This document shows positions 1 to 32,000 of a DNA stretch of 32,000 nucleotides, in pieces (positions within the stretch are counted from its first letter, which is position 1; each line of letters opens with the position of its first letter). Made by a program: the position numbers and the translations under genes. The notes beneath the pieces were generated by a model. The model saw nothing but the letters and a program-made list of their open reading frames with translations. It was not told the DNA's origin and did no database searches. Source of the DNA: Candidatus Jordarchaeales archaeon (GTDB lineage Archaea; Asgardarchaeota; Jordiarchaeia; Jordiarchaeales; Freyrarchaeaceae); assembly GCA_038858525.1 (NCBI GenBank), contig JAWCFL010000005.1, positions 30,001 to 62,000 of the forward strand. The letters are read 5' to 3'.

Positions 1-8555: not shown

Positions 8556-9305
8556 ATGGTGAGTTGCATGACGGCTTCACAGCAAACGCCGCCTCAAAAC
8601 GAAGAATCAGGCTTTAAAAATCAAAAGATAGTTGAATTGCTCGCGCCGGTCAGAGAGCAAGTTATCCGCTGCATCTTGGCAAGGTTCCCTATGCGTGGAT
8701 TAGAACAAATACTCCGTGAGACATTTGACAGTGCGGTTATCGAAAACATGATGCTTTTCTCCAGCCTCATTAACTCTGCCACTCAAGAAGGGGGTGGAGA
8801 GCTAAATGAGCACCAACTAAGAGAGAAACGGGAAGAAAAGCAGTTAAAGGCGGCAATGCTGGAAGCTAAAGAACTCTTGAGGAATCCCTCCTCAGAGAGT
8901 GAAGAGAGAGAAGAATCATTAAAAGAGGACCTTTCACGTTTAAAGAAGGAGATTGATCGCTTAATTCTTGAGCTGAAAATTAAAGATAGAAAACTTAGGA
9001 GGCAGGAGAAGCTTTTAGAGAAATTGCGTGCAATCGCTGAAAACGGGCTGGTTATACCTGTCCTCGAGAATAATTTGCCGTCTAACCCTGAAATTATTTC
9101 ATTCTGGAAACGTGTAAGTGATTTCCTGGAGAAGGATCCGAAGTTCAAAATTCTACGTCTTCTTTTGAGTGTGAAAGAAGCTACCGTAAACGGCATTTAC
9201 CAGTCAGTTGGAACGCAGAGAGAAATGGTAGCGAAATGTCTTGAGGAGATGAAAAACGCGAACCTAATAAAAGTTACAGGGGAAAGCATAAGTCTGAACT
9301 TATAG
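8556..9305 (+). CDS. Coiled-coil protein with C-terminal winged helix-turn-helix (architecture shared with 1641-2327)
   Basis: Central heptads followed by DPKFKILRLLLSVKEATVNGIYQSVGTQREMVAKCLEEMKNANLIKVTGESISL. Probable start is the ATG at 8568, after GGTGA. Confidence 0.85.
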   Translation: MVSCMTASQQTPPQNEESGFKNQKIVELLAPVREQVIRCILARFPMRGLEQILRETFDSAVIENMMLFSSLINSATQEGGGELNEHQLREKREEKQLKAAMLEAKELLRNPSSESEEREESLKEDLSRLKKEIDRLILELKIKDRKLRRQEKLLEKLRAIAENGLVIPVLENNLPSNPEIISFWKRVSDFLEKDPKFKILRLLLSVKEATVNGIYQSVGTQREMVAKCLEEMKNANLIKVTGESISLNL

Positions 9306-9306
9306 C

Positions 9307-9633
9307 TCACCGTTGTCCTCTAACCTTAAGTTGGTTAAGCGGTATTCTGTAAGCTCCTTCCCTATCTGATACTATAGGTGGAGCACCCTTAAAAAGGGCT
9401 TCAAGGTCTATTTCAAATACTCCTCTATGCAGAATTCTTACAGTTTCTACCTTCTCCCTATTTTGCCTTATTGGAAGCAGGTTCTTTTCTTCCTCCCTTT
9501 TTTCCTCCTCTTTTCCTTCGCGCACGAGTTTGAAGACGTTAGAACCACATGCCGGGCAGCTCAGCTTGCTGTACCCTTCAGGTATCCTTTCGCCACATGC
9601 TACACAGACGTTGTAGAAGTTCACTTCGTGCAC
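9307..9633 (-). CDS. oapC: Zn-ribbon domain protein (DUF2072, OapC-like)
   Basis: CxxC...CPxCG followed by VETVRILHRGVFEIDLEALF...GAYRI. Third gene of the GTPase-DUF2073-Zn ribbon trio. Confidence 0.88.
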   Translation of the reverse strand: MHEVNFYNVCVACGERIPEGYSKLSCPACGSNVFKLVREGKEEEKREEEKNLLPIRQNREKVETVRILHRGVFEIDLEALFKGAPPIVSDREGAYRIPLNQLKVRGQR

Positions 9634-9938
9634 CCCGCCACGTACATCAGGGATATAAAGTCTCCTTCCTTTGTTACCGCCACAATGTCGGATGGCGCTA
9701 CAACGGTTATTTTGCCCCCTTTCTTCTCTCCATTAAAAGTGATCACTTCTATCCCGTTAAACTCCTTGAAGTCGATCTCCAGCATGGTTTCCTTTATGAG
9801 TTCAGCTTGCTCCTCGGGTTTCAGCCTCTCCTCCAAAACAAGTATACTTTTTCCCTTCACTCTCTCAATGATCATTTTAACCTTATCATTGGGGCTTAAT
9901 CTCCTAGTAACCTTCTCGGAGATTATATCTATCTTCAA
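9621..9938 (-). CDS. oapB: DUF2073 protein (OapB-like)
   Basis: IDIISE...KVKMIIERVK...ILVLEERLKPEEQAELIKETM...EFNGIE...ITVVAPS. Confidence 0.9.
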   Translation of the reverse strand: MKIDIISEKVTRRLSPNDKVKMIIERVKGKSILVLEERLKPEEQAELIKETMLEIDFKEFNGIEVITFNGEKKGGKITVVAPSDIVAVTKEGDFISLMYVAGCTK

Positions 9939-9951
9939 GGCGTCACTCCTC

Positions 9952-10557
9952 CTAGCAGGACTCCGCTATTGCCTTGTAAAGCTCCTCCATATTGTCTCCC
10001 CGGAGGGCGGATACACATACAACCTTGTAGCCTGGGAAAGATTCCCTTATAAGTTCAGGCCGAGCCTCTGGAAGGTCGATCTTGTTTGCGACGAGGATCG
10101 TCGGTATCCTCTTAGCCTTCAAATTCCCTAGTATTATGAGGTTAACTTGGTCAAAGGGAACTTTTGTCGCATCAAAAACCGTTAAAGCTAGGTCTATGTT
10201 GTCGAGCCACTGTATGGCCTCTATGACACCACGCGTGGCCTCCTTAGCTCTCTCTACAGCCTCCTCCTCATTCAATCCGTATTTCATGAAGTCTCTATAA
10301 TCTACCTTGCTAGCTATTCCCGGCATGTCAACTAGGTCTACGTTAACTCCCTTGCCGTTAAACCTTATGTTAACCTGTCTAGCAATAGTCGCCTTTCTTG
10401 TCTCGTGAGGTATAGGCGATACGGTGCCAATCTCAACACCCAAAAAATCCAAGGATATTCTGTTGGCAAGTGTTGTCTTACCTGCATTGGGCGCCCCATA
10501 AACCCCTAAAACTAAGCTCTGCCTCTTCTTAAGCATCCTCGAAATCTTGTCGAGCAA
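9952..10557 (-). CDS. oapA: Era-like small GTP-binding protein (OapA-like)
   Basis: G1 GAPNAGKT, G2 PHETR, G3 DMPG, G4 NKID, G5 SAL, plus EATRGVIEAIQWLD typical of this family. Confidence 0.92.
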   Translation of the reverse strand: MLDKISRMLKKRQSLVLGVYGAPNAGKTTLANRISLDFLGVEIGTVSPIPHETRKATIARQVNIRFNGKGVNVDLVDMPGIASKVDYRDFMKYGLNEEEAVERAKEATRGVIEAIQWLDNIDLALTVFDATKVPFDQVNLIILGNLKAKRIPTILVANKIDLPEARPELIRESFPGYKVVCVSALRGDNMEELYKAIAESC

Positions 10558-10701
10558 GTATACCCCCTCATAACCCTTTAACTAGAGCGCTCTTAATAGC
10601 CGGAAACCTCGCTAAACTATATAAGTGGAAAATGGTTTTAAGTGTGAATAATACTTTGAAAACATTAATCGTACTCTAAGTGGCCACGTGGAGGCTTTTA
10701 G

Positions 10702-11223
10702 TTGTCGAGGAAGAAGATGGTACGGCTAGCTTTCCTTTTTCTCGTTGCCGCATCCTTTATCGCCGGGCTAATTCCAACTGGATTAGCTTCCTTACTAGGG
10801 CTCAATGCAACAAAAATATACTTCGCTCCGTTAAACCAATCAGTTGAACTTCCACCCCCATGGGATACCTTCTACTACTCTTACCCTGTAGTCCTTAGCT
10901 ATAACGGATACATGCTAGACCTTAACGTGATCCTAATAGTGGACGTAAGGAAGGGATCCCCATACGGAGAACTTGCCGGTGACCATAGTTTTGCATACGA
11001 CGTAGCCCTGTTCATGCAGCCCGGAAGCGTGAGGCTTTTGAACATCTCCCTCACTGTTCCCGCATCTGAGATCGAAGCAGCAGCTAAGGGTAGCCCTCTC
11101 TGGATGACCGTAACCACCGTGGCGTGGTTCACCAGTTGGTTCATGGGAAGCATCCAAATCATAACGCCAACCATTATTAGAACCGTTATACCATTACATT
11201 TGCTGCTTGCAAAGGAGGGATAA
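10702..11223 (+). CDS. Membrane-anchored hypothetical protein with beta-rich (Ig/LEA2-like) body
   Basis: N-terminal hydrophobic helix followed by alternating beta-strand pattern, with RBS GTGGAGG. Confidence 0.75.
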   Translation: MSRKKMVRLAFLFLVAASFIAGLIPTGLASLLGLNATKIYFAPLNQSVELPPPWDTFYYSYPVVLSYNGYMLDLNVILIVDVRKGSPYGELAGDHSFAYDVALFMQPGSVRLLNISLTVPASEIEAAAKGSPLWMTVTTVAWFTSWFMGSIQIITPTIIRTVIPLHLLLAKEG

Positions 11224-11225
11224 CC

Positions 11226-11678
11226 ATGAAGGATCAGCTCAATAGGCCCGCTGTGAGAGCTTTCCTCGTGGCGTCCTTAACATTTCTCTCGACGGCTGTG
11301 GCACCAGCCCTAGGAAAGAGCCTCGCAGAACAGCTCAACTTATTCATTCAACTTCTGGATCCACTCCTAATAGGAGCAATAGGCACCCTTATGAGCGTCA
11401 TCGTCTTCTTGGACAACTTCTTCCGCCGCTCAAAACCTGCTCTGAGCGGGGTTCTAGGCGCACTTAACAACCTTGTCGGTTTAATCTATCTGCTGGTCTT
11501 CGCCGAGATGCTAACCAGCATAAACATACCTGTAATGCAGATTCTCTACAGCTCTTTAACTTTTGTAACCATAAATTATCAGCCAGTAATTAGCCTCGCC
11601 ATAATAGCGTTCGCCACCAGGATGTTACGGCACTCCTACCAAATACTTTTTCACGAGCAATTAAAAGAAACACTCTAG
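11226..11678 (+). CDS. Integral membrane protein, about 4 TM helices
   Basis: Four hydrophobic stretches, translationally coupled to the upstream gene via GGAGGGA-TAA-CC-ATG. Confidence 0.8.
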   Translation: MKDQLNRPAVRAFLVASLTFLSTAVAPALGKSLAEQLNLFIQLLDPLLIGAIGTLMSVIVFLDNFFRRSKPALSGVLGALNNLVGLIYLLVFAEMLTSINIPVMQILYSSLTFVTINYQPVISLAIIAFATRMLRHSYQILFHEQLKETL

Positions 11679-11755
11679 GCGAGTTAATTTTATTTTTCCA
11701 TTATGTTTTCCCTTTAACTCGGAAGATAAAACAGCGTTTTTAGCGTATTTAGCGT

Positions 11756-13141
11756 ATGGGGGGTTACGGGTTGGTGGAGATCAAAGAAATCCTCCCTGGA
11801 CGCTTCGAGAGGATAGGAGCCCACTCCCACATAAAGGGGCTTGGGCTACGTGGGCTCAAAGCTGAATTAGTTGCTGACGGTATGGTTGGCCAAACCGAGG
11901 CAAGGGAAGCGGCGGGCATAGTGGTCAGAATGATAAGAGAAGGCAAAATGGCTGGAAGAGCTGTGCTTCTAGCGGGTCCACCCGGAACAGGCAAGACCGC
12001 TATCGCCATTGCCATAGCCAAGGAGCTCGGGCCTGATGTTCCAGTCGTGATGATCACGGGGTCAGAAATATATTCTGAGGAGATCAAGAAGACAGAGATC
12101 CTGACGCAAGTGATGCGGAAAGCGATAGGCGTCAGGATACATGAAATGAAGAAGATATACGAAGGTGTCGTCAAGAGCTTGGATGTGACTATGGCCAAAA
12201 ACCCCTACAACCCGTACCAGCAGGTCCCTCAGTCAGCAAAAGTAACCATTGCTACGAAGGACGAGTCGAAGACGTTCGAGGTTGGACAGACGATAGCTAT
12301 ACGCCTGATCAATGAAGGCGTCAGCGTGGGCGACGTCATAATGATAGATGCAGAAACAGGCAGGGTTACCCGCCTCGGAAAGGCTGAGTCACCTGAAGTC
12401 AAGCGGTATGACATAGAAGCGGAGAAGCCCATTCCGGTTCCAACAGGTCCCATACTGAAGGAAAAGGAGTTCGTTTACACGTTAACCCTCCACGACCTCG
12501 ACGAGATAAACGCTAGGAGAAGTAGCTTTTCAATATTCAGCATATTCGGAGGCGGAAGAGAAGAGAAAGAGATCGATCCTGAGATACGAGAAAGAGTAAA
12601 TCAAATGGTGAAAAGCATGGTCGAAGAGGGACGGGCGGAGATACTGCCAGGCGTCTGCTTCATCGACGAAAGCCACATGCTCGACATTGAAGCATACAGC
12701 TTCATAGCCAGAGCAATGGAGTCTGACCTAGCGCCAATAATAATACTCGCGTCGAACAGGGGCTTCACTAAGATAAGAGGAACAGAGCTGGTGTCACCAC
12801 ACGGAATGCCACTCGACCTGCTAGACAGGCTCCTCATAATAAACACTCGGCCATACAACGAGGAGGAAATCAGGGAAATACTCAAAATAAGAGCAAAGGA
12901 AGAAAAGATAGAGATAGAAGAGGAAGCCCTAGAATACCTAACCCAAATAGGGGTAAAGACTAGTCTCCGTTACGCTGTGCAGCTCCTAACGCCAAGCATG
13001 GAACATGCTAAAGAGGCGGGACACAAGAAAATAACTAAAGAAGATGTGCAGTGGGTGGAGAAACTCTTCGCCGATGTCAAGCGCTCAGCTAACTATGTGA
13101 GAAACCTAGAAAGAGAATTCATGATTTCAGAGCCAGCATAA
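11756..13141 (+). CDS. TIP49/RuvB-like AAA+ ATPase (RuvBL1/2 homologue)
   Basis: RIGAHSHIKGLGL, Walker A GPPGTGKT, Walker B FIDESHMLD, sensor ASNRG, GMPLDLLDR, TSLRYAVQLL. Confidence 0.98.
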   Translation: MGGYGLVEIKEILPGRFERIGAHSHIKGLGLRGLKAELVADGMVGQTEAREAAGIVVRMIREGKMAGRAVLLAGPPGTGKTAIAIAIAKELGPDVPVVMITGSEIYSEEIKKTEILTQVMRKAIGVRIHEMKKIYEGVVKSLDVTMAKNPYNPYQQVPQSAKVTIATKDESKTFEVGQTIAIRLINEGVSVGDVIMIDAETGRVTRLGKAESPEVKRYDIEAEKPIPVPTGPILKEKEFVYTLTLHDLDEINARRSSFSIFSIFGGGREEKEIDPEIRERVNQMVKSMVEEGRAEILPGVCFIDESHMLDIEAYSFIARAMESDLAPIIILASNRGFTKIRGTELVSPHGMPLDLLDRLLIINTRPYNEEEIREILKIRAKEEKIEIEEEALEYLTQIGVKTSLRYAVQLLTPSMEHAKEAGHKKITKEDVQWVEKLFADVKRSANYVRNLEREFMISEPA

Positions 13142-13766
13142 AAAGAAGCCTAATGTCTCAACGATTCCTGACGAAACCATTTCTTTATTAGCTTATTAAC
13201 CCTCGATGAATCCTGCACTCACCCGCCTCTCGAAGCTAGCCATCTTCAGCTAAAAATCATTTAGTCTCAGCTCCTCCGGATCACTCGTAAGTTCAGGTTC
13301 AAGCAAGATAGTGCTTGATTGATGAATTCACTCTGAGAACATCTATTTTGCTCATCTCTTTTTAACGGATAAAGCTTCCCTCCACATAATCTAAACAGAA
13401 TATACTTATGAGTGAATTGCACGAAAACCGAAGTCTCCAAAAAATATTCTCGCCAAAACAGCCGAATACGCGAACATAAACGGAAACCCGACGAGAGACC
13501 TTTTAGTGTAAAACCACCACTAAAAACATGAAGCGACCTTAAATGAAAATAACTCTCCAAATAAACATTGAAGAATAGAATTAGGAGACGAATTATACAG
13601 GTAAGCAATTTTTTCAATTCCAAAGAAAATTTCGTTTTTTGTCGCCATCAAATGTTTGCTATCTGTTTTTCGTCATTTCGTTAAGAAGTAAACGAAAAAG
13701 AAGCTTAAGTTTCTTTAATTAATTCTTTCGTAAGTTTTTTGGCTTATCTCGCTCTTTTCTTTTTGG

Positions 13767-14789
13767 GTGACCATCGTGTTTAGACGCGTCCTTTGGTCCT
13801 CCATTCTTCTTGACCCTAGACGGAGCTTCGAGCGCGTATCCCTACCTATTGAGGCTAGGTTTGACCCGCTCACTGGAAGAGTATGCATAATATCGGAGCT
13901 ACGCTTCAGCCTCCCTGCAAAGACTGACTTCTCAGAGATAGCTAAAGCCACAGAGATGTTCTGTCCCTTCTGTCCCGCGAGAGTCGAAACAGCTACCCCG
14001 ATGTTCCCGGAGGAATTCATACCTAATGGAAGAATAAGGATCGGAGAAGCAGTAGTGGTGCCCAACCTTATGCCTTACTCTCAGTATAGCGCTGTAACAG
14101 TGATATGCCAGAAGCACTTCGTCAAGATGACTGAGTTCACGCAGAAAGTTCTAGCTGATGCATTCTTAGCATCGCAAGAATACCTCAAAAGAGTAGCGCT
14201 ACATGACAGGTCACAGAAACACTTCCTCATAAACTGGAACTTCATGCCCCCCTCAGGAGGAAGCATAATTCACCCTCATCTTCAACCGGTAAGCTACGAG
14301 GAACCAATGGGATACTATGCAAGGCAACTTGAAGACTCCAAAAAGTTCCACGAAAATCACGGTTACAATTTCTGGGAGCACCTCGTTGAGGAAGAAAAAC
14401 GGCTAGGAGAAAGATACCTTGGAGCAACAGGCGCCATACACTGGATTACAGCATTCGCCCCGAGAAGCTACCTCTTCGAAGTAATTGCTGTATTCCCCAA
14501 AAAAACATCAATCTTAGAGCTCGAACAAAGCGACATAGAAAACTTCGCCAATGGACTCGTCAGAATCCTAAATTACATGGACACCCAGAACATTTCCAGC
14601 TTCAACCTCACCCTCCAATCAGGACCACTAAACGAACACCACTACAGAGTCAACGCCTCAATAATACCCCGATTCACACTACCACCACTAGGCACATCAG
14701 ACACAGCATCCCTCCGCGCACTAAACGACCTATCAGTATGCTACAAGAAACCAGAAACCACATGCAATGAGCTCAAACAATACTTCTAA
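13767..14789 (+). CDS. Galactose-1-phosphate uridylyltransferase-like (GalT/HIT) protein
   Basis: RFDPLTG, CPFCP, VPNLMPY, NWNFMPPSGGSIIHPHLQ (HxHxQ catalytic motif). Confidence 0.9.
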   Translation: MTIVFRRVLWSSILLDPRRSFERVSLPIEARFDPLTGRVCIISELRFSLPAKTDFSEIAKATEMFCPFCPARVETATPMFPEEFIPNGRIRIGEAVVVPNLMPYSQYSAVTVICQKHFVKMTEFTQKVLADAFLASQEYLKRVALHDRSQKHFLINWNFMPPSGGSIIHPHLQPVSYEEPMGYYARQLEDSKKFHENHGYNFWEHLVEEEKRLGERYLGATGAIHWITAFAPRSYLFEVIAVFPKKTSILELEQSDIENFANGLVRILNYMDTQNISSFNLTLQSGPLNEHHYRVNASIIPRFTLPPLGTSDTASLRALNDLSVCYKKPETTCNELKQYF

Positions 14790-14861
14790 AGCACACACGA
14801 AGCCAACCGAGAAAACCAAACTCTCCAGCAAAACAATCACTCAACAAACAAGAACAAATAG

Positions 14862-14946
14862 CGGCCCCGAGGGGATTCGAACCCCCGACACCCGGCTTAG
14901 GAGGCCGGTACCCTCTCAGAACACATCCTGGCTGGGTTACGGGGCC
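14862..14946 (-). tRNA. tRNA-Arg(CCT) with a 10-nt D-loop intron (14915-14924, position 20a/21)
   Basis: GGCCCCG TA ACCC AGCCAGGAT [GTGTTCTGAG] A GGGT A CCGGC CT CCT AA GCCGG GTGTC GGGGG TTCGAAT CCCCT CGGGGCC G. All four stems pair and the mature length is 75 nt. Confidence 0.95.
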
Positions 14947-14974
14947 ACAACCAATAAAATCCTAAACCTCGCAC

Positions 14975-14990
14975 TTTTTTAACTCTTTTC
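14975..14990 (-). promoter_or_regulatory. BRE-TATA promoter of tRNA-Arg
   Basis: Minus strand GAAAAGAG-TTAAAAAA, about 30 nt upstream of tRNA position 1. Confidence 0.6.
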
Positions 14991-15002
14991 CCCCGAAGCT
15001 AC

Positions 15003-15018
15003 GAGAAAAATTTAAGTA
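15003..15018 (+). promoter_or_regulatory. BRE-TATA promoter of tRNA-Gly
   Basis: GAGAAAAA-TTTAAGTA, about 30 nt upstream of 15047. Confidence 0.65.
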
Positions 15019-15046
15019 TGATAGCCGCTTTTACCCAGACTTGGGC

Positions 15047-15143
15047 GCGGGCGTAGTCCAGCCTGGTCTAAGACGTCGGCCTGCCACGCCGAGGACCCGG
15101 GCGGCTAACACAAAGCCAGGGACTTCAAATCCCGGCGCCCGCA
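15047..15143 (+). tRNA. tRNA-Gly(GCC) with a 22-nt T-arm intron (15102-15123, position 53/54)
   Basis: GCGGGCG TA GTCC AGCCTGGTCTA AGAC G TCGGC CT GCC AC GCCGA GGAC CCGGG [CGGCTAACACAAAGCCAGGGAC] TTCAAAT CCCGG CGCCCGC A. Confidence 0.95.
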
Positions 15144-15291
15144 TTCTTAAATTCGTTTAATTTTCATATGAGTTGTTATAGTGATTGTTACTCGTCACTT
15201 ACCCTCTTCTCTTTGACCTGTTTGTGTTATCTGTGCAGTTTCTGAGATAAGTTTTTGCTTCTTTTCGAGATAAGAAGAAAAAGTGTGAGTG

Positions 15292-16128
15292 TTATATTCT
15301 TGTTTTCAGCCATTGGTCTATGTCTTCGAGGACTTTCTTTTTTTCTATCTCGTTGAGTATTTCGTGGTACATACCGTTGTAGACTTTCATTGTAATTTTT
15401 CCTTTTTTTGCTTTCTCTGCTAGTTCCATGCTTCCTTTAGGGTTAACCAGTTTGTCTTCTCCAGCTACTAATAGTAATGTTGGAACTTCGAGTTTGTCGG
15501 CGTTTTCAAGGATCATGTTCATGGCCCTGACAAACTCTACAACGAATCTGACTGTGATTGTCTTGAATATTAGTGGGTCATTAGCGTAAGCTTCGCAGAC
15601 CTTTTTGTCATGAGATAAAGTGTAAGGGTCTATTTGACTTGGGATCTCCTGTTTGGGGTTGGTTTTCGCGAGCTCCTCGAGCATTTTCAGAGTTCCAGCA
15701 TCAATTTCGCTTGCGAGTCTCAAAGCTGGGGAGGAAAGGATCAAATAATCTATTTTGTTCGGGCTCTTAAGTGCGTACATTAAAGCTATTGTCCCACCCA
15801 TACTGTGGCCGAGAAGAACGAATTTCTTTCCTGTCTCTTTTTTCTTAACTATACCGATGAAGGTGTCGAGGTCCTCTACGTAGTCATCAAATCTATCCAC
15901 ATATCCCCTATCTCCCTCAGAGAGCCCATGGCCCCTGTGGTCTAGCGCGTAAAACGCGATTCCTTCGCTAGCGAAGTGCTCTGCTACATGTTTGTATCTT
16001 CCTGAGTACTCAGCTAAGCCATGCGCTAACACCATGACTGCTCTAACTTGCTCAGGTTTCCAAGACTGGTAATACAATTTTAATCCGCCTTTTCCCTTAA
16101 ACTCTCCCTCCTCATGAACAACTTTCAA
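15292..16128 (-). CDS. Alpha/beta hydrolase, lysophospholipase/monoacylglycerol lipase family
   Basis: HGLAEYSGRY, DHRGHGLSEG, nucleophile GHSMGG, acid AGEDKLV, YHEILNE. Confidence 0.96.
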   Translation of the reverse strand: MKVVHEEGEFKGKGGLKLYYQSWKPEQVRAVMVLAHGLAEYSGRYKHVAEHFASEGIAFYALDHRGHGLSEGDRGYVDRFDDYVEDLDTFIGIVKKKETGKKFVLLGHSMGGTIALMYALKSPNKIDYLILSSPALRLASEIDAGTLKMLEELAKTNPKQEIPSQIDPYTLSHDKKVCEAYANDPLIFKTITVRFVVEFVRAMNMILENADKLEVPTLLLVAGEDKLVNPKGSMELAEKAKKGKITMKVYNGMYHEILNEIEKKKVLEDIDQWLKTRI

Positions 16129-16394
16129 CTTTCATCCCTCCGTTTTCTCCTCTATCAAGAGCAATAAACTTCCAGTATCATTGTTAATTTAAAAATTTGG
16201 GTTCAACCTCCGTAAATTATGCTTTACTACCAAAAACGCTTATATTTGTCATCTTTGCTATTTTGTTATCTTGTGAGCTCTTTAAAGGGTGGAAAGTGGC
16301 TTCAAAAACGAGATGGATGAAGCTCCGTAACTATTTGCCCTAGCGCTCTTTTCCATCCTTAAAGAGCTAACTAGCAATGAAACATAGGTGAAGG

Positions 16395-16751
16395 TTGAAA
16401 ATGTATATTAGAAATAGTAATAAGTCTGCGATTGCTCGCGTTGAGAGAGGCAGAATAATGACTAGTGGTGGAAGCACCCTCGGCTACGTCGAGAACGGCA
16501 GAGTAATGAACTCCAGTAGAAGCACGATAGGGTACGTAGAAAGAGGATACATAATGAACCCAAGTAGAAGTACCATAGGAAGATATGACAGAAGCAGAAT
16601 TATGTCCTCATCTGGTTCAACTCGTTTTTATCTCGAAGGAAGAAGCATCATGGCAAGCAACCGGTCAACTATAGGTTACACAGACGAAAACATAGAAAAC
16701 TACTTGGAAGAAGTGGTGGCTTACGTTGTCTTTTTTTCTAACTGGTGGTGA
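16395..16751 (+). CDS. Small 16-aa tandem-repeat protein (beta-flower-like)
   Basis: Six imperfect repeats of xIMxSxxSTIGYVExG followed by an acidic/hydrophobic C-terminal helix, with RBS GGTGAAGG. Confidence 0.75.
   Translation: MKMYIRNSNKSAIARVERGRIMTSGGSTLGYVENGRVMNSSRSTIGYVERGYIMNPSRSTIGRYDRSRIMSSSGSTRFYLEGRSIMASNRSTIGYTDENIENYLEEVVAYVVFFSNWW
16401..16691 (+). repeat. Degenerate 48-nt coding tandem repeat, about 6 copies
   Basis: Repeats RIMTSGGSTLGYVENG / RVMNSSRSTIGYVERG / YIMNPSRSTIGRYDRS / RIMSSSGSTRFYLEGR / SIMASNRSTIGYTDEN. Confidence 0.8.
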
Positions 16752-17016
16752 AAAGCTCTCTTCCCCTCTTTTTCTTTTCCATGTTGTTTCCGTTTTCGGA
16801 AGCATCCCGAATTCTCGGTTGGCAGGATCGAAAATGGCTGTCCTTCCTCATATCGTAACAACCAATTTTTTGTCTTAAATCTGTCCAGAAGGGGATGCTA
16901 AGTCAAACCTTAATATCCCTTGTAATCCTATTAATTGCTAACTCCACTTTCCCTTAGACCTCTTTTTTCATGCTTTCACAGGCATACCTTAATTCAATTT
17001 GGTATCAGGGAATAAA

Positions 17017-17032
17017 AGAAAGAAATATATAA
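17017..17032 (+). promoter_or_regulatory. BRE-TATA promoter of tRNA-Trp
   Basis: Purine-rich AGAAAGAA followed by ATATATAA, about 27-34 nt upstream of 17059. Confidence 0.65.
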
Positions 17033-17058
17033 CGTAGCAGTGAAAGATTTCCCTTGAT

Positions 17059-17257
17059 GGGGGCGTAGCGCAGCTAGAACGGCTTATAAAAAGTGGTAAA
17101 GTAGCGCGGCTGGCTCCAGAAGCAATGAGAACAAACTGGTGCGCTGACCGGAGATGATGACCTTCTGGAGCTCCGAGCTGGAGAGGAGTACCCCCAGAAG
17201 CACCAGTTGGTCGTGGGTTCACCCTTTACAGGGGGCCTTAAAGTCCCACCGCCCCCA
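17059..17257 (+). tRNA. tRNA-Trp(CCA) with four introns: 17078-17100 (18/19), 17120-17201 (37/38, containing nested 17184-17199) and 17221-17240 (56/57)
   Basis: Spliced product: GGGGGCG TA GCGC AGCTAG|GTA GCGC G GCTGG CT CCA G|A CCAGT TGGTC GTGGG TTC|AAGT CCCAC CGCCCCC A. This is a 74-nt canonical cloverleaf (199-23-82-20=74). Confidence 0.93.
17121..17179 (+). ncRNA. Intron-encoded box C/D guide RNA for tRNA-Trp Cm34 and Cm39
   Basis: AGC stem, C ATGAGAA, 12-nt guide CAAACTGGTGCG, D' CTGA, spacer, C' ATGATGA, 12-nt guide CCTTCTGGAGCT, D CCGA, GCT stem. The N+5 rule lands on C39 (17203) and C34 (17116). Confidence 0.92.
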
Positions 17258-17274
17258 TCAAGTTCACTATTTTT

Positions 17275-17961
17275 CTACTTTAATTCGCGATACTTAGGCT
17301 TCGCTCTGCCCGGAAGCTTTTCCCTAATCATTACGATTTTCTCCGGCTCAAATACTCCACACATGAACTCCGTAATCTGTTGTTCCTTTCTTTTTGCTTC
17401 ATGTATGTTGGGGTAGATCCTTCCTGCAGCTTCTTCATCTTCGTTGCTTAGCGTGCATGCGATGACCGCCCTGTCGAACTCGTCGAGCTGGGTGATGTTT
17501 CTCTCAAATGTCTCAGCAGCTCTCCATGACAAATGAATCATACGGATCCAGTTAAGCCAGCGAGTGTAAAAGTGTGCCTCCTCTGTTTCAGGAGTTCCTT
17601 TTGGGTTGCGGAACTCGCACTCATTCCACCATGGTATCTTCGCGTTAAGCCTTATTGCATGGTCATAAAGTCCCGTATTTATCAACTCGTCAACTAGCCG
17701 CCCGAAAACTAGGAGGTATGCTCCCGCCCTTTCATTGCCTCCTTCGTCGAAAAGCCTCTTACCCATGGAGACCATTTCCTCATCTATTTCTCTCGCAAGT
17801 CTCTCCGCAGCTTCAACTATCCTCCTGAACTTTTCCTCTTCACCTATGTCTCCCATTCTGAGTTTTTCAAGGCTTAAAGACCTAACTAATTCAACTGCTT
17901 CATCAGACAAAAGCAGTTTGAGAATTCTTTCGAAGTTCTCGTCGAACCTATCTCTCCTCAT
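17275..17961 (-). CDS. Hypothetical helical protein, no family recognised
   Basis: 228-aa ORF with RBS GGGGGAGG and natural composition, convergent on tRNA-Trp. Confidence 0.8.
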   Translation of the reverse strand: MRRDRFDENFERILKLLLSDEAVELVRSLSLEKLRMGDIGEEEKFRRIVEAAERLAREIDEEMVSMGKRLFDEGGNERAGAYLLVFGRLVDELINTGLYDHAIRLNAKIPWWNECEFRNPKGTPETEEAHFYTRWLNWIRMIHLSWRAAETFERNITQLDEFDRAVIACTLSNEDEEAAGRIYPNIHEAKRKEQQITEFMCGVFEPEKIVMIREKLPGRAKPKYRELK

Positions 17962-18347
17962 CCTCCCCCCCGCAGCTTCTTCAATAGTTAAATTTCATTT
18001 ATTTTGCATAAACACTGCCTCACATATTTGACTTGCACTCAATGTTAAGCCTCCCGCTTAATTTTCCGTAAATTTATTTTAACTTCAAATTTTGGATCAA
18101 ATAACGCTACACTTTATTGTTAATTTTATTTATGTTACGTCGCCATTAACTTTTTTATATGTCTTTAATGGTGTTGATTTAATGGAGTTGATACCGTTGT
18201 ATTAACTTTCCGTCCTGCGTATTCTTTCTCTAGCAAAAATTATGATGATCTTTGGTGTAGGGCGAAACTTGCTTGATTAACGTTTTTTCTTGAAGGTTTA
18301 AGGAAAGGTTTTTATCTCACTTGTTCGGGTTTTCTTTAGGTTAACTG

Positions 18348-18962
18348 TTGGAAAGGGAGGAGTTAAATGTGCGTTTATGGTTACTTGATATTCTTGCTTG
18401 TCCGGCTGATGGATGTAAGCATTATCCATTAAAGCTTTCGATATTCGAGTGGGAGGACGATAGCGCAAAACGAATATTAAATGCAGGTGAGTCCTACGCT
18501 AAGGGTGATGTTGGAAATATGAAGAAAGAGTTGAAAGGTAGCGTTAAAGTTGATAAAGCTAAGGAAATAGTGGAGGATGAGTTAGCTAGGTCGTCTATGG
18601 AAGTAAATAAGTATATCTCTCTCTTTAAGGAGAAAGTGAATAGCATTTTTAGGAACGTAGTTGTAGATGAAACTGGGGCCTCTACTCAGTTAATAAACGC
18701 GATAATTAACTTCAACCCTCCTTCTAGCCTTGATGAGCCGTTCGAGAAAGCTATATACCTCGCTAATTGGCTTGCCTTCAAGGTGAACGTGCAAAGCGGG
18801 ATTTTAGTTTGCGAGAAATGCGGCCGCTTCTATCCGATAATAGAGACGATCCCCCATATGTTACCTGACGACTTGAGAGACAAAAAGGAGGATAAAGAGT
18901 TCCTTTCGAAGTGGCGGAAGTTTGTTCCAAAAAAGATACTAGAAGCGGAAGGCATCACGTAG
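18348..18962 (+). CDS. trm112: Trm112-family methyltransferase activator, long form with helical insertion
   Basis: RLWLLDILACP...HYPLKL at the N-terminus and VQSGILVCEKCGRFYPIIETIPHMLPD at the C-terminus. Probable start is the GTG at 18369, after GGGAGGAG. Confidence 0.88.
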   Translation: MEREELNVRLWLLDILACPADGCKHYPLKLSIFEWEDDSAKRILNAGESYAKGDVGNMKKELKGSVKVDKAKEIVEDELARSSMEVNKYISLFKEKVNSIFRNVVVDETGASTQLINAIINFNPPSSLDEPFEKAIYLANWLAFKVNVQSGILVCEKCGRFYPIIETIPHMLPDDLRDKKEDKEFLSKWRKFVPKKILEAEGIT

Positions 18963-18974
18963 CTTCACTCCCCA

Positions 18975-20135
18975 CTAAAATAACGGGGCATACTTTGAAA
19001 CGGTCTCTTTCATCTTTTTCACGGTCTCCTTGACCACTGCGAGTATCCTTTCCCTTTCATGGGTTAATGGTGGCTTATCCTGATCATACATGGTGTCAGG
19101 GTCCTTTGGCACATCACCAAGCTCAAGCGCCATCTTGATATAGAGCTCCCTCCACGATGAAGGTGTATACTCCGGAGGTTTAACTCCCAGTAATTTACAT
19201 GTCATCAGGGTCCACGCCTTAGCAGTGCATCCTATTTCATATCCTCCCCCGCCAAAAAGTATCAATTTTCCATCAGTAGCCTCATGTGCTAAGTTATGAA
19301 GTGTCTCCATTATTTTTTCGTAGCAATCTAGCGTGAGTGCTTCAGTCGTTAATGGATCCCTGAAGTGAGTGTCAACACCGCATTGCTGCATTATCATGTC
19401 AGGTTCGTATGACTCCACAAGTGGAGGAACCACCTCGTTGTATGCATAAAGGTAAGCCTCGGTAAACGTTAGAGGCGGCAGAGGAACGTTCACACAGTAT
19501 CCTTTACCTTCACCTTCACCGACCTCGTCTATGAACCCCGTACCGGGATACAGGAATCGTCCGTCTTCATGGAAGGAAACCGTTAGTACGCTCGGGTCGT
19601 GATAAAATGTCTCCTGAGTCCCATCTCCATGGTGGCAATCTATGTCTACTATCATTATCCTTTTCAAACCATACTTCTTCTGAAGATACCTTGCAGTTAT
19701 GGCGACGTCATTAAAAACACAGAAGCCAGCCCCCCTATCCCTAGCAGCATGATGCAGTCCTCCACCCGGATTGAACGCGTGAATCGCCTCCCCCTCCATG
19801 ACTAGCTCAGCAGCTTTCAGTGAGCCGCCTACAAGCATCGCTGACGCACTAAACATCCCCTTAAAAGCTGGTGTGTCACCGTAATCCAAGTATCCTACAC
19901 CTTTTTCATCCAACCTCTTGACGCGTTGCAAATACTCTTCACTGTGAACTAACTTTAGCTCCTCCTCGTTTGCCATCCTAGCCTCTGCAACATAAAGATC
20001 AGGGTGTTCTAGAATTCCTATTTCCCTCATGAGTTCCAGCATAAGTGTTAGCCTCTGAGGGCGTAGCGGGTGCTCAGGGCCAAGGAAATATTTAAGGTAT
20101 TCGTCCGAGTAGACAAGTGCTACTTTTCCACCCAA
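18975..20135 (-). CDS. Zn-dependent histone deacetylase family protein (AcuC-like, class I-related)
   Basis: HPLRPQR, GDTPAF, GGGLHHA, GFCVFND, DIDCHHGDGTQ, SFHE, YPGTG, GVDTHFRDPL, GGGGY. Confidence 0.97.
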   Translation of the reverse strand: MGGKVALVYSDEYLKYFLGPEHPLRPQRLTLMLELMREIGILEHPDLYVAEARMANEEELKLVHSEEYLQRVKRLDEKGVGYLDYGDTPAFKGMFSASAMLVGGSLKAAELVMEGEAIHAFNPGGGLHHAARDRGAGFCVFNDVAITARYLQKKYGLKRIMIVDIDCHHGDGTQETFYHDPSVLTVSFHEDGRFLYPGTGFIDEVGEGEGKGYCVNVPLPPLTFTEAYLYAYNEVVPPLVESYEPDMIMQQCGVDTHFRDPLTTEALTLDCYEKIMETLHNLAHEATDGKLILFGGGGYEIGCTAKAWTLMTCKLLGVKPPEYTPSSWRELYIKMALELGDVPKDPDTMYDQDKPPLTHERERILAVVKETVKKMKETVSKYAPLF

Positions 20136-20344
20136 TATAGGAGACCTCCATTCCTCTCTTTAAACTCGAAATTTTCTCCTTAAAAACAATGCACAAATAG
20201 ACTAAGCGATAAATAAACCATCCTCCTTTTAGAGGATGCACTTGGGCTTTAGCTATTTACTTAAGTTTAACATTGTGACGAATGAAAGTTAAAAATTGTA
20301 TGGGTGGATACAATGAAGGAACTGCGAAAGCATTCGGAGGTTGA

Positions 20345-20371
20345 TTTGTTGATATATGTTTGTTGATATAT
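20345..20371. repeat. Direct repeat TTTGTTGATATAT x2 (14-nt period)
   Basis: Exact 13-nt copies at 20345-20357 and 20359-20371, in the intergenic region upstream of the deacetylase. Confidence 0.7.
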
Positions 20372-20469
20372 AATAGGAACAAGTTTTTGTCTCTCGCTAA
20401 AGTAGACGAGTAGAAAAATTACACAGAAAAATGGTTAAACTCACAATTTTAAAAGAGAAAAGAAGAGCA

Positions 20470-20904
20470 TTAATGGACAACAAGTACGTCCTTGTCACTC
20501 CAGCGCATTACTTTCTGAGTAGTGCTTCCGAGAACTACGCGTTTGACGCCAGTTAGCCCCCTCGTTCCTATGGCTATAAGGTCGACGTTTTCATTGTTGG
20601 CTTCGTCAACTATTTTTTCTGCTGGGTCTCCGAAGGCTACCTTCTTCACAACGTCCTCTACTCCCTTCTTCTTGGCTTTTTTCTCGGCTTCCACGAGCAG
20701 TTTTTCAGCTGTTTGTTCTAAGTGACTTTTGACAAGGGCATACGACGACTCAGAGTATTGCTTCACTAATTCAAGCTCCTCAGTTTTTATGACGTTCAAC
20801 AAGATTATCTGAGAGTTAAATGCCTTAGCGAGGTTTATCGCTTTATCCAACGCCCTCTCAGAGTATTCTGATCCATCTAAGGCGACAAGTATCTTCTTGT
20901 ACAA
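20470..20904 (-). CDS. Universal stress protein (Usp)
   Basis: YKKILVALDGSEYS...GDPAEKI...DLIAIGTRG...LGSTTQKV. Confidence 0.97.
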   Translation of the reverse strand: MYKKILVALDGSEYSERALDKAINLAKAFNSQIILLNVIKTEELELVKQYSESSYALVKSHLEQTAEKLLVEAEKKAKKKGVEDVVKKVAFGDPAEKIVDEANNENVDLIAIGTRGLTGVKRVVLGSTTQKVMRWSDKDVLVVH

Positions 20905-20952
20905 GCAACCACCCCAAAGAAGTAAGATTAATCTTTTTTTAAAATCTTATTC

Positions 20953-21240
20953 TTAGCCACCATGGGTTACACTCAGCACAGTTACAACGTCTCCATCGTT
21001 CACCTTTGTATTTAGCCCCTCGAGCACCCTTACATCTCTTTCGTTAAGCAATACAAGCATTCCCGGAGCCACTCCTCCTCCATTGACAACCATGCAGTAA
21101 GCCTCTTTACTAAGAGCTGACGAGAGGACGTCTCTAACAGACGTTCCGTTCTCCACTTTTACATTTAAACTTCTGGCTCCAACTACTCTTGCTAGCCTTA
21201 ATGGAAGCTCAACCTTAACCTCCATATGCCTCCCCGTCAC
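20953..21240 (-). CDS. MoaD/ThiS/SAMP ubiquitin-like beta-grasp protein
   Basis: LVLLNERDV...GLNTKVNDGDVVTVLSVTHGG with C-terminal diglycine. Confidence 0.93.
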   Translation of the reverse strand: MTGRHMEVKVELPLRLARVVGARSLNVKVENGTSVRDVLSSALSKEAYCMVVNGGGVAPGMLVLLNERDVRVLEGLNTKVNDGDVVTVLSVTHGG

Positions 21241-21262
21241 AGCGCCAAGAAGTCATATACCG

Positions 21263-21328
21263 TCATCAGAGGAGATGCATCTCCTCACAGCCGAGCTACG
21301 GCTCAGAGTAGGTCAATCTCCTCATCAA
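21263..21328 (-). ncRNA. Box C/D guide sRNA, D guide predicted for the 16S rRNA GAGGAGGUGCAU region
   Basis: Minus strand: C ATGAGGA (overlapping TTGATGA), 12-nt guide GATTGACCTACT, D' CTGA, hairpin GCCG-TAGCT-CGGC, C' GTGAGGA, 12-nt guide GATGCATCTCCT, D CTGA. Confidence 0.8.
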
Positions 21329-21365
21329 TTATACCGATGAACGCTCAAATCTATAAAGCTAGCGT

Positions 21366-22535
21366 TCACCTCAACACTGCCCTAACTCTTCTTAAGGCTA
21401 CGAGGGGAAGCGCCTCAAGTATGACTCTTCTGCATCCCTTACGGCCAACGAGAAGGTCTGAGACTAATCTTTGAAGCAATTTTGACGTCACATCTAAACT
21501 CTCTCCGCCTCTTCTTTTAAGGAAGAGATCCCTAAGCCAAAGGCTCCATTTTAACTCGCCTCCAATCTCCCTCCTAAGTCGCTCACCATACTTCGTCATA
21601 CAATTCCATTCTTCCTCGTAAGATTCAATTATGGTTTCAGCGCCCATTCTCCCGCTTTCCATCGCAAAATACATGCCCTCACCAGTTATCGCCGAAACCG
21701 CTCCCGCAGCATCCCCAAGAGCAATCCATCTCTCCCCACAAATAGTCTTTAGAAGGCCTGAAAGAGGAACTACTGCGGTCTCGAACTTTAGAATTCTCCC
21801 CCCTTTAAGCTTGGGCTTTACTAAGGGGTGGCCTCTAACTAAATGGTCTAAGTAATTCTTGAGTGGGACTTTAACTTTTGAGAGTAGCGCCCCCACACCG
21901 ACCACCAACGAATTTCTTCTCGGAAAAATCCAAGCGTAGCCAAAAGGTGAGACCTCGCTACCATAGTAGAAGAAGTTTCTGTCTCCGAACAACATATCAA
22001 TATTCCCTTCACTGACCTCTATAATATACTGGACGCATAACCCCAGCTGGTCTCTCCTCCATTTCCACCCTGAACTTCTCCTTGAAAGCGAGAAGACTCC
22101 ATCAGCAAACACGACTGCGTCGCACTCGTAACTTCCGTTTCCATGGCAGGAAACACCTTGACTACTAAACAAAACCTCGTTCACTTTCTCCCCTCTGACA
22201 ATTACCCCTCCCTCTCCCTCTACTCTTTCAGCTAAGTAGAGTCCAAGCTTTGTTCTGTCGACGTTCATCCCCACTCGCTCGTGATAGTCAACATTAAACT
22301 GCTTGTCGCCTACGGAAACGGCGACGCCATACAGCTCTCTTTCGGCAACATCCAAGCTAATTCTGAATTTTTTAACGGCTCTCTCGGTAAGCATTCCTCC
22401 ACAAGGCTTCTCCCTGTTCGGCGTCTCCCTCTTATCAGTGACCACCACTCTCAAACCGGCTTTCGCCAAGTGTTCACCGCAAATTAATCCAGCAGGTCCA
22501 CCTCCCACGATCACAACGTCGGCTCTCATTTTCAT
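21366..22535 (-). CDS. Geranylgeranyl reductase family FAD-dependent oxidoreductase
   Basis: VGGGPAG Rossmann motif, KPCGG, VDRTKL, FADG, GYAWIFP, LGDAAG...GEGMYFAM. Confidence 0.93.
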   Translation of the reverse strand: MKMRADVVIVGGGPAGLICGEHLAKAGLRVVVTDKRETPNREKPCGGMLTERAVKKFRISLDVAERELYGVAVSVGDKQFNVDYHERVGMNVDRTKLGLYLAERVEGEGGVIVRGEKVNEVLFSSQGVSCHGNGSYECDAVVFADGVFSLSRRSSGWKWRRDQLGLCVQYIIEVSEGNIDMLFGDRNFFYYGSEVSPFGYAWIFPRRNSLVVGVGALLSKVKVPLKNYLDHLVRGHPLVKPKLKGGRILKFETAVVPLSGLLKTICGERWIALGDAAGAVSAITGEGMYFAMESGRMGAETIIESYEEEWNCMTKYGERLRREIGGELKWSLWLRDLFLKRRGGESLDVTSKLLQRLVSDLLVGRKGCRRVILEALPLVALRRVRAVLR

Positions 22536-22542
22536 TAATCCC

Positions 22543-23307
22543 CTAAACCTCTAATTCGGAGAGCGCCTCAAGAGCGGTTTCAACGGCATGATCGAGTCCA
22601 TCAATCACTTTTCTACCTAGGCAGTCAAAGAAATCTTTTCCTTCAATAGGCTTATCGCTTACCGCCACTATTGCACCGCACTTGACGCCATAAATAGAGC
22701 ACACTGCAAACAATGCAGCTGTCTCCATGTCTATTCCAATGCAGCCGGCCTCAACCGCCCTCCGCAAATCTTCCATTTCTCTAAAGAAGACGTCGGTCGT
22801 CCAGATTGAACCCAAATGCGTCCTCCAACCTTTGCTTAACGCCGCACTGAAGAGAACACTCGTCACGTCACGGCTTCCCTCGACAATGGCTTCATTAATG
22901 TACCGCTTAGAAGTCCCGTCCCCTGTAAAAGCCCTCTCAGCTACTATAAGATCACCCAGTTTAATATTCTCCTTAACGGCGCCAGCGAAATCGCTTCTCA
23001 CCACTACACGAACACCCGCCCTATGAAGTGCCTCCAGTGCCACAGCAGTCGCTGGACACCCTATTCCAGTGTGCACAATGGAGATGGCGACGCCACCATA
23101 ATACCCGTGAAAGGTCTCTCCCCTCCTCTCAGCTTTTTCGAGGAGCCGAACTGCTCTCCTGGTAGCTATCCTCGTTGCAGTTAAGAGGACACGCCTTTCC
23201 ACTTTACCCGGTCTGCAGCCGAGAATAGCGTAGACTTCTCTCACTTGTTTAGGAACTGCCCTCAGAAGACTAGCGGCCGCCTTCAAACAACCCCTCCGGT
23301 AATTCAA
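22543..23307 (-). CDS. PNP/UDP phosphorylase family nucleosidase (DeoD-like, divergent)
   Basis: TGIGCPAT...EAL...GDLIV...GDGTS...WTTDVFFRE...IDMETAALF...VSD. Confidence 0.9.
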   Translation of the reverse strand: MNYRRGCLKAAASLLRAVPKQVREVYAILGCRPGKVERRVLLTATRIATRRAVRLLEKAERRGETFHGYYGGVAISIVHTGIGCPATAVALEALHRAGVRVVVRSDFAGAVKENIKLGDLIVAERAFTGDGTSKRYINEAIVEGSRDVTSVLFSAALSKGWRTHLGSIWTTDVFFREMEDLRRAVEAGCIGIDMETAALFAVCSIYGVKCGAIVAVSDKPIEGKDFFDCLGRKVIDGLDHAVETALEALSELEV

Positions 23308-23335
23308 GATGGAACATGAAGCACAAGATGCGAAA

Positions 23336-24199
23336 TTATGTCAAGAAAGTCAAGATAACTTTCGCTTCGTCACTGAAGGCTCCCGAGAAGAAAATAAATT
23401 GGCGAAGTATTCTACTGGGCTCTGAGGGCTGTGGCACCCTACCAGTTAAGCCATGAAGAGCTACGCTTATCGGGTCAAAGAACATTGCCGCCAACAAGAG
23501 TATGCACGCAGCCGTCATTATGCTAGTTAGCAACATGAGAAGAATGAAAGGTCTCCTAGCAATGCTTCCTTTAAAGCGTGTTGCCAGAACCGAGGCCATT
23601 ATGGCCGTAAGAATAAGCGCATATATGGCGTACTGCCCTTCAACTGTAGCCAGAGTGATTATCAAGGTGAACATAACCGACGAGATAGCTATAGCCGCGT
23701 AGTCCGTCACTGCCAACTTCTCCTCTTCTCTATGCCACGCCTCCAGTAGTATTCCTCCCACCATAAGTCCGAAGAACCCTGTGTAAACAAGCTGATGCCC
23801 CAGTATTTCGTCAAGGTAATATGTCGGAACATATATCGCAGAAAGGTAGACGAGCACTTCAGGGCTGGTGGCCACCCTCGAAGCCATGAAAAGCATAATT
23901 TCGTTCTCAGCCATTGTAACCTCAACTTTATTTGCGGCAAAGTGCAAACCGTAGCCGACAAAGAACAGCATGAGAGATAAAAGGAGTAAAACATCCAAGG
24001 ATGTCCTTTTCCATCCTTCTCTGCAGACACCCTTCGAGAGAACTCTATAGAAGCCATAGAACATGAAAGCCATGTAGGGCGCTTGAACAGCAAGCTCGAA
24101 CCATTCACTGAACCCGCCAAAGTTAGCCACAAAAGAAACTATGAAGAACGACCCTATAAGCACCAGAGACCACTTAGCCACCTTATTCAATGGGACCAC
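23336..24199 (-). CDS. Polytopic membrane protein, about 7-8 TM helices
   Basis: Multiple hydrophobic helices with polar GYGLHFAAN and YYLDEILGH motifs. Confidence 0.82.
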   Translation of the reverse strand: MVPLNKVAKWSLVLIGSFFIVSFVANFGGFSEWFELAVQAPYMAFMFYGFYRVLSKGVCREGWKRTSLDVLLLLSLMLFFVGYGLHFAANKVEVTMAENEIMLFMASRVATSPEVLVYLSAIYVPTYYLDEILGHQLVYTGFFGLMVGGILLEAWHREEEKLAVTDYAAIAISSVMFTLIITLATVEGQYAIYALILTAIMASVLATRFKGSIARRPFILLMLLTSIMTAACILLLAAMFFDPISVALHGLTGRVPQPSEPSRILRQFIFFSGAFSDEAKVILTFLT

Positions 24200-24298
24200 C
24201 TCTCTTTAAGAGAGGCTTGCATATAAATTAGAGTTTCGCTTACTTAAACACGATAAACTAAAATCTCTGTGGCCCCTTCATTTTAGGAAGGTGAAAAA

Positions 24299-24880
24299 AT
24301 GGAAGAGACAAATACTCTTAAAGAAACCGTTAAAGAACTAGACCAATCGGCAAAGCTGATAAGAGACCTCGTATCCAACCTTATAAAGCTGAGGCATAGC
24401 CTCCTAAAAGCATACTCGGGCCTCAGTAAACTCTTAGAGGAACCCGAACTCATGAAGCCAGCAGCCCCCTCACCTACGCCTCTACCCGCGCCCCCCTCGC
24501 CTCCGACACCCACCCCTCAACAAGCCGAGGAAGCCCCTTCAACTCCTCCCGCAACTGCAGTTCTCCCTGTACAGCCTCCAGTCGCTCCTCCCACGGCACC
24601 CCACGCAGTTGAGGAGGTTCTCGTTGAAGGAGAAATGGCTAATTTCGTAACAGCTTTCTCGGGGTCAATAAAGTCTGACCCGCATGTTTCCAATGTCATC
24701 AAAAAACTAAATGAGTTTAAAGAGAAAATTGAGAAAAAATACGTTTACCACCCTGTTCTTTCAGAGGTCAAGCTAGCTATTTCGAAGCTCCAAGGCATGC
24801 CTGGGGATAGCGTGCTGAGCGAGAGTGACGTGAATGAAATTCTGAGAAAACTTTCGAACTGGGTTTCCCGGCTTTCATAG
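24299..24880 (+). CDS. Hypothetical protein: N-terminal coiled coil, polyproline linker, C-terminal helical bundle
   Basis: RBS GGAAGGTG and linker PAAPSPTPLPAPPSPPTPTP...PVQPPVAPP. The stop overlaps the convergent gene. Confidence 0.85.
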   Translation: MEETNTLKETVKELDQSAKLIRDLVSNLIKLRHSLLKAYSGLSKLLEEPELMKPAAPSPTPLPAPPSPPTPTPQQAEEAPSTPPATAVLPVQPPVAPPTAPHAVEEVLVEGEMANFVTAFSGSIKSDPHVSNVIKKLNEFKEKIEKKYVYHPVLSEVKLAISKLQGMPGDSVLSESDVNEILRKLSNWVSRLS

Positions 24881-26227
24881 TTTTTTAGTGACCACTCTTA
24901 CCTCGGAGAACCTTACTGAGGGAGAAACTAGGTAAGCGTATTTTCTCACGTCATCCGCGACTCCATCGACTCTTTTAAGCATCTCATAGAAGTTATCTGC
25001 TATCATTACTCCCTTGGCCGCCCCGAGCACCTCTCCGTTCTTGACCACCCAGCATGGGTTTGCAACAACACTTATTTCCCCCGATACCGAGTTACTTGAG
25101 TGAGCTCCCTGCACATCCCAAACGATTAATCCATCATCAATTTCTTCGATGAGCTTTTCACGGCTAAGAAGCCCCTTCTCTACTACAAGGTTTGTCGCAG
25201 CTATGTGTGGAGTCGAAGAATAACTCCCCCTTCCAGCATTACCCGTCGACTCGACACCTGCCACGCCGCCCCAATAGTTGTCAAACAAGAACCCCCTCAG
25301 AACCCCCCTATCGATTATTACCTTTCTTTGACTTGGAACCCCCTCACCGTCAAAGGGAAAAGTGTTGAGCCCCCCCTCAAGTGTCCCGTCATCCATGACG
25401 TGAAGCAAACTTGATGCCACCTGCTCTCCGAGCCTCTCAGTATATGGGGACCTTTCCCTTATCACGTTGTCCCCCGATATGGCCTGCAGAAAAGTGTAGC
25501 CGATCAAAGCGTGGAGAGCAGGGTGGGAAAGGATCACCGTGCACTGTCCTTGTTTCGCCTCTGCTTTCCGTAGGGACTCAACGGCCAGCCTTGCAGCTTC
25601 CCTTCCAACTTTCTCTGGATTTATTCTTTTGCTTCTTTGGAAGTCAAACTCGCTGCACTCGGAAGACACTTCTTCGCCATCCTTAGCTACCGTTCCAAGG
25701 GCGCATCCCATCACCGTTCCCTTAGCATTTACGTTTAAGCCGTGAGTGTTCATCACGGCTACTTCACCCCACTCACTCACCGTCACCCCCCAGTATGCTG
25801 AAACCTTGCTACTATAATCCGTCGCAGCGTTAAGCATTGTTTTGGCGTGCTCAACGAGCTCCTCCTCAGTCGTCTCACAAACCCTATTGTCAAATATTCC
25901 TGAGACTACAGTTGGCTTCTTCGGTGATGGTAGCCCCCTCCACTTTTCGTCGGGTTTACTCGCCTTCGCAGCTTTGACAGCCCTCACTACAACGTCTTCT
26001 AGTTTGCTTCTCTCTAAGCTATTCGAGAAGCTGAAGCCGACCGATCCCTTCACAACGACCCTTAATCCAACTCCTTGTTCGTCTGAGAAATGGCAGGAGG
26101 AAACCTGACCAAGGTTAACTTCAACTCTCAGTTCCCTGCCGTAACTATAATACACTTCCGCCTCATCCGCCCCTTGCCTCTCAGCGTAGCCGAGAATCCA
26201 CTCAACCAACCCGGCTCTCTCACTCAA
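24875..26227 (-). CDS. pmbA: TldD/PmbA family protein, PmbA-type (non-catalytic) subunit
   Basis: DEAEVY, GVGLRVVV, FDGEGVP, GNAGR, TNLVV; it lacks the HExxGH motif. Confidence 0.92.
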   Translation of the reverse strand: MSERAGLVEWILGYAERQGADEAEVYYSYGRELRVEVNLGQVSSCHFSDEQGVGLRVVVKGSVGFSFSNSLERSKLEDVVVRAVKAAKASKPDEKWRGLPSPKKPTVVSGIFDNRVCETTEEELVEHAKTMLNAATDYSSKVSAYWGVTVSEWGEVAVMNTHGLNVNAKGTVMGCALGTVAKDGEEVSSECSEFDFQRSKRINPEKVGREAARLAVESLRKAEAKQGQCTVILSHPALHALIGYTFLQAISGDNVIRERSPYTERLGEQVASSLLHVMDDGTLEGGLNTFPFDGEGVPSQRKVIIDRGVLRGFLFDNYWGGVAGVESTGNAGRGSYSSTPHIAATNLVVEKGLLSREKLIEEIDDGLIVWDVQGAHSSNSVSGEISVVANPCWVVKNGEVLGAAKGVMIADNFYEMLKRVDGVADDVRKYAYLVSPSVRFSEVRVVTKKL

Positions 26228-27656
26228 CTCTCATCCCTCCAACGAGCATCCTACTACACCTTATGTGTGGCCCGCCATCCCCCACGTTTACTGTTTGGCC
26301 TTTGCCGCACCACCCAACGTTGAGCTTAAAGTCATTTCCAACAGCATCAACGTGCATGAGCGTCTCAAGCGTGTTCCCGCTAATGGAAAGGTTCCTAACA
26401 GGCCTGCCCACCTCCCCGTTCACCACCTCGTAAGCCCTCTGGACGCCAACCTGAAATGTCCCGTCAAGGTTCGCCTGCCCACCTCTAAAGCTCTCAAGAA
26501 GATAACCGAATGATAAGTCCTCGATCATCTCTTCAAGCGTCCAGTCTCCGGGAGCTATACAAGTGTTCCTCATTCTCACAAGTGGAGGGACTCTAAAACT
26601 TTCAGCCCTAGCGTTCCCCGTAGGTTTAGTGTTAAACTCCTCATCCACCTTAAGGTGAAGCCTATCAACCATCTTTTGAATCTTGGCAGCGGTCTCCCTA
26701 TCATACATCAACCCGACCACACGTCCCTCCTTCACTATCACGCTTTTTTGCGCCTTCACCCCCTCATCATCATACCTGAAGCTTCCAAAGCCCCCCTCTA
26801 TTGTCGCGTCGTCGAATATGTTCACCAGAGGTGAGGCAACTTTTTCTCCCAGCTTACAAAGAAGTAGTCCGCCTGCAAGCGCTGAGTCAGCTTCCGCAAG
26901 GTGTCCAAATGCTTCGTGAACCAGCACGCCCGTCACGTTCGGCCCCATTACTACAGGGAAAACACCCCCCTTCGGAGTGACCGCATCCAACTGTTCAAGG
27001 AGAGCACGTGAAATTCTCTCTGCAAGCTCATCGGGCGGATTCTCTCTCCAAACCTTGAATCCTTTAATTGACCCTAACTCCTCCCTGTAAGTGGCGTAAA
27101 TGCTTCCTTCCTTTGCAGTAGCCACAGCCCTACCCCAAACATACAGCACGTCCTGAACTATTCTCGCCCCATCGCTATTAAAGTACCATTTTTTTCCGTA
27201 AACGTCGCTGTAGCTGAAGTTGAAGCTTTTGATTCTGTCACTAGAAGAAAATATGGCTCTTCCAAGCTTCAAAAACATCTCTATCTTGTCGTCTATTTCC
27301 ACATCGGCAGGATTCTCGTCGGCCTTCACATACACCCTATCCACGGACGCCTCAACGTCAGCTAGCTCCACACTCTCCTTAACCGCCCGACTCGCCGCGG
27401 TAGCCAGCTTCACCGCGCTCGTACAAGCCTCCCTCAGCCTCTCAAGACTACTAGTGGATGCAAATCCCCATGCTCCACTTGATATTACACGTATGGAGAA
27501 TCCACGGTCAACTCCCTGTTTCACTGCTCTAACGCGCTCATCCTCTATCTCCAACGATGTTTCCATGAGCTCTTCTCCTCTGATTTCCACGTAGCTGGCC
27601 CCTAGACTAAGTCCGTAGTCAACTGTTCTTATCAGTTCATCCTCCATTGATGCCAC
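26220..27656 (-). CDS. tldD: TldD/PmbA family metalloprotease, TldD-type subunit
   Basis: GVLVHEAFGHLAEAD zinc motif, YDDEGV, TGNARA, RMRNT, CGKGQ, GGPH. Confidence 0.95.
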   Translation of the reverse strand: MASMEDELIRTVDYGLSLGASYVEIRGEELMETSLEIEDERVRAVKQGVDRGFSIRVISSGAWGFASTSSLERLREACTSAVKLATAASRAVKESVELADVEASVDRVYVKADENPADVEIDDKIEMFLKLGRAIFSSSDRIKSFNFSYSDVYGKKWYFNSDGARIVQDVLYVWGRAVATAKEGSIYATYREELGSIKGFKVWRENPPDELAERISRALLEQLDAVTPKGGVFPVVMGPNVTGVLVHEAFGHLAEADSALAGGLLLCKLGEKVASPLVNIFDDATIEGGFGSFRYDDEGVKAQKSVIVKEGRVVGLMYDRETAAKIQKMVDRLHLKVDEEFNTKPTGNARAESFRVPPLVRMRNTCIAPGDWTLEEMIEDLSFGYLLESFRGGQANLDGTFQVGVQRAYEVVNGEVGRPVRNLSISGNTLETLMHVDAVGNDFKLNVGWCGKGQTVNVGDGGPHIRCSRMLVGGMRVE

Positions 27657-27738
27657 CTCTGGATAAGGAATATTAACCTAGAAATAAAGCTGTTTGTAGG
27701 CGTTTCAGTTAGGGCTTCACAGCTGGAGGTTCAAATGG

Positions 27739-28572
27739 TTGCGTGGCTCCATCACCGTAGCCGCCATTCAATTGAAGAAGGCTGACAACAAAGAGGAAAA
27801 CTTCAGGAACGTTTCCAGACTTGTTAACGAAACTGTTAGAAGAGGAAACGTGGACCTTGTATGTCTTCCTGAGAAGTGGAACATCAAGGAGGGCAACCCT
27901 CTCACGGACTCTGAAAGCCCTGATGGTCCCAGCATAAGGCTCCTAGAGTCTATCGCTGAGGAGTATGGAGTCTACGTGCTCGGCGGCTCAGTGTGGGAGA
28001 AATGGAACGGGAAGGTCTACAACGTTTCCCGCCTCATGGATAGGTCAGGCAGATGCATCGGTGTTCATCGGAAGATCCACCTTTACGGCATGGAGAAGCA
28101 GTTCTTCGAGCCGGGTAACAGCCTCGAGCCATGCGAAACAGAATTCGGTAAGGTGGGCCTAACGGTGTGCTTTGACCTAGCCTTCCCCGAAGTTGCAAGA
28201 ATTCTCACCCTCAAAGGAGCTGATATCATATTGAACCCCGCCTTCATACCCTCAGACGGCGTGGAGAACTGGCATATTTACGTGAAGGCTAGAGCATTAG
28301 AGAACAGGGTTCCCGTTGTCGGAATAAATTCTGTAAGTTTCGAAAGGGGGGTCAGCTGGCCTGGGGAAAGCATAATAGTTGGCTTCCATGAAGGGTACGA
28401 GTCTCCAGCTAAATTAAATGTCCTCGTCGGGAAGAGGAGTGAAGAAGACATATTAATTCAGAAAGTCGACTTGGATTATCCGCGCCACATCAGGGCGATC
28501 CGTCTATCCGAAAGAGCAAAAATAATAGATGAGCTTTTAAGTCTCGCAGCGCGGAAACATTTTTTAGTTTAA
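27739..28572 (+). CDS. Carbon-nitrogen hydrolase (nitrilase superfamily, omega-amidase-like)
   Basis: Catalytic triad in CLPE (Glu), HRKIHL (Lys) and VCFDLAFPE (Cys); also ARALEN. Confidence 0.95.
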   Translation: MRGSITVAAIQLKKADNKEENFRNVSRLVNETVRRGNVDLVCLPEKWNIKEGNPLTDSESPDGPSIRLLESIAEEYGVYVLGGSVWEKWNGKVYNVSRLMDRSGRCIGVHRKIHLYGMEKQFFEPGNSLEPCETEFGKVGLTVCFDLAFPEVARILTLKGADIILNPAFIPSDGVENWHIYVKARALENRVPVVGINSVSFERGVSWPGESIIVGFHEGYESPAKLNVLVGKRSEEDILIQKVDLDYPRHIRAIRLSERAKIIDELLSLAARKHFLV

Positions 28573-28606
28573 GATAATATGATGAGCTGAAGCGGAGGCA
28601 AAAACT

Positions 28607-28879
28607 ATGGGCAAGAGAATGAAGCAACAGGAAAAGGTGGTCGAAAAGGAAGTGCGTAAAATACTGGTTGATGAAGCAACACTTGAATCTATTGAGAAAG
28701 AAGTTCCGAAAATGAAAGTCATAACGCCAAGTGAAGTATCTGACAAGTACGGCGTAAGGGTCAGCGTTGCAAAGTCAATCCTGAAACGCCTAGAAGAAAA
28801 AGGCCTCATAAAACTGGTGTCTTCCGACAGGAGGCTCAAAGTCTGGACTGGGGCAAGAGCTGAAGCAGCTGCAGGCTAA
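28607..28879 (+). CDS. rps25e: 30S ribosomal protein S25e
   Basis: IEKEVPKMKVITPSEVSDKYGVRVSVAKSILKRLEEKGLIKLV. Confidence 0.95.
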   Translation: MGKRMKQQEKVVEKEVRKILVDEATLESIEKEVPKMKVITPSEVSDKYGVRVSVAKSILKRLEEKGLIKLVSSDRRLKVWTGARAEAAAG

Positions 28880-29430
28880 AGTTTGACTGTGGATAAAGCC
28901 TCATCAAACGCCCTCACTTGTTCCTCGCTTACATCACACAAAATCACTTTTTTCAGCTTTGTTCCCGAGTCAACATGCCGAAAAAGTGCCTTAACCATCC
29001 TCTTAGCAGCCTCGTCCTTCGGAACCCCTCCAACCCCTGTCCCTAAAGCAGGTACCGCTATAGACTCAACCTCCAGCTCCTCAGCGCACCTAAGCGCGGC
29101 TTCCATGGCCATCTCAACTTTCCTAGGTGTGGTAATCATGCCCGGCTCCTCCATTGTTGGTGCGTGGATCACGTACTTCGCCTTAAGTCTCCCTGCTGTT
29201 GAGGCCACGGCTTGGCCCACAGGTACAAAAGGTTCGCCTCTCTCGTTTTTTGGCGCCCTTCTTCGTGCGTCCTCCTCTATTTCGACGCCGCCAGCTCTCC
29301 TAATAGCTCCTGCTACCCCACCCCCCATCCACAAATGGCTGTTAGCGGCGTTAACTATCGCGTCTACCTCAAGCTTAGTTATGTCTCCTAAATAAGTTTC
29401 AATCCTTAAATTCTTATACTCATAATTCAA
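28876..29430 (-). CDS. Macrodomain protein (ADP-ribose binding / O-acetyl-ADP-ribose deacetylase, MacroD-like)
   Basis: GDITKLEVDAIVNAAN...GGGVAGAI...VIHAPTM...PALGTGVGG. Confidence 0.97.
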   Translation of the reverse strand: MNYEYKNLRIETYLGDITKLEVDAIVNAANSHLWMGGGVAGAIRRAGGVEIEEDARRRAPKNERGEPFVPVGQAVASTAGRLKAKYVIHAPTMEEPGMITTPRKVEMAMEAALRCAEELEVESIAVPALGTGVGGVPKDEAAKRMVKALFRHVDSGTKLKKVILCDVSEEQVRAFDEALSTVKL

Positions 29431-29446
29431 CTCCCTCTAACCTCCT

Positions 29447-29926
29447 TCATACTTTTCTCTCCTCAACTTTCTTTTTTCTACTTTTTCTAAGCTCTCTGTT
29501 TTGAGAAGCTATTAAGAGAAGGAAGCTTATAACAATAAAGAAAGCACCCACCGCCTCCGGCATTGTTAACAACGAAGCAATAACCACAATTACTGGTTGC
29601 GCTAGGAGCGCATGGTAAATATACCTCCAAAACTTGTTCACCTGCCACACCATAAACAAGTTAAAAGCCGTCAACCCTATGGAGAACACTGTTTGCGAGG
29701 TATAGAGCGGAAGCAGGCTGGAAGCTGAAGCGTAAACTAAGGAGATTAGTACCACTTCTTCCGGCGAACTGAATGCGGCACCTAACAGCAGCGCCTCTCC
29801 CCTTATCACACTTACACTCGAAAGCAGAGTATAAGCTGTGAAGGAAAAGAAAGCTGCATATGCTGCTTCAGCAACCAGGAGTAGCATAACTAGATTTAAC
29901 ACAGTTTTCCTCTCCAATTCAATCAC
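29447..29926 (-). CDS. Integral membrane protein, about 4-5 TM helices
   Basis: Hydrophobic helices, basic C-terminal tail and RBS GGGTG. Confidence 0.8.
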   Translation of the reverse strand: MIELERKTVLNLVMLLLVAEAAYAAFFSFTAYTLLSSVSVIRGEALLLGAAFSSPEEVVLISLVYASASSLLPLYTSQTVFSIGLTAFNLFMVWQVNKFWRYIYHALLAQPVIVVIASLLTMPEAVGAFFIVISFLLLIASQNRELRKSRKKKVEERKV

Positions 29927-30116
29927 CCTTTCTCCCTATTAATCGTGGTTTCGCTTTCTGTATTTTCTCTACTTTCCTTAAAAACATACCTTCCGAGCGA
30001 AGGTATATAAGAGCACGTCACATAATGCTTCATCCCTCTTTCATTAGGAAGGTTTAAAAACACCAACAACTCCTTTCTTATTTAAGGAGTCTTCAAAGTG
30101 TTTCTGTTGGTTTTTA

Positions 30117-30464
30117 ATGGTAAATGAAAAAGGGAGGGCGTTTCTAATGGCGGCCAAACAAAAGGGAAAAGGTTCTGAGGAAAAAAGTTCTTCAACGGAA
30201 AATATGGTTTTTGTGGGTAAAAAGCCGACAATGAGTTATGTTTTGGCATGTGTGATGCAGCTTAGCCAAGGCGCCAACGAGGTGAGAGTCGTAGCGCGTG
30301 GCAGAGCAATATCTAAGGCAGTGGACGTAGTGGAAATTGTGAGGCAACGTTTCATGCCTGACTCTGTAAAGCTGGGCGAAATAAAAATTGGAACAGAGAT
30401 CATAGGCTCAGGCGATGACCAGCGCAATGTCTCAACGATAGAGATCGAATTGAAAAAAGTATAG
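30117..30464 (+). CDS. albA: DNA/RNA-binding protein Alba
   Basis: [14 protein letters not shown]...[14 protein letters not shown]...IGTE...VSTIEI. Probable start is the ATG at 30147. Confidence 0.98.
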
Positions 30465-30483
30465 TTCTCCGGGGAAAGATAGT

Positions 30484-30687
30484 TTGATAGTTGTCGAGAA
30501 GGTTAAACGGAATGACGTAAAGTGCGGATTGTGCGGCGCCCCCCTCACATTCACTCTTATTTGGGAAAACGGAAAATACGCTTGGATATACGAGTGCGAG
30601 AACTGCTCGCCTCATCATCAGCCAAAGAAGGACTTAGGGGAGGAAATAAGGGAGGAATTCGTTAATAGACTTGTGAGGTCATGGTGA
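30484..30687 (+). CDS. Small Zn-finger (CxxC...CxxC) protein
   Basis: CGLCG...CENC, co-oriented between alba and the YkgJ-family gene. Confidence 0.7.
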   Translation: MIVVEKVKRNDVKCGLCGAPLTFTLIWENGKYAWIYECENCSPHHQPKKDLGEEIREEFVNRLVRSW

Positions 30688-30690
30688 CTC

Positions 30691-31272
30691 TTGAAGTTTG
30701 AGTGCTTGAAGTGCGGGCGTTGTTGTAAGGACGAAAAAACAATAGTCACATTAACACACAGGGATTTGATTAGACTCGCCGAAGCCATAGAGATGGATGA
30801 AAAAGAACTCGTGAAACATGTTCTCGTTTTCTATCAAGTTAATGAAGACACTGAAGCGTTTCTCGCCTTTCCCTCTATAGAGACTTATAGAGGGAAAGCG
30901 ATCATGGGTTTAAGAAAGAGGAAGGATGGGTCATGCATCTTTCTAGAAGAAAACACTTGCAGCGTTTACCCGTCGCGTCCTATGACTTGTAGAACGTTTC
31001 CCTTCACGTTCTCCGTTCAAGATGGGTGGCTAAAGTATGGTGTGGCAACTAGGGCCAAAGACATATGCCCGGGAATAGGGAAAGGCATGGAGATAGATGA
31101 AAACCAACTAGCCGAAATAGGGTGGAAAGCGGTTACCGAGCTTAAAGAGTACTTTAGAATTGCTGCCTTGTGGAAGAGAGCTGTTCGGAGCGGCGTCCCG
31201 GCAATCCCCGAACTGCTAATTAAGCTTATACTCCAAAGTGGGGGCAAAGAGGAGGTCGCAATAAAGCGATAA
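30691..31272 (+). CDS. YkgJ/CxxCxxCC family cysteine-cluster protein
   Basis: FECLKCGRCC...CIFL...CSVYPSRPMTCRTFPF...CPG. Confidence 0.93.
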   Translation: MKFECLKCGRCCKDEKTIVTLTHRDLIRLAEAIEMDEKELVKHVLVFYQVNEDTEAFLAFPSIETYRGKAIMGLRKRKDGSCIFLEENTCSVYPSRPMTCRTFPFTFSVQDGWLKYGVATRAKDICPGIGKGMEIDENQLAEIGWKAVTELKEYFRIAALWKRAVRSGVPAIPELLIKLILQSGGKEEVAIKR

Positions 31273-31331
31273 CGCGCAGCACATGGAAAGCACCCGGAAA
31301 CTCGAGCCAAATAATTATGGGAGACCATGTT

Positions 31332-31739
31332 CTACTCCGCTAGCTCTACCCGGATCTTTGTTCCCTGTTTTACTTGGCGGAAGAGCTCGAGTCCCTTAAT
31401 TATTATTCCTACTGGATTCACCTCGGAGTATGGTTTGATCTTATCATAGAAGATGCAGAGTGCATCCCCCATTGGCCAGTAAGCTATTTCGCCCACTTCG
31501 ATTTCCTTCCTTGCCTTTTCCGCTCCTTTTTTTATTCCAACCGGGAAGTAAACTTCTTTCCCCTGCCATACACTTGCATTACTTGTTATTGGAAGGGCGC
31601 CGAGAAGTGCTTCCACAGTTATTGGTGCCTTCAGCCTGTTAAGCTCCCCCTCGGCTTCCCCCACCCCCTCTATAATAAAACGTACCCTAAACCTGCTTAG
31701 CTTGCTAGACACCTCGGATCCCCCCAAACGAATTCCCAT
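31332..31739 (-). CDS. Cyclophilin-like fold protein (DUF369)
   Basis: APITVEALLGALP...WQGKEVYF...GEIAYWPMGDALCIFY...VNPVG. Confidence 0.9.
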   Translation of the reverse strand: MGIRLGGSEVSSKLSRFRVRFIIEGVGEAEGELNRLKAPITVEALLGALPITSNASVWQGKEVYFPVGIKKGAEKARKEIEVGEIAYWPMGDALCIFYDKIKPYSEVNPVGIIIKGLELFRQVKQGTKIRVELAE

Positions 31740-31814
31740 TTCCTTTTAACAGTTTTTCCGCGAGTAGGCAAATCAAAAACAAAAATGGAAAGAAGTTAAG
31801 AGAAACCTACACTT

Positions 31815-32000
31815 TTACTTTTTGATCTTCTCTGTTAGCTTCTCGCACGGGACAACTGTAACCTTCCAGCCTGTGACCTTCTCAATTTTTTCTTTGATGG
31901 GAGCTGCTTCTTCCGGCACAATGAGTTCCCTGTGACTAACCTTCTTCTCTACGTCCTCTCTCTGCATGAAGGCCTTAACAGTTTCTTCAGTGAGTTTCTT
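31815..32000 (-). CDS. C-terminal fragment of an acetyl-CoA decarbonylase/synthase gamma (CdhE/AcsC)-like protein, 5' truncated
   Basis: Manual translation KKLTEETVKAFMQREDVEKKVSHRELIVPEEAAPIKEKIEKVTGWKVTVVPCEKLTEKIKK* resembles the CdhE C-terminus (KVKHRKLIIPG...GWEVIVGP). Confidence 0.65.
   Translation of the reverse strand, partial: KKLTEETVKAFMQREDVEKKVSHRELIVPEEAAPIKEKIEKVTGWKVTVVPCEKLTEKIKK

What the first reader, a model, noticed from the sequence alone, without database searches (positions are those of the whole stretch)
14915..14924. Extremely short 10-nt intron in the D-loop of tRNA-Arg(CCT)
GTGTTCTGAG must be removed to restore the D-loop CCAGGAT-A-GGGT. The central helix CAGG/TCTG places both cuts exactly two bases into the flanking unpaired segments (AT|G and AG|A). 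There is no room for an intron-side helix, so the motif is a bulge-helix-loop. This is at or below the shortest archaeal tRNA introns I know of, and it implies an endonuclease with relaxed specificity.
Basis: partly seen in the sequence, partly recalled or inferred. Interest (0 to 1): 0.72.

Follow-up and report, generated by a model that had tools for sequence, protein, structure and literature searches.

The report
Ten-base intron in arginine tRNA
The arginine tRNA gene of this hot-spring Asgard archaeon carries a 10-base insert in its D-loop that is almost certainly a protein-spliced mini-intron, the shortest member of a type of intron already described for this group.

Summary
On the minus strand, window 14862-14946 encodes tRNA-Arg(CCU) with a 20-nt D-loop. 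Removing 14915-14924 (GUGUUCUGAG) gives a clean 74-nt cloverleaf whose D-loop, AGCCAGGAUA, matches that of intron-less orthologues.

All 11 genomes of the order (the one holding the published Freyarchaeia genome) carry an insert at this site, 10 to 17 nt long. The exon/intron helix CAGG/YCUG and the AR|A bulge are kept while the middle of the insert varies freely. The helix ties up G18-G19, which a mature tRNA needs free, so the insert has to be removed.

The genome encodes a catalytic EndA alpha subunit with the Crenarchaea-type specificity loop, a second EndA that lacks the catalytic His, and RtcB.

The intron reading, the bulge-helix-loop shape and the relaxed endonuclease are therefore supported.

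The "shortest" claim holds against a 2014 review (11-129 nt). It is not unique: a sister genus has a second 10-nt case in tRNA-Arg(GCG), and published Freyarchaeia tables list an 11-nt intron at the same site and a doubtful 9-nt call. Heavily interrupted Asgard tRNAs and hidden D-arm introns are already published, and other agents of this scan had noted this genome's interrupted tRNAs.

Verdict: a new member of a known kind, of modest interest.

The parts
14862..14946 (-). tRNA-Arg(CCU) gene including the discriminator G (pre-tRNA body 85 nt; no encoded CCA)
   Evidence: Read directly. ARAGORN calls tRNA-Arg(cct) after the 10 nt are removed. Orthologues found in all 11 genomes of the order.
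14925..14946 (-). 5' exon (positions 1 to 20a): acceptor 5' strand, U8 A9, D-stem 5' strand ACCC, D-loop part AGCCAGGAU
14915..14924 (-). 10-nt intron GUGUUCUGAG at D-loop position 20a/21
   Evidence: Its removal restores the D-loop AGCCAGGAUA found in compact orthologues. These boundaries are the only ones that give that product.
14862..14914 (-). 3' exon: A21, D-stem 3' strand GGGU, anticodon arm, variable loop, T-arm, acceptor 3' strand, discriminator
14927..14930 (-). Central helix, exon strand CAGG (includes the universal G18 G19)
   Evidence: Pairs with UCUG in the minimum-free-energy fold. Conserved in all homologous introns.
14917..14920 (-). Central helix, intron strand UCUG (C-G, A-U, G-C, G-U)
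   Evidence: It is CCUG in most relatives, so the G-U pair here is G-C there.
14914..14916 (-). 3' splice-site bulge AG|A, between the central helix and the D-stem
   Evidence: AR|A is conserved in 12 of 13 homologous introns scored (AC|A in G000 Arg-GCG). It faces AGC on the other strand, forming a 3x3 internal loop.
14921..14926 (-). Loop AU|GUGU carrying the 5' splice site (the 'L' of the bulge-helix-loop); no intron-side helix is possible
   Evidence: The fold adds an A-U pair, leaving a UGUG tetraloop.
14899..14901 (-). Anticodon CCU
15047..15143 (+). Divergent neighbour tRNA-Gly(GCC), with a 22-nt intron at 53/54 (15102-15123). Context only: it shows non-canonical introns are the rule here.
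   Evidence: Rfam tRNA 41.8 bits with a long T-arm insertion; spliced alignment

Best explanation
The 10 nt are a protein-spliced tRNA intron of the relaxed bulge-helix-loop type.

In the precursor, exon bases C17-A17a-G18-G19 pair with intron UCUG to form the 4-bp central helix. The 3' cut lies in the AG|A bulge between that helix and the D-stem. The 5' cut lies two bases past the helix, in the closing loop AU|GUGU.

The (alpha-beta)2 splicing endonuclease is inferred from a catalytic alpha subunit with the Crenarchaea-type specificity loop plus a non-catalytic second subunit. It would cut both sites, and RtcB would join the exons. This frees G18-G19 for the D-loop/T-loop elbow and leaves the D-loop AGCCAGGAUA.

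The intron is the shortest version of an old D-loop intron that four of the five Arg tRNA genes found in this genome carry (three of five in the published Freyarchaeia genome) and that is present in every genome of the order.

Shown here: the sequence anatomy, the comparative conservation and the presence of the enzymes. Inferred: the actual cleavage and ligation, and the subunit arrangement.
For: 1. Deleting 14915-14924 turns a mis-called gene into a standard tRNA-Arg(cct).

2. Intron-less tRNA-Arg(CCU) genes in other Asgard lineages have D-loops AGCCAGGAUA, AGACAGGAUA or AGUCUGGAUA, which is the predicted splice product.

3. All 11 genomes of the order have an insert at the same place. Lengths are 10 (three species), 11, 11, 14, 15 and 17 (x4). 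The exon strand CAGG is kept throughout. The intron strand is YCUG in 10 of the 11 and ACUG, 3 of 4 pairs, in the 14-nt Freyarchaeia copy. AR|A is kept in all, while the middle differs in sequence and length. A further lineage (G039) has about 34 nt there.

4. The same architecture occurs in Arg-UCU (12 nt), Arg-GCG (14 nt) and Arg-CCG (16 nt) of this genome. It also occurs in the Freyarchaeia Arg-GCG (11 nt) and Arg-UCU (14 nt) genes, where tRNAscan-SE called the inserts as introns in the published table.

5. That table counts 2 introns for the Freyarchaeia Arg-CCU orthologue, although only the T-loop one was auto-called.

6. The gene, intron included, is 100% identical in three species, whereas the 150 nt downstream are 62-64% identical.

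7. The minimum-free-energy fold of the precursor is a cloverleaf with exactly this helix on top of the D-stem.

8. The helix sequesters G18-G19, which must pair with the T-loop in any L-shaped tRNA (established tRNA structure; inference).

9. Enzymes are present. EndA alpha matches A. pernix alpha at E 1.6e-48, with the Tyr/His/Lys triad intact and Lys at both positions equivalent to K44 and R46 of the specificity loop. The second EndA has lost the catalytic His. RtcB is present. The role of that loop in cutting D-loop and bulge-helix-loop introns is experimental (PMC3241643).
Against: The motif is not a strict hBHBh'. There is no intron-side helix, and the 3' site sits in a 3x3 internal loop rather than a clean bulge.

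The helix is conserved rather than covarying. I saw only one-sided changes (G-U/G-C, C-G/U-G) and no double compensatory change.

The fold predicts a fifth A-U pair that would have to open for the 5' cut.

The relaxed motif class arises by chance at many boundaries, according to the 2026 preprint. The argument therefore rests on conservation and on the restored cloverleaf, not on the motif alone.
Confidence: 0.85

Rival explanations
1. The 10 nt are not removed: the mature tRNA keeps an enlarged D-arm (D-stem, internal loop and a small extra hairpin), perhaps as an Arg-specific feature.
For: The insert occurs in four of the five Arg tRNA genes found in this genome and sits next to A20, a known ArgRS identity position in other organisms (my own knowledge). 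The extra hairpin is stable in the predicted fold. No RNA data were available.
Against: The hairpin uses G18-G19, which are needed for the tRNA elbow. Length (10 to about 34 nt) and loop sequence vary freely, and only the splice motif is kept. Arg-UCG here, Arg-CCG and Arg-UCG in Freyarchaeia, and Arg-CCU in Odin-type and other Asgard genomes all lack it and have a normal D-loop. tRNAscan-SE and curators treat the Freyarchaeia homologues as introns.
Confidence: 0.05
2. It is spliced, but not exactly as drawn: different cut sites giving another D-loop (for example AGCCAGGAGA), or a stepwise or imprecise process.
For: The fold closes the helix with a fifth A-U pair, which puts the proposed 5' cut one base into a tetraloop. 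The Arg-UCU paralogue is predicted to end with ...GGAG|...|A. Boundaries rest on a rule, not on reads.
Against: Only the stated boundaries obey the two-bases-past-the-helix rule on both sides, and only they reproduce the D-loop of compact orthologues. Neighbouring registers pair 0 to 1 of 4 (my reading of the sequence).
Confidence: 0.07
3. The gene is a decaying pseudogene, or the insert is a sequencing or assembly error.
For: Automatic tools fail on it.
Against: It is identical in three independently assembled species genomes while the flanks diverge. All stems are intact. It is the only tRNA-Arg(CCU) locus my scan recovered in this genome. Related inserts occur in every genome of the order.
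Confidence: 0.03

Closest known systems
D-loop intron of tRNA-Arg(GCG) in the complete Freyarchaeia genome (Valentin-Alvarado et al. 2024, PMC11291895, Supplementary Data 4; G006 here), 11 nt, called by tRNAscan-SE
   Same: Same order, same tRNA family, same site (20a/21), same exon strand CAGG pairing with CCUG, same AA|A bulge, and no intron-side helix.
   Different: It is one base longer, in a different isoacceptor, and has 4/4 Watson-Crick pairs. The paper gives it no comment beyond the table.
'Missed' D-arm intervening sequences of Freyr-, Jordi- and Atabeyarchaeaceae tRNAs (Goswami et al. 2026, bioRxiv 10.64898/2026.10.13.758758)
   Same: The same phenomenon in the same families: enlarged D-loops that tRNAscan-SE leaves inside the 'mature' tRNA and that sit at BHB-like boundaries; (alpha-beta)2 EndA is widespread.
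   Different: Their census floor is 10 nt and the median length is 22-23 nt. This insert sits exactly at that floor. Their per-intron tables were not available to me.
Bulge-helix-loop and D-loop introns cut by the Aeropyrum pernix (alpha-beta)2 EndA through its Crenarchaea-specific loop (Hirata et al. 2011, PMC3241643)
   Same: Non-canonical position (D-loop), relaxed motif with a loop in place of the second bulge and helix. The enzyme here shares the loop and its two basic residues.
   Different: Different phylum, and the tested substrates are longer. No biochemistry exists for the Asgard enzyme.
Archaeal tRNA introns in general (Yoshihisa 2014 review, PMC4090602: 11-129 nt, median 12-25 nt)
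   Same: Protein-spliced, BHB-derived motif, EndA plus RtcB pathway.
   Different: One base below the stated lower bound.

Membership tests
Archaeal protein-spliced tRNA intron | Removing it restores a canonical cloverleaf with the conserved tRNA positions | tested here: met
   ARAGORN gives tRNA-Arg(cct), 74 nt, after deletion and a mis-call before. The resulting D-loop equals that of compact orthologues.
Archaeal protein-spliced tRNA intron | 4-bp central helix formed between exon and intron | tested here: met
   CAGG/UCUG, 4 of 4 pairs including one G-U. It is present in the minimum-free-energy fold.
Archaeal protein-spliced tRNA intron | Both cuts fall two bases 3' of the helix strands, in 3-nt bulges or a loop | tested here: met
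   AU|G and AG|A. The same register holds in 12 of 13 homologous inserts scored, and one base along (same product) in the 13th. This is geometry only; the cleavage itself is inferred.
Strict hBHBh' motif | Two 3-nt bulges flanked by an outer and an inner helix | tested here: not met
   Only 3 nt lie between the 5' bulge and the helix strand, so no inner helix is possible. The outer helix (the D-stem) is separated from the central helix by a 3x3 internal loop. The motif is therefore the relaxed bulge-helix-loop class, not strict BHB.
Archaeal protein-spliced tRNA intron | Intron-less and intron-bearing alleles of the same tRNA occur in related lineages | tested here: met
   Compact Arg-CCU in G011, G015, G022, G032 and G034. 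Inserts of 10-17 nt in all 11 genomes of the order, and about 34 nt in G039.
Archaeal protein-spliced tRNA intron | The genome encodes a splicing endonuclease able to cut relaxed, non-canonical motifs, and an RNA ligase | tested here: met
   Two PF01974/PF02778 proteins. One is alpha-like with the specificity loop (K and K at the A. pernix K44/R46 positions) and an intact triad; the other lacks the catalytic His. RtcB scores 601 bits. Heterotetramer formation was not tested.
Archaeal protein-spliced tRNA intron | The intron is absent from the mature RNA | not testable with these tools

The most novel reading that the evidence does not exclude
Ten nucleotides is a real structural floor for this kind of intron. 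Two genera shrank two different Arg-tRNA introns to the same 10-nt layout: one bulge base, a 3-nt linker, a 4-nt helix strand and 2 bulge bases. A pattern search over 400 Asgard genomes that allowed 6-35 nt at this site found nothing shorter. That would make it a natural minimal substrate, defining how small a loop the Asgard (alpha-beta)2 endonuclease can still read as a 'bulge'.
Probability: 0.3. Interest if true: 0.4.

Novelty: new member of a known kind. Interest (0 to 1): 0.3.

Why it matters
It adds a well-supported extreme case to the recently described, heavily interrupted tRNA genes of Jordi- and Freyrarchaeaceae.

- The intron is one base below the length range given in the standard review.
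- It lacks any intron-side helix.
- It sits exactly at the detection floor of the only motif-free census (10 nt), and standard tools (ARAGORN, Rfam's tRNA model) fail on the gene. Inserts this short can therefore hide a tRNA gene from annotation or lead to an isoacceptor being scored as missing.
- The series of 10 to 17 nt, and about 34 nt in one other lineage, at one site in one tRNA family is a natural deletion series for asking what the broad-specificity endonuclease minimally needs.

It does not reveal a new mechanism.

Tried and rejected
Earlier scan notes that report spliced RNA for other introns of this genome were not re-tested.

2. Rfam tRNA search of the whole genome. It gave only 5 hits at E <= 0.001 and 14 at E <= 10, too few for a census. 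ARAGORN with anticodon introns allowed found 9 genes.

3. A T-arm-plus-acceptor regular-expression scan found about 11 genes. blastn-short anchors were too noisy.

4. My own spliced-alignment scan, using compact references from G034 and spliced Freyarchaeia tRNAs. It recovered 24 genes that ARAGORN accepts after splicing, with 51 inserts of 8 nt or more. It is not complete, its boundaries are approximate (it merged two introns in Arg-GCG), and Arg-UCU and several Leu and Ser genes were read by eye only.

5. Supplements of the 2026 preprint are not held. Marck and Grosjean 2003 is not held, so I could not identify the 11-nt record holder of the older literature.

6. Pattern hits outside the order (G085, G106, G294, G378, G379). 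I fetched four of them; they are not tRNAs, and they occur at the control rate.

7. The 10-nt tRNAscan-SE call in Freyarchaeia tRNA-Lys(UUU) looks like a mis-parse inside a D-loop intron of about 29 nt. The 9-nt call in tRNA-Ala(CGC) is a species-specific insertion with 3 of 4 helix pairs, absent from four other species of that genus. I count neither as a firm shorter intron.

8. I looked for an alternative outer helix contiguous with the central helix and found none (at most 1 bp).

Full report
**What is there**

The finding's coordinates lie on the minus strand of a tRNA gene. Read 5' to 3' from 14946 to 14862, the gene is: acceptor GGCCCCG, U8 A9, D-stem ACCC, a 20-nt D-loop, D-stem GGGU, A26, anticodon stem CCGGC/GCCGG with loop CUCCUAA (anticodon CCU, Arg), variable loop GUGUC, T-arm GGGGG-UUCGAAU-CCCCU, acceptor CGGGGCC, discriminator G.

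A normal D-loop has 7-11 nt. ARAGORN forces the gene into a false Leu(gag). Rfam's tRNA model does not reach threshold. Deleting 14915-14924 (GUGUUCUGAG) gives a textbook 74-nt tRNA-Arg(cct).

**The organism**

The genome is a 2.09-Mb, 63-contig metagenome-assembled genome, 92.7% complete. The search tools place it in the same order as a 3,576,204-bp closed genome. The tRNA coordinates of that genome match the published Freyarchaeia genome, and another relative matches Atabeyarchaeia-1 (PMC11291895). It is therefore an Asgard archaeon of the Jordi-/Freyrarchaeaceae group, as earlier notes of this scan also say.

Only 5 tRNAs are found by Rfam at E <= 0.001 and 9 by ARAGORN, because nearly all tRNA genes are interrupted. 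This is published. Between 92 and 95% of tRNA genes carry introns in Freya- and Atabeyarchaeia. A 2026 preprint shows that tRNAscan-SE misses 30% of the intervening sequences in these families, half of them in the D-arm. Its length floor is 10 nt and the median length is 22-23 nt.

**Comparative evidence that the 10 nt are an intron**

Intron-less tRNA-Arg(CCU) genes of other Asgard lineages have D-loops AGCCAGGAUA (G032), AGACAGGAUA (G011, G022) and AGUCUGGAUA (G015). The first is exactly the product predicted here.

Every one of the 11 species genomes of the order has an insert at the same point:

| Genomes | Insert length |
|---|---|
| G000, G001, G003 | 10 nt |
| G002 | 11 nt |
| G004 | 11 nt |
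| G006 | 14 nt |
| G005 | 15 nt |
| G007, G008, G009, G010 | 17 nt |

A further lineage, G039, has about 34 nt there.

In all of them the exon strand is CAGG and the insert ends AR before the A that becomes A21. In 10 of the 11 the insert ends with YCUG followed by that AR; the 14-nt Freyarchaeia copy has ACUG, so 3 of 4 pairs. The bases in between share neither length nor sequence.

Scored with the rule 'helix strand, two bases, cut' in one fixed register, 10 of 13 homologous inserts pair 4/4, 2 pair 3/4 and 1 (G000 Arg-CCG) pairs 1/4. That one reaches 3/4 one base along, with the same product.

The changes are one-sided (G-U in this genus versus G-C elsewhere; U-G in one paralogue). The helix is therefore conserved rather than covarying.

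Within the genus, the 88-nt gene with its intron is identical in three species, while the 150 nt downstream are only 62-64% identical. That argues for purifying selection on a working gene and against an assembly error.

**A family of Arg D-loop introns**

The same architecture is present in this genome's tRNA-Arg(UCU) (12 nt), Arg(GCG) (14 nt) and Arg(CCG) (16 nt). Arg(UCG) instead has an intron at 9/10.

In the published Freyarchaeia table, tRNAscan-SE itself calls the homologous inserts of Arg(GCG) (11 nt) and Arg(UCU) (14 nt) as introns. The authors count two introns for Arg(CCU), although only the T-loop one was auto-called.

I ran a pattern search for AGNCAGGAU, 1-30 free bases, then CUGARAGGG over 400 Asgard genomes. 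It found true tRNA hits only in this order, in all 11 genomes. The four hits fetched from elsewhere are not tRNAs and match the control rate. The pattern allowed inserts of 6-35 nt, and the shortest found is 10 nt.

There is a second, independent 10-nt case: tRNA-Arg(GCG) of the sister genus (G004, UAUUCCUGAA). It has the same layout of one bulge base, a 3-nt linker, a 4-nt helix strand and two bulge bases.

**How it most likely works**

The minimum-free-energy fold of the precursor is a cloverleaf. Its D-stem is followed by a 3x3 internal loop (AGC opposite AGA), then the helix CAGG(A)/(U)UCUG, then a small loop.

The 3' cut (AG|A) lies between the helix and the D-stem. The 5' cut (AU|G) lies in the closing loop. 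There is no space for an intron-side helix, so this is the relaxed bulge-helix-loop form. The fifth A-U pair in the fold is specific to this genus and would have to open.

The helix contains G18 and G19. In any L-shaped tRNA these pair with the T-loop. An unspliced molecule could therefore not form the elbow, which is the strongest structural argument that the insert must go (inference from established tRNA structure).

**Enzymes**

Two EndA homologues are encoded, each with both Pfam domains.

- The 191-aa protein matches the catalytic alpha subunit of Aeropyrum pernix EndA (3P1Z_B, E 1.6e-48). It keeps the Tyr/His/Lys triad and has Lys at the positions of K44 and R46 of the Crenarchaea-specific loop.
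- Experiments showed that this loop confers cleavage of D-loop and bulge-helix-loop introns, and that K44 is needed for the loop-side cut (PMC3241643).
- The 198-aa protein aligns with M. jannaschii EndA but has lost the catalytic His, as expected of a structural subunit.
- RtcB is present.

That the two EndA proteins form an (alpha-beta)2 enzyme is inferred, not tested.

**How short is short**

A 2014 review gives 11-129 nt for archaeal tRNA introns and 6-133 nt for eukaryotes.

My own, incomplete spliced-alignment census of this genome validated 24 genes with 51 inserts of 8 nt or more. This insert is the shortest. The next are 12 nt (Arg-UCU, read by eye), then three of 13 nt and three of 14 nt.

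The published Freyarchaeia table holds three shorter or comparable tRNAscan-SE calls:

- A 9-nt call in Ala(CGC). It is a species-specific insertion with 3 of 4 helix pairs, absent from four sister species.
- A 10-nt call in Lys(UUU). It looks like a mis-parse inside a D-loop intron of about 29 nt.
- The 11-nt Arg(GCG) intron described above.

Other notes of this scan report 12-nt mini-introns in DPANN archaea.

The 10-nt intron is therefore at the lower edge of what is documented. It is shared by two genera, and it continues a graded series rather than standing as an isolated oddity.

**What could not be done**

The preprint's per-intron tables and the 2003 Marck and Grosjean survey were not available.

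**Verdict**

Observation confirmed; interpretation supported. The probability that this is an EndA-spliced intron with the stated boundaries is about 0.85. The main rivals are other boundaries (0.07), a retained enlarged D-loop (0.05) and a pseudogene or artefact (0.03). It is a new, extreme member of a known and recently published kind, and its interest is modest.

Noticed in passing
L028:1311-1493 (G007:C104:2128-2310): In one Freyrarchaeaceae species the orthologous tRNA-Arg(CCU) gene is also broken in the anticodon stem by a 183-bp element. The element has 22/24-matching terminal inverted repeats and an 11-bp target duplication (GGGCGCAGGCC). A second copy (93% identical) lies elsewhere in that genome and a 73% relative in the closed Freyarchaeia genome. 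It looks like a small DNA transposon (MITE-like), not a BHB intron.
   Followed up: partly
L115 (G004:C30:24790-24990): tRNA-Arg(GCG) of the sister genus has four inserts, one of them a second 10-nt D-loop intron (UAUUCCUGAA) with the same geometry as the one studied.
   Followed up: yes
G000 C2:~114927-115099 (+), C4:~36016-36140 (+), C4:~38169-38337 (+), C3:~63377-63503 (-): Arg-UCU, Arg-CCG and Arg-GCG of this genome carry 12-, 16- and 14-nt introns at the same D-loop site, plus two to three more introns each. Arg-UCG has an intron at 9/10 instead. The D-loop intron seems to be inherited within the Arg tRNA family.
   Followed up: partly
window 15047-15143 (+): The divergently oriented tRNA-Gly(GCC), about 100 nt away, has a 22-nt intron between the T-stem and T-loop (15102-15123).
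   Followed up: partly
L093 (G006:C1:1725052-1725167): The published 9-nt 'intron' of Freyarchaeia tRNA-Ala(CGC) at 37/38 (UUCAGAAAA) looks like a recent, partly duplicated insertion. Four other species of the genus have an uninterrupted anticodon loop.
   Followed up: partly
G000, 43 places (e.g. C1:139074-139171): The assembly holds 43 runs of 92-100 N, probably scaffold gaps. At least one cuts a tRNA gene (tRNA-Lys(CUU), C1 near 147045), so the tRNA set cannot be completed from this assembly.
   Followed up: no
G000 C3:49448 (-) and C4:42220 (-): tRNA-Ala(UGC) and tRNA-Ala(CGC) are near-identical genes that differ at the anticodon. They share the same two inserts, about 14 and 45 nt in my rough alignment, which suggests recent duplication or gene conversion that included the introns.
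   Followed up: no

What the first reader, a model, noticed from the sequence alone, without database searches (positions are those of the whole stretch)
14862..17257. All three tRNA genes in the window carry non-canonical introns
There are six introns in three tRNAs, at 18/19, 20a/21, 37/38, nested, 53/54 and 56/57. I saw no shared sequence among them. This suggests a lineage-wide burst of intron gain and predicts a broad-specificity splicing endonuclease (alpha2beta2 or epsilon2 type rather than the strict alpha2/alpha4 types). It also suggests many tRNAs in this genome are unannotated. Protection of tRNA genes from viral integration is one proposed driver.
Basis: inference. Interest (0 to 1): 0.65.

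Follow-up and report, generated by a model that had tools for sequence, protein, structure and literature searches.

The report
Intron-riddled tRNA genes of Jordarchaeia
The three tRNA genes really are broken by six small tRNA-type introns, and every tRNA gene I could find in this Asgard (Jordarchaeia) genome is broken too, but this trait has already been published for the lineage.

Summary
Observation confirmed. The window holds tRNA-Arg(CCU) with a 10-nt intron at 20a/21, tRNA-Gly(GCC) with a 22-nt intron at 53/54, and tRNA-Trp(CCA) with introns at 18/19, 37/38 and 56/57 plus a 16-nt intron nested in the 37/38 one.

- **Independent check:** compact orthologues in other Asgard genomes lack exactly the 10 and the 22 bases.
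- **Conservation:** Trp orthologues in four relatives keep the exons invariant, and the helix of the nested intron covaries.
- **Genome-wide:** my own intron-tolerant search found 34 credible tRNA genes, all interrupted. They carry 83 introns (2.4 per gene), only 12 of them at 37/38. A reversed-genome control gave 0 loci. ARAGORN and the Rfam tRNA model find only a handful.
- **Splicing enzyme:** EndA has two subunits. One is Aeropyrum-like, with the catalytic Tyr/His/Lys and the crenarchaeal specific loop. The other lacks the His. RtcB is present.
- **Organism:** the EndA alpha subunit is 91% identical to that of a Candidatus Jordarchaeia MAG.

Small extras are a box C/D guide in the Trp intron (predicted Cm34 and Cm39) and the nested intron. 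Earlier notes of this scan report tRNA-type introns in protein genes elsewhere in this genome.

The parts
14862..14946 (-). tRNA-Arg(CCU) gene (position 1 at 14946, discriminator G at 14862)
   Evidence: Hand parse and parser. Orthologues in G001-G003 and a compact G032 gene (A2). ARAGORN miscalls it Leu-GAG.
14915..14924 (-). 10-nt D-loop intron at 20a/21. It forms a minimal helix-bulge structure: central helix CAGG/TCTG, no inner helix.
   Evidence: Exactly these bases are missing from the compact G032 orthologue; G002 has 11 nt here. BHB class 'weak' (H=4).
15047..15143 (+). tRNA-Gly(GCC) gene
   Evidence: Rfam RF00005 scores 41.8 bits with a 29-nt T-loop insert. Parser result.
15102..15123 (+). 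22-nt intron at 53/54, relaxed BHB (3-bp central helix, 4-bp inner helix GGCT/AGCC)
   Evidence: Exactly absent from two compact G014 genes. The inner helix changes compensatorily in G002 (GGTT/AACC). G003 has an unrelated sequence at the same site (A3).
17059..17257 (+). tRNA-Trp(CCA) gene: four exons (17059-17077, 17101-17119, 17202-17220, 17241-17257)
   Evidence: Hand parse and parser. Exons are invariant in five genomes (A1).
17078..17100 (+). 23-nt D-loop intron at 18/19, weak BHB (3 of 4 central pairs, 2-bp inner helix)
   Evidence: Splicing gives the D loop AGCTAGGTA. Orthologues keep the site, with lengths of 15-23 nt.
17120..17201 (+). 82-nt canonical 37/38 intron. It forms a full hBHBh' motif (CTCC/GGAG, bulges AG^A and GC^A) only after the nested intron is removed.
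   Evidence: BHB geometry worked out output. The raw sequence scores class 0. Conserved in G001-G004.
17184..17199 (+). 16-nt intron nested in the 37/38 intron, between its central-helix strand and its 3' bulge; own BHB with CTGG/CCAG
   Evidence: a=125, b=141, H=4. The helix covaries as CTGG/CCAG in G000 and G003 versus CCGG/CCGG in G001 and G002.
17122..17176 (+). Box C/D guide RNA inside the Trp intron. C-like box at 17122-17130, D' box CTGA at 17144-17147, C' box ATGATGA at 17154-17160, D-like box CCGA at 17173-17176. Guide 17161-17172 targets C34 (17116); guide 17133-17143 targets C39 (17203).
   Evidence: Boxes and guides are invariant in five genomes. In G004 a guide change (A to G) matches a target change at position 43 (T to C). 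Below-threshold Rfam hits in the intron are almost all archaeal C/D sRNA families, e.g. sR40 at 17121-17177, E 0.026, 22 bits against a cut-off of 50. Fibrillarin is present.
17221..17240 (+). 20-nt T-loop intron at 56/57, BHB with 4-bp central and 5-bp inner helix
   Evidence: Kept in all five orthologues, with sequence drift.

Best explanation
These are ordinary, essential, single-copy tRNA genes of an Asgard archaeon of the class Jordarchaeia (also called Freyarchaeia or Jordiarchaeia), and nearly every tRNA gene in that lineage is interrupted.

Inferred mechanism: each insert is a protein-spliced archaeal intron. The precursor folds so that both splice sites lie in 3-nt bulges flanking a 4-bp helix (a bulge-helix-bulge motif, often relaxed). 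The heterotetrameric (alpha-beta)2 EndA, whose alpha subunit carries the crenarchaeal-type specific loop that permits non-canonical sites, cuts both bulges. RtcB then joins the exons.

In pre-tRNA-Trp the 37/38 intron is also a box C/D guide RNA. With fibrillarin, Nop5 and L7Ae it should direct 2'-O-methylation of C34 and C39. Its 3' splice-site motif forms only once a nested 16-nt intron has been cut out, which implies ordered splicing.

Shown here: the gene structures, motifs, conservation, covariation, and presence of the enzymes. Inferred: actual cleavage, ligation, methylation and their order.
For: - **Cloverleaves:** spliced products are perfect cloverleaves.
- **Motif-free support:** compact orthologues lack exactly the 10-nt and 22-nt inserts.
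- **Conservation:** five-genome Trp alignment has invariant exons and drifting introns, with compensatory changes in the nested helix, in the Gly inner helix, and in one guide-target pair.
- **Genome-wide:** 34 of 34 tRNA genes are interrupted, with 83 introns and 63 at relaxed or strict BHB; the reversed-genome control gave 0 loci.
- **Composition:** introns are 52% G+C, exons 68%.
- **Enzymes:** EndA alpha matches 3P1Z_B at E 1.6e-48, with the loop and catalytic triad; beta lacks the His. RtcB and fibrillarin are present.
- **Taxon:** EndA alpha is 91% identical to a Ca. Jordarchaeia MAG.
- **Literature:** PMC11291895 reports 92-95% of tRNA genes with introns in Atabeyarchaeia and Freyarchaeia. 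bioRxiv 10.64898/2026.10.13.758758 reports 2.0-2.4 intervening sequences per gene in Jordiarchaeia and a two-subunit EndA in 44 of 60 genomes.
Against: - No RNA data were examined, so splicing, ligation and methylation are inferred.
- Two D-loop introns (Arg 20a/21, Trp 18/19) have only weak motifs.
- The 10-nt intron is one base shorter than the 11-129 nt range in the 2014 review (PMC4090602).
- The terminal C and D boxes of the Trp guide are degenerate, and Rfam C/D models score below threshold.
- My census is incomplete: about 34-35 of an expected 43 or so genes. Some multi-intron parses and anticodon calls are ambiguous (two loci are called Pro-TGG).
- BHB was used as a filter in part of the parser.
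Confidence: 0.9

Rival explanations
1. The short D-loop inserts (10 nt in Arg, 23 nt in Trp) are not removed. They stay in the mature tRNA as enlarged D loops, which is how tRNAscan-SE output depicts such cases.
For: Their BHB motifs are weak (class 1). The 2026 preprint notes that D-arm inserts are left inside the 'mature' tRNA by the annotator.
Against: Compact orthologues lack exactly the 10 nt. The inserts separate G18/G19 or A21 from the rest of the loop, which would disturb the D-loop/T-loop contacts. The central helix is 4 of 4 pairs in Arg. Insert length and sequence drift while the flanking bases stay invariant.
Confidence: 0.06
2. The 16-nt element in the Trp intron is not a separately excised nested intron. 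It is a hairpin tolerated within the 3' bulge region, and EndA cuts the outer sites in one step.
For: Broad-specificity (alpha-beta)2 enzymes accept relaxed motifs (PMC3241643, PMC5829648). No RNA evidence for a two-step pathway was examined. The family-level relative G004 has no nested element; it carries a separate intron at 42/43 instead.
Against: The element has its own complete motif: a 4-bp helix flanked by 3-nt bulges on opposite strands. That helix covaries across the genus. Its removal creates a textbook hBHBh' for the outer intron, with 5 outer, 4 central and 3 inner pairs. Without removal, the outer 3' site scores class 0.
Confidence: 0.35
3. The interrupted genes are pseudogenes or assembly artefacts of a metagenome-assembled genome, and functional copies lie elsewhere.
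For: The genome is a 63-contig draft, 92.7% complete.
Against: The same interrupted structures occur at syntenic places in four other assemblies, with invariant exons. No intron-free tRNA of any kind was found in 2.09 Mb by three methods. Published closed genomes of the sister family show the same trait (PMC11291895).
Confidence: 0.02

Closest known systems
Heavily interrupted tRNA genes of Freyarchaeia/Jordarchaeia and Atabeyarchaeia (Valentin-Alvarado et al. 2024, PMC11291895; Goswami et al. 2026 preprint, 10.64898/2026.10.13.758758)
   Same: Same lineage and same trait. Nearly all tRNA genes are interrupted, more than half carry several introns, and the sites are mostly non-canonical (D-arm, T-arm). 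The published burden is 2.0-2.4 per gene; mine is 2.44. D-arm inserts are missed by annotators, EndA has two subunits, and no sequence is shared between introns.
   Different: Nothing essential. This is another draft genome of the hot-spring family. The papers I read do not mention the box C/D guide or a nested intron in tRNA-Trp.
Multi-intron tRNA genes of Thermoproteales (Marck & Grosjean 2003; Sugahara 2008; Fujishima 2010; reviewed in PMC4090602)
   Same: Relaxed BHB introns at many non-canonical positions, up to several per gene, processed by an (alpha-beta)2 EndA with the crenarchaeal specific loop. The alpha subunit here is most similar to the Aeropyrum pernix enzyme (3P1Z_B).
   Different: A different phylum (Asgard) and a higher burden: 100% of the genes found here against about 70%. 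I found no sign here of the intron-to-intron sequence similarity reported for Thermoproteales.
Box C/D guide in the pre-tRNA-Trp intron of Euryarchaeota (Clouet d'Orval 2001; Singh 2004; cited in PMC4090602)
   Same: A 37/38 intron of about 65 nt after nested removal. It has C/D'/C'/D boxes and two roughly 12-nt guides whose duplexes span the exon-intron junctions and select positions 34 and 39.
   Different: The terminal C and D boxes are degenerate. Position 39 is C, not U. The intron itself is interrupted by a nested 16-nt BHB intron. The host is an Asgard archaeon.

Membership tests
Archaeal protein-spliced (BHB) tRNA introns | Removing the insert restores a canonical cloverleaf with the conserved nucleotides | tested here: met
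   All three genes do so: U8, A14, G18G19, A21, U33, G53-C61, TTCRA T loop, and perfect 7-bp acceptor stems.
Archaeal protein-spliced (BHB) tRNA introns | Splice sites lie in two 3-nt bulges on opposite strands of a 4-bp helix (strict or relaxed BHB) | tested here: met
   Strict or relaxed for 53/54, 56/57, the nested intron, and 37/38 after nested removal. Only weak for Arg 20a/21 (central helix 4 of 4, no flanking helices) and Trp 18/19 (3 of 4). Genome-wide, 63 of 83 are relaxed or strict, against 1.8% for slid boundaries.
Archaeal protein-spliced (BHB) tRNA introns | The insert is absent from orthologous compact genes (motif-free evidence) | tested here: met
   Arg: G032 lacks the 10 nt. 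Gly: G014 lacks the 22 nt. Not tested for the Trp introns, because no compact Trp orthologue was fetched.
Archaeal protein-spliced (BHB) tRNA introns | Excision and exon ligation are observed in RNA | not testable with these tools
(alpha-beta)2 heterotetrameric EndA | Two distinct full-length paralogues, one catalytic and one structural | tested here: met
   Exactly two PF01974 hits, of 191 and 198 aa, each with N- and C-terminal domains. Alpha keeps Tyr/His/Lys; beta has Ala at the His position.
(alpha-beta)2 heterotetrameric EndA | Specific loop with a conserved Lys in the alpha subunit (crenarchaeal specific loop, linked to broad substrate range) | tested here: met
   Gap-free alignment to A. 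pernix 3P1Z_B across GYYGQPLDVEKPRGADFEG; the query reads GFYGQPLGIRKPKTPQFNK. The loop's function is taken from PMC3241643.
(alpha-beta)2 heterotetrameric EndA | Heterotetramer assembly and cleavage of non-canonical sites | not testable with these tools
   Needs biochemistry.
Box C/D guide sRNA (pre-tRNA-Trp intron type) | C, D', C' and D boxes with guides of about 12 nt | tested here: inconclusive
   D' (CTGA) and C' (ATGATGA) are canonical and invariant. The terminal C (GCAATGAGA region) and D (CCGA, CGGA or TCGA) are degenerate. Spacers are 12 nt and 13-15 nt.
Box C/D guide sRNA (pre-tRNA-Trp intron type) | Guide-target duplexes place positions 34 and 39 at the fifth pair upstream of D and D' | tested here: met
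   A 10-11-bp duplex to 17112-17122 selects C34. A 9-bp duplex to 17200-17208 selects C39. One compensatory guide/target change occurs in G004.
Box C/D guide sRNA (pre-tRNA-Trp intron type) | Match to a curated Rfam C/D family above its gathering score | tested here: not met
   The best hit is sR40 at 22.3 bits against a cut-off of 50 (E 0.026). Nine of 11 weak hits are C/D-box families on the sense strand of the intron.

The most novel reading that the evidence does not exclude
The box C/D-bearing 37/38 intron of pre-tRNA-Trp contains a true intron within an intron. The 16-nt inner BHB intron must be excised and religated before the outer 3' splice site can form, which imposes an obligatory order (inner splicing, then outer splicing, possibly timed around guide-directed methylation of C34 and C39). 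The papers I could search do not describe such nested BHB introns in a tRNA.
Probability: 0.5. Interest if true: 0.45.

Novelty: already known. Interest (0 to 1): 0.28.

Why it matters
The closest archaeal relatives of eukaryotes carry the heaviest tRNA-intron load known. It shows how far a two-subunit EndA, similar to the eukaryotic Sen complex, can be stretched, and it breaks standard annotation. In this 2.09-Mb genome ARAGORN and the Rfam tRNA model find only a handful of roughly 45 expected genes, so automated 'missing tRNA' calls for such MAGs are artefacts. None of this is new for the lineage.

The value here is threefold: an independent, motif-checked confirmation in one more genome; the Trp intron detail (C/D guide plus nested intron); and a link to this scan's earlier notes that the same splicing system may also act on mRNAs in this genome.

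Tried and rejected
- **Standard tRNA finders.** ARAGORN with introns allowed made 11 calls. The Arg gene was mistyped as Leu, the initiator Met was given a mismatched acceptor stem, and C27 Pro and C7 Met look spurious. The Rfam tRNA model gave 5 hits above cut-off and nothing new at E<=10.
- **First version of my parser.** With T8 required and at most one intron per zone it found 27 genes. Allowing many BHB jumps overfitted: Trp was mis-read as Val or Pro, and His/Asp was ambiguous. I therefore ranked by fewest jumps and overrode Trp by hand.
- **Unresolved or unsearched.** One clear tRNA at G000:C1:109836-110030 has a perfect acceptor stem, an intact T arm and an encoded CCA, but I could not parse it. 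About 10 isoacceptors remain unfound. Introns in acceptor stems and two introns in one arm were not searched.
- **Screen for mRNA introns in this window.** I looked for strict BHB elements whose removal fuses open reading frames. It gave only false positives: the adjacent TldD/PmbA genes at 24875-27656 and the oapA/B/C genes at 9307-10557 are separate complete genes.
- **Tandem reading of the Trp 37/38 region.** Two adjacent introns instead of nested ones fails, because the second step would have no BHB.
- **Intron copying between genes.** No similarity was found.
Full report
**What is there.** ARAGORN sees one tRNA in the window and mistypes it. The Rfam tRNA model sees one other, with a 29-nt 'T loop'. 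Reading the sequence with the standard bulge-helix-bulge (BHB) geometry gives three genes. In that geometry, exon bases -5 to -2 before the 5' cut pair with intron bases -5 to -2 before the 3' cut, and each cut falls after the second base of a 3-nt bulge.

- **tRNA-Arg(CCU), 14862-14946, minus strand.** A 10-nt D-loop intron at 20a/21 (14915-14924).
- **tRNA-Gly(GCC), 15047-15143.** A 22-nt intron at 53/54 (15102-15123).
- **tRNA-Trp(CCA), 17059-17257.** A 23-nt intron at 18/19 (17078-17100), an 82-nt intron at 37/38 (17120-17201), and a 20-nt intron at 56/57 (17221-17240).

The 37/38 intron forms no motif as it stands. Removing a 16-nt element at 17184-17199, which has its own 4-bp helix (CTGG/CCAG) and two 3-nt bulges, produces a textbook hBHBh' motif: CTCC/GGAG, bulges AG^A and GC^A, with the anticodon stem as outer helix.

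**Evidence that does not depend on the motif.** A BLAST of the Arg-Gly region against 40 related genomes found compact genes in other Asgard families. G032 lacks precisely the 10 nt of the Arg intron (A2). G014 lacks precisely the 22 nt of the Gly intron (A3). Within the genus the Gly inner helix changes compensatorily (GGCT/AGCC to GGTT/AACC), and G003 carries an unrelated sequence at the same site.

Trp orthologues from three genomes of the same genus and one of the same family have invariant exons and drifting introns. The nested helix covaries: CTGG/CCAG in two genomes and CCGG/CCGG in two. G003 has a further 16-nt insert in the variable region. G004 has a 42/43 intron in place of the nested one. 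Sites are therefore kept over genus-level time while new ones still arise.

Standard tools nearly fail on the 2.09-Mb assembly. ARAGORN with introns makes 11 calls, several of them wrong. The Rfam tRNA model gives 5 hits over its cut-off and 14 at E<=10.

I wrote an intron-tolerant parser. It takes all 7-bp acceptor pairings with at least 5 G-C pairs within 520 nt. It then parses the D, anticodon, variable and T arms, allowing jumps, and scores each jump for BHB.

- **Yield:** 34 credible loci, every one interrupted.
- **Introns per gene:** 8 genes have one, 8 two, 14 three, 3 four and 1 five. That is 83 introns, or 84 with the nested one, mean 2.44.
- **Location:** 28 in the D arm; 23 in the T arm, with hot spots at 59/60 (12) and 53/54 (8); 15 at non-canonical anticodon-arm sites; 5 in the variable region; and only 12 at 37/38.
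- **Size and composition:** lengths 10-82 nt, median 20. Introns are 52% G+C and exons 68%.
- **Control:** the same pipeline on the reversed, non-complemented genome returned no locus.
- **BHB quality:** 63 of 83 sites are relaxed or strict BHB, against 1.8% when the same introns are slid by 4-9 nt. This contrast is inflated because BHB was partly a filter.
- **No intron-free gene:** ARAGORN's 'intronless' Met is the initiator (A1-U72, three G-C pairs in the anticodon stem) with a 28-nt intron at 58/59.
- **No shared sequence:** introns show no sequence similarity to each other.

The census is incomplete. About 10 isoacceptors are unfound and one evident tRNA on C1 is unparsed. The missing genes are more likely to be more interrupted than less, because intron-free genes are the easiest for all three methods to find.

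**Splicing machinery.** The genome has exactly two EndA homologues, both full length.

- **Alpha subunit (191 aa).** It matches the Aeropyrum pernix catalytic subunit 3P1Z_B at E 1.6e-48. The alignment has no gaps over the crenarchaeal specific loop (query ...IRKPKTPQFNK...), and the Tyr/His/Lys triad is present.
- **Beta subunit (198 aa).** It aligns to M. jannaschii EndA but has Ala where the catalytic His stands.

This is the (alpha-beta)2 architecture that published work ties to non-canonical introns (PMC3241643, PMC5829648). RtcB and fibrillarin are present.

**The Trp intron as a guide RNA.** The intron holds a C-like box (17122-17130), D' CTGA (17144-17147), C' ATGATGA (17154-17160) and a D-like CCGA (17173-17176).

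- The 12-nt guide before the D box pairs with 17112-17122 and puts C34 at the fifth pair.
- The guide before the D' box pairs with 17200-17208 and puts C39 at the fifth pair.
- Both duplexes span exon-intron junctions, as in Pyrococcus and Haloferax pre-tRNA-Trp (Clouet d'Orval 2001, cited in PMC4090602).
- Boxes and guides are invariant in five genomes. In G004 a guide A-to-G change matches the T-to-C change at position 43.
- Rfam gives only below-threshold hits, nearly all to archaeal C/D sRNA families (sR40, 17121-17177, E 0.026).

**Who this is and what is known.** The alpha subunit is 91% identical to that of a 'Candidatus Jordarchaeia' MAG and 77-85% identical to other Jordarchaeia and Freyarchaeota MAGs. 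NCBI places the class in the Asgard kingdom Promethearchaeati.

Valentin-Alvarado et al. 2024 (PMC11291895) reported that 92-95% of tRNA genes in Atabeyarchaeia and Freyarchaeia (their name for Jordarchaeia) carry introns. These are often non-canonical, and more than half of the genes carry several.

A 2026 preprint (10.64898/2026.10.13.758758) counts 2.0-2.4 intervening sequences per gene in Jordiarchaeia. It reports that 97-98% of genes are interrupted, that annotators miss D-arm inserts, that gains were repeated, that there is no copying route, and that a two-subunit EndA occurs in 44 of 60 genomes. My numbers agree. That preprint mentions neither the C/D guide nor nested introns, and a full-text search for 'nested intron' with BHB and tRNA found nothing relevant.

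**Verdict.** The viral-integration idea (Randau and Soll, in PMC4090602) remains untested. The only possibly new detail is the nested intron inside the C/D-bearing Trp intron, which needs RNA evidence.

Earlier notes of this scan (unchecked by me) report many tRNA-type introns in protein-coding genes elsewhere in this genome. My simple screen found none in this window.

Noticed in passing
G000 genome-wide (e.g. C1:25776, C3:53746, C25:8473): 21 of the 34 tRNA genes I parsed encode the 3' CCA in the genome, directly after the discriminator. The three genes in this window do not.
   Followed up: partly
window 16270-16374 (+): A 27-nt imperfect inverted repeat (74% complementary, 51 nt apart) folds into a long stem at -36.3 kcal/mol, z = -3.0. 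It lies just upstream of a 5-fold beta-flower protein gene (16395-16751, PF21785). It could be a regulatory structure or a small RNA.
   Followed up: partly
window 9307-10557 (-): An oapA (GTPase), oapB, oapC operon of 'origin-associated proteins' (PF09846, PF09845), which hints that a replication origin may lie nearby. A TIP49/RuvBL-type AAA+ ATPase (11756-13141, 473 bits) follows.
   Followed up: no
G000:C1:109836-110030 (+): A clear tRNA gene of 191 nt with acceptor GGGGGCG/CGCCCCC, an intact T arm and an encoded CCA. I could not parse it; it probably has several introns in one arm. ARAGORN calls it Leu-TAG with a 105-nt intron.
   Followed up: partly
L013 (G003:C2:56981-57192): The tRNA-Trp of one same-genus genome has an extra 16-nt insert (TTGGTTAAAAGGTTAA) after the anticodon stem that the other four genomes lack. 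This looks like a recent intron gain.
   Followed up: partly
window 24875-27656 (-): Adjacent TldD/PmbA-family metallopeptidase genes overlap by 8 nt. A BHB-like element at the junction (26197-26242) is a chance match, not an intron.
   Followed up: yes
window 18348-18962 (+): In a 204-aa protein, the 40-position Trm112p zinc-ribbon profile matches across residues 12-165. The ribbon therefore appears to be split by a large insertion.
   Followed up: no

What the first reader, a model, noticed from the sequence alone, without database searches (positions are those of the whole stretch)
17059..17257. tRNA-Trp(CCA) gene fragmented by four introns
The ends GGGGGCG and CGCCCCCA bracket 199 nt. Removing 17078-17100 (18/19), 17120-17201 (37/38, which itself holds a nested intron) and 17221-17240 (56/57) gives an exact 74-nt tRNA-Trp cloverleaf. 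The 56/57 intron has a full BHB: central helix GGGT/GCCT, bulges TC|A and TA|A, intron helix CCCTT/AGGGG. The 18/19 intron has a relaxed BHB: AGCT/GGTA with one mismatch, bulges AG|A and AA|G. To my knowledge, multi-intron archaeal tRNAs (up to three introns) are mainly described from Thermoproteales. Four excision events in one tRNA, in a probable Asgard-type genome, would be exceptional and are likely missed by standard annotation.
Basis: partly seen in the sequence, partly recalled or inferred. Interest (0 to 1): 0.95.

Follow-up and report, generated by a model that had tools for sequence, protein, structure and literature searches.

The report
Four-intron tRNA-Trp gene in Jordarchaeia
This is the genome's only detectable tryptophan tRNA gene, cut into four short exons by protein-spliced introns (one probably nested inside another); the reading is correct, but such heavily interrupted tRNA genes are already published for this group of Asgard archaea.

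Summary
Joining 17059-17077, 17101-17119, 17202-17220 and 17241-17257 gives a 74-nt tRNA-Trp(CCA). ARAGORN and Infernal both miss the unspliced gene, and no second tRNA-Trp was found in the genome.

Ten related genomes carry the same gene. Exons are conserved, introns vary, and all 105 cloverleaf base-pair cells pair, with five two-sided compensatory changes.

The 37/38 intron is the classical tRNA-Trp box C/D guide intron. Its two guides point at C34 and C39.

[quoted passage not shown] Removing it creates a perfect BHB for the remaining 66-nt intron, so four excisions is the best model (about 0.65). One-step relaxed splicing is the rival.

A metatranscriptome contig from a sister species joins the last base of the T-loop intron to G19. 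That supports cleavage at two predicted sites, and the junction implies a 135-nt circular RNA.

The organism is a hot-spring Jordarchaeia archaeon. Papers from 2024 and 2026 already report up to five introns per tRNA gene in this lineage, and nested BHB introns are known from other archaea. This scan has also noted four- and five-intron tRNAs elsewhere in this genome. Verdict: a new member of a known kind, of moderate interest.

The parts
17018..17033 (+). Promoter-like block (GAAAGAAATATATAAC). The TATA-like core is centred about 32 nt upstream of position 1 of the tRNA.
   Evidence: Identical in all five family members while the flanks diverge. Calling it a BRE/TATA element is inference from archaeal promoter geometry (own knowledge).
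17059..17077 (+). Exon 1: tRNA positions 1-18 (5' acceptor strand, U8, 5' D-stem strand, D-loop up to G18).
   Evidence: 100% BLAST block of the spliced 74-mer. Conserved in relatives.
17078..17100 (+). Intron 1, 23 nt, at 18/19 in the D-loop. Relaxed BHB: helix AGCU/GGUA (1 mismatch), bulges AG|A and AA|G, 2-bp inner helix.
   Evidence: Same site and same bulges in the sister family, where the helix is AGUC/GGCU or AGUC/GACU. Length varies from 15 to 42 nt among relatives. The 3' cut site (17100|17101) is the junction seen in an RNA contig.
17101..17119 (+). Exon 2: positions 19-37 (rest of the D-arm, 5' anticodon stem, anticodon CCA at 17116-17118).
17120..17201 (+). Intron region at the canonical 37/38 site, 82 nt. 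It consists of a 66-nt box C/D guide intron interrupted by a 16-nt inner intron.
17124..17130 (+). C-box-like AAUGAGA (degenerate).
   Evidence: Conserved as AAUGAG/AAUGAA in the family.
17132..17143 (+). D' guide. It pairs over 9 nt with the intron/exon-3 junction, and the N+5 rule points at C39 (17203).
   Evidence: In L005 the guide changes A to G together with U43 to C in the target.
17144..17147 (+). D' box, CUGA.
   Evidence: Invariant in 11 genomes.
17154..17160 (+). C' box, AUGAUGA.
   Evidence: Invariant in 11 genomes.
17161..17172 (+). D guide. It pairs 11/12 with the exon-2/intron junction, and the N+5 rule points at C34 (17116).
17173..17176 (+). D-box-like CCGA (CGGA, UCGA or GUGA in relatives; the final GA is invariant). 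It is followed by GC, which pairs with the GC at 17122-17123.
17184..17199 (+). Inner (nested) intron, 16 nt. Its BHB has helix CUGG (17178-81) / CCAG (17194-97) and bulges AG|A and AA|G. Its removal places GGAG (17180-83) next to GC|A and completes the outer BHB (CUCC/GGAG, 7-bp outer helix).
   Evidence: Four Watson-Crick pairs in all four genus members, with a compensatory U-A to C-G change at 17179/17196. The hairpin is present in the MFE folds. It is absent from the sister family. Excision is inferred, not shown.
17202..17220 (+). Exon 3: positions 38-56 (3' anticodon stem, variable loop, 5' T-stem, U54 U55 C56).
17221..17240 (+). Intron 4, 20 nt, at 56/57 in the T-loop. BHB helix GGGU/GCCU, bulges UC|A and UA|A, 5-bp inner helix.
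   Evidence: The 3' cut site is the junction seen in an RNA contig of a sister species. The sister family has its T-loop intron at 59/60 instead.
17241..17257 (+). Exon 4: positions 57-73 (rest of the T-arm, 3' acceptor strand, discriminator A73). CCA is not encoded.
17270..17274 (+). T-run 13 nt after the gene; a possible terminator.
   Evidence: Read directly. Its function is inferred.

Best explanation
17059-17257 is the functional, and apparently only, tRNA-Trp(CCA) gene of a hot-spring Jordarchaeia (Asgard) archaeon. It is transcribed as one roughly 200-nt precursor from an upstream TATA-type promoter.

Four introns are removed by the archaeal protein splicing pathway. A two-paralogue, probably (alpha-beta)2, EndA cuts after the second base of each 3-nt bulge of a BHB motif, and RtcB joins the exons. 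Introns 1 (18/19) and 4 (56/57) can be cut independently.

The 37/38 region is processed in order. First, the intron-borne box C/D RNP pairs across both intron borders and directs 2'-O-methylation of C34 and C39. Next, the 16-nt inner intron (17184-17199) is excised through its own BHB. Finally, religation brings GGAG next to GC|A, which completes the BHB of the remaining 66-nt C/D intron, and that intron is then removed.

Shown here: the cloverleaf, conservation and covariation, the BHB geometry, the guide geometry, the presence of the machinery, and RNA evidence for two cut sites in a sister species. Inferred: the excision of the inner intron, the order of events, and the methylations.
For: - The spliced 74-mer is called tRNA-Trp(CCA). 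Exon blocks match at exactly the predicted borders, and no other copy is in the genome.
- Exons are invariant within the genus, while introns differ by indels.
- Across five distinct spliced sequences from two families, 105/105 stem cells pair. Five pairs show two-sided compensatory changes, and all four stems are represented.
- BHB motifs sit at all junctions in all relatives, against null frequencies of 0.001-0.02.
- The inner intron has four Watson-Crick pairs in 4/4 genus members, with a compensatory change. After its removal the outer helix is perfect in 4/4.
- The nested conformer lies within 1.6 kcal/mol of the MFE in three of the four genus members (4.8 in L002). The direct outer-BHB conformer is 9-12 kcal/mol worse in L001 and L004.
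- The guides obey the N+5 rule onto C34 and C39, and the D' guide covaries with position 43. These are the same targets as the known Trp intron guide (PMC4090602, PMC3326292).
- The EndA alpha subunit carries the catalytic Y/H/K and a crenarchaeal-type loop with the conserved Lys. The second paralogue lacks the catalytic His.
- RtcB, fibrillarin, Nop5 and L7Ae are present.
- An RNA-library contig of a sister species joins the last base of intron 4 to the first base of exon 2.
Against: - No spliced-junction reads or mature tRNA were seen.
- The only RNA evidence comes from a related species, from assembled contigs, and shows an off-pathway joint, not exon-exon joints.
- In L002 the outer BHB can form directly (GGAG lies just before GC|A), and in L003 it forms with one mismatch. 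Inner-intron excision is therefore not strictly required everywhere.
- The sister family tolerates one mismatch in this helix.
- The covariation in the inner helix rests on one change shared by two species.
- The C and D boxes are degenerate, and no Rfam family reaches threshold.
- The outer helix of introns 1 and 4 has only 0-1 bp (relaxed motifs).
Confidence: 0.66

Rival explanations
1. Same gene and same machinery, but only three excisions. The 82-nt 37/38 intron is removed in a single step through a relaxed BHB. The 17178-17197 hairpin is then just a structural stem of the intron, or a regulator of guide-versus-splicing folding.
For: - In L002 a perfect direct helix CUCC/GGAG exists without prior splicing, and L003 has one mismatch.
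- The sister family splices this intron with a one-mismatch helix.
- (alpha-beta)2 EndA with the crenarchaeal loop cleaves relaxed motifs (PMC3241643).
- The RNA contig still carries the inner segment.
Against: - In L001 and L004 only 2 of 4 central-helix pairs can form directly, and that conformer is 9-12 kcal/mol above the MFE.
- The inner element keeps exact BHB geometry (4 bp, two 3-nt bulges) in four species despite length changes of 13-17 nt and a compensatory change.
- Its excision product gives a perfect outer BHB in all four species, which would be an unlikely coincidence (null 0.0016 and 0.0039).
Confidence: 0.27
2. A decaying pseudogene or relic. The real tRNA-Trp lies in the unassembled roughly 7% of the genome or is too cryptic to find.
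For: The genome is 92.7% complete in 63 contigs. Standard finders see only about 10 tRNAs, so another hidden gene cannot be strictly excluded.
Against: - Exons are 100% conserved in four species, and the gene covaries correctly across two families.
- The promoter block is conserved, and the guides co-evolve with their target.
- An RNA-library contig carrying a back-joint at two predicted cut sites comes from the locus in a sister species.
- No other Trp-like exon set or anticodon arm sits in a tRNA context.
Confidence: 0.04
3. A chance parse or an assembly chimera.
For: BHB-like geometry alone is common: about a hundred loose matches occur in 236 nt.
Against: The joint null is about 1e-10 for the fixed junctions. 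Independent contigs from other studies carry the same arrangement. Ten homologous loci were found.
Confidence: 0.01

Closest known systems
[quoted passage not shown] 2024, PMC11291895; Goswami et al. 2026 preprint, 10.64898/2026.10.13.758758)
   Same: The same lineage. Multiple BHB introns per gene at non-canonical sites. D-arm introns that software misses. Two EndA paralogues. Up to five intervening sequences per gene.
   Different: Those are census-level studies. The main text of the preprint does not mention tRNA-Trp, box C/D guides or nested introns. An inner intron inside another intron would be counted as one stretch by that census. The 2026 preprint, as far as read, gives no RNA evidence.
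Multi-intron and nested-intron tRNA genes of Thermoproteales (Sugahara et al. 2007/2008, as cited in PMC3728597 and PMC4090602)
   Same: Several BHB introns in one tRNA. In some cases the last BHB forms only after other introns are removed.
   Different: A different phylum.
Box C/D guide intron of archaeal pre-tRNA-Trp (Haloferax volcanii 105 nt; Clouet d'Orval 2001; Singh 2004) and the stable 65-nt circular Trp intron of Sulfolobus solfataricus (Danan 2012, PMC3326292)
   Same: The canonical 37/38 site. Two guides aimed at positions 34 and 39 that pair across the intron borders. A size of 66 nt once the inner intron is removed. C/D RNP proteins present.
   Different: The terminal C and D boxes are degenerate (AAUGAGA, CCGA). 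Position 39 is C, not U. In this genus the BHB of the guide intron is interrupted by a further small intron, and the gene has two more introns.
Ordered BHB processing in Cyanidioschyzon merolae nuclear tRNAs (Soma et al. 2013, PMC3728597)
   Same: Up to three BHB introns in the D-arm, at 37/38 and in the T-loop. The anticodon-loop intron is removed last.
   Different: A eukaryote. The motifs there fold independently and are explicitly not nested.

Membership tests
tRNA-Trp | 74-76 nt cloverleaf with anticodon CCA and the universal bases (U8, A14, G18 G19, U33, G53 U54 U55 C56, A58, C61) | tested here: met
   ARAGORN call on the spliced sequence. The universal bases were read directly from that sequence. 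105/105 stem cells pair in five lineages.
tRNA-Trp | Archaeal/eukaryal Trp identity set: A73 discriminator and G1-C72 (own knowledge) | tested here: met
   G17059 pairs with C17256, and the discriminator is A17257. Aminoacylation itself cannot be tested here.
Archaeal BHB (EndA/RtcB-spliced) tRNA introns | [quoted passage not shown] | tested here: met
   Intron 4, the inner intron, and the outer intron after inner removal have 4/4 pairs. Intron 1 has 3/4 (a relaxed motif). The outer helices of introns 1 and 4 have only 0-1 bp.
Archaeal BHB (EndA/RtcB-spliced) tRNA introns | A splicing endonuclease of a broad-specificity type and an RtcB ligase are encoded | tested here: met
   Two PF01974 paralogues. 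The alpha subunit is most similar to the A. pernix alpha subunit (1.6e-48) and aligns RKPK to the loop holding K44. The second paralogue has Ala in place of the catalytic His. RtcB scores 601 bits. The quaternary structure is inferred.
Archaeal BHB (EndA/RtcB-spliced) tRNA introns | Cleavage and ligation actually occur at the predicted sites | tested here: inconclusive
   One RNA-library contig of a sister species ends intron 4 at its predicted last base and restarts at G19. That covers two of the eight cut sites. No exon-exon junction was observed.
Box C/D guide RNA in the tRNA-Trp intron | C/D and C'/D' box pairs | tested here: inconclusive
   C' (AUGAUGA) and D' (CUGA) are canonical and invariant. 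The terminal C (AAUGAGA) and D (CCGA, with variants) are degenerate, and only the final GA is invariant. The best Rfam C/D hit, sR40, scores 22.3 bits against a threshold of 50.
Box C/D guide RNA in the tRNA-Trp intron | Guides of about 9-12 nt whose 5th base upstream of D or D' pairs with positions 34 and 39 | tested here: met
   D guide: 11/12 pairs, pointing at C34. D' guide: 9 pairs, pointing at C39. This holds for both guides in L001-L004; in L005 it was shown for the D guide (10/12, C34), and the D' guide covaries with its target (8-nt match).
Box C/D guide RNA in the tRNA-Trp intron | Fibrillarin, Nop5 and L7Ae present; Cm34 and Cm39 present in the tRNA | tested here: inconclusive
   All three proteins are found. 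The modifications cannot be tested with these tools.
Heavily interrupted Asgard tRNA genes (Jordiarchaeia) | The genome belongs to the lineage, and most of its tRNA genes escape or confuse standard finders | tested here: met
   The closest named relatives are Candidatus Jordarchaeia MAGs, with EndA 78-91% identical. The tRNA covariance model finds only 5-12 hits per genome in this family and 7-10 in its sister family, against about 24-45 in most other families of the phylum.
Nested/ordered BHB introns | One intron's BHB can form only after another intron is removed | tested here: met
   Met by computation only. In L001 and L004 the outer helix has 2/4 pairs before removal of the inner intron and 4/4 after it. 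L002 is an exception, because its direct helix is already perfect.

The most novel reading that the evidence does not exclude
In Jordarchaeia, tRNA-Trp maturation may be an obligatorily ordered cascade: inner intron, then the C/D guide intron, then (in species L004) a 42/43 intron whose BHB spans the new splice junction. The pathway may also regularly yield a 135-nt circular RNA made of exon 2, the guide intron, exon 3 and the T-loop intron. That circle could be the stable trans-acting guide for Cm34 and Cm39, so part of the transcripts would be sacrificed to modify the rest. Alternatively it could show that EndA cuts single bulges of different introns independently and that RtcB cross-ligates them at the tRNA elbow.
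Probability: 0.15. Interest if true: 0.65.

Novelty: new member of a known kind. Interest (0 to 1): 0.4.

Why it matters
This is the only tRNA-Trp gene that could be found in the genome, and two standard finders miss it. Genome-quality rules that count tRNAs, and any inference of missing decoding capacity, will therefore mislead for this lineage (own knowledge of the MIMAG criterion).

The locus also gives a clean natural series of intron gain:
- Three introns in the sister family.
- Four in this genus, where the extra one is an inner intron.
- Four in the sister genus, where the extra one is a tandem intron at the same site.
- Five in one species.

All gains sit around one ancient box C/D guide intron. 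That makes splicing order, guide-versus-BHB folding and recent intron gain directly testable with one small RNA.

Tried and rejected
- **Standard finders.** ARAGORN with and without introns, and Rfam at gathering and at E<=5, give no call on the locus.
- **BHB scan alone.** It is far too permissive to be evidence by itself.
- **Reverse splicing order.** Cutting 17120-17185 first, using GGAG plus AG|G, leaves a 16-nt remnant with no BHB (reasoned).
- **A BHB formed between introns 1 and 4, to explain the circular joint.** The four bases upstream of the two bulges do not pair (by inspection, L001 and L003).
- **L005 38-nt insert.** No BHB appears at any equivalent offset in the unspliced RNA. 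One appears only after removal of the 67-nt intron.
- **Metagenome scan for more homologues.** Of 70 hits, only 4 were relevant, and 3 of those duplicate known types.
- **Promoter-based genome-wide survey of cryptic tRNA genes.** Upstream regions of 12 tRNA genes share no usable consensus, so it was abandoned. I therefore did not measure the intron load of the other tRNAs myself.
- **Uninterrupted Trp-type anticodon arms.** None of the 58 sits in a credible tRNA context.
- **RNA run X15.** It has no contig over 17074-17100 or 17227-17257 and no exon-exon joints. Lack of cover in contigs proves nothing, and depth figures per contig cannot be compared between parts.
- **Supplementary tables of the preprint.** They are not held.
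- **tRNAscan-SE and SPLITS.** Neither was available.

Full report
**Observation.**
Joining 17059-17077, 17101-17119, 17202-17220 and 17241-17257 gives 74 nt. ARAGORN calls this tRNA-Trp(CCA), and it fits the standard cloverleaf at -34.6 kcal/mol.

The unspliced locus is invisible to several tools:
- ARAGORN, with or without its intron option.
- Rfam covariance models at the gathering threshold.
- Rfam even at E<=5.

BLAST of the spliced sequence against the whole 2.09-Mb assembly finds only the four exon blocks, at exactly the predicted borders, and no second copy. None of the 58 uninterrupted Trp-type anticodon arms in the genome sits in a credible tRNA context.

**Comparative evidence.**
The same gene is present in three genomes of the genus, one of the sister genus and six of the sister family.
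- Within the genus the exons are identical. The three intron regions differ by substitutions and by indels in their loops.
- A 16-nt promoter-like block about 25-40 nt upstream is invariant.
- The sister-family genes also splice on paper to 74-nt Trp cloverleaves.
- Over five distinct spliced sequences, all 105 stem cells pair. Five pairs carry changes on both sides, and all four stems are represented. In every helix the two strands are separated by at least one intron in the DNA.

This rules out both a chance parse and a pseudogene.

**The splice motifs.**
A BHB-like geometry alone is common; about a hundred loose matches occur in 236 nt. I therefore asked only whether the junctions dictated by the cloverleaf carry the motif.
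- **Intron 4 (56/57):** helix GGGU/GCCU, bulges UC|A and UA|A, and a 5-bp inner helix.
- **Intron 1 (18/19):** helix AGCU/GGUA with one mismatch, bulges AG|A and AA|G, and a 2-bp inner helix.
- Both motifs are kept in every relative.
- Random junction pairs in this genome meet the same criteria with frequencies 0.020 (intron 1) and 0.0010 (intron 4).
- The outer helices are only 0-1 bp, so these are relaxed motifs.

**The 37/38 intron.**
This is the classical tRNA-Trp guide intron. It contains the following elements, in order:
- A degenerate C box (AAUGAGA).
- A 12-nt guide.
- D' (CUGA).
- C' (AUGAUGA).
- A second 12-nt guide.
- A degenerate D box (CCGA).
- A 2-bp closing stem.

The D guide pairs 11/12 with the exon-2/intron junction and puts C34 at the fifth pair. 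The D' guide pairs over 9 nt with the intron/exon-3 junction and puts C39 there. In the sister genus the D' guide has G where this genome has A, matching C43 in place of U43 in the target.

These are the positions modified by the Haloferax Trp intron guide (PMC4090602; PMC3326292). Fibrillarin, Nop5 and L7Ae are encoded. A weak Rfam C/D hit (sR40, 22.3 bits, below threshold) has the same ends, 17121-17177.

**The fourth intron.**
As it stands, the 82-nt intron cannot form a proper BHB in this genome. Only 2 of 4 central pairs are possible, and that conformer is about 11 kcal/mol above the MFE.

A 16-nt segment, 17184-17199, has its own BHB: helix CUGG/CCAG, with bulges AG|A and AA|G. Removing it puts GGAG directly before GC|A and yields a perfect outer BHB (CUCC/GGAG, 7-bp outer helix, 3-bp inner helix) around a 66-nt intron.

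Evidence for this model:
- The arrangement holds in all four genus members although the segment is 13-17 nt long.
- The helix shows one compensatory change, U-A to C-G at 17179/17196.
- The inner hairpin is part of the MFE fold in three of the four.
- The sister family lacks the segment and forms the outer helix directly with one mismatch. The inner intron is therefore a genus-level gain.

Against an obligatory two-step path: in L002 the direct helix is already perfect, and in L003 it has one mismatch. I put the four-excision model at about 0.65 and single-step relaxed splicing at about 0.27.

**Related variants.**
- Species L004, confirmed in two independent metagenome assemblies, has a fifth 16-nt intron at 42/43. 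Its helix (GACC/GGUU, 3-bp outer helix) is complete only after the 37/38 intron is spliced.
- The sister genus has a 38-nt insert flanked by a 9-nt repeat. After removal of its 67-nt guide intron, a second BHB (one mismatch, 5-bp and 4-bp flanking helices) forms at the same 37/38 site.
- The T-loop intron lies at 56/57 in this family but at 59/60 in the sister family.

**Enzymes and lineage.**
- The genome has two EndA paralogues.
- One resembles the A. pernix catalytic subunit (1.6e-48). It keeps the Tyr/His/Lys triad and aligns RKPK to the crenarchaeal loop. The Lys of that loop confers broad substrate range (PMC3241643).
- The other paralogue has Ala at the catalytic His position.
- RtcB is present.
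- The closest named relatives are Candidatus Jordarchaeia MAGs.
- The tRNA model finds only 5-12 genes per genome in this family and 7-10 in the sister family, against about 24-45 in most other families of the phylum.

**RNA and DNA from public runs.**
The stretch is held by hot-spring metagenomes of several studies. Contigs from two studies other than the likely source cover the locus without rearrangement: one spans the whole stretch and one covers 16925-17508.

One metatranscriptome holds a 165-nt contig from an L003-like relative.
- It runs from 17102 through the guide intron, exon 3 and the T-loop intron to that intron's last base.
- It then continues directly with G19 and the next 30 bases.
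- The 30-base overlap implies a 135-nt circle. That is exactly exon 2 + intron 2 + exon 3 + intron 4 of L003.

This places RNA ends at two predicted 3' cut sites. It is not an on-pathway product. Mis-circularised exon-containing RNAs have been reported in Sulfolobus (PMC3326292).

Caveats:
- It is an assembled contig from another species.
- The number of reads over the joint is unknown.
- DNA cannot be formally excluded as its source.

**Novelty.**
- Valentin-Alvarado et al. 2024 found introns in 92-95% of tRNA genes of Atabey- and Freyarchaeia.
- A 2026 preprint reports 2.0-2.4 intervening sequences per gene in Jordi- and Freyrarchaeaceae, up to five in one gene, D-arm introns often missed, and two EndA paralogues.
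- Nested BHB introns are known in some archaea, and the Trp guide intron has been known for 25 years.
- Notes from this scan report four- and five-intron tRNAs and BHB introns in mRNAs elsewhere in this genome. I did not check them.

What is new here is the per-gene anatomy: an inner intron that interrupts the BHB of the conserved guide intron, a 3-4-5 intron series among close relatives, and the back-joined RNA. Verdict: a new member of a known kind.

Noticed in passing
L003-type locus (G002:C2), equivalent to window 17101-17240: A metatranscriptome contig implies a 135-nt circular RNA made of exon 2 + the C/D intron + exon 3 + the T-loop intron. The joint links the 3' cut site of the T-loop intron to G19. 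It could be a mis-ligation by-product or a stable guide-carrying circle.
   Followed up: partly
whole genome G000 and relatives: Only about 5-10 tRNA genes are detectable by Infernal or ARAGORN in a 92.7%-complete genome. Counts are equally low in the sister family, and also low in a few other families of the phylum (f13, f16, f18). Most tRNA genes must be cryptic.
   Followed up: partly
window 15047-15143 (+): A tRNA-Gly(GCC) gene with a roughly 22-nt insert in the T-arm (Rfam 41.8 bits). ARAGORN misses it.
   Followed up: partly
window 14861-14946 (-): ARAGORN calls this tRNA-Leu(GAG). The Infernal alignment instead shows an anticodon loop CUCCUAA, which would make it tRNA-Arg(CCU), with about 12 extra bases in the D-loop. 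It is probably a D-loop intron that shifted ARAGORN's parse.
   Followed up: partly
L004 (G003:C2), also L051 and L065: The sister species has a fifth 16-nt intron at 42/43 in tRNA-Trp. Its BHB includes G37 and A38, so it is complete only after the 37/38 intron is spliced.
   Followed up: yes
L005 (G004:C42) and L066: The sister genus has no inner intron. It has instead a 38-nt insert flanked by a 9-nt direct repeat (GGCACCAGC) that duplicates the 3' splice junction. This yields two successive introns at 37/38, and the repeat looks like a footprint of how the insert arose.
   Followed up: partly
L091-L096 (sister family): tRNA-Trp there has three introns. The 18/19 intron is at the same site with the same bulges but is 38-42 nt long. 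The T-loop intron is at 59/60 rather than 56/57, and CCA is encoded.
   Followed up: yes
L044 (metagenome contig Ga0209394_1000006): A more distant archaeal tRNA-Trp has an identical C' box and D guide. It has a second intron that appears, by eye, to lie in the 5' anticodon stem at about 28/29.
   Followed up: no
G000:C17:33266-34718: Nop5 and fibrillarin are adjacent genes, the usual archaeal arrangement.
   Followed up: no

What the first reader, a model, noticed from the sequence alone, without database searches (positions are those of the whole stretch)
17177..17202. Nested 16-nt intron inside the anticodon intron that blocks the host splice motif
The host 37/38 intron has no valid 3' bulge as written. 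The 16-nt segment AGGAGTACCCCCAGAA (17184-17199) forms its own complete hBHBh': exon pair G17177-C17201, central helix CTGG/CCAG, bulges AG|A and AA|G, intron helix GG/CC. Excising it yields GCT-GGAG-GC|A, which completes the canonical host BHB (CTCC/GGAG, bulges AG|A and GC|A, helix AGC/GCT). Splicing order is therefore forced. One inference is that this acts as a timer holding the C/D guide on the precursor, or controls release of the guide RNA. The nested flanks also duplicate the anticodon sequence CCAGAAGC (17116-17123 and 17194-17201), so they could compete for the Cm34 guide.
Basis: partly seen in the sequence, partly recalled or inferred. Interest (0 to 1): 0.92.

Follow-up and report, generated by a model that had tools for sequence, protein, structure and literature searches.

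The report
Nested intron in tRNA-Trp guide intron
A 16-base mini-intron sits inside the larger, methylation-guide-carrying intron of the only tryptophan tRNA gene found in this hot-spring Asgard archaeon, and environmental RNA reads show it is really cut out; nested archaeal tRNA introns are already known, so this is a well-supported new example, not a new mechanism.

Summary
Window 17059-17257 (+) is a 199-nt tRNA-Trp(CCA) gene with introns in the D-loop, anticodon loop and T-loop. The 82-nt anticodon intron is a box C/D guide RNA predicted to methylate C34 and C39. The 16 nt at 17184-17199 form their own bulge-helix-bulge (BHB). Removing them brings GGAG next to GC|A38 and completes the host motif.

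New evidence:
- A metatranscriptome from the same study holds 9 reads (7 start positions) joining 17183-GC-17120. That is a 66-nt circular guide RNA lacking exactly the 16 nt.
- All four species of the genus carry the insert (13-17 nt). It is absent from the sister genus and from six genomes of the neighbouring family.
- The inner helix shows one compensatory change (U-A versus C-G). A fifth variant has a C.A mismatch.

Splicing order is inferred, not shown. One relative keeps GGAG next to the 3' bulge even when unspliced. The timer and decoy ideas are untested.

Nested archaeal tRNA introns with forced order are already published, and this scan already noted the same feature in a relative (e1-5423945). 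Verdict: a real new member of a known kind, with unusually direct RNA support.

The parts
17023..17032 (+). TATA-like archaeal promoter element AAATATATAA, about 30 nt upstream of the tRNA 5' end
   Evidence: Read from the sequence. The block AAAGAAATATATA(A/C) is conserved at the same distance in all five family members. Promoter function is inferred.
17059..17257 (+). tRNA-Trp(CCA) gene, 199 nt. Exons 17059-17077, 17101-17119, 17202-17220 and 17241-17257
   Evidence: The spliced 74-nt product is called tRNA-Trp(cca) with a normal cloverleaf by ARAGORN. ARAGORN and Rfam miss the unspliced gene. It is the only Trp tRNA gene found in the 92.7%-complete genome.
17078..17100 (+). D-loop intron, 23 nt, bulges AG|A and AA|G, central helix AGCT/GGTA (3 of 4 pairs)
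   Evidence: BHB test in five homologs. The 3' cut at 17100|17101 matches the junction of the X14 circular contig.
17120..17201 (+). Host anticodon-loop intron at 37/38, 82 nt as encoded. The mature excised form is 66 nt: 17120-17183 plus 17200-17201
   Evidence: 9 RNA reads from 7 start positions join 17183-GC-17120. Depth is zero over 17188-17201.
17121..17123 (+). AGC: 5' strand of the host intron helix h', which is also the canonical stem of the terminal kink-turn. It pairs with GCT 17177-17179
   Evidence: AT, GC, CG after inner removal. The kink-turn assignment is read from the sequence.
17125..17131 (+). Box C, AUGAGAA (degenerate; keeps the G-A of the sheared pairs)
   Evidence: It lies exactly 12 nt before box D'.
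17132..17143 (+). D' guide CAAACUGGUGCG. It pairs with G17200-T17208, and the fifth-base rule points to C39 (17203)
   Evidence: The guide covaries with its target between genera: A with T43 in this genus, G with C43 in the sister genus.
17144..17147 (+). Box D', CUGA
   Evidence: invariant in five homologs.
17154..17160 (+). Box C', AUGAUGA (perfect consensus)
   Evidence: invariant in five homologs.
17161..17172 (+). D guide CCUUCUGGAGCU. It pairs with 17111-17120 (GCTCCAG|AAG), and the fifth-base rule points to C34 (17116)
   Evidence: The guide-target duplex is part of the minimum-energy fold.
17173..17176 (+). Box D, CCGA (degenerate CUGA)
17177..17183 (+). Shared segment GCTGGAG. In the primary transcript it forms the inner BHB 5' side (G17177, CTGG, AG of the bulge). 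After inner splicing it forms host h' (GCT) and the host central helix (GGAG)
   Evidence: The two uses are mutually exclusive by sequence.
17184..17199 (+). Nested intron, 16 nt, AGGAGTACCCCCAGAA
   Evidence: Absent from the RNA circle. Present at 13-17 nt in all four species of the genus. Absent from the sister genus and from six genomes of the next family.
17194..17197 (+). CCAG: 3' strand of the inner central helix, pairing with CTGG 17178-17181
   Evidence: 100% of cells paired in four species, with one pair changed on both sides (U-A x2, C-G x2).
17200..17201 (+). GC: the last two bases of the host intron and the first two of the host 3' bulge GC|A38. They are retained in the circle
   Evidence: 'GC' stands between 17183 and 17120 in 9 reads.
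17221..17240 (+). T-loop intron at 56/57, 20 nt. Central helix GGGT/GCCT 4 of 4, intron helix 5 bp
17270..17274 (+). T5 run, a likely transcription stop
   Evidence: Read from the sequence. T-runs lie downstream in most of the homologs. Function is inferred.

Best explanation
The 16 nt at 17184-17199 are a genuine BHB micro-intron. It was gained in the ancestor of this genus, inside the 3' end of the ancient box C/D guide intron of tRNA-Trp.

Proposed pathway:
1. In the primary transcript, bases 17177-17183 pair with 17194-17201 and present the inner BHB.
2. The splicing endonuclease cuts after G17183 and after A17199. The genome encodes two paralogous subunits, one closest to catalytic subunits of crenarchaeal enzymes.
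3. RtcB joins G17183 to G17200.
4. GCT-GGAG is now free and adjacent to GC|A38. It pairs with AGC (17121-23) and CTCC (17114-17), which forms the canonical 37/38 host BHB.
5. The host intron is then cut at 17119|17120 and 17201|17202. The exons are ligated and the 66-nt intron is circularised into a stable box C/D guide RNA, predicted to direct Cm34 and Cm39.

Shown: all four cut sites, both ligation junctions, and the circular 66-nt product. Inferred: the inner intron goes first, and which enzymes act. The insert most likely persists because it is spliceable and nearly neutral, not because it regulates anything.
For: RNA:
- Run X23 is a stranded metatranscriptome from the same study as the source DNA.
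- 12 reads map, all within 17118-17187 and all in one orientation.
- 9 reads from 7 start positions carry the permuted junction 17183-GC-17120.
- There is no depth on the 16 nt.

Structure:
- The inner helix pairs 4 of 4. The host helix pairs 2 of 4 before removal and 4 of 4 after.
- The minimum-energy fold of the precursor contains the inner helix.

Comparison:
- The insert is present in 4 of 4 species of the genus, with variable length and loop sequence but a conserved helix and one compensatory pair.
- It is absent from G004 and from six genomes of the next family, which have a single 64-67-nt intron with a directly formed BHB.

Machinery in the genome:
- Two tRNA_int_endo paralogs. One is closest to solved splicing endonuclease chains 3p1z_B, 3ajv_B and 2zyz_B, and carries motifs resembling the Tyr/His/Lys catalytic triad. 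The other appears to lack the His (motifs read by eye, not aligned).
- RtcB and fibrillarin are present.

The gene is needed and real:
- The spliced product is a proper tRNA-Trp and the only one found.

Precedent:
- Nested archaeal tRNA introns whose last BHB forms only after the others are removed (PMC3978253, citing Sugahara 2007 and Tocchini-Valentini 2009).
- Stable circular tRNA-Trp introns of 65 nt in Sulfolobus and 105 nt in Haloferax (PMC3326292).
Against: - Order is not observed. No precursor reads were recovered, and an 82-nt piece re-cut after excision would give the same circle.
- In G001 the unspliced host helix is already 4 of 4, and in G002 3 of 4.
- The covariation is a single event on the species tree: G000 and G003 are sisters at 96% bootstrap. 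It is not statistically significant with four sequences; 90 of 500 shuffles reach the observed score.
- A fifth variant, in the X14 contig, has C17179 with A17196. That is a C.A mismatch, and its abundant circular by-product still holds the inner intron.
- The flanking helices of the inner motif are only 1 and 2 bp.
- No DNA reads were laid, so a co-occurring allele lacking the 16 nt is not formally excluded.
- Only 12 reads, from about 5% of one run.
Confidence: 0.78

Rival explanations
1. Host first, inner second, or no fixed order. The broad-specificity endonuclease excises the whole 82-nt piece through a relaxed motif (anticodon stem plus 3' bulge, with a partial or alternative central helix). 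The inner BHB is then cut out of the free or circular intron, which is re-ligated to the same 66-nt circle.
For: - The 66-nt circle is equally predicted by this route.
- In G001 the unspliced precursor has CTCC/GGAG 4 of 4 next to GC|A, and in G002 3 of 4.
- Other introns of this same gene work with 3 of 4 central pairs.
- Reviews describe two-subunit endonucleases as accepting relaxed hBH and HBh' motifs (PMC4090602; PMC4033280).
Against: - In this species and in G003 the host central helix has only 2 non-adjacent pairs of 4 and no intron helix.
- Bases 17177-17183 are held by the inner helix in the minimum-energy fold.
- None of the 12 reads covers 17188-17199, so no 82-nt species was seen. 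That is weak evidence at this depth.
Confidence: 0.17
2. Not splicing but a DNA polymorphism. The circle comes from a co-occurring strain whose tRNA-Trp gene has an ordinary 66-nt intron without the 16 nt.
For: - No DNA reads were laid on the site, because the single read-laying run went to RNA runs.
- Intron presence or absence is known to vary between close archaeal relatives.
- The sister genus has the plain ...GGAG GC|A arrangement.
Against: - All four species of the genus and the X14 variant carry the insert.
- The X23 reads match the window sequence at the positions where the other species differ; no variant letters were reported for X23.
- DNA runs of the same study hold 100% of the sampled words of the 4.5-kb stretch.
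Confidence: 0.04
3. Regulatory timer or decoy. The nested intron is kept by selection because it delays formation of the host BHB. That lengthens the life of the intron-containing precursor, the only form that offers full 9-10-bp targets for both guides. Alternatively, its CCAGAAG copy competes with the anticodon loop for the D guide.
For: - Both guide duplexes straddle exon-intron junctions: GCTCCAG|AAG and GC|ACCAGTT. Methylation is therefore best on unspliced precursor.
- The inner helix, the host BHB and the terminal kink-turn stem all compete for 17177-17183.
- The decoy pairing survives in relatives through G.U pairs.
- The insert has been retained through four speciations.
Against: - The sister genus and six genomes of the next family manage with the same guides and no nested intron.
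- In G001 the delay would not be enforced.
- Loop sequence and length drift freely.
- The class is reported to average more than two intervening sequences per tRNA gene, gained repeatedly (bioRxiv 10.64898/2026.10.13.758758), so neutral gain is the default.
- In Haloferax the guide acts in trans and the intron is dispensable (PMC4090602).
Confidence: 0.1

Closest known systems
Nested multiple-intron pre-tRNAs of Crenarchaeota (Sugahara et al. 2007, RNA 13:671; Tocchini-Valentini et al. 2009, PNAS 106:20246), as summarised in PMC3978253
   Same: One BHB intron lies inside another. The BHB of the last intron can form only after the inner one is removed. The same endonuclease and ligase chemistry is implied, and the organism has a two-subunit endonuclease of the type linked with non-canonical introns.
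   Different: - The host here is the functional box C/D guide intron of tRNA-Trp, so the inner intron is also an intron of a guide RNA precursor.
- The lineage is an Asgard archaeon (class of Candidatus Jordarchaeia), not Thermoproteales.
- There is in vivo (environmental) RNA evidence for the fully processed product.
- I could not read either primary paper (not held), so I cannot say whether a tRNA-Trp case was among theirs.
Box C/D guide intron of archaeal pre-tRNA-Trp (Haloferax volcanii: Clouet d'Orval 2001, Singh 2004) and its stable circular form (Sulfolobus solfataricus, 65 nt: Danan 2012, PMC3326292)
   Same: - Position 37/38.
- C, D', C' and D boxes with two guides aimed at positions 34 and 39.
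- Guide targets span the exon-intron junctions.
- The excised intron accumulates as a circle of nearly the same size: 66 nt here, 65 nt in Sulfolobus.
   Different: As encoded it is 82 nt, because of the extra 16-nt intron between the central-helix strand GGAG and the 3' bulge. The terminal C and D boxes are degenerate (AUGAGAA, CCGA), while C' and D' are perfect.
[quoted passage not shown] 2026 preprint, bioRxiv 10.64898/2026.10.13.758758; Valentin-Alvarado et al. 2024)
   Same: The same class of organisms. Multiple introns per gene, D-arm introns that standard tools miss, and repeated lineage-specific gains at BHB-competent sites.
   Different: A search of that preprint's text finds no 'nested', 'Trp' or 'box C'. 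Its census counts extra stretches relative to compact relatives, so an intron inside an intron would probably be merged with its host; that is my reading of the method, not a claim the preprint makes.
Tandem or abutting introns at one site, seen here in the sister genus (L005, L129) and noted by this scan in other archaea (e1-4496397, e1-5236828)
   Same: A compound anticodon-loop insertion resolved by two ordered BHB cuts, with duplicated splice-site segments.
   Different: In the sister genus the extra 38-nt intron follows the C/D intron and would be removed second, re-using the same 5' site. Here the extra intron lies inside the C/D intron and would be removed first.

Membership tests
Archaeal BHB (splicing-endonuclease-dependent) intron | 4-bp central helix flanked by two 3-nt bulges on opposite strands | tested here: met
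   CTGG 17178-81 / CCAG 17194-97, 4 of 4 pairs, with bulges AG|A and AA|G. The same geometry holds in all four species.
Archaeal BHB (splicing-endonuclease-dependent) intron | Cleavage after the second base of each bulge, followed by exact ligation of the flanks | tested here: met
   RNA reads join G17183 directly to G17200-C17201 and then to A17120. That is exactly the predicted set of cut sites.
Archaeal BHB (splicing-endonuclease-dependent) intron | Flanking helices h and h' of at least 2 bp (strict hBHBh') | tested here: inconclusive
   h is 1 bp (G17177-C17201). h' is 2 bp here and 1-2 bp in relatives. This fits only the relaxed forms.
Archaeal BHB (splicing-endonuclease-dependent) intron | An endonuclease of the broad-specificity type, and an RtcB ligase, encoded in the genome | tested here: met
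   Two tRNA_int_endo genes. One is closest to solved chains 3p1z_B, 3ajv_B and 2zyz_B. The second paralog appears to lack the catalytic His (read by eye, not aligned). RtcB is present. Subunit assembly and substrate range were not tested.
Nested (ordered) multiple-intron pre-tRNA | One intron lies wholly inside another | tested here: met
   17184-17199 lies within 17120-17201. The circle retains host bases on both sides of the deletion.
Nested (ordered) multiple-intron pre-tRNA | The outer BHB cannot form until the inner intron is removed | tested here: inconclusive
   Met by sequence in G000 and G003 (host helix 2 of 4 pairs). Not met in G001 (4 of 4) and borderline in G002 (3 of 4). The actual order was not observed.
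tRNA-Trp intron box C/D methylation guide | C, D', C' and D boxes with about 12-nt spacers and a terminal stem | tested here: met
   C AUGAGAA, D' CUGA, C' AUGAUGA, D CCGA. Both spacers are 12 nt. Terminal stem AGC/GCU.
tRNA-Trp intron box C/D methylation guide | Guides complementary to the tRNA, with the fifth base upstream of D or D' opposite positions 34 and 39 | tested here: met
   D guide: 10 bp with 17111-17120, pointing to C34. D' guide: 9 bp with 17200-17208, pointing to C39. The guide and target covary between genera. The methylation itself is not testable here.
tRNA-Trp intron box C/D methylation guide | The excised intron is a stable circle | tested here: met
   Permuted junction in 9 reads from 7 start positions. 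These were the only reads recovered from the locus.

The most novel reading that the evidence does not exclude
Two readings remain open.

(a) Intron birth by duplication. The extra introns of this tRNA-Trp family may have arisen from short local duplications of an existing splice-site segment.
- In G001 the nested intron is bracketed by a 6-nt direct repeat, CCGGAG...CCGGAG. Its palindromic CCGG by itself supplies both strands of the new 4-bp helix and both AG bulges.
- The sister genus duplicates GG(A/T)GGC|ACCAGC.
- That would be a concrete, testable route for how BHB introns arise de novo. The 2026 Asgard preprint calls intron arrival the central open problem.
- 'Forced order' would then be a later decay of the duplicated GGAG.

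(b) Kinetic delay. The nested intron may be retained because it delays host splicing and widens the window for guide-directed Cm34 and Cm39 methylation.
Probability: 0.15. Interest if true: 0.7.

Novelty: new member of a known kind. Interest (0 to 1): 0.45.

Why it matters
It is a clean natural example of intron-in-intron processing by the archaeal protein splicing machinery, and every cut site is confirmed by RNA from the environment. It occurs in Asgard archaea, whose tRNA intron burden is under active study, and inside the one tRNA intron with a known job, the box C/D guide.

It offers a small comparative series for testing whether splicing order is enforced and how such micro-introns arise: no extra intron in six genomes of the neighbouring family, a nested intron in one genus, and a tandem intron in its sister genus.

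It also shows that annotation tools miss this essential gene entirely. ARAGORN finds only 11 tRNAs in the whole genome.

Tried and rejected
- The genome contigs pattern scan used a pattern with NN. Only L018 (Jordarchaeia QZM_A3) was useful, and that scan is now spent.
- The metagenome pattern scan gave three contigs that duplicate G003 and G004, so it added no new species.
- Runs X21 and X22 gave zero reads on the stretch, so they are no test of anything.
- A species tree from the DNA flanks failed because the flanks are not syntenic. I used four conserved proteins instead.
- For the 38-nt insert of the sister genus I tested nine registers of a simple single intron and none gave a BHB. It resolved only as a second intron sharing the 37/38 5' site after the C/D intron is removed.
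- I looked for a BHB that could explain the 134-nt X14 circle and found none.
- The primary papers on nested introns (PNAS 2009, RNA 2007) are not held, so that precedent rests on a review's summary.
- The TIP49 look-up in the protein atlas gave no usable taxonomy. The class assignment instead rests on G008 contig 2, whose fetched 2.3-kb stretch is identical to the end of, and whose length equals, a named Jordarchaeia record.

Full report
**1. What is at the site**

Window 17059-17257 (+) is a 199-nt gene that neither ARAGORN nor Rfam reports. Its ends, GGGGGCG and CGCCCCC-A, form an acceptor stem.

Removing three stretches leaves 74 nt that ARAGORN folds as a normal tRNA-Trp(CCA):
- 17078-17100, in the D-loop
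- 17120-17201, in the anticodon loop at position 37/38
- 17221-17240, in the T-loop at position 56/57

It is the only Trp tRNA gene I could find in this genome, which is 92.7% complete, 2.09 Mb and in 63 contigs. ARAGORN sees only 11 tRNAs genome-wide. A TATA-like block about 30 nt upstream is conserved in all five family members, and T-runs lie downstream in most of them.

**2. The host intron is a box C/D guide**

Its parts:
- Box C: AUGAGAA, 17125-31
- D' guide: 12 nt
- Box D': CUGA, 17144-47
- Box C': AUGAUGA, 17154-60
- D guide: 12 nt
- Box D: CCGA, 17173-76
- Terminal stem: AGC 17121-23 with GCU 17177-79

The D guide pairs with GCTCCAG|AAG and places C34 opposite the fifth base upstream of box D. 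The D' guide pairs with GC|ACCAGTT and places C39 there. Both targets span exon-intron junctions, as in the Haloferax tRNA-Trp system (PMC4090602).

Between the two genera of the family, the D' guide changes A to G where the target changes T43 to C43. That supports a working guide. Fibrillarin is encoded in the genome.

**3.

I used a strict geometry test: cuts after the second base of two 3-nt bulges, separated by a 4-bp helix.

- The 16 nt at 17184-17199 give central helix CTGG/CCAG with 4 of 4 pairs and bulges AG|A and AA|G.
- The outer helix is 1 bp and the intron helix 2 bp.
- The host motif as encoded has CTCC facing AGAA, 2 of 4 pairs.
- After deletion the host motif becomes CTCC/GGAG, 4 of 4, with a 3-bp intron helix.
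- The minimum-energy fold of the precursor contains both the guide-target duplex and the inner helix.

The motif alone is only modestly improbable. 76 of 5000 shuffled host introns allow some nested solution, and relaxed BHBs occur about 83 times per kb per strand.

**4. RNA evidence**

The DNA is held by hot-spring metagenome runs. Three raw-read metatranscriptomes come from the same study. Laying them gave the following:

- X21 and X22 gave nothing, so they are no test.
- X23 gave 12 reads, from about 5% of the run. All lie within 17118-17187 and all have the same orientation.
- 9 of those reads, from 7 start positions, carry a permuted junction: 17183, then 'GC', then 17120.
- Depth over 17188-17201 is zero.

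This is the junction of a circular RNA made of 17120-17183 plus G17200-C17201. It is the host intron, 66 nt long and circularised, lacking exactly the 16 nt.

Because GC is retained, G17183 must have been ligated to G17200, and the host must have been cut after C17201. All four predicted cut sites are therefore confirmed to the base. Circular tRNA-Trp introns of 65 nt (Sulfolobus) and 105 nt (Haloferax) are well known and stable (PMC3326292).

**5. Relatives**

| Group | Genomes | Anticodon-loop arrangement |
|---|---|---|
| Same genus | G000-G003 | Nested insert of 16, 16, 13 and 17 nt; variable loop; conserved helix and bulges |
| Sister genus | G004, metagenome contig L129 | Plain ...GGAG GC|A, followed by a 38-nt intron |
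| Next family | Six genomes | Single 64-67-nt C/D intron with a directly formed BHB |

- The inner helix is CUGG/CCAG in G000 and G003, and CCGG/CCGG in G001 and G002. That is a compensatory U-A to C-G exchange (100% of cells paired, one pair changed on both sides).
- A tree from four proteins (1774 aligned columns) puts G000 and G003 together at 96% bootstrap. The exchange is therefore one event, and it is not significant on its own (90 of 500 shuffles).
- A fifth variant, in the RNA contig of run X14, has C17179 with A17196. That is a C.A mismatch.
- In the sister genus, the 38-nt intron shares the same 5' site. It is spliceable only after the C/D intron has gone (central helix 3 of 4 after, 1 of 4 before). 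Alternatively, the two could leave together as one 105-nt piece.
- The nested intron is thus a gain specific to this genus.
- G008 contig 2 has the same length as the GenBank record of 'Candidatus Jordarchaeia archaeon QZM_A3', and its fetched 2.3-kb stretch is identical to that record's end. This places the genome in an Asgard class of only 11 species representatives. A 2026 preprint reports that class as among the most intron-laden known.

**6. Mechanism**

Bases 17177-17183 (GCUGGAG) are used twice. First they form the 5' side of the inner BHB. Later they form the host intron helix, which is also the kink-turn stem, together with the host central helix. The two folds exclude each other.

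In G000 and G003 the host central helix cannot form while the insert is present. The simplest pathway is therefore inner cut and ligation, refolding, then host cut, exon ligation and intron circularisation.

The genome encodes two endonuclease paralogs:
- One carries motifs that look like the Tyr/His/Lys catalytic triad and is closest to solved splicing endonuclease chains 3p1z_B, 3ajv_B and 2zyz_B. From memory, those are catalytic subunits of crenarchaeal heterotetramers.
- The other appears to lack the His. I read these motifs by eye from the translations and did not align them.
- RtcB is also encoded.

What is not shown is the order. The same circle would result if an 82-nt piece were excised first and re-cut. 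In G001 the unspliced precursor keeps GGAG next to GC|A (4 of 4), and in G002 GGAA (3 of 4). I put inner-first at roughly 0.65-0.7 for this species.

**7. Function**

The timer and decoy ideas are possible on paper: the guide targets need the unspliced precursor, and CCAGAAG is a second partner for the D guide. But the sister genus and the neighbouring family carry the same guides without the insert. The loop drifts freely. The class gains tRNA introns repeatedly. A nearly neutral, spliceable insertion is the more economical reading.

**8. Comparison with what is known**

Nested archaeal tRNA introns whose last BHB forms only after the others are removed were described in 2007-2009. A later review summarises them (PMC3978253). 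I could not read the primary papers.

This scan has also logged many such cases, including this same feature in relative G002 (e1-5423945).

What is particular here:
- the host is the guide-RNA intron
- the lineage is an Asgard archaeon
- the processed product is seen in environmental RNA

I file it as a new member of a known kind.

**9. Origin (speculative)**

In G001 the insert is bracketed by the direct repeat CCGGAG...CCGGAG. CCGG is a palindrome, so the repeat by itself creates the helix and both AG bulges. The sister genus duplicates GG(A/T)GGC|ACCAGC. Short duplications of splice-site segments could therefore be how these micro-introns are born. I did not test this.

Noticed in passing
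window 17101-17240 (as seen in run X14, a G002-like strain): An abundant circular contig: 134 nt, depth 51.8, against 3.3 for the linear 5' leader contig. It joins the last base of the T-loop intron back to G17101, the first base after the D-loop intron. It still contains the unspliced host and inner introns. No BHB pairs these two sites. It is probably a dead-end by-product of partial cleavage followed by ligation.
   Followed up: partly
L005:1501-1713 (G004) and L129 (metagenome contig Ga0180301_10015559): In the sister genus, tRNA-Trp has two introns in tandem at 37/38: the 67-nt C/D intron and then a 38-nt intron. The 38-nt intron begins with a decoy copy of exon 2 (ACCAGC) and ends with GGTGGC, a copy of the host 3' end. 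The C/D intron would have to go first, or both could leave as one 105-nt piece.
   Followed up: yes
L004:1646-1661 (G003); also L127 and L128: The G003 tRNA-Trp gene carries a fifth insertion, 16 nt in the variable loop, flanked by TTGGT direct repeats. Its BHB register is ambiguous: 3 of 4 or 4 of 4 central pairs, but almost no flanking helices.
   Followed up: partly
L002:1614-1646 (G001): The nested intron is bracketed by a perfect 6-nt direct repeat, CCGGAG...CCGGAG. The palindromic CCGG supplies both helix strands. This suggests origin by local duplication of the host 3' splice-site segment.
   Followed up: no
window 17132-17143 compared with L005: The D' guide and its target covary between genera: guide A with T43 here, guide G with C43 in G004. 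This supports a functional Cm39 guide.
   Followed up: yes
window 14861-14946 (-) and 15047-15143 (+): There are two more interrupted tRNA genes nearby. Rfam calls 15047-15143 a tRNA with a 29-nt insertion in the T-arm. I did not resolve this.
   Followed up: no
whole genome G000: ARAGORN with introns allowed finds only 11 tRNA genes in 2.09 Mb, which fits near-universal multiple interruption. Standard annotation of this genome would lack most tRNAs, including tRNA-Trp.
   Followed up: partly
G008:C2 / L018 / L162: G008 contig 2 has the same length (21831) as JAHAWU010000050.1 (Candidatus Jordarchaeia archaeon QZM_A3), and its fetched 2.3-kb stretch is identical to that record's end. This places the window's genome in the same order as a named Jordarchaeia (Asgard) MAG. 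Its tRNA-Trp has D-loop, C/D and T-loop introns but no nested piece.
   Followed up: yes
window 18348-18962 (+): A 204-aa protein whose Trm112p Pfam match spans residues 12-165 while covering only profile positions 4-38 of 40.
   Followed up: no
window 11756-13141 (+): A full-length TIP49/RuvB-like AAA+ ATPase (Pfam E-value 7e-142). Its nearest protein-atlas clusters are almost all eukaryotic, which fits an Asgard genome.
   Followed up: no

What the first reader, a model, noticed from the sequence alone, without database searches (positions are those of the whole stretch)
17121..17179. The tRNA-Trp anticodon intron is a box C/D guide for its own Cm34 and Cm39
Boxes C (ATGAGAA), D' (CTGA), C' (ATGATGA) and D (CCGA) are separated by exact 12-nt guides. 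The D guide pairs over 10 bp with GCTCCAGAAG and its fifth base upstream of D pairs with C34. The D' guide pairs over 9 bp with GCACCAGTT and its fifth base pairs with C39. Both duplexes span exon-intron junctions, so they target the precursor. This system is established for euryarchaeal tRNA-Trp (Haloferax, Pyrococcus; Cm34/Um39). Here it occurs in a probable non-euryarchaeal lineage, targets C39 rather than U39, and is coupled to extra introns.
Basis: partly seen in the sequence, partly recalled or inferred. Interest (0 to 1): 0.78.

Follow-up and report, generated by a model that had tools for sequence, protein, structure and literature searches.

The report
Self-methylating tRNA-Trp intron in Asgard archaeon
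The long intron in the tryptophan tRNA gene of this Asgard (Jordiarchaeia) archaeon carries a small guide RNA that very probably directs two sugar methylations on its own tRNA precursor; the system is well known in other archaea, and here it appears in a lineage where I found no report of it.

Summary
Window 17059-17257 is a tRNA-Trp(CCA) gene that ARAGORN and Rfam's tRNA model both miss, because it is interrupted four times.

- **The guide.** The 82-nt intron at 37/38 (17120-17201) holds boxes C, D', C' and D with two 12-nt guides. The fifth base upstream of D pairs with C34, and the fifth base upstream of D' pairs with C39. Both duplexes include intron bases.
- **Conservation.** Boxes and guides are conserved in four related genomes.
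- **Covariation.** Across Asgard lineages the D' guide covaries with its target: 5 of 9 pairs show changes on both sides.
- **Machinery.** The genome encodes fibrillarin, Nop5 and L7Ae-family proteins.
- **Closest family.** The best Rfam hit is sR40, the Pyrococcus tRNA-Trp intron, which has the same odd boxes (AUGAG.A and CCGA).
- **Lineage.** The closest named relative is a Candidatus Jordarchaeia MAG, an Asgard archaeon.

The novelty claims shrink. The system was listed in at least 29 archaea in 2008, including one crenarchaeon. C39 targets are known. Extra tRNA introns are a lineage-wide habit of Jordiarchaeia.

New here: the guide is widespread in Asgard (64 of 151 genomes sampled), it is free-standing in one family, and in this genus a nested 16-nt intron interrupts the host splice motif. 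Earlier first-reader notes of this scan had already flagged the same stretch.

Verdict: a new member of a known kind, of moderate interest.

The parts
17018..17033 (+). Putative archaeal promoter (purine-rich BRE-like stretch plus TATA box, GAAAGAAATATATAAC)
   Evidence: Identical motif at the same distance upstream of tRNA-Trp in 4 of 5 related genomes and nearly identical in the fifth, while the flanks differ. The promoter function is inferred.
17059..17257 (+). tRNA-Trp(CCA) gene with four introns; exons 17059-17077, 17101-17119, 17202-17220, 17241-17257; CCA not encoded
   Evidence: The in-silico spliced 74-nt product is called tRNA-Trp(cca) by ARAGORN. The unspliced gene is missed by ARAGORN and by Rfam's tRNA model. 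Orthologues exist in 4 relatives.
17078..17100 (+). D-loop intron (18/19), boundaries tentative
   Evidence: Placed by comparison with an Asgard tRNA-Trp that has an uninterrupted D-loop AGCCAGGUA (L023). Removal restores AGCUAGGUA. Its bulge-helix-bulge is weak (3 of 4 central pairs, two of them G-U), read by eye.
17120..17201 (+). Anticodon-loop intron (37/38), 82 nt, carrying the box C/D guide RNA
   Evidence: The 5' half of the splice motif is canonical: central helix CUCC 17114-17117 with GGAG 17180-17183, bulge AG|A, and outer helix AGC 17121-17123 with GCU 17177-17179.
17121..17123 (+). 5' strand of the terminal stem of the C/D motif; also outer helix h' of the splice motif (pairs with 17177-17179)
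   Evidence: Read from the sequence. The G-C and C-G pairs are conserved in the relatives.
17125..17131 (+). Box C, AUGAGAA (non-consensus at positions 5-6)
   Evidence: The UGA core is invariant in 5 genomes. Thermococcales tRNA-Trp introns use A-UGAGGA.
17132..17143 (+). D' guide, 12 nt; 17134-17142 pair with 17200-17208; G17139 pairs with C39
   Evidence: Covariation with the target in 5 of 9 pairs across 11 Asgard sequences.
17144..17147 (+). Box D', CUGA
   Evidence: invariant in 5 genomes.
17154..17160 (+). Box C', AUGAUGA (consensus); the 6-nt spacer 17148-17153 allows a K-loop with D'
   Evidence: invariant in 5 genomes, while the spacer varies.
17161..17172 (+). D guide, 12 nt; 17162-17172 pair with 17112-17122; G17168 pairs with C34
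   Evidence: Ten pairs, 98% of cells paired across 11 sequences.
17173..17176 (+). Box D, CCGA (GA invariant; the first two bases vary: CC, CG, TC)
   Evidence: CCGA is also the D box of the Pyrococcus and Haloferax tRNA-Trp introns.
17184..17199 (+). Nested 16-nt intron inside the C/D intron; its removal joins GGAG to GC|A and completes the canonical host splice motif
   Evidence: My bulge-helix-bulge scan finds central helix CUGG 17178-17181 with CCAG 17194-17197, and bulges AG|A and AA|G. That helix shows U-A in two genomes and C-G in two others (columns 76 and 94 of A5). The sister genus G004 lacks the insert and has GGAG-GC|A directly.
17112..17122 (+). Target of the D guide (positions 30-37 plus the first 3 intron bases); C34 = 17116
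17200..17208 (+). Target of the D' guide (last 2 intron bases plus positions 38-44); C39 = 17203
17221..17240 (+). T-loop intron (56/57), 20 nt
   Evidence: Bulge-helix-bulge scan: central helix GGGT/GCCT, bulges TCA and TAA, 5-bp intron helix. Removal restores the T-loop UUCAAGU.
17269..17277 (+). Oligo-T tract, likely transcription terminator
   Evidence: A T-run lies within about 10-25 nt downstream of the gene in all 5 genomes. The terminator function is inferred.

Best explanation
The 82-nt intron at position 37/38 of this Jordiarchaeia (Asgard) tRNA-Trp(CCA) gene is a dual-guide box C/D small RNA, related to the pre-tRNA-Trp intron guide of Euryarchaeota.

Inferred mechanism:
1. L7Ae binds the terminal C/D kink-turn (AUGAGAA with CCGA, closed by the AGC/GCU stem) and the internal C'/D' K-loop (CUGA, 6 nt, AUGAUGA).
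2. Nop5 and fibrillarin then assemble on the RNA.
3. The D guide pairs with positions 30-37 plus three intron bases, which places C34 at the fifth pair from box D.
4. The D' guide pairs with two intron bases plus positions 38-44, which places C39 at the fifth pair from box D'.
5. The products are Cm34 and Cm39.

Both duplexes lose two pairs after splicing, so the preferred substrate is the unspliced precursor. The guide may act on its own molecule or on another one. Guide pairing and the splice motif use the same anticodon bases (CUCC 32-35), so methylation and splicing need alternative folds.

Shown here: anatomy, register, conservation, covariation and presence of the protein genes. Inferred: RNP assembly, the methylations themselves and their order.
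For: - **Anatomy.** Exact box and guide layout, with the N+5 register on C34 and C39.
- **Host gene.** It splices in silico to a tRNA-Trp(cca). It is the only tRNA-Trp I could find in the genome.
- **Conservation.** Boxes and pairing bases are invariant in four related genomes, while the D'-C' spacer, the non-pairing guide ends and the 3' tail of the intron vary.
- **Within-family compensation.** G004 has C43 instead of U43, and its guide has G instead of A at the paired position.
- **Covariation across 11 Asgard sequences.** 97.6% of guide-target cells pair. Five of 9 D' pairs change on both sides, including the two intron-terminal bases (GC, AA, AG). No shuffle of 500 reaches the covariation score. 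Slid registers pair only 35-48%.
- **Closest family.** The best Rfam family, and the only hit in the whole genome, is sR40, the Pyrococcus tRNA-Trp intron. It shares the unusual C box AUGAG.A and D box CCGA.
- **Protein genes.** Fibrillarin and Nop5 are adjacent on contig C17. There are two L7Ae-family genes and two EndA paralogues.
- **Expression signals.** A conserved promoter-like motif and an oligo-T tract flank the gene.
- **Precedent.** The system is experimentally established in Haloferax and Pyrococcus (cited in PMC2584109, PMC7994747 and PMC4090602).
Against:
- The Rfam score is far below the gathering score (22.3 against 50 bits).
- Box C departs from the consensus at positions 5-6, and the first two bases of box D vary among relatives without clean compensation (G001: AUGAGAG with CGGA).
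- The box layout alone is about what chance gives once per genome.
- The rows used for the covariation count were those in which I could locate a D' match. Lineages with a degenerate D' guide were left out, so the percentage paired is inflated.
- In Haloferax the intron and its methylations are dispensable (Joardar 2008, cited in PMC4090602), so conservation need not mean strong selection for methylation.
Confidence: 0.85

Rival explanations
1. Half-active guide. Only the consensus internal C'/D' pair works, giving Cm39. The terminal C/D pair (AUGAGAA with CCGA) is too degenerate to load fibrillarin on the D guide. Under this reading the D-guide complementarity is kept for a structural reason, such as holding the anticodon or timing splicing, and Cm34, if present, is made by another enzyme.
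For: Many Asgard lineages keep the D-guide sequence CUUCUGGAG and C'/D' but have lost a recognisable terminal C or D box (L024, L026, L030, L041, L042, L044). So the complementarity can be conserved without a D box. The first two bases of box D drift among the close relatives.
Against: In this genome both GA dinucleotides needed for the kink-turn are present, with a 3-bp closing stem and exact 12-nt spacing. The same AUGAG.A/CCGA combination occurs in the Pyrococcus introns, for which in-vitro RNP assembly and guide activity were reported (Bortolin 2003, cited in PMC7994747; not read here). G5 of box C can pair with C2 of box D in place of the usual U-U.
Confidence: 0.1
2. Structural relic. 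The boxes are decayed remains and the intron-exon complementarities persist only because they help folding or splicing of a long intron. No methylation is guided.
For: In Sulfolobus solfataricus the tRNA-Trp intron is stable and complementary around positions 34 and 39, but lacks consensus boxes (PMC3326292). Haloferax tolerates loss of the intron.
Against: The canonical splice helix uses GGAG 17180-17183, not the guides, so the guides are not needed for the bulge-helix-bulge. C', D' and the GA cores of C and D are invariant where neighbouring bases vary. The register puts exactly positions 34 and 39 at N+5 in lineages whose sequences differ.
Confidence: 0.04
3. Chance resemblance: short box-like words and complementary runs in a GC-balanced intron.
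For: The loose box pattern occurs about as often in shuffled genomes as in the real one.
Against: Two in-register complementarities of 10 and 9 Watson-Crick pairs to the host tRNA. Conservation in the close relatives, and matches to the guide model in 64 of 151 Asgard genomes at E <= 0.05. Compensatory changes between guide and target.
Confidence: 0.01

Closest known systems
Pyrococcus/Thermococcus pre-tRNA-Trp intron box C/D RNA (Rfam RF01297, sR40; Clouet d'Orval 2001, Bortolin 2003)
   Same: Sits in the 37/38 intron of tRNA-Trp(CCA). Dual guide with 12-nt spacers aimed at C34 and position 39 (C39 is predicted for P. furiosus). Both duplexes span the exon-intron junctions. C box A-UGAG.A and, in Pyrococcus, D box CCGA (T. 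kodakarensis has CUGA). Short D'-C' spacer.
   Different: Only 22.3 bits against the family model, whose gathering score is 50. The host tRNA has three further introns, one of them nested inside this intron. The intron is 82 nt against about 60. Position 6 of box C is A rather than G, so only one Watson-Crick pair replaces the U-U and G-C of stem II. The lineage is Asgard, not Thermococcales.
Haloferax volcanii pre-tRNA-Trp intron (103-105 nt; Cm34 and Um39 found in the tRNA; Singh 2004, Joardar 2008)
   Same: Same targets, same logic, D box CCGA. The outer helix of the splice motif is continuous with the C/D terminal stem.
   Different: Haloferax has U39, a long structured D'-C' insert, a strict alpha2 splicing endonuclease and a perfect splice motif. 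Here there are two EndA paralogues, and the host splice motif is interrupted by a 16-nt insert.
Pyrobaculum arsenaticum tRNA-Trp intron guide (listed in PMC2584109, Additional file 4)
   Same: A non-euryarchaeal tRNA-Trp intron with C, D', C' and D boxes and a D guide ...UCUGGAGCU. It comes from a lineage that is also rich in tRNA introns.
   Different: Consensus boxes (UGAUGA, CUGA). Thermoproteota, not Asgard. I did not examine its sequence context.
Sulfolobus solfataricus tRNA-Trp intron (65 nt, stable circle; Danan 2012)
   Same: A long tRNA-Trp intron with complementarity around positions 34 and 39.
   Different: No consensus C and D boxes were reported there. Here the boxes are clear.
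Free-standing archaeal C/D guides for tRNA anticodon positions (for example Pyrococcus sR49 for tRNA-Met Cm34) and eukaryotic intron-encoded snoRNAs
   Same: Same RNP chemistry. Pairing that includes intron bases of the pre-tRNA is also described for tRNA-Met.
   Different: Those guides lie outside their target gene. This one lies inside it. Eukaryotic host introns are spliceosomal.

Membership tests
Archaeal pre-tRNA-Trp intron box C/D guide | Lies in the intron at position 37/38 of a tRNA-Trp(CCA) gene | tested here: met
   Removing 17120-17201 and the two loop introns gives an ARAGORN tRNA-Trp(cca) with a 7-nt anticodon loop CUCCAGA.
Archaeal pre-tRNA-Trp intron box C/D guide | Boxes C, D', C', D in order, with GA cores and spacers of about 12 nt | tested here: met
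   ATGAGAA, 12 nt, CTGA, 6 nt, ATGATGA, 12 nt, CCGA. Boxes C and D are non-consensus outside the GA cores.
Archaeal pre-tRNA-Trp intron box C/D guide | D guide complementary to the anticodon loop, with the fifth base upstream of D opposite C34 | tested here: met
   G17168 pairs with C17116; 10 Watson-Crick pairs plus 1 G-U.
Archaeal pre-tRNA-Trp intron box C/D guide | D' guide complementary to the 3' strand of the anticodon stem, with the fifth base upstream of D' opposite position 39 | tested here: met
   G17139 pairs with C17203; 9 Watson-Crick pairs. Covaries with the target across Asgard lineages.
Archaeal pre-tRNA-Trp intron box C/D guide | Both duplexes include intron bases, so the precursor is the substrate | tested here: met
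   17120-17122 and 17200-17201 are intronic. The mature tRNA would keep only 8 and 7 Watson-Crick pairs (sequence).
Archaeal pre-tRNA-Trp intron box C/D guide | Canonical bulge-helix-bulge whose outer helix continues into the C/D terminal stem | tested here: inconclusive
   The 5' half is canonical. The 3' half becomes canonical only after removal of the nested 16 nt at 17184-17199.
Archaeal pre-tRNA-Trp intron box C/D guide | Cm34 and Nm39 present in the tRNA; the RNP assembles on the intron | not testable with these tools
Rfam RF01297 (sR40) | Score at or above the gathering threshold of 50 bits | tested here: not met
   22.3 bits, E = 0.026 over 401 bases and E = 0.03 genome-wide. It is the best family and the only hit in the genome. 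By its consensus the model looks specific to Pyrococcus.
Box C/D sRNP system (general) | The genome encodes fibrillarin, Nop5 and L7Ae | tested here: met
   PF01269 at 324 bits and PF01798 at 223 bits, adjacent on contig C17; PF01248 twice.
Box C/D sRNP system (general) | Terminal kink-turn: closing stem, 3-nt bulge, tandem sheared G-A pairs | tested here: met
   Read from the sequence: stem AGC/GCU, bulge A-A-U, G17127-A17176 and A17128-G17175, then G17129-C17174 in place of U-U. L7Ae binding itself was not tested.

The most novel reading that the evidence does not exclude
In this genus the nested 16-nt intron acts as a timer. While it is present, the host intron cannot form its canonical 3' splice bulge, so the guide-bearing intron stays attached to the tRNA. 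That gives the C/D RNP time to methylate C34 and C39 on junction-spanning duplexes. Excision of the nested intron then licenses removal of the host intron.

More broadly, the tRNA-Trp guide would be ancestral to Asgard archaea. It would have been repeatedly remodelled: terminal boxes lost, moved out of the intron to a site downstream of the gene, or moved elsewhere. That would give a natural series for how intron-borne guides become independent genes.
Probability: 0.15. Interest if true: 0.6.

Novelty: new member of a known kind. Interest (0 to 1): 0.4.

Why it matters
The tRNA-Trp intron guide is the classic case of an RNA that carries the guide for its own modification. Finding it with intact anatomy and guide-target covariation in Jordiarchaeia has three consequences.

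1. **Age of the system.** Related elements match in 64 of 151 sampled Asgard genomes (20 of 27 families at E <= 0.05). This extends the system to the archaeal group closest to eukaryotes and supports the view that it is very old. The weakest matches may be other C/D RNAs.
2. **Annotation.** The gene is invisible to ARAGORN and to Rfam's tRNA model. This genome would therefore be scored as lacking tRNA-Trp unless multi-intron genes are modelled.
3. **Side observations.** A nested intron interrupts the host splice motif, and one family has free-standing versions although a 2008 survey found the guide 'always intronic'. Both give testable handles on the order of methylation and splicing, and on how guide genes move.

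None of this changes the known mechanism.

Tried and rejected
- **tRNA finders on the raw window.** ARAGORN and Rfam at gathering thresholds both miss the gene.
- **Rfam at the curated threshold.** Nothing was found. Only the permissive search shows sR40.
- **Papers not held.** Clouet d'Orval 2001, Bortolin 2003 and Hirata 2019 could not be read. What they show is taken from papers that cite them.
- **A single canonical splice motif for the 82-nt intron.** Rejected. The four bases next to the 3' bulge (AGAA) pair with only 2 of 4 bases of CUCC. The canonical partner GGAG lies 16 nt further upstream.
- **Box layout as evidence in itself.** Rejected, because the genome holds no more such layouts than shuffles do.
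- **A second, intron-less tRNA-Trp.** ARAGORN with introns allowed finds none. Eleven anticodon-arm-like words in the genome are not visibly in tRNA contexts.
- **The first covariance model (R1).** It found only 15 of 151 genomes. The rebuilt model R2 found 64. In both searches only 32 first-look candidates per genome were scored, so a missing match is weak evidence of absence.

Full report
**1. What is at the coordinates**

- C ATGAGAA 17125-17131
- D' guide 17132-17143
- D' CTGA 17144-17147
- a 6-nt spacer
- C' ATGATGA 17154-17160
- D guide 17161-17172
- D CCGA 17173-17176

The D guide pairs with 17112-17122 (ten Watson-Crick pairs and one G-U). G17168, the fifth base upstream of D, lies opposite C17116. 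The D' guide pairs with 17200-17208 (nine Watson-Crick pairs). G17139, the fifth base upstream of D', lies opposite C17203.

**2. The host gene**

ARAGORN and Rfam's tRNA model do not see a tRNA here. By hand, the acceptor, D, anticodon and T stems of a tRNA-Trp(CCA) span 17059-17257.

Removing 17078-17100 (D-loop), 17120-17201 (anticodon loop) and 17221-17240 (T-loop) gives a 74-nt sequence that ARAGORN calls tRNA-Trp(cca). In that numbering C17116 is C34 and C17203 is C39.

Three bases of the D target and two of the D' target are intronic. After splicing, only 8 and 7 Watson-Crick pairs would remain.

ARAGORN with introns allowed finds only 11 tRNAs, and no tRNA-Trp, in the whole 2.09-Mb genome. 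The covariance model finds a single copy.

**3. Which organism**

A neighbouring protein is 83% identical to one from 'Candidatus Jordarchaeia archaeon isolate QC4'. The window also encodes a TIP49-type ATPase.

The genome is a 63-contig assembly, 92.7% complete. So this is an Asgard archaeon of the class that GTDB calls Jordiarchaeia.

Two papers already report that Freyr-, Jordi- and Atabeyarchaeia have introns in nearly all tRNA genes, often several per gene and often missed by software (PMC11291895; preprint 10.64898/2026.10.13.758758). The preprint does not mention tRNA-Trp, box C/D or methylation. In PMC11291895 the terms 'tRNA-Trp' and 'snoRNA' do not occur.

**4. Is it more than chance?**

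The box layout alone is not. A loose pattern for C-12-D'-spacer-C'-12-D gives 2 hits in the genome and 0-3 in shuffled genomes. The case rests on three other points.

- **Register.** Two in-register complementarities to the host tRNA would each be very unlikely at a fixed position.
- **Conservation.** In four related genomes, C', D', the GA cores of C and D, and every pairing base of both guides are invariant. The D'-C' spacer, the distal ends of the guides, the first bases of box D and the 3' tail of the intron all vary. G004 has C43 instead of U43, and its guide has the matching G.
- **Covariation.** On 11 Asgard pre-tRNA-Trp sequences, 97.6% of the 209 guide-target cells pair. Five of the nine D' pairs change on both sides. 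These include the two intron-terminal bases (GC here, AA or AG elsewhere) and position 41 (A, U or C). No shuffle of 500 reaches the covariation score. Sliding the partner by 1-3 columns drops pairing to 35-48%.

One caveat applies to the covariation count. The 11 rows are those in which a D' match could be located. Lineages with a degenerate D' guide were left out. The percentage paired is therefore inflated, but the compensatory changes are not an artefact of that choice.

**5. Relation to the known system**

With permissive thresholds, the best Rfam family over 17121-17177 is sR40 (22.3 bits, E = 0.026, gathering score 50). It is also the only sR40 match in the whole genome.

By its consensus, sR40 is the Pyrococcus tRNA-Trp intron. 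The same sequences are listed in Additional file 4 of PMC2584109. They show A-UGAGGA as box C, and in Pyrococcus CCGA as box D (T. kodakarensis has CUGA). That is the same departure from consensus as here, with G at position 5 of box C able to pair with C at position 2 of box D in place of the usual U-U.

That 2008 survey lists the arrangement in pre-tRNA-Trp of 'at least 29 archaea', among them Pyrobaculum arsenaticum, a crenarchaeon.

Cm39 is a recognised variant (PMC6313347), and C39 is the predicted target in P. furiosus (PMC7668247). For Sulfolobus solfataricus, consensus boxes were reported missing (PMC3326292).

**6. Machinery**

The genome encodes:
- fibrillarin and Nop5, side by side on contig C17;
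- two L7Ae-family proteins;
- two splicing-endonuclease paralogues of about 195 residues.

Two paralogues fit a heteromeric, broad-specificity enzyme. That is an inference from what is known of crenarchaeal enzymes.

A purine-rich stretch plus TATA motif, GAAAGAAATATATAAC, lies at the same distance upstream of the gene in four of the five genomes and nearly unchanged in G004. An oligo-T tract follows the gene in all five.

**7. Splice motif and the nested intron**

The 5' half of the host motif is canonical:
- central helix CUCC 17114-17117 with GGAG 17180-17183;
- bulge A36 G37 | A17120;
- outer helix AGC 17121-17123 with GCU 17177-17179, which is at the same time the closing stem of the C/D kink-turn.

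The 3' bulge GC|A38 lies 16 nt further on. In the sister genus (G004), GGAG is followed directly by GC|A.

The intervening 17184-17199 has its own bulge-helix-bulge: helix CUGG 17178-17181 with CCAG 17194-17197, and bulges AG|A and AA|G. One of its helix pairs is U-A in two genomes and C-G in two others. The U-to-C change weakens the host outer helix but preserves the nested helix.

I reached the same boundaries from the G004 comparison before reading an earlier first-reader note (e1-5425116) that proposes this nested intron.

Guide pairing and the splice helix compete for bases 32-35, so the precursor must switch folds. That is also known for the euryarchaeal system.

**8. Distribution in Asgard archaea**

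A covariance model built from the five close sequences found 15 of 151 sampled genomes. Rebuilt on those 15 hits, it found 64 of 151, in 20 of 27 families at E <= 0.05. Two large families gave 0 of 26 and 0 of 25.

Only 32 first-look candidates per genome were scored, and many assemblies are incomplete. I therefore say 'not found in those searched', not 'absent'. The weakest hits may be other C/D RNAs.

The aligned hits show three things.
- The D guide CUUCUGGAG and C'/D' are kept almost everywhere.
- The terminal C and D boxes are unrecognisable in several lineages.
- In one family the element is not in the intron at all.

In three of that family's loci where the upstream sequence is complete, the element lies about 65 nt downstream of a tRNA-Trp gene that has a short intron without boxes. 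In four other loci no tRNA-Trp lies nearby. In the one I paired by hand (L025), the guides still match junction bases of the precursor (GCTCCAG|ag and aa|ACCAATT). This departs from the 2008 statement that the tRNA-Trp guide is 'always intronic'.

**9. Verdict**

The element works like, and is best filed with, the archaeal pre-tRNA-Trp intron guides. It fails only the Rfam score threshold of a narrow family.

It is a new lineage for a known system, not a new system.

The additions of some interest are the breadth in Asgard, the nested intron and the free-standing variants.

No modification, expression or binding data could be obtained. The methylations themselves therefore remain inferred.

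Noticed in passing
window 17184-17199: A 16-nt intron is nested inside the C/D intron, with its own bulge-helix-bulge (CUGG/CCAG). Removing it creates the canonical host splice motif GGAG-GC|A. It is present in the four genomes of this genus and absent in the sister genus and sister family. One helix pair covaries (U-A and C-G).
   Followed up: partly
L025 (G096), L036, L043; also L034, L038, L039, L040: In one Asgard family the tRNA-Trp dual guide is a free-standing C/D RNA. It lies about 65 nt downstream of a tRNA-Trp gene that has a short box-less intron, or at a locus with no tRNA-Trp nearby. In L025 the guides still pair with junction bases of the precursor. A 2008 survey had found this guide 'always intronic'.
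   Followed up: partly
A4 alignment: L024, L026, L030, L041, L042, L044: Several Asgard lineages keep C'/D' and the D-guide sequence but have no recognisable terminal C or D box. Some (L019-L022, L026, L030, L042, L044) have lost D' complementarity. These look like half-active or decaying guides.
   Followed up: no
L005 (G004) about 1620-1690; L004 (G003) about 1648-1663: There are further lineage-specific introns just 3' of the anticodon stem, flanked by direct repeats of the exon sequence (GGCACCAGC in G004, TTGGT in G003). Their exact boundaries are therefore ambiguous.
   Followed up: no
window 14861-14946 (-) and 15047-15143 (+): Two more interrupted tRNA genes. Rfam aligns 15047-15143 as a tRNA with anticodon GCC (Gly) and a 29-nt stretch in place of the 7-nt T-loop, that is, about 22 extra nt. 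ARAGORN calls 14861-14946 an 86-nt tRNA-Leu(gag) with the anticodon at position 30, which looks like a mis-fold of an intron-bearing gene.
   Followed up: no
Standard tools would grossly under-annotate tRNAs in this lineage.
   Followed up: partly
window 11756-13141 (+) and 18348-18962 (+): A full-length TIP49/RuvBL-type AAA+ ATPase (473 bits to PF06068) and a 204-aa protein with a split Trm112-like zinc-ribbon match lie near the tRNA genes. I saw no link to the guide.
   Followed up: no

Follow-up and report, generated by a model that had tools for sequence, protein, structure and literature searches.

A small box C/D sRNA encoded in this Jordarchaeales genome most likely directs the 2'-O-methylation of two guanosines of the 16S rRNA, one on each strand of helix 34 (h34), as judged from the complementarity of its two guides. 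The RNA is very probably a genuine, uncatalogued archaeal box C/D sRNA, with all hallmarks of the class that could be examined in the sequence being present, and it is highly probable that the feature is explained by a double-guide box C/D sRNA acting on both h34 strands. The two target sites adjoin C1054 and A1196 (E. coli numbering) of the decoding region.

The sRNA gene and its surroundings

A preliminary description of this DNA had proposed a box C/D sRNA between the GGR and SAMP/MoaD genes, with two 12-nt guides and CTGA motifs as boxes D and D', and all of these parts were found there on the minus strand. Within the window, i.e., the whole stretch of 32,000 nucleotides that was analysed, the following features are concerned:

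21366-22535, minus strand: gene of a geranylgeranyl-reductase-family FAD oxidoreductase (GGR; PF22578), the upstream neighbour
21350-21367, minus strand: putative BRE/TATA-like promoter element, nearly invariant columns in four congeners
21263-21328, minus strand: box C/D sRNA gene; ends estimated, boxes spanning 21266-21325; orthologs throughout the order
21319-21325, minus strand: box C, ATGAGGA variant, unchanged in four congeneric genomes
21307-21318, minus strand: D' guide, 12 nt; predicted Gm target G1163 of the 16S rRNA, 3' strand of h34
21303-21306, minus strand: box D', CTGA; CCGA in one congener
21289-21302, minus strand: internal stem of 4 bp that closes the C'/D' kink-turn and has a loop of 5 nt and a bulged base
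21282-21288, minus strand: box C', GTGAGGA; other variants in relatives
21270-21281, minus strand: D guide, 12 nt; predicted Gm target G1006 of the 16S rRNA, 5' strand of h34
21269-21286: perfect 18-bp palindrome that starts with the last five bases of box C', runs through the D guide and ends with one base (the first) of box D
21266-21269, minus strand: box D, CTGA, in the four congeneric genomes compared
20953-21225, minus strand: gene of a Urm1/ThiS-family ubiquitin-like protein (SAMP/MoaD-like), the downstream neighbour

Box C (ATGAGGA) at the 5' end and box D (CTGA) at the 3' end correspond to the RUGAUGA-like and CUGA motifs of the class, and the GAGGA box variant is frequent among RNA-seq-verified archaeal sRNAs. 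From box C to box D the sRNA measures 60 nt with guides of 12 + 12 nt, archaeal box C/D sRNAs being ~50-70 nt long with a pair of 10-12-nt guides (PMC7994747). Between the guides, the succession of CTGA, a 4-bp stem, a 3-nt bulge and GTGAGGA has the layout of a kink-turn or K-loop; the internal stem is paired in 93.8% of the cells in the four congeners, while its loop differs in sequence and length. In relatives, boxes and guides are more conserved than the flanks. An alternative C box, TTGATGA at 21328-21322, was rejected, as it is lost in two congeners whereas ATGAGGA is invariant.

The proteins with which such an RNA would act are encoded in the genome: fibrillarin (E 2.7e-97), a 398-aa Nop5-like ORF adjoining the fibrillarin gene and recognised by eye, and two matches to the L7Ae family. 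In Rfam, no family reached its cut-off for the sRNA; the best was sR42 with 18.4 bits against a cut-off of 38, a top score owed to box similarity, and sR43 and sR33 likewise stayed below theirs. The sRNA pattern had no match among phage records. Two further C/D-box-like elements in the window, 2330-2389 on the minus strand and 17121-17177 on the plus strand, are sub-threshold Rfam matches, and another clean C/D sRNA candidate lies elsewhere in the genome (G000:C53:7779, plus strand), the D' guide of which pairs strongly with the 23S rRNA of a congener. A genome-wide census at strict thresholds, which proved too insensitive, returned only 2-3 candidates.

The BRE/TATA-like element begins at the GGR stop codon, and its TATA-like part TTTATAGA at 21357-21350 lies ~25 nt upstream of box C, a spacing at which transcription would begin with the 5' end of the sRNA; a similar element is present in a relative (G004). 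A promoter of their own is described for only about 20% of archaeal C/D sRNAs (PMC7994747). The same element may also drive the SAMP-Usp genes, in which case the sRNA would form part of their 5' leader. The SAMP gene likely starts at the ATG at 21225, with a purine-rich SD-like site at 21235-21229, the longest ORF starting from 21240; in the predicted leader fold, no guide was seen to mask the SAMP ribosome-binding site.

Predicted targets on helix 34

The 16S rRNA gene of the genome is located at C12:4061-5556; the 23S rRNA of the genome itself is not assembled, and 23S matching was done on that of relatives. A target search against the RNAs of the genome placed both guides on its own 16S rRNA. 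The D guide, for which the preliminary description had given 11 bp of 16S complementarity with one G-U, indeed pairs over 11 bp with a G-U at +6, and by the +5 rule its target is G1006 (C12:5066). The D' guide had been left there with no assignable target, a statement that can be revised: it pairs over 11 bp, with G-U at +1 and +10, and would target G1163 (C12:5223). Each guide therefore exceeds the ~10 bp of pairing expected of archaeal C/D sRNAs and has a Watson-Crick pair at +5. Shuffled guides score equally well on the 16S rRNA in 0.7% (D) and 1.1% (D') of cases, and in 2.9% and 3.9%, respectively, once 23S rRNA of a congener is added. For both guides the own 16S rRNA is the top rRNA match, the pairings with 23S rRNA of relatives being weaker (runs of at most 9 bp with wobbles).

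G1006 and G1163 correspond to E. coli 1050 and 1197, the numbering being anchored on the E. coli row of the alignment of Dennis et al. (2015). [quoted passage not shown] The guides cover E. coli 1046-1056 and 1193-1203, which we take, from the standard 16S structure, to be staggered halves of h34. It is credible that both 16S targets of the sRNA are situated on this helix.

Changes in relatives bear on the assignment. At D' guide +3, this genus has A where the 16S rRNA has U, and G004 and Ca. Freyarchaeum deiterrae (G006) have G where the 16S rRNA has C, and this compensatory change of guide and 16S rRNA supports the D' target. Moreover, the D' wobble at +10 becomes a G-C pair in the G004 and Freyarchaeum orthologs, and the D wobble at +6 becomes a G-C pair in the Freyarchaeum-type and Baldrarchaeia orthologs. 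In all five genomes of the family the U-G wobble at D guide +6, beside the target pair, is kept; a second target that would explain it was looked for and none was found. A G-U next to the target pair could lower guide activity. A degenerate version of the sRNA in another Asgard family (G018) has a mismatch at guide +6 against the 16S rRNA of a relative.

It could also be that the D' guide aims at the tRNA D-loop (Gm18) instead of, or besides, the 16S rRNA. The perfect complement of this guide looks like a D-loop in which G18-G19 would fall at +5/+6, its duplex with the 16S rRNA contains two G-U pairs, and a spliced target could have been missed with many tRNA genes intron-split or unassembled. 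We nevertheless consider a tRNA target improbable, as the tRNA gene regions that were located, an incomplete set, pair over at most 7 bp with the D' guide, and as the orthologous D' guides follow the 16S rRNA, including the compensatory change at +3, and lose the D-loop-like complement. ARAGORN reported only 11 tRNAs in the whole genome, which fits heavily intron-split tRNA genes, and a relaxed run for tRNAs returned only noise; two tRNA genes in the window (14863-14946, minus strand; 15047-15143, plus strand) apparently carry non-canonical introns. Additional targets in 23S rRNA or tRNAs may exist alongside the two in h34, because the own 23S rRNA and many tRNAs are unassembled or were not found. 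A literature search found no experimentally mapped Sulfolobus Gm at E. coli 1050 or 1197, and the table of the P. abyssi 30S cryo-EM study holds no Gm at these positions.

Distribution in Jordarchaeales and other Asgard archaea

Conservation in relatives, on which the preliminary description had made its sRNA depend, is broad: the boxes are kept, and orthologs were found in 11 of the 11 Jordarchaeales genomes searched, among them a representative of the second genus in the family and the full set of six genomes from the sister family. In three congeners, boxes, both guides and the internal stem are retained while the flanks have diverged, and the order GGR-sRNA-MoaD/SAMP holds wherever the neighbours could be read (congeners, G004, G005, G006). 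Part of the Freyarchaeum-type orthologs have a degenerate D guide: in four genomes of the same order (L066:1538-1605 and L067-L069), its pairing is down to a run of 7 bp and the D' guide still pairs over 10 bp; this decay suggests that 1197 is the better-maintained target site.

Wider pattern searches covered up to 400 Asgard genomes, with reversed-pattern controls giving 1-2 matches per search. Two Baldrarchaeia genomes carry a minimal canonical version predicted to aim at 1197 and 1050 (as judged on a Jordarchaeia 16S rRNA), and the degenerate version in G018 represents one further Asgard family, in a genome that has no assembled 16S rRNA. Among Hodarchaeales-type Heimdallarchaeia, the sRNA occurs in 21 of 22 genomes of one family and in one of two of the other (22 genomes in total); the assignment to Hodarchaeales follows from the uL16 proteins of this order, which cluster with records named Hodarchaeales. 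These copies sit between the uL16 and Pth2 genes, and their D guide is shifted by one base so that it would aim, on their own 16S rRNA, at E. coli 1051, the eukaryotic Gm1271 site.

In three genomes of two other Asgard families (G155, G157 and G158; L036, L128 and L129), the D' guide for 1197 is present, but the spacers are longer and the D guides bear no relation to this one. Pattern matches in the families f7, f25 and f14 were set aside as chance, as they show no full box layout and the inspected ones resemble coding sequence. By exact patterns, the two-guide combination was not found in most families of Loki- and Thor-size, which does not show its absence there. The Hodarchaeales-type orthologs (L073-L093, e.g., L082:2203-2295) contain a long covarying hairpin between D' and C', the loop of which carries a conserved GGACACC (20 of 21 exact). 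The Hodarchaeales 16S rRNA contains the complement of this motif in the helix 35 region, 34 nt past the point at which the D target begins, a complementarity that resembles the "extra base-pairing" described for snoRNAs of yeast and humans (PMC3116282).

The palindrome across box C' and the D guide

A perfect 18-bp palindrome had been highlighted as unusual in the preliminary description. It is present at 21269-21286, but it is less remarkable than it appears, since the genome contains 15 perfect palindromes of at least 18 bp and since an enumeration of the guides that still pair with the target, combined with the GTGAGGA C' box, yields 18 bp for 2 and at least 14 bp for 8 of 112 guides. With other C' box variants, the palindrome in that enumeration never exceeded 12 bp. 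It can be understood as a by-product, because the guide complements a GGAG-containing target, GAGGA is part of the C' box, and the symmetry is then completed at two free positions; the perfecting base, U instead of C at guide +1, also gains one pair with the 16S target. The palindrome reaches 18 bp in this genome only and looks like a one-species accident: the three congeners have 14, 12 and 6 bp, and the other Jordarchaeales have 6-8 bp, within a background of 4-8 bp.

The self-complementarity could nonetheless serve a real sRNA as a functional switch, masking the D guide until L7Ae or temperature opens the hairpin or dimer. Energies of the isolated 18-mer speak for such masking (-9.2 kcal/mol for folding and -35.1 for self-dimerisation, compared with -18.0 for guide and target, at 37 C), as does a 6-bp pairing of the C-box end with the D guide that persists in all four congeners and within which the wobble U's of both guides fall; the D guide is ~65% paired in the protein-free ensemble. 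Evolution of the sequence points the other way: the palindrome shrinks in the congeners, where three of the seven hairpin pairs are broken and none of the seven is changed on both sides, which is not what a conserved alternative helix would leave behind. The full-length RNA gains no more from dimerisation (-8.9 kcal/mol) than the palindrome-less ortholog of G004 (-12.0 kcal/mol), its predicted protein-free fold (-26.2 kcal/mol) joins the D guide to the C-box end and not to C', and the masking fold is weak or missing in the Freyarchaeum-type and Hodarchaeales orthologs. Furthermore, the symmetry follows from target and box variant, and binding of L7Ae to a kink-turn sequesters the GA dinucleotides that the hairpin would need. 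The self-masking hairpin, dimer or switch of the preliminary description is therefore not upheld, and we rate a functional switch as quite unlikely. Modelling indicates that the naked transcript may misfold or dimerise in vitro, so that the palindrome matters only practically, for the handling of protein-free transcript.

Another reading dispenses with a functional RNA and takes the palindrome as the DNA operator of a dimeric regulator of the SAMP-Usp genes; lying ~45-60 nt downstream of the conserved TATA-like box and ahead of the SAMP gene, it would be suitably placed for this. The preliminary description had named such an operator as a way in which its proposal could fail. In relatives, it is the one-strand pattern of boxes and guides that is conserved and the symmetry that is not, and other Asgard classes retain this pattern, which covaries with the 16S rRNA, at unrelated loci, so that an operator is left with hardly any probability.

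Proposed mode of action of the double-guide sRNA

The boxes with their conservation, the synteny, the complementarity to and covariation with the 16S rRNA, and the presence of the proteins in the genome are the observations on which a mechanism can be built, and from these we infer that the RNA would be expressed, assemble into an RNP, direct methylation and possibly act as a chaperone. Transcription would proceed from the adjoining upstream TATA-like element, L7Ae would bind the two kink-turns C/D and C'/D', and Nop5-fibrillarin would be recruited to the L7Ae-bound sRNA. The target of 2'-O-methylation would then be the nucleotide that pairs with the guide base five positions upstream of each D box, which is G1163 (E. 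coli 1197) for the D' guide and G1006 (E. coli 1050) for the D guide. Because the guides cover staggered halves of h34, the sRNA would have to engage the pre-16S rRNA before h34 closes. It may also keep the two h34 strands close together, which is the chaperone idea of Dennis et al. (2015).

Comparison with known guide RNAs

Dennis et al. (2015; PMC4644070, Table 3) list double guides for opposite strands of one helix in Nanoarchaeum equitans, namely sR15 for h30 and sR17 for h28, and the long-range double-guide C/D sRNAs sR2, sR53 and sR56 were described in Pyrobaculum (Lui et al., 2018; PMC6009581). The sRNA described here is like these five in that its D and D' guides are directed at opposite strands of one 16S helix, more than 100 nt apart, and it differs from them in the helix (h34) and in the lineage. 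All five have been proposed to act as folding chaperones (PMC4644070; PMC6009581). No sRNA with the h34 target pair is listed in Table 3 of Dennis et al. (2015; PMC4644070). Taken singly, both sites have precedents. E. coli 1050, which is 16S G1026 in the Dennis alignment, is a predicted target of Sulfolobus acidocaldarius sR6, Pyrobaculum calidifontis sR49, Ignicoccus hospitalis sR310 and Methanopyrus kandleri sR120 (PMC4644070, supplement), and the consensus guide of Rfam sR43 (RF01128) also points to 1050. These five share with the present sRNA the guanosine of the h34 5' strand and the register, and S. acidocaldarius sR6 also uses the D box for it; their second guides aim elsewhere, and they have C at +6 where this family has the wobble U. 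E. coli 1197 (16S G1184 in the Dennis alignment) is a predicted target of P. calidifontis sR32 (PMC4644070, supplement), which reaches the same guanosine of the h34 3' strand in the same register but through the D box, its partner guide aiming at the nearby C1205 and not at the opposite strand. Each single target is thus already predicted in other archaea, and it is the pair of targets on one sRNA that is not listed in PMC4644070. Few archaeal guide RNAs are directed at both strands of a single rRNA helix, and the present sRNA extends their list to h34; RNAs of this kind are the strongest candidates for chaperones of small-subunit folding.

In eukaryotes, yeast C1274 and A1427 are equivalent to E. 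coli C1054 and A1196 (PMC13231172); since A1427 equals A1196, E. coli 1197 is yeast G1428 and E. coli 1051 is yeast G1271. Yeast Gm1428, guided by snR56, is human Gm1490 and Arabidopsis Gm1431, so that the D' target is a methylation site common to yeast, plants and humans, and snR40 methylates yeast Gm1271, which is human Gm1328. The two sites are situated in h34 close to the decoding centre, and -1 frameshifting was ~1.2-fold higher when Gm1428 was lost (PMC2794176). The snoRNAs snR56, SNORD25 (U25) and AtsnoR19 (clan CL00049) have the h34 target, the D' slot and the register in common with the sRNA described here, the D' guide of which lies at the Gm1428-equivalent base in the same column register of the snR56 consensus alignment. 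In Rfam, snR56 (RF01188) is the top match by bit score of the Freyarchaeum ortholog (18.2 bits against a cut-off of 54), and it gave no match to the sRNA of this genome. The likeness is confined to boxes and guide, where the shared target forces it, and the snR56 consensus, unlike the present sRNA, has no evident D guide for h34. As to the 5' strand of h34, the Hodarchaeales orthologs would aim at the identical base as snR40 and SNORD32 (Gm1271, Gm1328), i.e., 1051, and the sRNA of this genome one base 5' of it (E. coli 1050, yeast G1270); snR40 uses the D' box (PMC4344503), whereas the Asgard RNAs use the D box.

Both eukaryotic families, snR56 and snR40, were assigned to LECA by Hoeppner and Poole (2012), who recognised no archaeal counterpart of the 1197-equivalent site of yeast, plants and humans and for whom sR12 was the sole clear site-equivalent archaeal case, with convergence not excluded (PMC3511168). 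A single ancient Asgard family clamping h34 might be the direct ancestor of U25/snR56, with a second guide that kept 1050 in Jordarchaeia and Baldrarchaeia, slid to 1051 in Hodarchaeales and was later split onto a separate snoRNA. We regard this descent as conceivable but rather doubtful, as 12-nt guides are dictated by their target and common descent with the eukaryotic snoRNAs is therefore inseparable from convergence. If true, it would give individual LECA snoRNAs a traceable archaeal origin, and the copies of Jordarchaeia, Baldrarchaeia and Hodarchaeales form a testable series, in which the Hodarchaeales guide lies one base over, at the very site that is methylated in eukaryotes.
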